This document shows positions 1 to 64,000 of a stretch of DNA of 64,000 nucleotides, in pieces. Location: contig OX597814.1 of NCBI GenBank assembly GCA_951406725.2, positions 54,250,001 through 54,314,000 of the forward strand, written 5' to 3'. The notes beneath the pieces are model-generated. The model was not told the DNA's origin, made no database searches, and saw only the letters and a program-made list of their open reading frames with translations. The position numbers and the translations under genes were made by a program. Position 1 is the first letter of the stretch; the number at the start of each line of letters is the position of its first letter. Source of the DNA: Octopus vulgaris. Taxonomy: Eukaryota.

Positions 1-299
1 TTGTCACCCACAGAGCCCACCAAAATCTCAAATCACTCACCGTTTTCTAGAAATTTGCCCAATCACCCACCTGTAAGTTGAAATCGCCCACAAGTGGGAA
101 GCTATGATGTTGACGAAAGAACTTTGACAGACGTGTAAACTAAAACTAAAGTGAAGATTGAATAAATAGTGCATGTGTTTATTTGGCAAAAACAATAAAA
201 AAATAAATAAAAATGACCATCTCCAAGTATAACAATATCTGTTTCAACACACGTTTTCACATCAAGAATCTTGCAAAATAAACACACACACACACATAT

Positions 300-319
300 G
301 TATATAAATGTCTTTATAT

Positions 320-358
<39 letters not shown>

Positions 359-461
359 TTATTCTAAGTTATATATATATATATATTATAAGTTATATAT
401 ATATATATATATATATATATAAGTTATTCTAAGTTATATATATATATATATATATATAGTT

Positions 462-503
<42 letters not shown>

Positions 504-541
504 TATTCTAAGTTATATATATATATATATATAAGTTATTC

Positions 542-572
<31 letters not shown>
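300..572. repeat. Compound microsatellite: (TA)n runs punctuated by AAGTTATTCT
   Basis: Several recurrences of aagttattct/aagtta separated by (TA)n runs, seen directly. Confidence 0.9.
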
Positions 573-1165
573 TATGAGGGAGTGAGAAGTAAAAGAGAAA
601 AGACACGAAAGGATGGGATGGGACATTGCAATAGTAGAACTTGGAAACTGCACATCTGTGTGGATTGTATATAAAGAATCACAAAATATGCTAAGTAGCA
701 AATATGTCTGCTGTGCACTTCATAAGTGTGTGTGTGTGAGAGAGAGAGAGGGGGGAAGAGAGAGAGAGAGTTGGTTAGACAGGCATATAAATAGATGGAT
801 CAGTGTATAGTAGAACTCTGATAAAGGAGGGGAGTGAATGAAAGAGAGATGAAGATAGGTAGAAAGAAGAAGAGACATAATTGAGAGTAAGCTAGCAAGC
901 AATAGATACATAAATAGAATGAAGTACAGAAGTGGTAAACAAAGTAAAAAATAATTACACAAATACACAGACAGGGAAGAGAGAAAAGGCAAACTGAAAA
1001 GGAAGTTGTATGCAAAGGATTTTCATTGAGTAGTAGTAGTAGTAGTAGTAATTGTTGTTACAATTTCAACAATAAAGGAAACGTTAACATTGTTGCTGAA
1101 TAGAACTATTTCTGAACGTAATTATATTATTATTGTTGTTATTTTTTTTCTTCCCCAATTCACAG

Positions 1166-1187
1166 CTTTACAGACGTAATTTAGCAG
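1166..1187 (+). CDS. Candidate micro-exon (LYRRNLA) of an unidentified plus-strand gene
   Basis: Strong acceptor ttttttttcttccccaattcacag; 22-nt open frame; weaker donor CAG|gtgcat. Confidence 0.25.
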
Positions 1188-1623
1188 GTGCATTTTCTAT
1201 GTGACTTCAGTTACCTAAAAACGTTTTTATTGTTCTCCCTGTCCCTAATAAACAAACTTTTTGAAGCAATCCCAATCTTCTTCACCCATCCTTTCAGTCT
1301 GCTGGTCACTGTACTGGATGACTCTAAAGGGATAGAAATGACTCAAACCTTCTTGCAGTATCATATTCTGTCTAATTTCAATTCACAAGCTTTGGTATCA
1401 ATCTTATCTGTTTCCTTCTCAGTCACTTTTCAATGAAAAAGACATGCCATATCTACCAAGAGGAAGGCTCTCTTCTTATCTAAAATGACTGTCCAGGATT
1501 TAGTATGTTTTGTTGTGTTGTCAGTCTAAACCTTTATGTTTCACAATATCTTCAATTACTAAATTCTCTAGGACTTTTTCTGCTTTGAGCTTGTATCATC
1601 TTTCTGCATAGTTTTATGAAGTA

Positions 1624-2625
1624 CTAGCAGTATCGCCCGGCGTTGCTCGGATTTGTAAGGGAAATAACTATATAAGCATTTTTAGTGAGTTATAGCAAAA
1701 AATGCATTAAAAATGGAATAAAAAATGATGGTAATTTTTTTTTAAATCGTTGACTCATCGTGGACATTTTTAGAGGGTTACTTCCCTTATATAATAGCGA
1801 AAAATGCATTAAAATGGAATAAAAAAATGATGGTAATTTTTTTTAATCGTTGACTCATCGTAGACATTTTTAGAGAGTTACTTCCCTTATATAATAGCGA
1901 AGAATGCATTAAAATGGAATAAAAAATGATGGTAAATTTTTTTTTTAATCGTAGACTCATCGTAGACGCGCGCTAATACCCAGAAGGGCTCGATATGAAT
2001 CACGACTATAAGATACCCGGTTTTGGTTACACTGCACCGCAAAATGTGGGAGTAGTTAGGAATCTAAATCGTAGGAGACAGACACACAACCTTACTTTTA
2101 TATATAAAGATTTGTGCAACAACTAAAACATTCGGTTGTGCAAATTGTTTGCACAGGAAACCTGCCCTGTGTGGCGGTAATTGCCGTTTTTGTGGATCTG
2201 TTTCAGCTTTTTTAGCGATTTCTGTTTTGGCGACTTCAAGCCATGAAATCGTTGTTCTAAAGGAACGCTGGTCTCCTTGACAACGCATTACGACGTTGAT
2301 TTCCTTACACTCCCTTCCCCACAGCTTCACGAGGGAGGGAAGAAGGGGAAGAAGCAAAGAGGTGCAGGTGTGAGCGTGGACGCCAACTCCGCCGCCATCG
2401 ACACACGAAAAAATATGCATTAAAATGGAATAAAAAATGATGTTAAATTATTTTTAAAATCGTAGACTCGTCGTAGACGCGCGCTAATACCCAGACGGGC
2501 TCGATATGAATCACGACTATAAGATACCCGAATTTGGTTAAACTGCACCGCAAAATGTGGGAGTAGTTAAGAATCTAACTCGAAGGGGACAGACACTCAC
2601 ACAACTACAGTTTTATATATATAGA
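1624..2625 (-). mobile_element. Non-autonomous Helitron with two 5' ends
   Basis: Minus strand begins TC (at 2625, and again at 2110) and ends with hairpin CCGAGCAACGCCGGG then CTAG; sits between A and T; internal ~100-bp tandem repeats; homologous to 20592, 22060 and 37454. Confidence 0.8.
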
Positions 2626-2639
2626 TTTATTTTTGCGTG

Positions 2640-4225
2640 AATTTCAAGTATTCACTCATTATGTGTACAATTGTCTCATCTCATGTATTACAATGTCTGC
2701 TCTTTCCACTGATGTTCTCTCAGCCAATCACTTTCCTAATGTGTCTTATCCTAAGAGTTTGACCTTGCGATACTATGATCAACCCTTTGGTTTCTCTTTT
2801 TAGGCCAGCTCTCTTCAGCCAATCCCATCTTTTGCTGTCACAGTTGCTCTTTGTACTCCAGTAGGATTGTCTATGTAAGGGATTTTCTTTATGGTTGTTT
2901 AACTTTACTTGATATAATTTTAATTTCTTTGCTCCTGTGCTGAGTATTGATTCTGCCACAAATGCTTTCAAGAGTTGTGCACAATTTGTCTCTGTATATT
3001 CTTGGAAATTGTTTATTTCTGTAGATACACAATCTTTAACACTTAGAATTCTACTTTCCCCTTTGCTCCACTTGACATTGTGCCTGTCTATATCAGATTA
3101 GAGGTGCAGTGCTCTGTACATTGTCAAGAGTTTCCTCATTCTCTGGTCAGTAGGGGTGCAGTGCCCTGTATATTGTCAAGAGTTCCTTCATTCGCTGCTC
3201 CTATTTCTCATTTGTCCATTTGATGATGCCTGCACTATACCTGATGACTGACACCGGTCTCAATACAATCACAGCTATAAACTCAAAACTGTTGGGCACT
3301 AATTTAGAATCTTTCTATCCCTCCTATAATATTTGTTTAATGTTTGTCTTTCATCATTTTATCCTTGATGCTATTGGTCTCTTAGCATATCAAGATATTT
3401 GTATGCTCCTTCCAGGTCTATCTCTCATTGTTTTTTTGTTTGGAAGTTTGATTCCATTCCAATGATGGCAAGCTGGCAGAAACATTAGCACACTGGACGA
3501 AATGCTTTGCGGTATTTCGTCTGCTGCTACATTCTGAGTTCAAATTCCGCTGAGATCGACTTTGCCTTTCATCCTTTCGGGGTCGATTAAATAAGTACCA
3601 GTTACGCACTGGGGTCGATATAATCAACTTAATCCATTTGTCTGTCCTTGTTTGTCCCCTCTGTGTTTAGCCCCTTGTGGGTAGTAAAGAAATAGGTATT
3701 TTCACTTTTTTTTTTATCAGTGAAACTCCACACTTGCATATCCCAGACTCCATTTTAATGTTTTCAGTGAAAATTCTAACAGAATTCATCATCTAGTTAT
3801 TTCTCTGCCCTGCCCAACAGCTTGAGGTCATCCATAAATAGTAAATGATTTATGGTTTTTATGCCCTTTCCAAAATTATAGTCTGCTTCTTTGTTTAGAA
3901 TAAGCAGAAATGGGTAACAGTAATAATATGAATAACATGTGACATGCTTTCCCCTTTGAAAGACAACATGTTTTAGTTCAACCATCCATAAGGATATTCC
4001 ACAAAAAGTTTACTCAGTTCTCTATGATTTCATACTGATTTCAAATCATATTCTTTATCTTTGGGTGAATTTGAAGAGGTCCAGATATTTGACAATCCAT
4101 GGGAGGAAGACCATGTCATAAGCTTTCTTGTCAGTCAATGCATGTTTACAGCCAGTCAAACTTGTCTCCTTTTGCAGTTTCCGATAATTGTTTTATTTCT
4201 CAGAAGTTAGTGAGAATCATTTGTG
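2640..4225 (-). mobile_element. Decayed R4/Dong-type (RLE clade) non-LTR retrotransposon, interrupted by a SINE
   Basis: INHLLFMDDLKL RT motif (ORF 3797-3985) and WDWLKRAGLKRETKGLII C-terminal motif (ORF 2720-2971), typical of R4/Dong proteins; frameshifted. Confidence 0.75.
3464..3700 (+). mobile_element. SINE family B (tRNA-like head)
   Basis: A-box-like agctggcagaa and B-box gagttcaaattcc; homologous copies at 4230-4885, 29428, 32627, 45979, 48100. Confidence 0.8.
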
Positions 4226-4229
4226 TGTC

Positions 4230-4885
4230 AGAGAAAATACTTAGTGGCATTTCTTCTCGCTCTTTATGTCCTGTGCTCAAATCCTGCTAAAGACAACTTT
4301 GCTTGCCATTCTTTTGGGGTTGATAAATTAAAGTGCCAGTTCAGTACTGGGGTTGATGTAACTGACTTCACTTCTCCTCCAAAATTCTCTGGCCTTACAC
4401 CAGAGCTTGAAATCATTATTCTTTTTTTCTTATTTTCTTTAGTATTATTATTATTCAGGTGGTGAGCTGGCAGAATTGTTAGCACACCGAACAAAATGCT
4501 TAGCAACACTTCATCCATTTTGAGTTTAAATGCCACTGAGGTTGCCTTTGCCTTTCAATCCTTCCAGGTTGATGAAATAGGTGCCAACTGAGCACTGGGA
4601 GAAATGTAATCAACAAGCCCCTCCCACCAAATTTCATACCTTGAGCTTAAAAGTAGAAAGGATTATTATTATTAAGGCAGTGAGCGAGCAGAACTATTAG
4701 AATACCAGATAAAATGCTTGGCATTCCATCTGTCTCATGTTCTGAGCTCAAATTCTACCAAGGTTGACTTTGTTTTCTATCCTTCTAGGGTTGATAAAAT
4801 AAAAACCAGTCAAGGACTGCAGTTGATGTAATCAACTTCCTCCTCCTCTAAAAAAACTACTGGCTCTGCCAAAATTTGAAAGCAT
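4230..4885 (+). mobile_element. Three tandem diverged SINE family B copies
   Basis: Repeated head/B-box/gactttgcctttc pattern with (ATT)n tails. Confidence 0.7.
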
Positions 4886-5099
4886 CTTGTCCTTACATGT
4901 TTTTTGATTAATGTTAGTCCTTGCGGCCAATAAAACCAGAATTTATTATTATTATTATTATTAATATTATCATTATGGAAGGCAATGACTATGTTTGAGC
5001 TTGAACTCTTTTATTAAGGATTTTTCATTTTTCTTTATTAATCCTTTATGTTCATTTCGAAACATAAGCATTCTTATAGTCATTAATTCATGAATGTCT

Positions 5100-6540
5100 T
5101 AAAATTATCTCAGCTGATGCTCAAAATGAAATGATAATAAAATGAATGGTGTGTTTTTGCACTCTTTGCATTGGATCAAAAGGATCATGCGTGAGAGCTG
5201 GTAATTTTTCATTTAGTCAATGCAGGATTTTAAAATTATGCAATGGTTAAGTCTAGTTGTTATAATTAATTCGTTTTCTATCTGTGTTGATTTTTGGTTT
5301 ATATTTTTCTACTGGCAATGACACTCTTCTCATTTCTTATGGAATTCTATATAGAATTGTTGTGCTCTTGGATTTGTTTTTCTTTTGATTTTTGTTACAT
5401 ATGTTGTATTCTAATGCATCGCAACAACTCCTTTTTGTAAATGCTCAGTCAAATGATAGACAAGTGTTGTACTTGTATGACCAATATAGCAGTTTTATTA
5501 ATGAAGTTTATAACCTTCATGTTTACATTAGAATTTAAGTATTACACTGGTAGTTTGAAGTATGTTCTGTATTTAATTAGTTTGTGGTTTAGTGTTAATG
5601 AGGTTTTTCAGTCTCGTATTTCTGTAATATTTTTGAGACTAAGTTTGTGTTAGAAAATAGTGCGATACATGCGTTTTAATTGTGCTCATTCATTCCATAC
5701 CCAGGGTGCATTTGGTTATTGTAGTACATGAAATGCATCATATGGGTATTTTTATTGGCCAGTAGGTTTTGTTTTTGTATTGTTCTATGGTGTGGTCTAC
5801 TAATTAACTGGGATACCCACTGTTATTCTTTTATTCTTTTATGTTTCAACCTTGAGGCTGCAGCCTTGCTGGGGCAGTTCTATATGCAGTAATTCTTATT
5901 TAGAGCTACTTAGGTTGATGAACATTTAAAAGCTCAAACAAGGGGATTTGTTTATGGATATTTTATATCTATATGGACACTTCTTATTTGCATATATGTA
6001 AAGGCATTTGTTCAGTTTTAGTAAATATAGAGGTGCTGTGTTTTCTTTTTCTTATTCCTGTATTTATATACAAGAATGGGGTGGTTGAATTACATTTACT
6101 TTTAGCATGCTGGAGGAGAATAATGTTGCCAAACAAATTTTCTCCCCTTTCAATGCAACACAGTGAGCCTGCAGCTATAGGGAGAAAACCCCATGGCAAC
6201 ATAATGCACCTAAGCATGTAAAAGGTTAAAACTATGGTGGATTGTGAAAGTATAGACTTCTTTTCCAGATAATCTTTAAGACTAATGGTCCTGTCAACAT
6301 ACTCATTAAGGATAGTATGACTGTACTTGGAAACAACAGTGTTTTCTACTTTGTTTGACATTTAGAAATCTGCAAATGTGGCCCAAGTGGGAAATCCACA
6401 TCCACTCCGTCCTTCTAGATATGTTCCTTGCTAGAGTATGTTTTTTGTGTCAGATGTGTATATAGGTTGTCTATTAGTATGTTGATTGCTTCATCATCAG
6501 AACATTTGTAATGAACTTTCAATGACCATGGAAGAAATGC
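5100..6540 (-). mobile_element. Highly decayed retroelement, possibly Penelope-like
   Basis: Fragmentary translations resembling the YxKPT thumb motif (~5765-5800) and CxxC (IQCKECK, ~5160-5178); many stops. Confidence 0.3.
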
Positions 6541-6869
6541 CCAAGATATCTGCTTAATGTAAAGTTTCAAGGAATTCATCAGTCAATTTTATGATGTAAA
6601 GCACTGGTATACGTGTGTGTTTGTGTGTGTGTGTGTGTGTGTGTTCATGTACATTGGCATTAGGAAAGGTCTCCAGCCATAGAAACCATGCCAAAGTGCA
6701 CAGTTGAGCTAGATACAGATTTGCCAACCTGTGCCAAACCTTCCTACCTATGTCAGCATGGAAGGATGATGTTAAATGTTGATGATGATATACATATATG
6801 TGTGTGTGTGTGTGTGTGTGAGTAAGAGAGACGATTGCACTGGTAATGCATATTGATGATGGCAATTAA

Positions 6870-7085
6870 GCAAAGAAATATCAGGAGATATCAGTGAAAG
6901 GAAATTGTAGAACAGGTAGTCCAAGGGAGACATAGGCAGAAGTAGTGAAAATTAATCTCAGGATACTGAACCTCACAAAGGAAATGACAAAAGACTGCAA
7001 CAAGTTGCAAGACACTGAGTTGGAGAAAACCCAACCAATCCTTGCAAGCATAGAAAAATGCAAGTACTAAAATGATAAAGGCAAT
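6870..7085 (+). mobile_element. RTE-clade LINE 3' end
   Basis: Decayed GRPxxTW...L..L.L...M C-terminal motif followed by the 3' tail. Confidence 0.55.
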
Positions 7086-7299
7086 TATGATGGCATCAAT
7101 GAGAATGATATGTTTGTATACATTATGGCATCAAAATGGTAGTGTTGTTAGAACCTAGGATATAATGCCTTAACTCATTTGTCCTGTCTCTTTACCCAAA
7201 TTCCACCTAGGTCAATTTTACCTTTCATCCTTTCAGAGTCAATAAAAATGTACCAGCAGATTGGTTGTATGCTAGAGTGTCAGGTGATATGCTGCGTGG

Positions 7300-8290
7300 T
7301 TATCTGTTTTTGTTTTGTATAATCGAAATTCAAATTCTGTTTCTTGCTACCAGGAAAAGATAAAGAGTCTTTTAGGACCCATCAAAAACTTTGCTGCACT
7401 TGGAAAGTCATTTAAACAAGTGACCAACATTTCTGCTACTCACTATCATAGCCAATACACCAGATGACAGGAGAAAATACAAAAGAACATTCAAGTCCTG
7501 TGCAATTTCTCTCACTGTTTTTTTTTACTTTCTATAAATGATGGGACTCTCCTGTCAATTTTGATCAATGATCCAACCACTCAGGCAAGCATCTAGAGTT
7601 TGTGTCTTCAGTGAGAGATCAAAACAACTTAACAAAACCACAGCTCTAACAAATTGCAGAGCAAATGAGGCAAAGAGTAACATGTTGGATTCATATTTTC
7701 CTTTACCCTTGTTCATTGTTAATTTATGTAACACTGAAGACTCAAGATCTTTTTTAAAATTGTGGCATAATTTTTTCTATAATTTGTAATCCTGCCACCA
7801 TTCTTTCAAAGTATGTTATGGATACATTTGAAGTAGATAAATTTGATCTCAGATTATCTATGTATCTTAGGAATGGTCTCCTAAGCATTTCATAAAATTC
7901 AAATTTTATGACTGATCTGACTAAGTTGATACTGGATAATAAAAGCTTCAATACCTGTTATGCCACATTTGAAAAGATCAACATGACCAATTCTCTCCTT
8001 CCACTAATATCCAAAGATATTATGCAAATAATGTTTGTAGAAAATGTAACTGTACTATATGTGACCGATAAGGGATCTACCTGTAAGAAGTTCAAGCTTC
8101 AATTCTACAGAGCAAAGTGAAAGGGCTACAGTTTGATACACATAGCTTTTGTTTCCAGAGTAAAACCTCTCTCATTCAAGATGGAATGCTGCAATTCATT
8201 AAAGTAATTAGTTAGTCTGGATAACCTATTAATGATCTCATCATCCCAAGAAGCACTTACATTACTGCTACTCTCCAAATAAGGAAAAAA
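7300..8290 (-). mobile_element. Decayed Penelope-like RT fragment (Naiad-like motifs)
   Basis: FLRYIDNL (RYIDD motif) in ORF 7754-7951; downstream SN(I/M) motif; upstream decayed MGxNxxP. Confidence 0.45.
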
Positions 8291-8299
8291 TATTACATA

Positions 8300-9060
8300 T
8301 TTTAGATCATAATATCAATTTGTATGTGATTTGTTAAAAGAGTAAAAGCAGGATAGGTGAGTTTTTCTTCCTTCTTTTGTTTAGGAGTAGTCTTGGGTTG
8401 GTGAATAACTTCCATTTTCTTTAAGCTTATGGTGAAAACAAAAGCTTTAGCAAGAGGCATTCCACAATAAACTGAGGTTGCAACAAGTGCAGTATCCTCA
8501 ACAAAAAGCATGGCAAGAACATACTTTTTGTCTTGTTCAGTGCATTTGCTTTGAATCATCAGAAGTTAGACAATCCTCTACTAAGATGAGAAATGTCTTT
8601 GACTCTCCTGACCAAATCTTTGAAGGCATAAGCAAGCATAACTGAGAAATGAAGAGCAAACAATACAGGAGCTAACAAACAGCCTTGCTAGGTGCTATTA
8701 CTGACGTCAAAGGACTCAGAGGATTCACTAGCTGGAATGACTGTTGTCCTCATGCTCTTATGAAAGAAAATAATTATATTTAGCATGTAATTAAGTACTC
8801 TGATTTTCTTTTCAGAGAGTCTCCAAATTTACCATATAAAAGCCTTGGTAAAATCCACAAATACAATGTAAAATCCCAAATTTCTCTGCTGTACATTTCC
8901 TGCAACCTGCCTTAAGCAGCATATCATGTCAATTCTTCATCTGTACAACCTAAAGACCCTCAGAATTCAGAGTAAATCCAGGTTTACAGGATGCGTAATC
9001 AGTTTCTTCTAGATAAGACAGCCCAAGTTCTTATTGGCAATAGAAAGAAGGGAAATGCTA
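8300..9060 (-). mobile_element. Decayed RTE (BovB-like) RT fragment
   Basis: MLFVEDTALVA (LFADD) and FTISLKKMEVIHQP (GLxISLKKT) motifs in ORF 8302-8559. Confidence 0.7.
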
Positions 9061-9847
9061 TAATGGTTGATGCAAATTACTTTGTTGCCTTTGTTTTGGT
9101 ATATGTTTGTTAGAAGCATCTTATATATTTATGTGTGTATAAGGTTTGTGTATGTATTTACATGTACACATAATCACACACACCATCACACCATATGTAT
9201 ATCTGTGATTGTGTGGTATGCAAATATTTATGATATGTTTCAAGTCTCTCTAAATGGGGAAATATGTATATTAGAGATATAAAATGTATTAAGCTGTGTT
9301 TGTGTATATGCTAGTGTTTATGTATCTGTACACGTGTGCACATATGTGTTATTGTATGAGTGTGCTTGTTTATGTGCCAGTGCTTTGGGGAAGGAAGATG
9401 AGAGCTGACAATTACAGCACTAATGGTGGGTGGTTGCTAATTCTAGAATTCAGCCTTGCTCTATTATCTCCTCTAGTAGAGGGGCTTGGTTAGGTGAGTG
9501 AGGAAAAGAAGAGAAGGGATGAGGATGAGGAGGAGGAACAAAATCACATGGATACTACATATGCTTTTTATTGTAAGTTACACCACCAACGGTTTAAGCT
9601 TCAGTTTTGTGCATGCGTGTACATGGTGGGAAGGTAGGGTTGCAGTTTATAACATAAATGCACACACACACGTTCACATAGAATGCATCTAACTCTAAGT
9701 GTGAATGACACCATCCAGCTCAGTTTCAAATCTTGATGAAGTAATGAACTTCTGGTTTCCTACTTGTACTTTTATGAAAACCATAAACAATATAATTAAA
9801 ACAGAGGTATTGTAGCACTTGTGGGTGTGGGATGTGGTGTGCATTGT

Positions 9848-10583
9848 TATATATATATACATGCATACATGTGTGTATATATATATATATATATACATAC
9901 ATGTGTGTATATATATATATATACATACATATGTGTATATATATATATATACATACATATGTGTGTATATATATATATACATACATATGTGTGTATATAT
10001 ATATATATACATACATATGTGTGTATATATATACACATACATACATATACATATATATACATATGTGTGTATATATATATATATATACATATGTGTGTAT
10101 ATATATACACATACATACATATACATATATATATATATATACACATACATACATATACATATATATATATATACATACATATACATATACATATATATAC
10201 ATACATACATATACATATATATACATACATACATATACATATATATACATACATACATATACATATATATATATACATACATACATATACATATATATAT
10301 ATACATACATACATATACATATATATATATATACATACATACATATACATATATATACATACATACATATACATATATATACATACATACATATACATAT
10401 ATATATATACATACATACATATACATATATATATATATACATACATATATATATATATATATACATACATAATATATATATATATACATACATATATATA
10501 TATATATACATACATATATATATATATACATACATATATATATATATACATACATATATATATATACATACATATATATATAC

Positions 10584-10616
<33 letters not shown>

Positions 10617-10753
10617 CATACATATATATATATATACATACATATATATATATATATATACATATATATATACATACATATATATATACATACATACATA
10701 TATATATACATACATACATATATATATACATACATATATATATATATACATAC

Positions 10754-10788
<35 letters not shown>

Positions 10789-10889
10789 TACATACATATA
10801 CACATACATATATATATATATATACATACATATACACATACATACATATACATACATATATATATATATATACATACATATACATACAT

Positions 10890-10956
<67 letters not shown>

Positions 10957-10999
10957 CATACATATACATATATATATATATATACATACATACATATAC

Positions 11000-11040
<41 letters not shown>

Positions 11041-11069
11041 CATATATATACACATACATACATATACAT

Positions 11070-11108
<39 letters not shown>

Positions 11109-11331
11109 CATATACACATATATATACACATATACATATATATATACATATACATATATATATATATATATATACATACATATACACATACATACATATA
11201 CATATATATGTATATATATACATACATATACACATACATACATACATACATATATATATATATACACATACATATACACATACATACATATACATATATA
11301 TATATATATACATACATATACACATACATAC

Positions 11332-11363
<32 letters not shown>

Positions 11364-11562
11364 ATACATATACACATACATACATACATATACATATATA
11401 TATATATATATATATACATACATATACACATACATACATATACATATATATATATATATACATATATATACATACATATACACATACATACATATACATA
11501 TATATATATATATATACATATATATACATACATATACACATACATACATATACATATATATA

Positions 11563-11596
<34 letters not shown>

Positions 11597-11742
11597 CACA
11601 TACATACATATACATATATATATATATATACATACATATATATATATATATACATACATATACATATATATATATACATACATATACATATATATATATA
11701 TATATATACATACATATATATATACTGTATATATATACATAC

Positions 11743-11793
<51 letters not shown>

Positions 11794-11814
11794 CATACAT
11801 ATACACATACATAC

Positions 11815-11847
<33 letters not shown>

Positions 11848-12390
11848 CATACATATACACATACATACATATACATATACACACATACACACACACACAT
11901 ACATATACACATACATACATATACATATATATATATATATATACATACATATACACATACATACATATACATACATATATATATATATATATATACATAC
12001 ATATACACATACATACATATACATACATATATATATATATATATATACATACATATACACATACATACATATACATACATATACATATATATATATATAT
12101 ATATACACATACATACATATACATATATATATATATATATATACATATATATACATACATATACACATACATACATATACATATATATATATATATACAT
12201 ATATATACATACATATACACATACATACATATACATATATATATATACATATATATATACACATATATATACATACATATACACATACATACATATACAC
12301 ATACATATACATATATATATACATACATATATATATATATATACATACATACATATATATATATACATACATATATATATATATATATAC

Positions 12391-12451
<61 letters not shown>

Positions 12452-12488
12452 CATATATATACATATATATACATACATATATATATAT

Positions 12489-12529
<41 letters not shown>

Positions 12530-12761
12530 CATATATATATATATATATACATACATATATATATACATACGTATATATATATATATACATATATATACAT
12601 ACATATATATATATATACATACATATATATATACATACATATATATATATACATACATATATATATATACATACATATATATATATATATACATACATAT
12701 ATATATATATATACATACATACATATATATATACATACATACATATATATATATACATACA

Positions 12762-12841
<80 letters not shown>

Positions 12842-12860
12842 CATATATATATATACATAC

Positions 12861-12923
<63 letters not shown>

Positions 12924-13024
12924 ATATATATATATACATACATATATATATACATACATATATATATATATATATACATACATATATATATATATACATA
13001 CATATATATATATATATACATACA

Positions 13025-13090
<66 letters not shown>

Positions 13091-13263
13091 CATACATATA
13101 TATATATACATACATATATATATACATACATATATATATATACATACATACATATATATATATACATACATACATATATATATATACATACATACATATA
13201 TATACATACATACATATATATATATACATACATATATATATATACATACATATATATATATAT

Positions 13264-13316
<53 letters not shown>

Positions 13317-13472
13317 CATACATATATATATATATATATACATACATATATATATATATATATACATACATATATATATATATATACATACATATATATA
13401 TATATATATACATACATATATATATATATATATATACATATATATATACATACATACATATATATATATATA
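9848..13472. repeat. ~3.6-kb compound (TA)/(CA)/(TACA) microsatellite array
   Basis: Seen directly; near-perfect purine/pyrimidine alternation. Confidence 0.97.
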
Positions 13473-13695
13473 TTACCCCTCTGCAAAAAGATCTCAGAAT
13501 TTTAATTGATTTGCTTTTCGCAGGAAGGAAAGTTTCTTGTCGAAGATACATCTCGCTTTTATCCTTCGAAACGTAGAGTAGATGAAACCTTAGCGACTGA
13601 AGAAGGGGTTTTTTCGTTGTGTCAATTGTCCTGTACTCCATTTTTTGTTGTTTTTAAAAAAAATGTCCTGTTCCTTTGGTTTGTGTCTATGTGTC

Positions 13696-13743
13696 TACAT
13701 ACATATATATATACATACATACATATATATATACATACATACA

Positions 13744-13775
<32 letters not shown>

Positions 13776-13951
13776 CATATATATATACATACATACATAT
13801 ATACATACATATATATATACATACATACATATATACATACATACATATATACATACATACATACATATATACATACATATACATACATACATACATATAC
13901 ATACATATATATACATACATACATACATACATATATATACATACATACATA

Positions 13952-14006
<55 letters not shown>

Positions 14007-14235
14007 ACATACATACATATATATATATACATACATATATATATACATACATATATATATATATACATACATATATACATACATACATATATACATACAT
14101 ACATACATACATATACATACATATACATACATACATATATACATACATACATACATATATACATACATACATATATACATACATACATATACATACATAC
14201 ATATATATACATACATACATATATACATACATACA

Positions 14236-14271
<36 letters not shown>

Positions 14272-14280
14272 TATATATAT
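13696..14280. repeat. (TACA)/(TA) microsatellite array
   Basis: Seen directly. Confidence 0.95.
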
Positions 14281-14414
14281 CATCATCATCATCATCGTTT
14301 AACGTCCGTTCTCCATGCTAGCATGGGTTGGGCGGTTCGACCGGGGATCTGGAAAGCCAGAAGGCTGCACCAGGCTCCAGTCTTATCTGGCAGTGTTTCT
14401 ACAGCTGGATGCCA
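14279..14414 (-). mobile_element. SINE family C 3' portion with (GAT)n tail
   Basis: Reverse complement of ggcatccagctgtagaaacactgccagat...gttaaacgatgatgatg; also at 17188, 25308, 43925, 51690, 59362. Confidence 0.75.
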
Positions 14415-14442
14415 CATACATATATATATATATATACATATA

Positions 14443-14849
14443 TACTCTTTACTCTTTTACTTGTTTCAGTCATTTGACTGCGGCCATGCTGGAGCACCGC
14501 CTTTAGTCGATCAAATCGACCCCGGAACTTATTCTTTGTAAGCCCAGTACTTATTCTATCGGTCTCTTTTGCCGAACCGCTAAGTGGCGGGGACGTAGAC
14601 ACACCAGCATCGGTTGTCAAGCAATGCTAGGGGGACAAAGACAGACACACAAACACACATATATATATATATATATATATACATATATACGACAGGCTTC
14701 TTTCAGTTTCCGTCTACCAAATCCACTCACAAGGCATTGGTCGGCACGGGGCTATAGCAGAAGACACTTGCCCAAGATGCTACGCAGTGGGACTGAACCC
14801 GCAACCATGTGGTTGGTTAGCAAGCTACTTACCACACAGCCACTCCTGC
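14443..14849 (-). mobile_element. SINE family A, full length (tRNA head, CORE-like segment)
   Basis: A box tggctgtgtgg, B box ggttcagtccc, cttgggcaagtgtctt core-like motif, AAGAGT repeat tail; closely similar to 62741-63168. Confidence 0.9.
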
Positions 14850-14887
14850 ATATATATATACATACATATATATATATATACATATAT

Positions 14888-14920
<33 letters not shown>

Positions 14921-15136
14921 CATATATATACATACATACATACATACATATATATACATATATATACATACATACATACATATATATACATATATATACA
15001 TACATACATACATATATATACATATATATACATACATACATACATACATATATATATATATACATATATATACATACATACATACATACATATATATATA
15101 TATATACATATATATACATACATACATACATACATA

Positions 15137-15168
<32 letters not shown>

Positions 15169-15356
15169 CATACATACATATATATATATATATACATATA
15201 TATACATACATACATACATACATATATATATATACATATATATACATACATACATACATACATATACATATATACGTATGTATACATTCATACATACATA
15301 CATACATATATATACATATATATACATATATACATATATATACATACATACATACA

Positions 15357-15388
<32 letters not shown>

Positions 15389-15481
15389 CATACATATACA
15401 TACATACATACATACATATATATACATACATACATACATATATATATACATACATACATACATATACATATATATACATAC

Positions 15482-15512
<31 letters not shown>

Positions 15513-15731
15513 CATACATACATACATATATATATATATACATATATATACATACATATATACATATATATACATACATATATATATATATATATACATA
15601 TATATACATACATACATATATATATATATACATATATATACATACATACATATACATACATACATATATATATATATACATATATATACATACATACATA
15701 TATATATATATACATATATATACATACATAC

Positions 15732-15762
<31 letters not shown>

Positions 15763-16004
15763 CATATATATACATATATACATATATATATATATATACA
15801 TATATATACATACATACATATATATACATACATGCATACATATAAATACATGCATACATATATATACATGCATACATATATATACATACATACATAAATA
15901 TACATATACATACATACCTATATATACATACCTATATATACATACCTATATATACATACATATATATACATATATATATACATACATATATATATATATA
16001 TACA

Positions 16005-16050
<46 letters not shown>

Positions 16051-16148
16051 CATATATATATATACATATATATATACATACATATATATATATACATATA
16101 TATATACATACATATATATATATACATACATATATATATACATACATA

Positions 16149-16184
<36 letters not shown>

Positions 16185-16528
16185 CATACATATATACAAA
16201 CATATATACAAACATATATACATACAAACATATATACATACATACATATATATATATATACATACATATATACAAACATATATACATACAAACATATATA
16301 CATACATACATATATATATATATACATACATATATATACACACATATATATATATACATACATATATATATATACATATATATATATACATACATATATA
16401 TATATACATACATATATATATACATACATATATATACACATACATATATATACATACATATATATACACATACATATATATACATACATATATATACACA
16501 TACATATATATACATACATATATATACA

Positions 16529-16564
<36 letters not shown>

Positions 16565-16569
16565 CATAC

Positions 16570-16618
<49 letters not shown>

Positions 16619-16720
16619 CATACATATATATATACATACATACATATATATATACATACATATATATATACATACATATATATATACATACATATATATA
16701 TATGTATATATAATATATAC
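14850..16720. repeat. ~1.9-kb (TACA)/(TA) array
   Basis: Seen directly. Confidence 0.95.
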
Positions 16721-17187
16721 GTAGGAAAGGACACAGATTGAAAACTTGAGAAGGCCAAGATCTTGGAGAAGAGGATAGAGAGAAAATGAACCAGGTGTCA
16801 GGGTGTGGTCAATAGTTTAGAGTAGTAAATTGAATTGATAGTATATACCCTTGAACATATTAATGGTTTCAAAGTACTTTAGATTCAATAATAATAATAA
16901 TGATACCAGTAGTATAGTCATACAGACATACATACATATATAAAATACATGCATGCATGTTCATACACATATTGAGACACTTGCACACTCACATAGATGC
17001 ACACACGTTTCTTTCAATTGTTTTATATTTTGAACTGTTTTAACTGCGGACAGTTTGCACAATGGATGCATTTCACATTATATATAATGCAGATCTGAAA
17101 CCTATAATACACACACACACACACACACATATAATATACATACATACGTACATATATATACATATTTATACGTATATATACACTCTC

Positions 17188-17333
17188 GGAGTGGTTGGCG
17201 TTAGGAAGGGCATCCAGCTGTAGAAACACTGCCAGATCTGACTGGCCTGGTGCAGCCTTTGGGCTCCCCAGACCCCAGTTGAACCATCCAACCCATGCTA
17301 GTATGGAAAGCGGATGTTAAACGATGATGATGA
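17188..17333 (+). mobile_element. SINE family C 3' portion
   Basis: ggagtggttggcgttaggaagggcatccagctgtagaaac...gatgatgat. Confidence 0.8.
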
Positions 17334-17344
17334 TATACATATAC

Positions 17345-17488
17345 ATCATTTATACATATATATACATGTACATTATATACACATATATATACATGTACAT
17401 TATATATATACATGTACATTATATATATATATACATGTACATTATATATATATATACATATACATTATATATATATATACATATACAT

Positions 17489-17534
<46 letters not shown>

Positions 17535-17581
17535 CATTATATATATATATACATGTACATTATATATATATATACATGTAC

Positions 17582-17625
<44 letters not shown>
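17345..17625. repeat. Minisatellite of ACATGTACAT plus (TA)n units
   Basis: About six copies of acatgtacatt followed by (AT)n. Confidence 0.85.
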
Positions 17626-17629
<4 letters not shown>

Positions 17630-17649
17630 TATAAGTTAGATATGTTTCA

Positions 17650-18320
17650 ACCAAAGATTGGTCCAAGCTATGTCTAACTTAATAGCACAACCTGTTAGTA
17701 TTATCTAAATCCTTTTTAAGTCAAGTTTTGTGGTATCATGGTCCATTCAAGTAGTGAGTTTTTGTTGAGTGAGTTGTATCCAGGTATAGGTGGTTTATCT
17801 GGTATTCCTTGAAGGAATCTATCCAGACTCCGTTTAAAGTTGATGGGATCCTTTTCCTCTTTGATCAGTTTTGGGACAATGTTAAACAGGGCAGGGCCTG
17901 TTGAGGAAAAGAAATTGTGTTGCAGTGTACCTATATGCTGTGGTCCTGAATTGGGCAGGGCACGTATGGCCCATGGTTTCAGCCTTGAATCTTGAAGTGT
18001 TTGGGCAATATTGGTAGTATATTCTCCACATTGCACAAATGATGTACTGCTTGCGGCAGCGCTGGAGAGAGTAGAGTTTCAAGGCTTTAAGGCAGTCCCA
18101 GTAATTGAGATCAGTCATGCCTTTAATTTGTTTAGTGAATGCCCTCTGGGGTGATTCAATTTTCAAGATGTTTTGTTTTGTATGGGGAGACCACAGGGGG
18201 CAGCAGTATTCGAGGTGTGGCTGTACAAAGAAGGAGAAAAGTGGAATGATGACACCTTGTTCTCAGGACTGGAAGGTTCTTAAAATCCAGGAGCTCATCT
18301 TCCACAGTATAGTTTGTTCT
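17650..18320 (-). mobile_element. CR1/Jockey-group LINE 3' end
   Basis: PHLEYCCPLWSP...IESPQRAFTKQIKGMTDLNYWDCLKALKLYSLQR, typical C-terminal region. Confidence 0.85.
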
Positions 18321-20591
18321 AACAGACCATCCATGTTTAAGTGGTGATAAATGTTACCCCTCAGCATTAATACTGACCCTGTTGCTAATATATATTTTAT
18401 ATCTAGTTAATGTTAATTTTCCTGCCAATTGGACAAAAGAATGAATTGTATTTATTTTGTCAACATAAACACCATAGTAACATCTCAGATAAAATAACGT
18501 AATAACTAAAAGTGATGTAAAATGCCTTCTAAGACATAAGAAGGAACGATGCTGCATTCTGATTTCTTGATATTAAATGGATGAGAGAAAAGTGCTTTTT
18601 TAGATAGGAATCAGTTTATCTCAAGTGTCTGAGCAAAATAATTTTGGAGATATTGACTCAGACATACTTCACAAAGAGATAGAAATACCTAAAGTGGGCT
18701 TGAATTCAAGAACAAAACTTTTATATAAATGTGCCGTCCAATACTATATGAAAGCCTTTCATTTCACTTCTGCCTCACTGGTTAAAACACATCAGTAAAA
18801 TAGAAATATTATGTGGTTAGTATAGCTTACAGTGCTAGAATGACAATTAGTCATGGTCTACAAAAGAAAGTATTCAAAACATTTTGTTGTATCTTGGGAG
18901 GGCCATTGTGTCAATGATAAACACACACACATACTGGTTCTATTTCACTTCTTTAATTATTATCTGTCAAGTAGTTCATCATTAAACCAATTAACTAATT
19001 GGCTGCTTGATTAACCATTCAATAAATCAGTTAAGAAATTAATTAATCAATCAACTAGCATAATGACCTTTTTGAGATACAACAAAATCTGTTTCAACAC
19101 ATGAGTTCAATCTTGCAAACCAAAGGCAAAAATGAAATATCCAAAACATGCTGCACAATAAAAGTTTTGTTCATGAATTCAAGTCCTCTATAAGTATTTC
19201 TATCTATTTGTAAAGTATACTTGATTCAATACCTCCAAAATTATTTTCCTCAGTCACTTGAGATTAACTAATTCCTATCTAAAAAAACACTTTTCTCTCA
19301 TCCTTAATAACTCCTTTGGGAATTTTGTGTGTGTGTGTGTGTGTGTGTTTGAACTGTCTAGGACTCTGGGTCTTTAGATTTGTTTGTATCACATTTTTCA
19401 ATTTACCAAATCCTCATAGATTAGAAACAGTCCATGCCTCCCTGTATTCCTTTCCACCATTTCTCTCTCCCTCCCTCCCTCCTCTTTCTCTCTCACACAC
19501 ACACACACACACACATACACACGAGCCCAAAAAAAAAAAAAGAAAACAGAATGCAAGAAAACTGTGTTAATCAACTCAGTCAAGGAACAAGATGTTAGTT
19601 TAACAATTAGAAACAATTTTGCACTCCCCCACATTGAAAAGCTGACCAACATGTTTGACCAGCATCAGGTTATCATGAGCAAATAAATGAGAGATTATCT
19701 CTTTGATGTCAACATAACAGGTTTATACGATAAACAACAGTTTTATACAGGAAAGTAGCAGACAGGGTACTTAAGTAAATCTTTATTTTGTGCTTTTTAA
19801 ATTTGTTTGTTTGATTATTCATCTTGATCTTTTATGTTTTACTTGTTTCAGTCATTGGACTACGGTCATGCTGGGGCACTGCACTAAAGGGTTTAGTCAA
19901 ACGAATTGAGACCAATACTTATCTTTAAACTTGGTATTTGTTCTATTGGTCTCTTTTGCTGACCCACTAAGGAATGGGAACACAAAGAAACCAATACTGG
20001 TTGTCAAGTGGTGGTGGAGCACAAACACACACACACAACGACAACGATGATGATAACAACAACAACAACAACAGTTTCTTGCTTGGTGATGTGAGGTTTG
20101 GGAAGGTTTTTATAACATGTTCTACTCAATTTACAAATCAGGATGTTGGTACAAGAGAAATCAGAAGAAAAAAAAAGAAGGTAAATGCAAAGATTGTGTT
20201 TTCATTCACCCTTCCACTTTTTGAATCCACTTTTTTCTCAAATTTATATTGTGATTTCCCTTGTACCAGCATTCTGATTTACAAATTGAATAAAAACGTT
20301 TTTATTCACCCTTCCACTTTTTGCCTCTACCTTCTTGTTTTCTCTTGTGATTTCTCTTGTACCAATGTCCTGATTCGCAAACTGAATAGACCAAGTGCTC
20401 AAAGCCTGAGAATTGCTTGGAGACACAAGCCATGTTATAAAAACCTGTCTAGACCCACATCACCAAGCAAAAAATTAGCTCATATCATTATACTATGTAC
20501 ATTAAATATTTATCTCTCACTGCATGGAGTCCTTTTTTTGTTGATCTTACATTTAAACAGTAAACTACATATATATATATATATATATATA

Positions 20592-22059
20592 CTAGCAGTA
20601 TCGCCCGGCGTTGCTCGGGTTTGTAAGGGAAATAACTATATAAGCATTTTTAGAGAGTTATAGCAAAAAAATAGGAAAAAAATGCATTAAAAATGGAAAA
20701 AAAATTAAGGTAAATTTTTTTTTAAATCGTTGACTCATCGTAGACATTTTTAAAGAGTTACTTCCCGTATATAATAGTGAAAAAAATGCATTAAAATGGA
20801 AAAAAATTATGGTAAATTTTTTTTAAATCGTAGACTCATCGTAGATGCGCGCTAATACCCAGAAGGGCTCGATATGAATCACGACTATAAGATACCCGGT
20901 TTTGGTTAAACTGCACCGCAAAATGTGGGAGTAGTTAGGAATCTAAATCGTAGGAGACAGACACACAACTTCACTTTTATATATAAAGATATAAGTCACT
21001 TTGTTATATACACATTCTTAAAAGAAAATGTTATTTTGAACACAACATTTATAAAGAATAAAATATTTTTTGGTTTTTCTTAACCCTTTCGTTACTATAT
21101 TTCTGACCAAAATACACCCCTTATGTGTTTCAATTATTTTCTAACGTAATCATAAATTTAGTCTGGTTTCATTAAACAACTATAACTTTTTTATTTATCA
21201 ATATATTAATGTGATTTTTGGAAGATAATTTAATGAAATGTTCTCAACCAATTCTATACTATAATTTTTGTCACAAAGTGACTCTAATTGCAGGTAGATA
21301 CAGGTAAATTCAACAATATATAAAATTATTAAAATTTTGTTCAAACATCGCTATAGAAAATGGGTTATTAGCTAATATTCAATTGGGTATACAACAAAAT
21401 TTTACGATAGAATTTGTTATTCTGGGTAACTTTCTGATACCCATAATAATATTTATGGCAAAATAGGCCTTAATTTCATTTAAGGTTGTGGGAAATAACA
21501 AACTATCCTTTCTTTCGTTTTGTTTACATTTTAGCGTAACAGTTCGTTTCCGCCGTAATGATTTCAAATAGGCTCATTCGAAAAAGTAAAAAGAAATAGT
21601 TTAAGGCTTTACTCTCCTGGGAAAGTCTGTGGCTTGGTGCAGTTTCTTCAGAAAAATCACCGAAAGAAACAGTTTTTAAATTTTCACTCCATTCAGGTGC
21701 CAATTCATTTTCTTAATCGCTGTCGGATTCACTGTTTTCTCTTTAATCGTTGCAAACTTGCAAAGAGAAAGGAGAAATGAGGGTGATAGCGTCAGTGAAA
21801 CAGTTCGCTCCGTTTGTGTGTGTGTGCATATGCGTGTGCTGTAGCCCACACTAAGAAAAGCATTTGACATATACACCACAATGTGAGTTTTCTCTAAATT
21901 TTGCTTAATTGGGGTTGAAATTTTAAAAACTGGACCTGGCACGACCCGATGCATTCTACTCTTAAAAATGCTAGGTAAATTGTAATTGAAGAAATCCTAT
22001 ATTGTAGATTTCTATAAGATACAAAGGGAGGCAGATAAAATCTGCCTTTTATAATAAGA
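20592..22059 (-). mobile_element. Composite non-autonomous Helitron carrying piggyBac-derived sequence
   Basis: 3' hairpin plus CTAG at 20592; internal 5' TC end at 20989; outer 5' TC at 22059; TTAA-CCCTTT terminus at ~21080. Confidence 0.75.
21400..21510 (-). pseudogene. piggyBac (PGBD-like) transposase fragment
   Basis: FPTTLNEIKAYFAINIIMGIRKLPRI matches the piggyBac TxxEIxAFxGxxxxMGxxKLP motif; second copy at ~22805-22895. Confidence 0.7.
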
Positions 22060-23433
22060 CTAGCAGTATCGCCCGGCGTTGCTCGGGTTGTAAGGGAAAT
22101 AACTATATAAGCATTTTTAGAGAGTTATAGCCAAAAAGTAGCAAAAAAAATGCATTAAAAATTGAAAAAAAATTAAGGTAAATTTTTCTTTAAATCGTTG
22201 ACACATCGTAGATATTTTTAGAGAGTTACTTCCCTTATATAAAAGCGAAAAAAATGCATTAAAATGGAAAAATATGATGGTAATTTTTTTTTAAATCATA
22301 GACTCATCGTAGACGCGCGCTAATACCCAGAAGGGCTCGTTTGTTATTCTGGGTAACTTTCTGTAAAATTATTAAAATTTTGTTCAAACATCGCTATAGA
22401 AAATGGGTTATTAGCTAATATTCAATTGGGTATACAACAAAATTTTACGATAGAATTTGTTATTCTGGGTAACTTTCTGTAAAATTATTAAAATTTTGTT
22501 CAAACATCGCTATAGAAAATGGGTTATTAGCTAATATTCAATTGGGTATACAACAAAATTTTACGATAGAATTTGTTATTCTGGGTAACTTTCTGTAAAA
22601 TTATTAAAATTTTGTTCAAACATCGCTATAGAAAATGGGTTATTAGCTAATATTCAATTGGGTATACAACAAAATTTTACGATAGAATTTGTTATTCTGG
22701 GTAACTTTCTGTAAAATTATTAAAATTTTGTTCAAACATCGCTATAGAAAATGGGTTATTAGCTAATATTCAATTGGGTATACAACAAAATTTTACGATA
22801 GAATTTGTTATTCTGGGTAACTTTCTGATACCCATAATAATATTTATGGCAAAATAGGCCTTAATTTCATTTAAGGTTGTGGGAAATAACAAACTATCCT
22901 TTCTTTCGGTTTATTTACGTTTAGCGTAATGATTTCAAATAGGCTCATTCGAAAAAGTAAATAGAAATAGTCTAAGGCTTTACTCTTCTGGGAAAGTCTG
23001 TGGCTTGGTCCAGTTTCTTCAGAAAACTCACCGAAAGAAACAGTTTTTTAATTTTCACTCCATTCAGGTACCAATTCGTTTTCTTTATCGCTGTCGGATT
23101 CACTGTTTTCACTTTAATAGCTGCAAACTTGCAAAGACAAAGGAGGAGAAGGGTGATAGCGTCAGTGAAACAATTCGCTCCCTTTGTGTGTGTGTGTGCG
23201 TTTGCGTGTGGTGTAAACCAGACTAAGAAAAGCATTTGACACACACACCAGAATGTGAGTTTTCTGTAAATTTTGCTTAATTGGAGTTTAAATTTTAAAA
23301 ACTGGACCTGGCATGACGCGATGCATTGTACTCTTAAAATTGCTAGGTAAATTGTAATTGAAGAAATCCTATATTGTAGATTTGTATAACTCCCAAAGGG
23401 AGGCAGATAAAATCTGTCTTTTATAATAAGAGA
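22060..23433 (-). mobile_element. Second Helitron copy, head-to-tail with the previous one
   Basis: Same 3' CTAG/hairpin and 5' TCTTATTATAAAAG ends; both arms homologous to 20592-22059. Confidence 0.8.
22340..22827. repeat. Tandem array of about 4.2 x 116 bp
   Basis: ttgttattctgggtaactttc recurs at 22341, 22457, 22573, 22689 and 22805. Confidence 0.95.
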
Positions 23434-23449
23434 TATATATATATATCAG

Positions 23450-23782
23450 CAATACCCCCTTCAGTCATGAATGACCATGGGATTGCACCTAGAAAGTTAA
23501 CCTCCAAGGCACAAGTCTGGGCAAGGTTGTTTATGGAAGACCAGCAGTCGCCCATGCATACCAGCATCCCCTCTCCACGCCACTGATGTAATCCAAGGGA
23601 AAGGCAAAGGCCATTACAGCTTGACACCAGTGATGTCACAACTCATTTCCACAGTTGAGTTAACTGGAGCAATGTGAAATAAAGTGTCTTGCTCAAGAAC
23701 ACAACAAACAGCCCGGTACAGGATTCAAACTCCCAACCTCATGGTTGTAAGTTTGACACTAACCACTGAGCCATGTACCTTC
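23450..23782 (-). mobile_element. SINE family D (tRNA head plus gtgttcttgagcaagacact core)
   Basis: Minus-strand head gaaggtacatggctcagtggttag; related copies at 31372-31690 (-) and 51863-52150 (+). Confidence 0.75.
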
Positions 23783-24515
23783 ACTTATATATATATATAC
23801 AATAGGCTTCCTTCATTTTTTGCTTATCATATCCACTCACAAGGCTTTGGTCAACCTGGGGCTACAGTACAAGATACTTTCCTAAAGTGCCATGCAGTGG
23901 GATTGAACCTGGAACCATGTGGTTGGGAAGGAAACTCCCTACCATACAGCTATACCTGCACCCATGGAATTTTTTTCTTTGTACATGTTTTATCCATGCT
24001 AGCATGGGGTGAGGTTTTGGGAGGTAAAATGGTATCAGATGCATATAATCATGCACATACATATCTCTAACAACTAAGTAAAAAAAAAAAGTTAATTTGT
24101 AGAACATGCCATCAACACCACTAAATTATTTTTTACAGTGCATTATGTAGCTGATATCTCAGAAATATGTAAAACTGTACCAATAATGATACTTAATTAA
24201 ATGTCAGTTCATTTCAAAATAGAAGTATAATTAGAAATGTGTTAACATTAAGATAATTATTATCATCATTATTATTATATTTAGATCCTAGGTAAAAACA
24301 CTTAAGTTCTTAGCTGACTAATTTATGAACACTTTATCATATTATATCGTGAAGTATATTTTCCACCTAAATGTGGTGGACCCACATAGGATGATGCTAC
24401 TGTTGTTTATAGCCCCAGGAAGACATCTCCTCCAGCTGGCTAACGACACACTGTCTCAATCTGATTAATATTTGTGAAGGGAAATCATCATTTCCATCTC
24501 TAGCCTTACGTGATA

Positions 24516-24560
24516 CACACAGATCCAGGTTTCTGGATGGTAACCCGTCATCAGCATGTG
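24516..24560 (-). ncRNA. Type I hammerhead ribozyme (partly decayed copy)
   Basis: CACAUG-CUGAUGA-CGGGU uacc AUCCA-GAAA-CCUGGA-UC-UGUGUG; mismatches in helices II and III. Confidence 0.7.
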
Positions 24561-24873
24561 ACAATCACCAGCTAGTGATGAGAACTCATTTCAAACGCAA
24601 AATACTATATGCTTTTTCCAGTGACAAACTGTCGCTGATCTCAAAAAAGGAGAAACAAGCAATAATAAATCTCTGAGTGAGATATAAACAGTAGTAGCAC
24701 AGAATCGTGAAGTATATTTTCCACCTAAATGTGGTGGACCCATAGGGGATGTTGCTACTGTTGATTATAGCCCCAGGAAGACATCTCCTCCAGCTGGCTA
24801 ACGACACATTGTCTGTGCCTGATTAGTATTTGTGAAGAGAAATCATCATTCCCATCTCTAGCCTTACGTGATA

Positions 24874-24918
24874 CACACAGACCCGGGTTTCTGAGTAGTA
24901 ACCCATCATCAGCATGTG
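24874..24918 (-). ncRNA. Type I hammerhead ribozyme
   Basis: CACAUG-CUGAUGA-UGGGU uacu ACUCA-GAAA-CCCGGG-UC-UGUGUG: complete core, 5-bp helix II, palindromic helix III ACCCGGGU, GUC site. Confidence 0.85.
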
Positions 24919-26099
24919 GCAGGGGCTATAAACAACAGAAGCATCGTCCCCTATGGGTCTGCCACATTTAGGTGGAAAGTATACTTCATGATTCTGTGCT
25001 GCTACTGCTCACATCTCGCTCAGAGATTTATTATTGCTTATCATATAGTTATCTGGAAACGAAATATTTGATCACATTAACAACTTTGAACTATATTAAC
25101 TGCCATGTCTTTGTCATGCCAATTATATACATATATGTAAATGTGTGTGTGAGTGAATTTATGCATGGGTGTATGTATGTGTATGTGCATGCACAGCAGA
25201 GTTCAAGGTCAATCTTTGCCAAGCAACTTCACTCTGCATGCTTTAGCTTCATTACTATGGCAACAGTCTGGATACTTATTGATCAGACCTTGTATATCTA
25301 TCTATCTATCATCATCATTTAACATCCGCTTTCCATGTTGGCATGAGTTAGACAGTTTGACTGAGGACAGGCAAGCCAGAAGGCTGCACCAGGCTCCAAT
25401 CTGATCTGGCAAAGTTTCTACAGCTGGATGCCCTTCCTAACTTTATTAAAAGCAGCAGAAATATCACAAAAACTGTTACTCAGAGCTTCACGTTCCCATT
25501 TGTTGGACAGTTTTGTTAGAATAAAGCATATTACTCTACCACTGATATTTGAGTACTCTTTTTCCCACCTTGTTTCACATTTATGTGCTTACTCCAGTAT
25601 ATATATCAATATATCAGATGAAATGGCTTCGCATTTGATGAAACTTACAGCCAGTTTTGGCTTAGACTGAATGAATTATGGTGTGTGTGTGTGTATGTTG
25701 TCTATATTTATTGCTACTGCTTTTTGGGATGAGCAATATTATCACTTACAGCCCATTAACATACATGTATACATACAATTAAATTAAATTAAAAACATTA
25801 TCCATGCTTGATAACATCATGAAAAGTAAAATTATCTTGGTTATATAAAAACTGAATAAGATCAAGTCAACATCGTAAACAGATTTATTGTTCTCATAAT
25901 TGACCTCTTCTACTCCACTGTGAAAATAAAACACATTGGTTGTATAAAAATTAGACAGATATTCTGAAAATAGAGAACTAGAAGCATTGATATATATATA
26001 TATATATAAAGGGAAAGTTTACGAAAATAAACAAAAGACGAAGGCAGGTGGAGTACAAACAAACAAATGTATTAGTATAGCGCTCAGGAATAGAAAAGG

Positions 26100-26137
26100 T
26101 CTTTTACGTTTCAAGCCTACGCTCTTCGACAGAAAGA
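26100..26137 (-). ncRNA. Minimal hammerhead-like motif with variant core CUGUCGA
   Basis: UCUUU-CUGUCGA-A-GAGC guag GCUU-GAAA-CG-UA-AAAGA; in a ~190-bp insert next to (TA)n. Confidence 0.55.
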
Positions 26138-26625
26138 TACACAGAAAAAAACAAGGAGAGAAAAAAAATGTGTGTAGGAGCTAACGATCTATCATATATT
26201 TGATGGTGTAAAAAATGCATGAGTATATTACATTCACCCCAATTTCAGCAGCACAAATTCAGAAGAAAAGTTGTTAGTCTATTAATCCATGTAATATAGC
26301 TCAATCTCACATTGTGGAGATGAGGTGGTTTTTCTGTGACTTTTTATTTTTTAATCTTCTTTGAGTCTTATATGTTATCTAATATGGTAGTTTTAAGATT
26401 TAAGGGTAAAAAAAATAATCTTGTTATTGTTGTAGTTATATAACCTGGTTCTGGGTTCAAGTCCCACTGCAGGTCACCTTAGGCAAGTGTTTACAACTAT
26501 CACCTCATGCCAACCAAAGCCTTGAGTGGATTTGGTAGACAGAAACTGAAAGAAGCCTGTCATATATATATTTCAATGGGTGAATGAATTATCCTATGTT
26601 TACCGTTAACATGGAAAATTCAATT

Positions 26626-26707
26626 CTTTCCTGATGAGAAGATTGCATTTTACACTGTTTATTCCTTTGGAATAAAACCATGTTGTCTTCGAAACATATG
26701 TCGAAAG
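26626..26707 (+). ncRNA. Type I hammerhead ribozyme with long helix II
   Basis: CUUUC-CUGAUGA-GAAGA...UCUUC-GAAA-CAUAUG-UC-GAAAG; palindromic helix III ACAUAUGU; inner hairpin UUUAUUCC/GGAAUAAA. Confidence 0.85.
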
Positions 26708-26780
26708 TAAAATAGTTTTATTAACATCTTTGTTCAACTCCATTTATTTATTTATTCATTTATATATATATATATATATT

Positions 26781-26836
26781 CCACCACCAAATAAACACCT
26801 GGAAAACTTTGAACAGGAATTATGGGACACCATCAA

Positions 26837-26838
<2 letters not shown>
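26781..26838 (+). pseudogene. Penelope-like ORF N-terminal scrap
   Basis: PPPNKHLENFEQELWDTIK resembles the PPxxxxLxxFExDLxxxIKNI motif upstream of PLE RT; adjacent to an HHR; recalled similarity only. Confidence 0.4.
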
Positions 26839-26882
<44 letters not shown>

Positions 26883-26973
26883 ATTAGGAAGTACAAACAT
26901 TTACACACATGCCTGAGGCTATAGCAGATGATACTTGCCCAAGGTGCCACACAGTGGAACTGAACCTGAGACC

Positions 26974-27017
<44 letters not shown>

Positions 27018-27132
27018 AATAATATCAGGGTAAGAAAAATTTTAGAAATTTTTACTACCAGTGGCCTAGCGTGTAGAAAAATTAGTCAATAGACTATATA
27101 TTTTTCATATAAATGCATATAAATGTACACTG

Positions 27133-27165
<33 letters not shown>

Positions 27166-28313
27166 ATGTATATGTATTTGTGTGTGTGTCTTTGTATCTG
27201 TGTTTGCGTCCCCCCACTACCATCACCACTTGACAATTGGTGTTAGTGTGTCTATGTCCCTGTAACATAGCAGTTCAGCAAAAGAAACTGATAGAATAAG
27301 TACTAGACTTTAAAAAGAAAATAATGTCATAAGAGTCAATTTGTTCAACTAAAACCCTTCAAGGCAGTGCCCCAATTTGGCTGCAGTCTAATGACTGAAA
27401 CAAGCAATAGGTAAAAGATATATCTACTTTCATTTGGTAGACCTATGATCAGGACTTTATTCGACTTCTGTTTTACCAACACCATCTGGCACTGAGTGTT
27501 TTGTGCTTAGTCCACTCCATTGCAGACATTCTGGTCAGGTCTTCCTCCCTTAAATTCCTTCCCCAGCCGATTTTGGAAGCCCTGCAAAAGAATCAGCCTT
27601 CTTTCCTTCCTTTCTTCTACAAATTTCAGAAACCCTGAAAAAACACCAGGGGCACTGACCTCGCCCCTGACTAAGATATAAGAAGGTAAAAAAGAATAAA
27701 AAAGGCACAGTGTATCAAGAACTACATTCATTGTTAAACATCTCTTATTCGCTATGGCAGGAGTGTATGTACGATTTGAGGGATATTTGGCTGCTATTTC
27801 TAACAAGTTAAATGACTGCATGGAGGTTTCATTATTGGCTTGAAAAGAGAATGTTATATAACGCTATGGAAGTTTGCCAAAGAGGAAAAAAAAAGGAAGA
27901 AAAAAAACTTAGTATTACACTCAATACAATACACCCTCTATTTTTGGATACAATCCAAGAACTGAGCAATAAAAATGGAAGACAAGGTCACAGAATACTT
28001 TCCTATATCACTTAAGCTTCTTTTTCTTTTTTGGAGCCTTATAAATTTATAGGAGCTTTTTTTGATGGTGTTGATTTATTATTTTTTTTATTCTTTCTCA
28101 TTCAATTTTATTATATTTTTTTTTTCTTTCTGATTAGAAACATGGGGAAAGTAGACAGCAAACTGGTGATGATGAGGATACAAATAATAATGGTGGTGTA
28201 GGTAACCGTTGGGCTGATAACTGTGATGATGAAGATGATGATGAGGTATGCCTGTGATGATGATGATGAAGATAGGGAGGAGGGAGTAGCAAATCATAAA
28301 TATGGTAGCATTG

Positions 28314-28344
<31 letters not shown>

Positions 28345-28779
28345 AAGGCAACAGAGAAAGAAACATCACAATTCAATTTAGACAACCAAACATTAGCACC
28401 AGTAATGTTTTTTCATTCACCACTTTAACAGGCACATCACCCTCACTAATACTATCTCTACTCTATGTGATCACTCAAATGGCTAGAAATAGAACACACC
28501 TTAACATCTTAAAAATACAAAATAAGGACGGTCACATAGATTAGTATACTTCCAGATTACATTATGCCTGAATTGAAGGTCATGGTTAGACTGCCTTTGA
28601 TCGTAGGTCTCCTCACTCAGGGATTACTTAGGGCTAAACAATAACAATTACTACCTCTACCTTAATTAAATTTATTTTAGTTGAAAAGATAAGCACCTGT
28701 ATAAATATTTAGTTCCTACATATCCTGAGATGCGTCCTGTTACTTGTATGATTCAGGAGCACCAGTTCAGACTGTTTAA

Positions 28780-29100
28780 CCACGTTGCTTAATTTTCCAA
28801 GTTAGACCAAGCTCACCATATTCTCTTCACTGAGGATTTGACTGGATTTATGGTTCATAGTGGGTGACAACATTTCATATAGATACAGTAGATGAGGAGG
28901 TATCTCGAGGAGATAGGAACTGACTGGGACTCTGCTTGACAGGTCATCCAAGAGGACCCAGGAATATACTGACAAATGATGAATGCAGCAACCTGCTGCA
29001 ACAGCACATGCCCCCACACCTGACCTGACCTATTTGGAATTCAGCACTGTATGTTCCACATGCATTTGGATGCCTAATTGCAATAGCTCATCAGGAGAAC
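28780..29100 (+). mobile_element. Tc1/mariner transposase relic
   Basis: MQQPAATAH (QQDGAxAH) followed by PDLTYLEF (SPDLxPLDF). Confidence 0.45.
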
Positions 29101-29427
29101 ACTTTATTACATTTTTTTTAATTACATATTACCAGTTTAGAAGATGAGTGGCCTTAAAATTAAGGTTTTGGGCTCATGAACTTAATATTTGGTTCCTGAA
29201 CTAATACTAAGTACCCTTGAAAAAAGCTCTTCATTTCATGTTGCTCCAGTCAACTCATCTGAAAATGAATACTAACAGCAGTAGCTGGTGGTTTAACGTG
29301 AAATGGATTGGTATCCTTGTCCAAGAGGAATCTTGAAGGAGAGGAATATCAAACACCTGATGACTATGTTCAGCTATAGAAATGCATCATAATAGTCCAA
29401 GTTGTATATGACTAGTGCGGAAATGTT

Positions 29428-29657
29428 TATTTCTTTATTGCCCAGAGGGGGCTAAACATAGAAAGGACAAACAAGGACAGACAAACAGATTAAGTCGATT
29501 ACATCGGCCTCAGTGCGCAACTGGTACTTATTTAATTGACCCTGAAAAGGACGAAAGGCAAAGTCAACCTCGGTGGAATTTGAACTCAGAATGTAGCAGC
29601 TGACGAAATACTGCTAAGCATTTTGCCCAGCATGTTAACGATTCTGCCAGCTTGCCA
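29428..29657 (-). mobile_element. SINE family B
   Basis: Reverse complement of 3464-3700. Confidence 0.8.
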
Positions 29658-31371
29658 CTAGTGTGAAAATGTTGTTAGTGTATAACTGAATCCCTTATAA
29701 AAAGCATGATTTAAAAACTGTATCAAAAACTGAATAGAATTGGATAGACTGGTAAATCATCATCATCATCATCTAATGTCCATTTTTCATGCCGGTATGG
29801 ATTTGATAGTTTAACAGGATCCAGTGAACCACAGGGCTACATTGTACACCATGGTTTGGATGCCCCTCTGAATGCCAATATTAAAATATTCTGAACACTT
29901 GTAATACTGCTAAATAAAGCAATATAATGTATTGAAACTAATAAAGCTGAAAATTCTTAATATTATCAAAAAGAAAACCCATTATTATTGAAATGGTTTG
30001 TAGTTTAGTTCCAGATTGTAGCAGTGACTAAGTGAGTCTATGACTAAAGATATTCTAGCCAGAACCATCCTATTTTTTGATTTTGGAATGGTTAAGAAGT
30101 TTGCTTTAAAACCACATATTTTTGGGTTCAATCCCTCTATGCAGCACCTTGAGCAAGTGTCTTCTACTGCACTGACCCATGCTTTGTAGGTGAATTTGAT
30201 TGATGGAAACTGTGTGGAAGCCTGTTTTATATGTAAGTGTGTGTGTATAATGAATGTATACCTTTCACTGATGTATATAAAAAAAAAATATGCATTGATA
30301 AAGAAACTGGTGCATTCAAACAAAAGGGGCTTGTATTTATTCAACTCGAGTCACATTGGTCCATTGGAAAACTTATAACCAGCGATGCTATTGTTCACAA
30401 AATGCATGATATACAAGAGATATTAACAGAAATTAAATTAAATCCTGTCTTTATTATAAGGCATGGTGTTCTTAGTTTTAAGACATAAACATATGTTTAA
30501 ATGTAGTAGGGTGGGATATAATACTGAATAACAAAGAGAGAAAGGGAGAGGGAGAGAGAGAGAGAAGAGCAAAAGAAAGGAAAAGAATGGGAAGAAAAAG
30601 CAAAACAAAAGAAAAGAAAGAAGCTGAGTAGGAAATTAAAAGAAAAATGAAAACTACATGCAATTAGACAAATCTTGAAGTAATTAAATTCATTTTAAAC
30701 ATTTATCCAAACATTTTAAGACTGTTAGCAGCAGCAGCTGTGGCAATAATAGTAGCAGAAGTAGTAGTACTAATAGTAAAAGTAGCAGCAATAGTAGTAC
30801 TGGTGGTGGTGGTGTGAATAACTGCTGTGGTTTAGCCCTAGGTGAAAACTGATTGAGCAAACCTATGATCAAAGGCATTCTAGCCATGACATCCTGTCTT
30901 TGCTTTTTAGGTGTATGAAAGACATTACCTAATGTATCCTCTTCTCTCCTAAGACAGTATTGTATGATTTGAGGTAAATTTTCCTGCTATTCTAGTATAT
31001 CATTGGCTTGAGTATAAACGATTTATGGGTAGTCATCACCATTATCATCATCATTGTTTTAATGTTAAATTTTCCATGCTTGCATGGGTTAAATGGAATT
31101 TGTTGAGGTAGATTTTCTACAGCTGGATGCCCCTCCTCTTGCCTACACTCACCTGTTTCCAAGTAAGCTAACATTTCCCCATGACCATACAAGTCTTCAT
31201 GAAAGTTTGGCAACAAAGTTTGGTAACTGCTTGCATGATGGGGACACTCATCTACAATTATCACACAAAATCAAGGCAAGGAGGCAGTAACATACACATA
31301 GACATCATCATCATCATTTGATGACTGCTTTCCATGCTGGCATGGATTAGACATGTACATACATTTATGTA

Positions 31372-31690
31372 TTGGTACTCCATTGGTTATGACAAGGGTT
31401 CCAGTTGATTCAACCAATGGAACAGCTTGCTTGTGAAATTAACATCCAAGTAGCTGAGTATTCCACAGACATGCATACCCTTAATGTAGTTCTCAAGGAG
31501 ATTCAGAGTGACACAGAGTGTGATAAGGCTGGCCCTTTTTTGAAATACAGGTACTACTCATTTTTGCCAGCTGAGTGGACTGGAGCAACATGAAATAAAG
31601 TGTCTTGCTCAAGGATACAATGTGTCGCTGGGAATCGAACTTATGACCACACAATCATGAGCCAAATAACCACTAAGCCATGTACCTTCA
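31372..31690 (-). mobile_element. SINE family D relative
   Basis: Shares head and core with 23450-23782. Confidence 0.65.
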
Positions 31691-32274
31691 CACACACACA
31701 CATACCACGAATTTCTTTCAGTTTCCATTTCCAAAATCCACTCAAAGTTTTTGTCAGCCCAGTAGAAAACACTGGTTAAAGATGCCATACAGTCAGACTA
31801 AACCTAGAACTATGTAGATATGAAGCAAACTTTTTACCACACAGCTACATCTGCATCTCTTGGTAAGATAAATTTGTTATATATCATTCCCCTTCATCCC
31901 TAACTGGCATATGCACATTTGTTTAAATAACCAGAGAAGAATTTACATATTCAGTGCTCCATGTAACACAGGAATACATTTAATGAATATAAATATTAAT
32001 ATTAATATGAATACAAATGAATTCATAATATTATTATAATATATTTTTTCAATGTAAACTATGTACATTTCTTCAGACCAAGTCTCAATTTCAGCTTGCA
32101 TAAATAGTTTTCCTCTTTCTTTTTAAGATAAACCATCTACAGATATAAACACTTTGATAGTTGGTATTCACAAAAGTGTTTACTGAGGATCCAACTCAGA
32201 TTTTAATCCCCTTTGTCTGCTATCCAGAGTTCCAGATAGGCCATGTCTTCAACTAGTTAAAGAGAACAACATAC

Positions 32275-32404
32275 AGTCAATAACGTAGTTGCTTGTTGCA
32301 AGAGGTGCTGTACGGTCTTCTGAAGATGTAGTTTTAATAAATGGAGTGGTTGCTGTTGTTGTTGCTACTGCTGTCCAGCTCAGGTGCCATCCCTTTCTTG
32401 AATA
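32275..32404 (-). CDS. Candidate exon (YSRKGWHLSWTAVATTTATTP...NYVID), CUB-end-like strand plus Thr-rich linker
   Basis: Open frame, non-repeat composition, donor T|gtatgt; acceptor uncertain (only AAG options). Confidence 0.35.
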
Positions 32405-33472
32405 CTTGCATATATAATAGTACATTATTGAATGTGCCATTCTCTTTTGAAAATTAAAAACCTTAATTAAAAAGAGATCTGCCTACTATTTCAAATCTGC
32501 AATGGAGTTGTTTTTGATTGGAGTAATGATGATTAAGGTAGTAACAGTTTGGTAGTCATCGTCGTCGTCATTATTATTATTATTATTATTATCACTATCA
32601 TTATTATTGTCTAAGCAGTCCAATGAGGCAAGCTGGCAGAATTGTTAGGATGTTGGAAAAAATGCTTTAGTCTATTCTTTCTGGACCTTTACATTCTGAG
32701 TTCAATTCATGCCAACCGTAACTTTGCCATTCATCCTTTAGAGGGTCACCAAAACAAAGTACCATTCAAATACTGGGATTGAAATAATCAGCTGACCCCT
32801 TTCCACTAAAATTATTGGCCTTGTACCAAAATTTGAAGCAATTATAGTCTAGCCCCTGGCTGATTATGATCAAGCAGATTTATGGTATGGAAGTAGTGGA
32901 TGAAGCATTAAGTTCAATTCACAGATCCAGTATTCTATTAGCAATATAGTGCAGTGAGGTGAAGTAGTAAGAGATGTTTGGTGTCTGGAATTGTGATGTT
33001 TTGATTTGTAATCCTAGATCAACTATGATAAAATGGAACTCTGGCATGAAAGTCAACCAAACGTGAGGGTGAAATCCATAGATCTATAGCTTTGAATGTG
33101 CCATATCTCTGTCTCCTTGAGGATCATACTGTACATTCTGGCATATGATGTACAGGGATGCAGTTGTTGTACTCTGAGCAAACTGTACTCTTTCCACTGT
33201 TCTGTAAAATGGTAAATTTTGGAAGTAACCACAACAGAGGCAGAGTAAAGGTAAATTTGCTTCAAACGTGACAGCTACAAGTCTTCTACACTTAAGGATT
33301 GGTTGTGTGTAATCCAACACAATGTTTAGGATGAATAACACTATTGATATACTTGCTATTTTTGTATGTTTTTGTTTTATATTTTTTATCTGGACTGAAT
33401 GAGAGAGATAGTGTTCTTTTGATGTTGCTGTAGTAGTGTTCCAGACTGCTGTACATGTGTATTCGTTTGGGT

Positions 33473-34198
33473 TTAACCCTTCGGCATTCAGATTATTCTG
33501 TCAAATAAAAGCTTATTTATATACCATAAATCCTCAAGTATAGTCCGCCCTTGAGTATAATACGCAGGGGACTTTTAGGGGGTTGTACCTCTGAAAAGCC
33601 TAAGCCTTGTGTATAATACGCACCCCTTCTCTAACTTGAATCATGCGTAATTAAGCCAGCAGCACCTAGTCGAACAAACACCTCCGGGCATGCATAATAC
33701 AATAATGATATTCTTAATTGTTATATGGGAATGTAAATATGTTTGCAAATTATTTTTGTCACATATATTCTATGTTCTGAATACTTTTATTTTAATAAAT
33801 GTTGCTTACTGCATGTTATAGATGATTTTTCATTGCTTTCAGGCTTAGCTTAAGGTATTTTCGTGCCTGACATCACAAAATGTGTCTGAATAAACATTGC
33901 TGGACAGTAAATAGAGACTTGAACATTGCTTAGAAAATATTTTTTATTTTTAACCTCGTATATAGTACGCACTAGGGATTTTGACCTTTAAATTTTGGGG
34001 GAAAAGTGCAGATTATACTCAAAGATTTACGGTACATTGTTTTGAAATAATCATGCATTATCTCAAAGCTTTGAGATTTTGATGATGTAATTGTTTATTT
34101 TTAGAATAACATTATAGGGTAGGTGTGAGAATCCAGATCTGACCAGTTTAAATATAAAACAAGAATATTTTGGCTGGATATGGCCAAAAGGTTGTAAC
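33473..34198. mobile_element. piggyBac-type MITE split by a nested MITE
   Basis: Begins TTAA-CCCTT; decayed aaaggttgtaa at the other end. Confidence 0.45.
33524..34032. mobile_element. Tc1/mariner-pogo-type MITE
   Basis: TIRs ccataaatcctcaagtatagtc / gattatactcaaagatttacgg; TA on both sides. Confidence 0.8.
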
Positions 34199-34597
34199 TT
34201 GCTGCAAAAACAGACTAAGATGTTTACAGGTGCACATTGTCTGTGCGAGTGGTGTATAGGCTGCATGATTTGGTGAAAAGTAAACAGTTTAGTCATTTCT
34301 TATAATATGGTGTGAAGCTTTTGAAGAAGGGGGGAACTGACATCATACTCCATGACGAATCAGTTTTATTGCTTATACATCATTTATAGTTGTTTCTTCC
34401 TATTAGTCAAATACGTTACTTGTATGTACTATAAGTACGTTTATGTGAATTTATTTCTTCCGTAATAACATTTTACATCTGCTGTGAATACTGCAAAAGT
34501 GCTGTATGTAAATCCTTGTGATTTTGTCAATTGGATATGTTGCATGTGTTTGTCGTTTGCAATTGATGTTTTTCCTTTTTTTTTTTTGTATTATCAG

Positions 34598-34620
34598 AAA
34601 GGAAACGGACAGAGGTTTCA
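34598..34620 (+). CDS. Candidate 23-nt micro-exon
   Basis: Long polypyrimidine tract ending tatcag, and consensus donor gtgagt. Confidence 0.4.
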
Positions 34621-35088
34621 GTGAGTACTACTTTTAACTCTGATTTCAAAGCTGGATTTCTGAGTGACTGATATAAGAGAGGAGTTGGCATGCAGCTGTG
34701 TTTGAAGAGCCAAAGGATACAATTGCAATGCTCTTTGTATATGAAACAGTATAAATGTCCTGAGAAAATTTGGGAAGGTCAAAAAAGTACGATTGAAAAT
34801 GAATGGCTAATATGAAACTGGTGATACTCTACAGAGGAAATGACATGTTACTGATTTGTTATGACTGCATACTACATAGGTGATGTGATTTAATACGTAG
34901 TTTGCTAGTAAGCTTGTGTAATTTTTTGAAGAAGGTATTGAGTACTTTGTGCATTGGTGAGAAGTGAGAGATGGAGAGTCAAAATTTTTATTGACGTAAC
35001 TAAAATGGTTCTTGTGAACCTTCCTAGCTACATCAAGAATGGTTCACAAGTAGCTAGTAGCTAGAATCGTTCTTGTGAAGTTTTTGTT

Positions 35089-35318
35089 CTTTTATTCTTT
35101 TACTTGTTTCAGTCATCTGACTGCGGCCATGCTGGAGCACGGCCTTGGAGGGTTTTAGTCAAACAAATCAACCTCAGGACTTATTTCTTGAGCCTAGTAC
35201 ATATTCTATTGGTCTCTTTTGGTGAATTGCTAAGTTACAAGGATGTAAACACACCAACACCAGTTGTTAAGTGGTGATGGTGAGAGACAAACACTGACAC
35301 AGACACACAAACATAGAT

Positions 35319-35383
<65 letters not shown>

Positions 35384-35531
35384 AGGCATCTTTCAGTTTC
35401 CGTCTACCAAATCCACTTACAAGGCTTTGGTCAGCCTGAGGCTATAGTAGAAGATACTTGCCCAAGGTGCCACACAGAGGGACTGAATATGAACCATGTG
35501 GTTAGGAAGCAAGCTTCTTACCACACAGCCA
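35089..35531 (-). mobile_element. SINE family A
   Basis: Homologous to 14443-14849. Confidence 0.85.
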
Positions 35532-36599
35532 TGTGTTATCTTGAATTCTGTAAATCTATGTCATGCAAAGAGAAGCAGGTCACATGAAACATGGCTCATC
35601 ATCAGGTGGGCCACACTAAAAAAAAAAAAAAAAAAATCATGGTACTAATTTTTTTTTTGTGTGTCATTCAGAAAGTTCTATGAACCACATGCAGCCTGCA
35701 GGTTACAGTTTGCTCAATCTGCTAGAAACAGCAGCTAAATATCAATTAAATTTTACCTGAATTAAAATGGATGAATATACTGGATAACCAGTTCTGGGTA
35801 TTAATAAATCAGAAAAGAAGATGAAATGGTCACAGCAAGAATGCCAGTCAAGATTCATCACACAGTCATAACAGTTGTATTGTAGTGCAGATGTGTATGT
35901 ATAGTTGTGATGAGGTGATGTGCTCCTTAGTATGAAGTAGATAGGTGAGCAGATCAACCTTAATGAAGCAGATTTATGATCTGAAGCACTCCACCAGCCA
36001 TTACCATTCCATCTTTATAGAAGTGAATAGGACTACTTTATCCAATGGGTTCTTTCGTTTTTTAAGATGACTGGTTTGGCTGCCATGGAGGAGATATATA
36101 GAGGCTTTCTCGTTATTTCATGCAGTGTAGTATGCTGTAGTGGTGATATATATTAATGGTTTAAATGGTGTTCCAGCCATAATGATATTGTCCTTTATTT
36201 AAATATAGTGTATCTAGGAGAACATAACCCAATGTTTCCTTTCTTCTCAAAGACAGCAGCATGTAATTGGGGGAAAGATTTGGCTGCTATTTCAAGCAAG
36301 TTGAGCAACTTTACAGAAATACTCCCCTTGGCTCATGTGATTCTTGTGTTCCAGACCAACCCTAATAAAGCAAACCTGTGATCAAAAGTCCCTATTTCTC
36401 TATGATTAATGGCATTCCAGCTATGATAACAGTTTCTTGGGGCGTGAAGGCACATAGTCCTGGTTCAGGACTTCCAGGGTTTTGAGGAGTGTGGAACTAC
36501 CTCTTAAACACTATTGACCACAAGTCTTCTCAGACCTGGAGTAGTAGCACTTGTTAGGGTCCCAGCTATAGGTTAATTAGCAAGTCAGTCAGGCAGATG

Positions 36600-37060
36600 A
36601 AACTCATTAACCTGGTGGTAGGAGGGAACCCACCTACAGGAAGAAAAGCCCTGATTCCAAACCACTACTGCCTTGCAGCTATACCCATCCATAGGATAGG
36701 CTTTGTGTGTACACCCCAAAGAAAAATTGGGAATTGGAGCCCCTGAGGCAGTTCAACGTTGTTTACAACCTAACTCTAGCAACTCTTGTGATGATGTTGG
36801 TGCCAAATTGTGATAGCTATGCTGTTCCTTTGGATCCGTCCATGATGCAAAAAGGAGGGCACATGCTGCAAGGGCAACAAGCTGTCCTCCATGTCATACT
36901 GCCCAGACTTGGATCCTATTGAACACACTATACTAGAGAGGGAGAACTGACAGCACCAGGTCAGCCCATAAGTATAACTTGTGCTGCAGAGACTGCCATT
37001 TATGCCTTGGACTGTTCAGTCACAGACAATGCTGCTCCAGTGGGGTGGACAACTAGAACC
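36600..37060 (+). mobile_element. Probable RTE-type LINE 5' UTR relic
   Basis: GC-richer island containing ctgattccaaacc...tgccttgcagctataccc, recalled from RTE 5' UTRs; no ORF. Confidence 0.3.
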
Positions 37061-37453
37061 TTTATCTAAGGTCATTAATGACAGATGGAAGCCTAAGGTG
37101 CGATGGGATATACAATGGTTTCATTGGCATTCTAGCCATGGTCAGATTGCCATTTATTCAGCATATCTAGAACAACAAAACCTAATGTGTCCTTTCATTT
37201 AAAAACAAGTAAATTGTAATTTGAAGTTGGCTACTATTTCCAGGTAACTGTGTGACACCATAGAGGTATCATTATTATTGTTATAGTTGGTTGGTAGTGT
37301 AGTGAGTTGTCTGGAGTGTTCCGTTGTGAGTTTTGTTTAGAATGTTGAAGGAAAGTCAGAAGCCGAATGTATGAATGAACAACAAACTTTATTTCAAGAG
37401 AGGTAACACTCTCGTTCAAGCGGCAGTAAGTGATATTACAATTTTTAAGTAAA

Positions 37454-37754
37454 TCTATATATATATAAAGCTGAAGTTGTCTGTCTGTGGCAGGTTTGGT
37501 AGCCTTCAACTAAATTGAGAGTGACCATGTTAAGACCAAAAATAATTTACATCAAAAACGTGCTTTTTTTCTATTAAAATCCCTATTTTTAATGATTTTT
37601 TGACTGCTGTGTCACCATTTTTCAGTGTATTTCAACCAGAAAAATGTTCACTTAAAAAGAATAACAAGCTACATACTGCAAAAGTTTTACTTTTCAAAAA
37701 TTCCAATTCTAAAGGGTCGAAACAAACCCAAGCAACGCTGGGCAATACTGCTAG
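37454..37754 (+). mobile_element. Short non-autonomous Helitron
   Basis: A|TCTATATATAT ... cccaagcaacgctggg caatactgCTAG|T; same termini as the 1624 family. Confidence 0.75.
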
Positions 37755-39007
37755 TGTTGAATAAAATGTGTGGGAACAGAATGTACATTTGCAAGTGTTG
37801 GATGATAAGAATTTCAACAGATTTACTAAAGGATGGCCCTTCGCAGCTTAAATGATTCCAGACGTTGCATGGCATAATTGATTTTAGAGTCATGCTCATG
37901 TATTACACCAGCTGAGCTGAGCTGCAACTAACTAGCTCTTTCAAAAAGCACACAATAATGGTTCAAAGTGGACATAGCATGGTGTGTTACTCTGCCACGA
38001 CAAAATAAATCCCTCCTGGCAGCCTACAGTAGTATTTGAGATTGTAGCCTTGGTTATAGTAGCGGAAATATGTAATAGAAATGGTGCCAAATAGTGCGTG
38101 TTTGTGGGACAAAACTGAATGAATAGGAAGAAAATAATACAGCACTGGAGAAGTGCAAGTTATGGAGGGGAAGTAAGGGAAAGAGACAGAAAGATAAAAA
38201 TTAGTTAATGAATTAGCCATACTACAAAAGGAGAACAAACAATGACACATTCAGGGTGAGGGATAAATATAAACAATGACACACTAACCACTGTGAAAAG
38301 AAAACAAGCTAAGGGAAATAAAAAACAAAACAAAAAAAACAAGAAAAAAACCTTGTAAAATAATAAAAACTACAAAACATAGGAAAATATTTGGATAGCA
38401 ATAACAAATAATGTGTAAATATCTGCCAACCAAAACCTTTTGAGAGGATTTTGGTAAACAGAAACAGAAAGAAGCCCATCATAATATATATTTTGTCATA
38501 TACTAAGAGACGGTATATAATACCAGAATTTTGAACTTGAGTCAAATATAACAAACTATCCAGAATCCTTGTTAGAATACCTGCATAAGTGGAATCTGGA
38601 CTGTCTGGTTTGTAATGGAATCAAGTCATGTAAGTTGTAACAATGAAGTCAGACCAAATAGTGACATTTTGAAATAATTTAATACAGATGTCTCTGGTTT
38701 GTGAAATATATACTAGGAAAAGGATCCACTGCACAAAATGTTACTCAGTTAAAACATTTCAAATTATTTATTTACATTCTCCATAATGAATTAATCATGT
38801 TCACAATATTACACTATTTGAATTTTAATTTGTAACTTTTAATAATATTAATGCCTTTAACTTAGGGATTACATATAGGTTTTGTTTCTTTATATATATA
38901 TTTTTATTCCTTATTGTTTTTTTATTTTATTATCTTATTATTTTTTTTATTCCTTATCATATCATGAGGTAAGTTAAACCTTTAGGTTTTAGGTTTTTTT
39001 TAGGAAT

Positions 39008-39126
39008 TTGACCGGAGGAGTGACTGATTTTGGGAGTAAAATCATTTTCCGTTTTAATGAACTTGGATATGGTTTCTTATATGATTTTATATAGTTCTAA
39101 TTCAGCCATGAAATGCGCGTAGTCAA
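39008..39126 (+). ncRNA. Degenerate type I hammerhead with very long helix II
   Basis: UUGAC-CGGAGGA-GUGACUGA...UCAGCCAU-GAAA-UGCGCG-UA-GUCAA; U4 changed to G. Confidence 0.55.
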
Positions 39127-39334
39127 TGTACAAGTACTTACTTTTATACATTATATTATTGTAAAATTTTTATTGTCCAATTTATACTTTATTTGATTTT
39201 AGATTAATATTTTTATGATGAATGTTTTCTTTGTATGATATTCAATTTTGTATGTTATATGTCTCACAGCATGGTTTTTGACGGGTTCTTCATTGACTGA
39301 TTTGTGAAATGGTGGTTCATCTCTAAATTAGTTT

Positions 39335-39585
39335 TATATATATATATATATATACACATATAGATATGCATATATATACATATACAAATACATAGATATA
39401 CATATATATAAATATACAAACACATAAATATATATATATATATATATACATACACACACATATAGACATACAGATATATATATATATATACATACACACA
39501 TTCACATATATACATACACACATATATATACATATACACATATATACATTCACATATATACATACATATACACATATATACAATC

Positions 39586-39632
<47 letters not shown>

Positions 39633-39642
39633 CATATACACA

Positions 39643-39674
<32 letters not shown>

Positions 39675-39725
39675 CATATATATACATACATACATATATA
39701 TATACATATATATATATAAATATAT
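39335..39725. repeat. (TA)/(CA)/(TACA) array
   Basis: Seen directly. Confidence 0.9.
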
Positions 39726-39903
39726 GTTTGTGTGTCTGTATTTGTCCCTCCACCATTGTTTGACAACTGTATCTTAGTGTTTCAGGAAAAGAGTCCAATA
39801 GCATATGTACTTGGCTGACAAAGTATAAGTTCTGGGGTCGATGAATTTGACTAAAGGCAGTGCTCCAGCAAAGCCGCAGACAAATGAACAAGTAAAAGAA
39901 TAA

Positions 39904-39954
<51 letters not shown>

Positions 39955-40695
39955 GTAGTGACATGTCAAAGGTATATCCATGACTTGTGAAAGGCACCTG
40001 TGCTAGTGACACGTAGGTGGCACCCATGCTAAAGAACATAAAACACACCCAGTACAATCTGTAAAGTAGTCGGCATCCGAAAGAGCATCCAGCCATAGAA
40101 ATCGGACTGGAGCTTAGTGCATCTCTCTAGTTTACCAGCTCCTCTTAAACGTTTTAACCCATGGAAAAGAGATGCTAAATGTTGATGATGGTCATGATGA
40201 TGATGATGACACACACATGCAAGTGTTTATTTTACACAAATAGGTACATACACTCAGAAAACATCCAATGGAAGTTTTAATTCCCAACAGTTTTAATGAT
40301 TGTATTAGGAGTGGAGTATTTTTTGACAAAATGTACATGTGTTCTAGGGTGCGTCATTTATTCATTCAGTGAGCTAATTGAAATTTATACACTACGTCAA
40401 AACAGTCTGATATACAGTATAGATGGGTGTGATTAAGTGTATTGTTGGTTGTTTATATGCATGCTTACAATCATCATTCTTATCATTAGCATTATCAATA
40501 ACAACAATTAACATCATCATTTCATCATTTCTATCCAAACAATATGTAAGTCATTCAATTTCAGGAAGTGTAAAGAGGAGACATAGCATTCCATATTTTG
40601 GAAGGAAAACATAATTTGAGTACACTGAAGTAGTTCTACTCAAGGATACAAATATGATACATATACAAACACATATGCATGCATATATATGTATG

Positions 40696-40729
<34 letters not shown>

Positions 40730-40897
40730 CATATGGCATTGGAGCTTGGCATGGCAATGGAGCTCGCCAGATGTTGTCAAACCATGCAACCCATGCCAGC
40801 ATGGAACAAGGATGTTAAATGATGACGGTGACTTTGCTTATAAATACATACAGATATATGATATATATTGTATATGTGTGTATACAATATATACATA

Positions 40898-41078
40898 GGT
40901 GCAGACGTAGCTGTGTGGTTAAAAGCTTGTTTTCCAACCACATGATTTTGAGTTCAGTTCCACTGTGTGGCACCATAGGCAAGTGTCTTCTTCTATAGCC
41001 TTGAGCTGACCAAAGCCTTGTGAGTGGGTTTTGTAGACAGAAACTGAAAGACTGAAAGAAGTGCAATGTATACATATA

Positions 41079-41117
<39 letters not shown>

Positions 41118-41321
41118 TTGTCCCCCACCACTGCTTGACAACCAGTGTTGGTATGTTTATGTTTCTGTAACTTAGCAGTTTGGCAAAAAGAGACTGATAG
41201 CATATGTAGCAGGCTTAACAGAAAATAAGTGCTACAACGGATTCATTTAACTAAAAAATTTTCAAGATAGTGCCCCAGCAAGGTCACAGTCTAATGACTG
41301 AAACAAGTAAAAGATAAAAGA
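40898..41321 (+). mobile_element. SINE family A
   Basis: Head, core and tail homologous to 62741-63168. Confidence 0.8.
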
Positions 41322-41324
41322 TAT

Positions 41325-41374
<50 letters not shown>

Positions 41375-43135
41375 TCATTTACTGTAAAAACCCATGTAAT
41401 TTGCATACCTGTCTAATTTACACAGGTGATTTTCATGATAAAAATGGTTTAAAAAGCTGTAAAATTTGCACCCAAAAGTTTTCAGAATTGTTGATATGGC
41501 CAGGAAAAAAAGGTTTTCAATTTAGTTATATTTAGAATAATTTCACTTACTTATGATTAGATTTTAGCAAATTTTCAGTAAATAAAAAAATTTGTTTAAC
41601 AGGTATCAAGCTATTAAATTACAAAGTGTTTGTGGTGTTTATAATAAACTTTATTTTACATTTCTTGCCCACAAGAGATTATGTCCAATCTTTAGCATAT
41701 TTCTGTATGTCCTCTCAAATCAAGATCACAGGAAAAGTTGATAATTCTTATCAACAAAAACAAAGCTGATAAATATGCACAAGTGTTGCAAAATAAGTTT
41801 AATTACCAATAAACATCAGCTTGAATGACACTTTACTCAACCGATAGAGGAAGGTGACCAATCAAACTGATTATGTAAACAGAATCTGAAAGTGTCTTCT
41901 TGTCTCAGCTCTGATTTTCTGCCTATTCTTGTCGGAACCTTTGATATGGAGTATCGAAATTTTAATCCCTTTCACACCTATAAAATGTCAAGCAAACTTT
42001 AAAATTTGTCATTACCATTTTAGCCGGGAGACCAAACTGATAGCTTGGTAACCCGCTAAAATAAGCATTAAAAATTGAAAGGAGAAAATAAACAGTTTTG
42101 CAAGTTTAACTCAGTGTTTATTGAATAAGAGAGGTGCGAAATTTAAGAAGTGACTTGTTAGAATATATTCGTTTGTGAGGAGACATAGACGAAAATAGCA
42201 AAATTCTACTATACCAAAAGAACTGGTAATACATACATTACAAGTCTTCTATGAAGAGAACATAAGATTGCTGCATAATTTAACATGTATGTGAAACAAC
42301 ATTAAACATCGTATAAGGTAAATGAAGGTTTCTATAGGAACACTAAGTCATATTCCCTTAGTGAGTTTACACGCATAAGGATGAATTATGATGTCATCGG
42401 CAATGTTAAATTAAATTGTCCTAATGCGGGGAAAGCGAATAATAGCTTTCTGGAAGCAAACGCAAGTTAAACTTCTTAAGCAGATTAAAACTGATCTATT
42501 AAAGGAAATTGCTGGGTTCCATTGCGATAGGGAGAAAATCCAAGCAATGTAAAATACGGCCACAACCATGATTACCAGTATGAACGTCAAACTTCAAAAA
42601 GTAGTTAACCATTAAATAGTTTTAGTAAATTTAAACAGACAAAGTAAGCATTATACTGTCCAGCATAGATAAAAATCAACTTCATTATTTTTCTATAAAA
42701 ACTTATTCTGACATCACATGAGTTAACTTCCTGTACGAATGTTTACATTTGTACGTCATTTTTCAACAAAAAATATTCTGGAAACAATCTACTCATGTAA
42801 TTTATGCACTTCAACGTACTCGTTGTAGCACTCCAGCTACTTGGTGAGATTAGAGTTTTGGACTTCATTGAAATTAATTCTCTCCTGACAAAGTCTCAAA
42901 ATATCTGGAATGTACCTTGAGTGTGCCTGTGTGTGTGTATAAAACAAATGAGACAGAAAATGGAATTCACTAGATTATTTATTAGTTACACACACATATC
43001 ACAGACTTATTTCTGTTTCCATTTGCTAAATCCACTCAAAAGCTTTGGTTACTCTGGGAAGGTGCCATGCCGTGGAACTGAACATGGAACCATATGGTTG
43101 GTAAACACATTTCTTACTGCACAGCCATGCTTGCA

Positions 43136-43924
<789 letters not shown>

Positions 43925-44069
43925 GGAGTGGTTGGCGTTAGGAAGGGCATCCAGCTGTAGAAACACTGCCAGATCAGACTGGAGCCTGGGGCAGTCCCTG
44001 CTCCCCAGACCCCGGTCAAACTGTCCAACCCGTGCTAGCGCGGAAAACGGACGTTAAACGATGATGATG

Positions 44070-44070
<1 letters not shown>
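43925..44070 (+). mobile_element. SINE family C 3' portion
   Basis: Homologous to 17188-17333. Confidence 0.8.
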
Positions 44071-45975
<1,905 letters not shown>

Positions 45976-46166
45976 TTAGGGAGGTGAGCTGGCAAATTCG
46001 TTAGCACGCTGGGTGAAACGCTTAGCAGTATTTTGTCTGCCGTTAGGTTCTGAGCTCAAATTCCGCTGAGGTTGACTTTGCCTTTCATCCTTTCTATCTT
46101 TGTTTGTCCCCTCTATGGGCAATAAAAAAAATTATATATATACACACACACACACACATATATATA

Positions 46167-47021
46167 TAGGGTATGATGAATAAAGTGTCTAAAATGAAAA
46201 TAACACTCACATCTCACTTTAACAGATATATTTACCAAAACTGCATAAAATTATCTTCGAATACTAGAGTAAATTTATTCAATATAATTGCCATTGGTAT
46301 CAACCATGGCCTTCAGACAACTTTGGAATCTCCTGCAACTCTTCTGGATAGTCTCCTTGTTTAAGTTGGTGAATGCTGCCATAATCTTTGCTTTCAGTTC
46401 ATCTTTGATGTTACAAAGAGTTTTGTTGGTCTCTTGCTCAACTGCATCCCACACATAATAATCAAGGGGAGTTGCAGTCTGGGGTGTTAGGTGGCCAGAT
46501 GTTAGAGGTGATGTGGTCGCAAAAATTGTCTGACAGCCATGACTGAGTTCTCCTGCTTGTGTGGCATGGAAGAGCATCCCGTTGCCAGACAGAGGGTCTT
46601 CCAGCAGCCACTCTCGTGACTCAGAGCAATACTACCTCCTGCAGTCACTTGATATAGGCCTCCGTGTTGCGTCTGAAGCTGTGTGGGAAGATGAATGGAG
46701 GCATAATGTTGCCATCACTAATGATCACTCCAAACACCATGATGTTGACTGGTTGTTTGGTTTTTATCACTCTTGGTTCATGGTTCATATTGGTACATGT
46801 TTGTATAGGGAGCTTTTGGCACTTTGTATTGGAGCTTCCAGCGTGAATGCCAAGCAGTATAGCATGTTTCTGGCAGAGTGAATCGCTTCATGGTGCTGTT
46901 TTTCTCACAGAAGGTGCCCAACTCACCCTACTATACTGTGTAGTCAACAAAACCCAAAACAAATAATGCACATGCATGACATTAAAATATACAATGGCGA
47001 CAATTCACCCATCACACCCTG
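46167..47021 (-). mobile_element. Internally deleted Tc1/mariner element
   Basis: TIRs tagggtatgatgaataaa / ttcacccatcacaccctg with TA flanks; PLDYYVWDAVE...FQSCLKAMVDTNGNYIE C-terminus. Confidence 0.85.
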
Positions 47022-47038
47022 TATATATACATATTCAA

Positions 47039-47078
<40 letters not shown>

Positions 47079-47243
47079 CATAAGGGACTAAAGCCATCTG
47101 AATATGGCTAGGGACAGGGCAGGGTGGTGGGGGTGTTACTGTTGCATTTAGCCCCAGGCGAACATCAACGTCCCCAGATAGGCTTGACACCATCACGGCG
47201 TCCTCTATCCTGCAAAGGGAGATAATTCCCCGATGAAGCGGAA

Positions 47244-47295
47244 ACCACACACGGACCTAGGTTTCAAGGTGTATTGCCTATTATCAACGTGTGGT
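47244..47295 (-). ncRNA. Type I hammerhead, U3-A8 core variant (inverted copy)
   Basis: Reverse complement of 47461-47512. Confidence 0.7.
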
Positions 47296-47460
47296 AGGCA
47301 CCCGCTTCCCCGACGAACAACTCACTCTGCAGGATATTTCTCATTTAGAGAATTATTATTGCTGTCGAACAGATTTTCGAAATCAGCAAATGTATTTTGC
47401 TTGAAAATCTATATATAAATATCCTGCTGAGTGAGTTGTTCGTCGGGGAAGCGGGTGCCT

Positions 47461-47512
47461 ACCACACGTTGATAATAGGCAATACACCTTGAAACCTAGG
47501 TCCGTGTGTGGT
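47461..47512 (+). ncRNA. Type I hammerhead, U3-A8 core variant
   Basis: CACACG-UUGAUAA-UAGG caauaca CCUU-GAAA-CCUAGG-UC-CGUGUG; palindromic helix III ACCUAGGU; helix I extends with GAAGCGG/CCGCUUC. Confidence 0.75.
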
Positions 47513-47715
47513 TTCCGCTTCATCGGGGAATTATCTCCCTTTGCAGGATAGAGGACGCTGTGATGGTGTCAAGCCTATCTGGCGACGTTGATGTTCGCCT
47601 GGGGCTAAATGCAACAGTAACACCCCCACCACCCTGCCCTGTCCCTAGCCATATTCAGATGGCTTTAGTCCCTTATGTTATGGAGCAGTTACTGTCTATA
47701 TCTCATTTAGAGAAT

Positions 47716-47753
<38 letters not shown>

Positions 47754-48099
47754 CTTTATCTATCTCTATATGTATATTGCAAGGAATTTTTTCAATGCTC
47801 TAATGATTCCACCAATCCGTCATCCTTTATTATACACCTCTAATAATAAACATCCTTTTCCCCTATATTGTAATACTGAACAAAGAGTCACATATGTAAG
47901 AAATTTTTCGAAGATTCATTATTCATAATTACAGGTGCATGTTATATATGAGTGCATATTACAGACAAATAAATATGGCAATTAAAATTTGGGTGGTTTA
48001 CTACATTAAGTTATCTTATCAGCAACTTAACTGTTTGTTATTCAAGCAGAAAATAATCTTAGGTAATTTTTTCAGTTATTCTAATGAAACACTAATTAA

Positions 48100-48486
48100 A
48101 TATTGGTTTCTTATCTAAGCACAAGGTCTGTGATTTTGAGTGGAAGTGGGTTATTTGATTACATTGACTCCAGACTTTGACTGGTACTTTATTTTATCGA
48201 CTCTGAAAGGATAGAAGGCAAATCTGACCTTGACTGGATTTGACCTCAATGCTTAAAGAACTGCAACAAATATTGGTTTCAAATTTTGTAACAAGGCCAG
48301 CAATTTAGGAGGAAGGGTAAGTTGATTATATCAACACCAGTGCTCAACTGGTACTCATTTTATCAACCTCGAAAGGACGAAAGGCAAAGTCGACAGTAGT
48401 AGGATTTGAACTCAGAATGTAAAGATGGACGAAATGCCACTAAGCATTTTGCCCAGCATACTAACAATTCTGCCAGCTCACCACCT
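48100..48486 (-). mobile_element. Two SINE family B copies
   Basis: Reverse-complement homology to 3464-3700 and 4458-4670. Confidence 0.7.
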
Positions 48487-51400
48487 TAGAACCACCACAA
48501 ATATTGGAAAGCATTTTCTACAAATGCTCTAACATTTCTGCCAGCTCAATGCTCATACTTCTTATAACAATGAAGAACTGCTACACACACACTGCTACAA
48601 GGAGTTATGTATCATGGCCATGAACAAAGCACGATTCTATTAATGGGACTTCTCCAAATATTTGATTGACCAAGATTAGTACAACTTTATTCAGTGGAAC
48701 ACCTGAATCATTATCATCAGTCTTACTGTTGTTATCAAGCTCTGGTTCTGATTCAGCTTGTACATGATGGTTAGTGTGCAACAGCCAAATTCACATCCAG
48801 TTTTCAGTATACACACAAACTTACTCAACATTCACCACCATGCAAATATCTTCCCCAGCTACAAGAACTCCTTACTAAAAGAGAAGCCTTGTGCTTTGGC
48901 AATAGATGTCACTATTCTATTGCCCAAGCATTATTCTGTTTAATTAATTCCAAGCCAGAACTCTTCTTATAATTGAGATTTTATTTATCTATATTTTTTT
49001 TTTTCTGTAGAGTAAGCTTCACTTCTTATCTAGTAAACATCAATTTCTCTAGCAAGTTAGTTTCCCCACTTCCACTTAATACAGAGGCAGAAAGAACCTT
49101 TACTTTCTCGCACATACTTTTGTTCCAGCAGAAACTATTTTTAGCATAGACGTTTATTATAATTACAGTCTTATGTCATTCATGACACCAAATGTTTTTA
49201 CTATTTTATGCTTTAGGGTGGCCTTCCTGACAGACATTTTTCATTTCTGACATACACTGTGACAGTTTTACTATTTTAAACCAGAAAAGCATGAATTTTT
49301 CAGCTAAAGTTCCAGACTAGAAACCAGATGTGTATTTTCTTTTCTTTATTCTTTTATTTTCTTTTTTGTTGTGGTGGCAGGGTGTGCAGGGGTATGGGAG
49401 TTTTGTTTTCTTAAAACTAGTTTACTCATGGTTATGAGGATATCCATGCAGCTAAACAATGAAGTTGGAGAATATCTGTGTAGCTGTTGAATAGATACAA
49501 AGCATTACAGTAAACTTCAGGCTTTCATATTAAACATGTAGCTGGAAAACACTTATGTAACTATAGGATAACCATATAACTGAAAAATAGACACAATGTG
49601 GTCATATCTATGTGGGCACATAGTCTGCAAAAAATAATAGCCAAATCTCCTACTCTCAAACCACTTTCTACTATTTTAAAAATGGGAAGGACAACATAAA
49701 GTAATCTAGTGTTTGCTATTCCTATGAAAAAAATAAAAATAAGCAGGGATGGTCAGACTGGAATATTTTTAATCCTAAGTCAATGCAGGCAGAGCCAGTT
49801 TGGGATTAAACAACAACATAGATATACATCTATTAAATGTTGGAATTTGGAACCCCTTCAACAAAATAAATTTACAACCAATGTAACAAATAAAAAAAAG
49901 AGTTTTGACAATTTATCCAAATAAAAAATCTGCTTTATCATTGGCTAACTTTCACAACTTCATAAGATGCTATATGAAGTCCTTTTCCTGCCAACCCTCC
50001 TGAGACCACCTCTGGTTATATGACAGAAAATCTCTAATTTTAAAGGGCTTATATTTGAATTAAAACATTCAATCAAAATCTTATGCAAGAAAATTTGAAG
50101 TTATGTTTCAAACATCAATGTAACAATAAGGAAAAAATTATTTTATTAAATCCCACAAAACTCTTATTTTTCAGAATTGACTGAAACACATAGGCAATAT
50201 ACAAAATTAGAAATATGTTGACAAATGAGTTAATATAACTAGTAAGATATACTTTTTCCATCAACTGGTTAATACTATGAGTAGGATTATCAACTTAGAA
50301 CTGATTCTCCTGCTTAACAAAAATACTTTCAATACTTTTCCATCCAATGTTTAAGAAGCACATACACAACAACAACAACAAAAACATACCTACTCTGGTG
50401 TTCCTGTATCATGCAATGTTTTTAAGACAGTCAGACAGAGCACTCAAGTGGGTTTATTTCAGTAGTTAGTCTGATTTCTATATTTTTTTAATTTATTCCA
50501 GTACCTATTAGCAGTCTACTAATCTCTTTCTACTATCAGTTGCCAGTTTGTTTTTGGACACCCTTTTTTCAACTTACCTTTGGGGTAACTAAAAATATAC
50601 GTCTTAGTTTTATCTAGCAAAGATAAATTTTAAAATCTACAAAATGTTACACATAATTAAAAAAAATTAACACATGAAAATTACAACATAACCAAGTTGT
50701 TGTTGTTAGTGGTGTTGTTTTTTATATAGTCCAGGTCAATTCTGATCGACCACACAGGCAATTAGCCAAACCAAGTTTGGCCTACAGATCTGTTCTAGTT
50801 ATATCACATAGCACCATGTCTCCACCTGGTGAAGAACCATACTTCACACTCCAGCATACAGTTATGAATCAAACAGGGTGCAGTGTGACAGTCCACAAAT
50901 ATTACATCCTCTCACCTGTTCAGTTTGTTCCCGTATGCCTATTGTTATTTAGTCTCAGATCAGCCCTGATCAAAAGCATTCCAGCCATAACCATCCTGTC
51001 TTTATTCAGATAGTGTATCTAGGGATACATTTATTCAATCTGTTCTTCCCTTTTCCTTAACAGTAGGATATGGTTTGGAGGAGAGTTGGCTGCCACTTCT
51101 AGAAGGTTGAGCATTTACACAGAGATTCCTTTGTTGGCTTTGTAGAAGCTCTCAAGTGAGTTCTATAGGCTTGTAAATTCTGAAGTTGACTACAGCAAAA
51201 GTAGGGAAGGGGGACTTGATCAGAGTGTTCCTCAGAACTTATTACTTAGCAGTGTGTATTCTAGAAGTGATTAGAGACTTGTCTGGTTTCAATGCTACAG
51301 ATGTACGTTGTTAATACATTGTGACCTGTTAATATCCAGGATCTACATGAGCCTACATTTCTAAGACTACGCAGAGTGCTATAGATAAGAAATACATCAT

Positions 51401-51862
51401 GCTGAACAAGAAAAATGAATACATTAGGCACAAAAAAAAAAATGAAATTGAATGGCAAGGTGTGCATGTGTGTGTGTGTGTGTGTGTGCATGCAAGAGAG
51501 AGATATTCTGTCAAGCAATAGTTTATGTTGCTTGGTGATATGGTAGGTAATTTAGCAAAAAAAAAAAAAAAATGAAAACTATGTAATATATCAAATTATG
51601 TAATGTATTGTGTGTAAATAAATTAGTATGCTATTGAAACATTTATAGCATGAACTGAAGTGTAGAATATCTACTCATCTTCATTTATTATATCATCCAC
51701 ACTGTTTAACATCCTCTTTCCATTCTGGCATGGGTTGGATGGTTTGACAAGAGCTGGCCAGGCAGGGGCCTGCACCATGCATCTGTATCTGTTTTGGCAT
51801 GGTTTTTACAGCTGGATGCCCTTCCTAACACCAACCACTCTGTAATGTGTGTGTGTGTGTGT

Positions 51863-52150
51863 GAAGGCACATAGTTTAGTGGTTAGGGTGTTGTACTCAT
51901 GATTGCAAGACCACGGTTTTGACTCCTAGATAAGTGGTGCATTGTGTTCTTGAATGAAACACTTCATTTCAAGTTGCTCCAGTTCACTCAGCTGTAAATG
52001 GGTAACTCTGCAACGGACTGGCAATCTGGTCAGTGGGGATGTTGTCCTACCTGTTTAACCAGTGGGATAGCATCATTCAAAAGCTTCAACAATGTGGGGA
52101 AGAGCATTGTGGCCAGCAGTGTGTAACAACATCCAACAGTATGGTTGATA
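51863..52150 (+). mobile_element. SINE family D relative
   Basis: gaaggcacatagtttagtggttag head plus gtgttcttga core. Confidence 0.6.
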
Positions 52151-52881
52151 TATTCATACAGTGAGAAATATATATATTTTCATACTCTGTTTGTTTATAT
52201 AATTGTCTTAATATGAATGATTAATCATATGTATAGTTGAATTTACCTAAACATGTCACCAGACATAACAGAAGCTAATAAATAAAGTCTACATTGCCTC
52301 TTGACTTGCTGAAAATAGCAGTTAAATTCCCTCAAATCATACCCACTGTTTTAAAAAGGAAAGGATACACAGGGCATGTTCTAGATATATTTTATCTTTC
52401 AATTGTTTCAGTCATTAGACTGTGGCCATGCTGGGGCACCACCTTGAAGAATTCTTAGTCAAATGAATCAACTGGAGATGTAAAACACACCAACACTGGT
52501 TGTCAAACAATATAAAAGAAACAAAATGGTCATAGCTCAAAGTTAATTAATCATAAATTTTCTCAATCAGTGTTGATCTAGTGCTAAAACAACAATAATG
52601 AAACATGACAACGAGGTACAATGTAGGACTATGAGATTTACAGTACAGGAATATAAATAACATTTGGTTCAATAACAACATTTGGATGAATGCAAAAACG
52701 TTTGTTTTTGTATTCATCCTGCAGAGCAGCTAGATAAAATCTATTCTTCCGCCAAACTCAATTTTTTCTTTTTGTTTATCAAGTAGTTCTTCCTTTAGAG
52801 AATTTTAAAAGTTCCAGCTTTAATAAGCTTCAACTTGCTCCAATAATGTCAAAATCTGACAAACATCAACCTATATATATA

Positions 52882-53395
52882 TAGGGTGTAACAGGTAAAT
52901 TGGGGCAAGTTTCAAATGGGTATATTTCTAATTGTATAGATTTTGTTGGAGTCTAAATTTTAAATATTACCAGTTTGAATAATCACTTGTACTATTTTAT
53001 ATTTCAGATTGAACAAACTGTGAATATTAATAAAGGATTAAACCATAGAAGTGTTACTGCCGAATTATTCCGTGCTGGCAAAAGTGCTGGGGAGAGTGTT
53101 AGAGCCACAAAGTATGCCAAATCTACTGCTTTTAGAGTTGTGACCAATTTGAAGAAAAGTCAGGATGTTCAGAGAAAGCCTCACAGTACTCGTTGTGACC
53201 AAAAACACATACTCTGCTTCTTAATAGGACTTGAAAGATCGATTAAGTTGAACCAATCAAAGTCAATGGCAAAGTTGGCTCAAGATCGAGGAATGAGTAA
53301 AATGACTGTTTCTAGGGCTGTTAGACAAGAGCTCCGTAGGAAATCATATGTGAGAAGACACTGTAACATCTTAACTACTTGCTCCAAAGCCATTC
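52882..53395 (+). mobile_element. Tc1/mariner 5' end with HTH region of transposase
   Basis: TA-tagggtgtaacaggtaaatt TIR; ORF 52975-53406 ...SMAKLAQDRGMSKMTVSRAVRQEL...KSY. Confidence 0.75.
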
Positions 53396-53670
53396 AGTGG
53401 AACTGAGCCTGGAACCATGTGGTTGGGAAGCAAGCTTCTTACCATATAGCCATGCCTGTGTCTATTAGTTAGGTTAAGTTTCTTAACTGTGGACAATAAC
53501 CATTAGTTCTTTGTCTTGTAGGCCAAAATTCTTTCAACTAAACTTTCTGAAATAATGATTGAATAGGTTGTAGTACATATTGGCCACAGAACAGCTTCAT
53601 TATCAGGCATTTGGGATGATGTGAAAATTCGAAGTCTCCAAATAACCAATGTTTAATTCCAATTTCATAG

Positions 53671-53722
53671 CATCAAGTGGATGAAAGAAATCTCTACTCA
53701 AGAAGATGCCAGTCCATAACAG
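53671..53722 (+). CDS. Candidate exon (HQVDERNLYSRRCQSIT)
   Basis: ttccaatttcatag acceptor, CAG|gtaaga donor, one open frame. Confidence 0.3.
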
Positions 53723-54103
53723 GTAAGATTCATAAATAGTTTGGTACCTGTTCCCATTGGCAACATGAACCAAAACAATAAAAACCAAAGACTAAAGTGT
53801 TATTTTCAAAAACACAATATTTGTGCAAAAATTTGAACTAAAGACCTATGAGCAAATAGCTTAAGATCTAATGCATTTAGTTATTTTATATTCCACAGAT
53901 GAACAGATAACATAATTAACAAAGAATTTTCAAAGCATTGTTGCAGCTGATTTCTAACTCTTTAGTTTTTCTGTAGCATTTATAGTCTTGAGATGAGGCC
54001 AATTATTTTTTTATAATTATATTTGAAATACTTAGTATTTTACAGCATATTTTCTCAGATCATTGCCATTTAACCAGTATGCTTTGTGAATGTAAAAATT
54101 TAC

Positions 54104-54171
54104 CTGACCATTTCTGCAATGTTTATGGTACTTTTACAACTACAACACAATGATGAACTTTTACAGCTGAT
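54104..54171 (-). CDS. Candidate Cys-rich exon (ISCKSSSLCCSCKSTINIAEMV)
   Basis: tttttataag acceptor, CAG|gtaaat donor; phase 0 matches the 61311 exon. Confidence 0.35.
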
Positions 54172-54779
54172 CTTATAAAAATATATCAAATTTACTTTGC
54201 TTGTCATATAAGTTAACCAAAACATGCAAGTGGGCACATCAAATTTGCTCTGCTTGTTAAAGTCAACTACATGATTGGATGGAAAAAGGATGTTCAATGC
54301 CATGTATCATATCCATGATATGGAGAGAAGAAAGAAAAATAATCATCATAACTGAGTTTTCTGTTAACTAGCACAATGCTATCTATTCAAACTTATATCA
54401 GGTAGTAACAAATGTCCTGTCTGTTTATTTATATATATAACAAAGTGGAGTTGTGGGGTACCGCACGAGTGGAATTATATACGAAAGAAGGTTTGAAAAT
54501 GCAATTTAAAAGATGTTTATTTACTTTACCGGTTTCACTCTTTGGAAAAAGATTGTCAAAAGTAACATGTAGAAGTTTGGTTGCGTCAATTATTGGTTGT
54601 TGCAAATTGCTACATTACATATATACAGGCTTTGGTGACAGGGACATGTTAAAGACATAAAAAAGTTCAACAAGTTCCTTAAAATATTGGGCACAAAAGA
54701 TTACTACATAAATAATCGTTCTCAAGGACATGCTTAAGATAGTTTCCAGAAGGAATTGATATTGGTATTGTATCTGTAT

Positions 54780-55275
54780 ATTCAAACATGCACAGAATAT
54801 TGGTTGACACAGAGTACTATAATCCATATAAATATATATTCTTTGGTGACAAGAGTTATGTTATTACCAAGTGGGATCTTCTTCATAATGTTATCGGGTT
54901 TTTCATGCATAATGGTTGACAAAACCTCTTTGATAACTGGGAAAAGTAATGTTTCTCCAATTGTGTGAGACTTTCCAGACTTAGCAACAAGCAATGCAAT
55001 GTTGTATGATGCAATCAACTTATCATTCTCCTGTTTACTAGTTTCCTGGAGTAGCATGTTGAATATTTGTGTTTGCCTTTTTGAAAGAGGAGCTCAGTTG
55101 CAAAAAGTATGACAATGGCTTGTCCTTCTTGTCAGAATGCTTTGCATCAAAGTGATACTTCTAGCATGAAGGTTTCATTGCTTCGTTGATCAATGTTTGA
55201 TGGCAAAGAAGGCACATTGGTAACTGACAGTTCTGAGGAGAGGGAATAAATCCAAATGATAAATAATCACTGCTG
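54780..55275 (-). mobile_element. hAT (Buster/Charlie-type) transposase relic
   Basis: ASYNIALLVAKSGKSHTIGETLLFP...IPLGNN, plus BED-finger-like PMCLLC...NEAMKPS. Confidence 0.85.
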
Positions 55276-55683
55276 TACTCTTTTTTCTCTTTTTTACTTG
55301 TTTCAGTCATTTTGACTGCGGCCATGCTGGTGCACCGCCTTTAATTGAGCAACTCAATCCCGAGACTTATTCTTTGTAAGCCCAGTACTTATTCTATCGG
55401 TCTCTTTTGCCGAACCGCTAAGTGACAGGGACATAAACACACCAGCATCGGTTGTCAAGCAATGCTAGGGGGACAAACACAGACACACAAACATACATGC
55501 ACATACATATATATACATATATACGACGGGCTTCTTTCAGTTTCCGTCTACCAAATCCACTCACAAGGCTTTGGTCGGCCCGAGGCTATAGTAGAAGACA
55601 CTTGCCCAAGGTGCCATGCAGTGGGACTGAACCCGGAACCATGTGGTTGGTAAACAAGCTACTTACCGCACAGCCACTCCTGC
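55276..55683 (-). mobile_element. SINE family A, young full-length copy inserted in the hAT relic
   Basis: Closely similar to 14443-14849; ctgctgt on both flanks (possible TSD). Confidence 0.9.
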
Positions 55684-56659
55684 TGTCGACAAATTTTCTT
55701 GATTGGAGGCATCAGAAAAGTAAAAATGTGTAAACGAATTTCTACAGACGGTGTCAGAAAGGCAAAGAGAAGAAGAAGTTAACAGAGCAGAGCAGAGTCA
55801 GATGAAATGTCTTTACTGGAGCAAATATGGATGTAGTTTGTTTGACTGCCAGCATTTCAAAAATTCAGTTTTATCGAAAATTTTAGAATTTGGCACATTA
55901 ATGTACCTTTCCAAGCTAAATTGCTGGACTTATTCATCTTTTTCCAGAAAAATGATTTTAAAAAGTTACAGAGGTTTAAAGTCTGATCATTTTTACCCAA
56001 TCAAGAAAATGATGTCAAAGCTGTCATTTTGTGCGTGACTGCATATTTTGTCAACATCCTGAAAATAGCACTTGTGTTTTGATATGAAACCACAGAATTA
56101 CGCATGACATATAACTCCTCATAACTTTTTTATTTTTTGGAATTTTCAGAAAATTTTTGCAAATTTGAATTCTATACTCGGGACTTCATATGATTATGCA
56201 AAAAAAAATTGTAGTTGAGTGTGATTTAAGGCCTAGGCCTATTTGACTGCTACTTTTAGCATGTATGACAACCATCTCAATGACTGCGACAAAAATATTA
56301 GATTGATAAACAAGTCTGCTTTTTTAATACAAAGGGACATCTCATGTGAGTAGTCAAATCAATAGAAGTGCATCCTTATTCTAGGCACGGCTAGATATCA
56401 GCAAATGCAGATTTAATTCCTAAAAATTCATTGTCACTTACAAAATGTTCATATTGCCTACCAAAATCTCAAATCACACATTTACCCATCACCCACTTTG
56501 GGAAGCTATGCATTAAGTGAAAATGTCAGTGGCTTAGTCATGATGAACAGCTAGCTCAGCAGTCCAGAAGTGGCCTGCAACCAAGGAAGATTCTTCTGAG
56601 TGTATAGTGGAATATGCATGGAATAATTTATCATAAGCTGTTAGGTGATAAATAAACAA

Positions 56660-56990
56660 TAACAGCTGATGTATACTACCAACAGCTGACACGTTTGAAA
56701 GCACCTTTACAGCAAAAATGTCCATCATTAATAAATAGAAAAGTAGTCATCCCTCATCATGATAATACTAGCCCTCACACTGCACAAAAGACCAAAGATC
56801 ACCGAGAAAAATATGCTTGGGAAATTATGCATCACCTACTATATTTTCTGGATCTCACACTTACAGATAGCCAACTCTTTAGAAGTTTACAAAATCATTT
56901 GAGTGGATTAAGACTTAATTCAAAAGCAGAAGTCGAAAATAAGAATTTCCTTTCTCACTTCTAAACCTAAGAAATTTTATGAACATATGA
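56660..56990 (+). mobile_element. mariner (DD34D) transposase relic
   Basis: HHDNTSPH (HDNARPH) and DLTLTDSQLFRSLQNHL (SPDLAPSDYHLFRSL). Confidence 0.85.
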
Positions 56991-56994
56991 TCAA

Positions 56995-57760
56995 CATCAA
57001 GAACCATGAAAGCAGTTCTGCTACATAAAACAATGTAAATTCATGGAATCCCCACATTCAATAACCTGTTCATCAATGGAATCTCCATAGGGATCTCAAA
57101 GTTATTGGCAAGCTAATGGACATACAAGATTTATAAAATGTTATTTTTTATAGTTATGAGACATCTGTATTACCACAGGCCATTATGAAAACACAACTGG
57201 CCTCTAAAATAAACATATGTCCTAAGGGAATAAGCAGTGTCTACTTTGTCCCTTATGTTGATCCTAAGAAGATATTTCTACAACTTCTCCATATTTAAGC
57301 TTGGTTTAATGAAAATTTTGTCAAAATGATGATTAAAGTCAGTTTGAGAGGATTTCAGTATCCTCAAAATTTCCCAAATGAAAATGTGACAAAGTTAAAG
57401 GAAGAAATTTTTGTGGTGTCAAATCAGGTAAGTTTTAAAAGATATTGAGTGTGAACAATTTTTCATTAACTGGTTATACAAAACCTTACAGATGAATAAT
57501 AAATTTATTGCAAACAGAGGTGGATTCTGACTGATGCTTATACAGAAACGGGCTGTTTAATGTTAAAAATATACTTCCCACATTCTTATCTAGACTTCTT
57601 TCCAGCAAATCTTGGTGCAGCAAGCAATGAGCAAAGAGAATAATTTCTTTAAGATATTCATGCAATGGAAACATGATACCAGGGATTTTAGAATAAAGGC
57701 ATGATAGTTGACTATTGTTGGATGTTATATCACTATGACCCAGATGAAGTTTAAAAAAGA
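56995..57760 (+). mobile_element. Chapaev3-type (CMC) transposase relic
   Basis: GDLKVIG, LHIxKLGLM and KIYFPHSYLDFFPANLGAASNEQ...YQG...DYCWML motifs, with stops. Confidence 0.7.
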
Positions 57761-58269
57761 AAATAAAAATAAAAAAAAACTTGTATAATGTATACTCTTT
57801 AATTGCCTGTGTATCTAATTGAATTTTATAATACAATAACGAGACAGATGAAGTATAAATTAGTAAGCCAACAAAATGCTATCTTTTGATTGGTGACCTT
57901 TTCCCAGAAAGTTCCAGTACTAATTTTGACAGTTAAGAGAACTGAATTAAGAAGGGTCAGTTATCTTATCTAGATGTATAATGAATTGTCTGTAACAGTA
58001 TGTTATGAATATCCTCCACAACAATAGAATTATACTTGGTATATGGATGTGATATAAGACAACCAACCCAAAGAAGCATTTCAGAAGGAATACAAGTAAA
58101 TTCTCAATGTCTCATAGTAAGGCTGGTGCTAAAATACTTAATGTAATGAGCCCAAAAAGTTTTTAATTAATTAAAATTATATTTGAGATGGAGGAAAAAT
58201 AATTAGGAGCTTAATAACCAGGGAAGCAAGAGAGACAATACCAAAAATTTTCCCATAATAGGACAATTT

Positions 58270-58741
58270 TTAAAGCCTGGTACTTATTCTATTGGTATCT
58301 TTTGCCAAACTGCTAAGTTACAGGTATATAAACACACCAACACTTATTGTCAAGCAGCGGTGGGACACATACAAACATGATGAGCTTTCAATTTCCATCT
58401 ACCAAATCTGCTCATGAGGCTTTGGTAGGTTCAAAGTGGTCATGAAAAGTTCCTGGCTTTTAGGGTATCACAAAAGGCATGGTTGGAGGCCCAACCTTCC
58501 AAGTTCTTTTAGAGGTTTTAGGAAAACTGAAGGACTGCTGCAATAAGTGGGTGAATGTGAGTGGGGAATATGTTGAATAAAATCATAATTAACTGATCCT
58601 CCATTATTTTCATTTACTTAAAGCCAGGAACTTTTCAGCACCCTGTCATATAGCAGAAGACACTTGCCCAAGGTACCATGTAGTGGGACTGGACGTGGAA
58701 CCATGTGTTGGGAAGCAAACTTCTTACTACACAGCCATGCC
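58270..58741 (-). mobile_element. SINE family A interrupted by a mariner-derived MITE (~58432-58650)
   Basis: SINE halves flank inverted repeats gaaaagttcctggcttt / aaagccaggaacttttc enclosing the mariner C-terminus KWVNVSGEYVE*. Confidence 0.7.
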
Positions 58742-61310
58742 AGTCAACAAAACATCCCAAGGGCATTCATGTCTCCAACTTAGGGCTAGGTGCTGACCAA
58801 GTTAATTATACAAAAGAATCAAGGTGCAAAAAAAAAAAAAAGAAAAAAAAAATTTTAAAGTGCAGCTGAATGAGGGACATATATTTCTGTATAACAAGTG
58901 ACCAAAATCTTGTTAATTACACTGTCACCGAGCTGAAACGTGGTCATTTGACTGAAATGGGCAGGCACCAGCCAAAATCCTTCTATTATTTAGTTTGATT
59001 CATTTTATCTTCTCAGCACAAATTTCACCAAGGTCAACTTTGCATCTACTTTCACTAAGGTTGATATAAATACCAGTAATATACCATCTTCTCCTACTAA
59101 AGTCAGTTTTCTGTCACAGATATGGACAACAGGTGCAGGTATGGCTGTATGATAAGGAAGTTTGCTTAGTAGTTGCATTGTTTCAGGATCTATTCCACTG
59201 TAAGATATGAAATGGAAGTTACTTCCTGAAGCTTTGGGTTAACCAAACCATGTGAATGAAATTTGGTAGCTGGAAACTGTGCAGAAACCTGTTGGAAGGA
59301 CTATTCTTCTTTTGGGGTGTCAGACTTAATCTGTTGTCCAATTTTTAGCAGAAATCACTCAGCATCATCATCAACATTTAATGTCCGTTTTCCATGCTGG
59401 CATGGGTTGGATGGCTTGACAGGAACTGGCAAAGCCAAGGGCTAACCAGGTTTCATAGTCTGTTTTGGCTTACTTTCTACAGCTGGATGCCCTTCCTAAT
59501 GCCAACCACACCACAGAAAACATTTATTTGGATCAGGTGCTTTGGCTGAAGATAACTTCTTCATTTCTTCTTACTTATCTTAAACCAAAAAATTTAAAAA
59601 CCGAAAAGGGAAAACAATGCAAAATAAACTGTGAGCTTCTTAGTTATATTTTAACATGGAACCTTCTACATGTAAAGGAACTCAGCCAGTGAGACAAAAT
59701 ATCTGAGCACTGGACTCAATGCTGCACAGTGATGAAATATGAGCCACCAATACTTTAACCAGCCATTTGATTTCCAAACAATTCTGCAAGATACACGAAT
59801 ACAAATAATTGAATAATTAAAAAACAAAAATAAAACGAGAAAATATACTTCAGGAAAATGTTGAATTAGATATCAACTTTGTGAGTTGTACAGGTTAAAG
59901 TGCATAATGGTGTTAACTATTTTCATATCAACCTGCCTGAGACTGCACTTTGTTGTACAATACAAATTTCATATCTTAAAGTGATCTAATTAAAATCTTT
60001 CATTAAAATTTTATGCTAAGTTGAGTTCCAAATATCAGCTTAACAACAAGGTTATTTTACAAAATTCTTTATTATTATGAAAGTTTATTTAAATAGAGGC
60101 AGTATAGTTCAGTGAAAATATGAAAGGATTAAGGTGCTACATTTGTAATTTTGTTATGAGAAGTTAAGCATTTGCTATCTGCATTTCCTAGTGTTCTTCA
60201 GGCAAGACTTGCCCTCTCTACGAGATTAACAAAGGGTACTTAATTTTTTTCCTTCATAGTCAAATGGTTAGCAATAAGAAGAGCATCTAACACAGAGAAA
60301 AGAAGAAAGGAAAACAGCAATAATTAATATATAAGAAAATGTTGAATTGTTAGAGTTAGTGGAGAAGCACTGCACTGTTCCTACTGCAGATAGGTAGGCT
60401 TGGTTACTGAGATTTCAGTGCCATTCCCAGAGGCAGTGCAGTGAAAGAGATAGAATTTACTTGTGTCACCTTGGCTGATAGGATGTATGTATTATGCTAT
60501 TGACTCAACTAGATGTAATTTTGTTGCTATAGGGAATTTACTTAAACATAGTTGCAAATCCCAGCCAGGTATAAAGCACTTGGTAAGTGTACCAATGTGC
60601 TTTAGATGACCAAAGTAACAAATAAAAACCCACAGCTATCAATCCCAAGCAAGTATGACTTAGCACGTACTATGCCTTATGTTAGGTATCTGTAAAGTCT
60701 TAAGTTGACATTGGCACCCTCTCAGCCCTCCAAACATCCCCCAAGAAGAACACCCTCTAAACGTCCACCAAGAAGAATATAGAGGATGTAATAGCTGCAG
60801 GAGGAAAGTACTGTAGCAGCACTAGGCTTGTATTCATTTCAGCTGAGCAGATTAGAGCAACAGCAAATGAAGTGCCTTGCTCAAGAACACAATGTTGAGA
60901 TTGACTTTGCCTTTTGTCCTTTCAGGATCAATGAAATAACTATCAGTTGATCACTGAAGGCAATGTAATCGATTACATCACCCCTGCCTCCTCAAAATTT
61001 CAGACCTTGTGACTAAAGTAGAAGGAATGATCACATTCATAAAACAAGATTGAACAGAAGAATTTTATTACAATCCTTGTGTGTTGATAAAGAGGAGGAC
61101 AATGAAAACAAGGAGGACATCAGAACCCATAGTGTTCTGATCATAAATCCAACATTCTAATCAATAAGCCACATGTTCTCAAAAGCATAAACACAATGTG
61201 AATTTGACAAAAAGGTGGAATAAAGAATCAGTTATGTTGAAGCTGAGTACAATCGAAGACTTAGGATTTAGTGCTAGCTGTAAGGATAAGGTGACACAGT
61301 ATGCAAATAC

Positions 61311-61374
61311 CTTAAGATAATCATCACATCTGTCTTGGCACTCATTGTTGGTGGAAGTTACTGTATTCCGGTTT
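61311..61374 (-). CDS. Candidate exon (NRNTVTSTNNECQDRCDDYLK)
   Basis: cccccacccccatttag acceptor, AAG|gtattt donor, open frame; CxxDYL resembles the CUB motif. Confidence 0.5.
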
Positions 61375-61483
61375 CTAAATGGGGGTGGGGGGAATTTAAA
61401 AATGAAGCAAACAAAGAAAAAATAAATAAAAAGTTGGAAGGAAGGTAGGGGATAGACAAACAAACAAATATCTAAACAAATAC

Positions 61484-61517
61484 CGGTGTGATGTAAGATG
61501 AAGAAATTTTGCAAATG
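61484..61517 (-). CDS. Candidate exon (FAKFLHLTSHR)
   Basis: tatttccag acceptor and CCG|gtattt donor; phase 2 joins the 61311 exon in frame across a 109-bp intron. Confidence 0.35.
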
Positions 61518-62740
61518 CTGGAAATATTTTAGTAGATGTCAATTTATCATCAAATGGCTTTTCTCCAGATAAGATGAAAAAAAATGTTATGTATTGAAGT
61601 CTGTATATGTATGTATTAAATATATATGTATGTACTATATATATATATGTGTGTGTGTGTGAGTGTGTATGTAACTTAACTTCTGCAGATATCCTCCTCA
61701 TTTTAATCATCATCCTCATTATCAACTACATAAGAGAACAACATTCTTCAATTCATTCTTGTTTTATGAATGAAATAACTCTATTTACTATAGGCAGAAA
61801 GCCTGACATTTTGGGGGAAGCAGATAGTCAATTACATTGACCCCAGTAAAAGCATTAAAAAGTTCAAATTATTGAGAAAGAAGAAAAAAGAAACCTTCAG
61901 AACTACCTCAACAAGGAAATAATAACTAGACTTAACCTTGCTTAACTGCAGTGAACAGAAGAGAACAGATGTTTTGTGTACGATACATAGGTGTAGTTTT
62001 TTAAAGAAGCAGAACAATAGACTGCACATTTCAAGTGAATCAATTGAGGCTCAGGTGTAGCTGTGTGGTGAGAAGTTTGCTTTCAAAACACAAGATTCCA
62101 GGTTCAATCCCACTGCATGGCACCTTGAGCAAGTATCTCCAACCATAGCCTCAGGCTGACCAATATCTTGTGAGTGGATTTTGTAGATGGGAACTGAAAG
62201 CAGCCTCCTGTGTGTGTGTGTGTGCTTGTTTTGACATCACATGATAGTTGTAAAATAATTGTTACAATCATACAAGCTATGTCATTCATTTCCAATAGTC
62301 TACAAGAACATGTCTGTCCATGAGGAAATATTACCTTACTTGGAGACAGGTGAGGGTTGGTAACAAGAAGGACATCTGGCTATAGTAAATCTGCCTCAAT
62401 AAACTCTGTTCAAGCCATGCAAGCATAGAAAAGTGGTCATTAAAATGATGATATTTCCATTTAGTTGATTTCACTGACTATATTCCATGTTTATAAACCC
62501 CATAACATCAGGTTTAATTCTAACAAGCATCACTGATTGTTTTACTTGTATGTTTTGTGAGTTTTTTTTTGTTTTTGAATTTCAAGTCAAAAAACAACTT
62601 CTACAGCATGTAATTTATATTTAAATTACTCCTGAAAGCATTCTTGTTATCTGAAGATGATGCTGTAAAATTGTGCTACAATTTTATAAATAAATAACAA
62701 ACAAACCAACATTTGTAATAAAGAATTAAATATATATATA

Positions 62741-62900
62741 GGCACAGGAGTGGCTGTGTGGTAAGTAGCTTGCTAACCAACCACATGGTTCTGGGTTCAG
62801 TCCCACTGCATGGCACCTTGGGCAAGTGTCTTCTGCTATAGCCTCAGGCCGACCAAAGCCTTGTGAGTGGATTTGGTAGACGGAAACTGAAAGAAGCCTG

Positions 62901-62934
<34 letters not shown>

Positions 62935-63168
62935 GCATGTGTGTGTATATGTTTGTGCGTCTGCGGTTGTCCCTCTAGCATTGCTTGACAACCGATGCTG
63001 GTGTGTTCACGTCCCCGTCACTTAGCGGTTCGGCAAAAGAGACCAATAGAATAAGTACTGGGCTTACAAAGAATAAGTCCCGGGGTCGAATTGCTCGACT
63101 AAAGGCGGTGCTCCAGCATGGCCGCTGTCAAATGACTGAAACATGTAAAAGAGTAAAGAGTAAGAGTA
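62741..63168 (+). mobile_element. SINE family A, full length
   Basis: A/B boxes, core-like motif, internal (TA)n, AAGAGT tail. Confidence 0.9.
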
Positions 63169-63559
63169 TATAACTTTTTTATCAACATAAAATTAATGTT
63201 CCTAAAGTTCTTTCAACTATTGTGAAATACAACTGTAAGGCTACCATTAGCTCCACTGCTTGCAGTAATTATGTCTCTAATGAAACTGTGTTTATCTTAT
63301 ACTCTTAGCTGCAGCTCATCTTCTTTGTAGATGCATTTCTAGATTTCTGGTGCACGTCCTCTTACATCAGAATTCTCTTCAGTCTGTTAGGGCATTATTA
63401 TATTGCCATCATAGAGCATAATACTTTTATGCATTTGTTAGCTACATTATTTGTACAATATTAAATTTCTGCATAATTTTATACACACACACACACATAC
63501 ACATGCAAGCAAGCATGCATACATACGTAACCTGGCTGGATTTGGAGAAAGAGGCAGGC

Positions 63560-64000
63560 CTGCCAAGACCAGTGAGATTGTGGCATTAATGTTCCTCTTG
63601 AACCATTGCAAATCAACAGCTGTAGGAAAGTTATAAGCAGGGAGGGGAATTCCAGAGGGCCAAAGTTCTAGAAAGAAAGGACTAAGGGTAGTGATCAGTG
63701 CAGGGTTTGATATAACAAGGGTGATAAAAAGAGAGATGACTGGGTTGCAAATGGCTGAATGGCATGAGCCCAGCTAGCTCTGAGGAGCAGAGGCAGGGAG
63801 AGCAGACAGCATAACTATGGGCCAGAAGCTTGAGTATGTATATCAGTGATTTTTTGCCAATCAGTTGAGTGAGCCTTTTCTGGATTTGAGTCAAGATATT
63901 TGCATTGTAACTGATGTGAGAGCATTATTCTACTGTGAACCTTATTTGAGCTTTATAGAGGGTCAAAAATTGTTGAGGGCTGATATATCTTCTGGCCCTG
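63560..64000 (-). mobile_element. Jockey/CR1-group LINE 3' region
   Basis: LTLYKAQIRFTVE*CSHI...LTQIQKRLTQLIG matches LYKxxIRPxMEYCSHxW...IQKRA. Confidence 0.75.

What the first reader, a model, noticed from the sequence alone, without database searches (positions are those of the whole stretch)
47339..47720. Circularly permuted 362-nt monomer, a second subfamily of the retrozyme
Seen: the unit starts and ends with the same 20-mer, with the HHR in the middle rather than at the ends. It shares blocks with the 24-kb unit (actgt(c/t)tatatctca(t/c)t(t/c)agaga(a/t)ttattattgc; actgttg...tagccccagg...acatc) and a similar length (362 versus 358) despite divergence elsewhere. Helices I and III covary (CCCGGG versus CCUAGG). 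Inference: reverse transcription slightly more than once around a circular or multimeric RNA; the conserved blocks may be promoter or RT-recognition signals.
Basis: partly seen in the sequence, partly recalled or inferred. Interest (0 to 1): 0.75.

Follow-up and report, generated by a model that had tools for sequence, protein, structure and literature searches.

The report
Two-armed hammerhead retrozyme, Penelope-type insertion
This is one young copy of a scattered, protein-less jumping repeat that carries a predicted self-cutting RNA motif, a known kind of element; it is not a shuffled version of its relative nearby, and its many copies start at two fixed points, which suggests that a Penelope-type enzyme likely copied one small RNA, probably a circle, from both ends of a DNA cut.

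Summary
In 51 genomic insertions, 81 of 84 outer ends fall at two fixed sites 43 nt apart, 74 of those 81 abut (TA)n, inner ends are scattered, and 30 of 33 two-armed insertions pair one long with one short end (never long-long or short-short). That is the published Penelope-like-element (PLE) footprint: tail, partial tandems, inverted 5' copy. The 20-mer is a 5'-truncated tandem remnant; the 24-kb family has the same register, so 'circularly permuted' fails. 'Second subfamily' holds: four collinear families (66-76% identical) covary in HHR core (C3-G8/U3-A8), helix III palindrome and several stems. More-than-unit copying of one monomer is supported: lineage markers are uniform within insertions (36 of 36 at core position 8), no pile-up at the HHR cut. 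A circle is likely but unproven; cleavage is untested; the partner PLE is unidentified. New member of metazoan non-LTR retrozymes. The scan reported the same architecture before on other DNA of this genome.

The parts
47022..47074 (.). (TA)n microsatellite, left target flank
   Evidence: (47022-47077)
47075..47339 (-).
   Evidence: 262 of 265 identical to 47417-47681
47246..47293 (-). Second copy of the type I hammerhead (U3-A8 core), predicted cut between 47254 and 47253
47339..47362 (+).
47363..47721 (+). Full family-A unit in the family register (positions 1-359); ends 3 nt short of the commonest long end
47375..47408 (+). 5' hairpin, kept with compensatory changes in all four families
   Evidence: helices 1-2
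47463..47508 (+). Type I hammerhead: helix I 47463-68/47503-08, core UUGAUAA 47469-75 (U3-A8), helix II 47477-79/47487-89 with U-U at its base, GAAA 47491-94, 2-bp helix III with palindromic CUAG loop, predicted cut 47502/47503
   Evidence: Rfam gives no hammerhead hit
47598..47621 (+). Invariant CCTGGGGCT block and ACAGTAAC, the 5' strand of the stem that encloses the short 3' end
   Evidence: helix 9
47682..47721 (+). PLE-type tail between the two fixed 3' ends: GTTACTGT (47688-95, 3' strand of the stem), hairpin TCTC/GAGA (47701-13), TTATTAT
   Evidence: tail definition from PMC11167929
47722..47746 (.). (TA)n microsatellite, right target flank
24346..25037 (.). Family-B insertion with the same architecture: short-end arm of 1.6 units with two C3-G8 hammerheads on the minus strand (24346-24921) and a long-end arm on the plus strand (24922-25037)

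Best explanation
It is a young, two-armed insertion of a non-coding 362-nt repeat with a predicted type I hammerhead ribozyme (a non-LTR retrozyme), likely written into a (TA)n target by the reverse transcriptase-endonuclease of a Penelope-like element. Shown: fixed outer ends at two sites 43 nt apart, scattered inner ends, head-to-head arms, (TA)n targets, uniform lineage markers within insertions, covarying RNA stems. Inferred: the enzyme cuts both strands, each 3' end primes copying of the same RNA internally, one at the long site and one at the short site; the two cDNAs stop at random and join head to head, often by microhomology. Inferred, less sure (about 0.55-0.6): the template is a monomeric circle made from loci with two same-strand HHRs (16 of 51) by dimeric self-cleavage and ligation, so the enzyme can run past one unit; here it ran 383 nt on one strand and 265 nt on the other. 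The conserved blocks are likely RNA stems that position the two starts.
For: Ends: 43 long (357-362) and 38 short (313-320) of 84 arms; 30 of 33 two-armed insertions are long+short, none long+long or short+short; family B 9 long+short, none of like pairs, in 30 loci; families C and D show two ends about 42-43 apart in the hit tables. Arm junctions: 17 overlap, 7 blunt, 9 with extra letters of 33; one 12-bp target duplication (L099). Literature: tail equals the stretch between two RT start sites and both strands are cut and extended in vitro (PMC11167929); partial tandems, inverted 5' copy, tail at one end (PMC8557442; PMC3846280). Two intact RT+GIY-YIG families in this genome (781-aa and 775-aa frames) end at two sites about 36 and 32 nt apart before (TA)n. 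Monomer template: 112 of 121 lineage-marker sites shared by all overlapping segments, 36 of 36 multi-HHR insertions uniform at core position 8, 7 variants private to one insertion yet present in all its overlapping segments; 5' ends not enriched at the HHR cut (4 of 84 within 5 nt, p 0.25); cut-site junction intact in 89 of 96 copies, 9 of 590 versus 379 of 35335 mismatches. RNA-level selection: 11 of 42 pairs change on both sides, 0 of 500 shuffles reach the score, slid controls far lower; helix III stays self-complementary as CCUAGG, CCAUGG, CCCGGG, CUGCAG, CUCGAG. Closed 343-nt loop contigs in runs X1 and X15, which lack the unique flank.
Against: Self-cleavage and circles are not shown. 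Core, helix II and helix III are weak variants; 47 of 96 family-A HHRs have an unmatched U3-G8 core and still spread; 8 of 9 predicted Xenopus retrozymes did not cleave in vitro and HHR mutants did not affect insertion in the anole system. No sequence link to an autonomous element: no retrozyme block in the PLE termini examined, and their tails are shorter (32-36 versus 43-45 nt). The loop contigs come from runs whose RNA status is a guess, at depth 5-12, carry a 19-nt deletion absent from 151 fetched copies, and would look the same for a tandem transcript. Loci were the best-scoring 40 of about 1043 and 40 of 805 candidates, which favours full-length arms; 'private' means private among 51. 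Only four lineages carry the covariation.
Confidence: 0.82

Rival explanations
1. Same PLE machinery, but the template is an uncleaved linear multimer read through from a tandem locus; no circle exists and the hammerhead is dispensable for insertion.
For: [quoted passage not shown]
Against: A mutation in one unit of a source array should be inherited in one unit only, yet markers are uniform across units and arms; repeated 5' truncation should shorten arrays over generations; palindromic helix III is kept by double changes.
Confidence: 0.25
2. Cleaved linear monomers are copied with template jumps from 5' end to 3' end, giving tandems without a circle.
For: Uniform markers would also result if the enzyme re-uses one molecule; PLE RTs are related to telomerase (PMC8557442).
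Against: No pile-up of 5' ends at the cut (4 of 84) and no scars at the cut junction.
Confidence: 0.1
3. One reading: a permuted monomer from one pass plus 20 nt round a circle, with start points that differ between subfamilies.
For: The sense arm is 1.06 units with the HHR inside.
Against: All four families are collinear with homologous ends; start points are fixed, stop points scattered; the inverted arm is unexplained.
Confidence: 0.04
4. A DNA-level repeat (MITE-like palindrome or minisatellite spread by recombination), hammerhead by chance.
For: The locus is a long palindrome; Rfam finds no ribozyme.
Against: Unequal arms, polar 5' truncation, dispersed (TA)n targets, compensatory changes in the tertiary 3-8 pair and in single-strand stems.
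Confidence: 0.03

Closest known systems
Metazoan non-LTR retrozymes (Cervera and de la Pena 2020, PMC7229834; parts 2-4 of 6 of the text read)
   Same: Non-coding 350-390-nt tandem units as in mussel, GC under 50%, type I HHR with short helix III and palindromic tetraloop, U-U at the base of helix II as in axolotl HHR_Amex2, circle-and-PLE model proposed there.
   Different: Mostly 1-3 units with an inverted arm and two fixed 3' ends, not described in the parts read; U3-A8 or U3-G8 core; circles not shown here.
EN+ Penelope-like elements: Poseidon of the anole (PMC11167929, parts 1-2 of 4 read), Adineta Pen2a (PMC3846280, passages), general PLE structure (PMC8557442, passages)
   Same: Partial tandems, inverted 5'-truncated copy, optional tail at one end, AT-rich or (TA)n targets, HHR inside the repeat.
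   Different: No ORF (longest Met-start frame 67 aa); tail 43-45 nt rather than 30-40; canonical-size HHR rather than minimal HHR.
Retrozymes as non-autonomous PLE derivatives (Li, Clavereau, Pollet 2026, 10.64898/2026.07.22.740005; parts 1-3 of 5 read)
   Same: Co-occurrence with PLEs; monomers, dimers and multimers.
   Different: There the link is homology to pLTRs and tandem growth is put down to local amplification; here no pLTR homology was found and the link is the insertion footprint.
PLE hammerheads with U3-A8 core (PMC4209133, parts 1-2 of 4 read; PMC3088659, passages)
   Same: U3-A8 covariation is a known natural, active variant; more-than-unit copying of a circle was proposed in 2014.
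   Different: Here C3-G8, U3-A8 and U3-G8 all occur as amplified lineages of one superfamily.

Membership tests
Metazoan non-LTR retrozyme | Small (150-450 bp) non-coding repeat unit in tandem and dispersed copies | tested here: met
   362-nt period, 51 insertions, longest frame 67 aa
Metazoan non-LTR retrozyme | Type I hammerhead in each unit | tested here: met
   Motif and covariation; by pattern, not by Rfam (negative)
Metazoan non-LTR retrozyme | No LTR, PBS or PPT; target duplication longer than 4 bp when present | tested here: inconclusive
   No LTR structure; one 12-bp duplication (L099), the rest hidden in (TA)n; PBS/PPT not searched
Metazoan non-LTR retrozyme | Self-cleavage of the transcript | not testable with these tools
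   No raw reads served; needs an in vitro assay
Metazoan non-LTR retrozyme | Expressed as a structured circular RNA | tested here: inconclusive
   Circular fold z -3.4 (window), -2.8 to -5.8 (others); closed 343-nt loop contigs in 2 of 6 different runs laid, RNA status guessed
Metazoan non-LTR retrozyme | Two same-strand HHRs at an active locus | tested here: not met
   Not met by this copy (one per strand); met by 16 of 51 family insertions
PLE-mobilised non-autonomous element | Two fixed 3' ends separated by a tail | tested here: met
   81 of 84 arms
PLE-mobilised non-autonomous element | 5' truncation, partial tandems, inverted 5' copy | tested here: met
   33 of 51 two-armed
PLE-mobilised non-autonomous element | AT-rich or microsatellite targets | tested here: met
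   74 of 81 fixed ends abut (TA)3 or more (hand count)
PLE-mobilised non-autonomous element | 3' sequence shared with an autonomous partner | tested here: inconclusive
   No shared block in 30+16+20 PLE loci; only part of the genome's PLE families was examined
Autonomous PLE | RT and GIY-YIG ORF | tested here: not met
   None in the element or the window

The most novel reading that the evidence does not exclude
These insertions are genomic records of two-ended rolling-circle reverse transcription: both cut strands prime on one hammerhead-made circular RNA at two fixed sites, one each, and changes in that RNA (including A-to-G edits, perhaps the U3-A8 to U3-G8 core change) are written into every unit of the new insertion and found new lineages.
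Probability: 0.4. Interest if true: 0.62.

Novelty: new member of a known kind. Interest (0 to 1): 0.36.

Why it matters
How retrozyme RNAs return to the genome has been inferred, not shown, and how PLEs make their tandem-plus-inverted insertions is open. A 362-nt, ORF-less, recently active template with two mapped start sites, a strict long+short pairing rule and active RT-GIY-YIG families in the same genome makes both questions testable in vitro with a circular versus a linear template. As a find it is modest: the element class, the PLE footprint, the U3-A8 core and the circle model are all in print, and the scan has noted the same architecture in other families of this genome.

Tried and rejected
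Rfam: no hit at gathering score in the window, no hammerhead to E 10 in either element. Error of mine: the family-B 'unit' included 95 nt of the inverted arm; its fold (z -18) and that architecture table are artefacts, redone (z -3.2). Autonomous partner: GIY-YIG search gave mostly a 781-aa family and several others; no shared block with the retrozyme; blast hits in those loci were read as separate retrozyme insertions in the flanks. Promoter: no Pol III B box in any of four families, A box once on a minus strand, TATA-like run at unit position 48 only in family A. Expression: no RNA holder listed on record; only contigs could be laid, so no starts, ends, strand or level. Order of U3-A8 and U3-G8 in family A is unresolved: the tree puts U3-G8 basal on a long root branch, but lower divergence of U3-G8 copies (0.53% versus 0.72%) and outgroup letters point the other way. 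Pile-up of 5' ends at the HHR cut: tested, absent. Literature searches found no paper on cephalopod retrozymes or on a long+short rule in retrozymes; the library lacks most subscription papers, and supplements of PMC7229834, PMC11167929 and the 2026 preprint, which I did not see, may hold such cases. Dropped rows: duplicate loci of one insertion and L015/L024 (copy of the L011 segment); three TSD candidates reduced to one after excluding (TA)n.

Full report
1. Observation. The 20-mer is real (21 nt exact at 47339 and 47701, period 362). A type I hammerhead lies mid-unit on the plus strand: helix I CACACG/CGUGUG, core UUGAUAA, helix II AGG/CCU, GAAA, a 2-bp helix III with a CUAG loop, predicted cut after C47502. 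Rfam does not detect it. The shared blocks with the 24-kb unit are real.

2. The family. The genome G000 (2.8 Gb, 227 contigs; an octopod cephalopod is my inference from size and make-up, and an earlier scan note says cephalopod) gave about 1043 candidates, 40 scored, at 96-99% identity over the full query. With a second, 71-nt query and extra stretches I held 51 independent insertions. Numbering the unit so that the commonest end is 362, the HHR cut is at 140/141. Of 84 arms, 43 end at 357-362 (33 exactly at 362) and 38 at 313-320 (30 exactly at 319); 3 end elsewhere. Inner ends are spread over the whole unit, with no excess at the cut (4 of 84, p 0.25). Of 33 two-armed insertions 30 have one long and one short end and none has two alike; 18 are single-armed (12 long, 6 short). 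74 of the 81 fixed ends abut (TA)n (hand count). Arm junctions overlap in 17, are blunt in 7 and have extra letters in 9. The window copy is therefore short arm (265 nt) plus long arm (383 nt); the first 20-mer is a truncated next unit. Sampling favours complete arms, so arm lengths are biased upward.

3. Subfamilies. Besides A (this finding) and B (24 kb) I found C and D (4031, 4687 and 3088 candidates for B, C, D, overlapping and not copy numbers). They are 66-76% identical and collinear in one register, with homologous long and short ends. The 24-kb insertion is short arm 1.6 units plus long arm 116 nt; its HHR is near an end only because that arm stops at position 96. So 'second subfamily' is right and 'circularly permuted' is wrong.

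4. RNA structure. On 16 aligned rows, 95.7% of cells pair, 11 of 42 pairs change on both sides, no shuffle of 500 reaches this, and slid controls fall to 31-44% paired; the rows come from only four lineages and the structure was drawn from one of them, so this is not a probability. The 3-8 core pair is C-G in B (25 of 26) and D (52 of 52), U-A in C (21 of 21), and in A U-A in 45, U-G in 47, unread in 4 of 96. U3-A8 is a known active covariant (PMC3088659 passages; PMC4209133). Helix III loops stay self-complementary in A (84 of 92 strict, 90 with G-U), C (21 of 21 with G-U) and D (51 of 52), less so in the old family B (13 of 26); the 10-mers form dimers at -11 to -16 kcal/mol and nothing alone, as expected for ribozymes that cut as dimers. 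Circular folds have z -2.8 to -5.8.

5. Mechanism. The footprint matches PLEs: partial tandems, inverted 5' copy and a tail at one end (PMC8557442; PMC3846280); in vitro a PLE protein cuts and extends both strands at AT-rich DNA and starts internally at two sites that bound the tail (PMC11167929). This genome holds intact RT+GIY-YIG frames of 781 aa and 775 aa, the latter with 75 further copies identical over the query; both end at two sites before (TA)n, and both two-armed 775-aa insertions seen are long+short. The label Neptune for these is recalled from the Zn-finger position. No sequence link to the retrozyme was found, so the partner is inferred by footprint only.

6. Was the template a circle? 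Segments within an insertion differ by about 1.1% (tandem 118 of 10400, between arms 147 of 14084) against 2.3% between insertions. Lineage markers are shared by all overlapping segments at 112 of 121 sites; the 9 exceptions are single sites, one insertion has two. Core position 8 is uniform in 36 of 36 insertions with several HHRs. Seven variants seen in one insertion only are in all its overlapping segments, one in three tandem units plus the inverted arm; 4 of 7 are A-to-G against 8 of 113 unshared (Fisher p 0.002, small n), a test suggested by note e1-8662707. The window's two arms share G84 (3 carriers) and T94. The cut junction shows no scars. This favours one monomer copied repeatedly; a circle explains it most simply and was proposed in print (PMC4209133; PMC7229834). 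Against: cleavage is untested, weak cores spread, and uniform multimers or unsampled lineages could mimic the pattern. Runs X1 and X15 (two studies) assemble a closed 343-nt loop (373-nt contig, 30-nt terminal overlap) of a U3-G8 variant and lack the unique flank that run X17 covers at 36-50x; X2, X5, X6 and X17 show no such loop among the pieces listed, RNA status is a guess, depth is low, and a tandem transcript looks the same. This locus cannot itself yield a monomer, and read-through would form a 265-bp hairpin; 16 of 51 insertions have two same-strand HHRs.

7. Novelty. A new member of metazoan non-LTR retrozymes that works like a non-autonomous PLE. Five searches found no cephalopod report or long+short rule for retrozymes. 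The scan itself noted the same architecture in several 359-495-nt families of this genome; nothing was filed near this place or by sequence. Those notes are not independent support; my reading was fixed. Scores: interest 0.36; PLE-type mobilisation 0.82; circular template about 0.55-0.6.

Noticed in passing
G000, loci L140-L147 (e.g. L143:768-4468): Abundant PLE family with an intact 781-aa RT+GIY-YIG frame preceded by an overlapping frame of up to 479 aa with no Pfam match; about 1-kb repeat with TGATGACGTC/CCAAT-like motif repeats, a minimal U3-A8 hammerhead and a 36-nt tail.
   Followed up: partly
G000, loci L196-L215: Very young PLE family (775-aa frame; 75 further copies identical over 573 aa), two 3' ends about 32 nt apart, no hammerhead found by pattern in its 3' repeat.
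   Followed up: partly
L176-L195 (family D), L157-L175 (family C): Two more retrozyme families: D is 99-100% identical with arrays of 5 or more units; C has an array of about 10 units at C4:13.62 Mb. One D copy abuts a B copy (L059).
   Followed up: partly
family A core position 8 (window 47474): About half of family A carries U3-G8, an unmatched core pair, yet amplified and looks younger than U3-A8; may be a fixed A-to-G change.
   Followed up: partly
runs X1, X15 on window 47546-47564: The loop contig has a 19-nt deletion not present in 151 fetched genomic copies.
   Followed up: partly
window 48100-48500: Short repeat of very high depth in both DNA-like and RNA-like runs (SINE-like).
   Followed up: no
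window 9848-16719 and 43138-45974: Very long degenerate (TA)/(TACA) arrays with strong strand skew.
   Followed up: no
window 22340-22827: Perfect 116-bp tandem repeat, 4.2 copies, 100% identical.
   Followed up: no
window 17716-18262 (minus) and 52957-53406 (plus): Short frames that look like a LINE RT C-terminal remnant and a Tc1/mariner-like transposase remnant (resemblance recalled, not searched).
   Followed up: no
L011 and L015 (C30, about 11 kb apart): The same insertion with the same flanks twice: a segmental tandem duplication or assembly duplicate.
   Followed up: no
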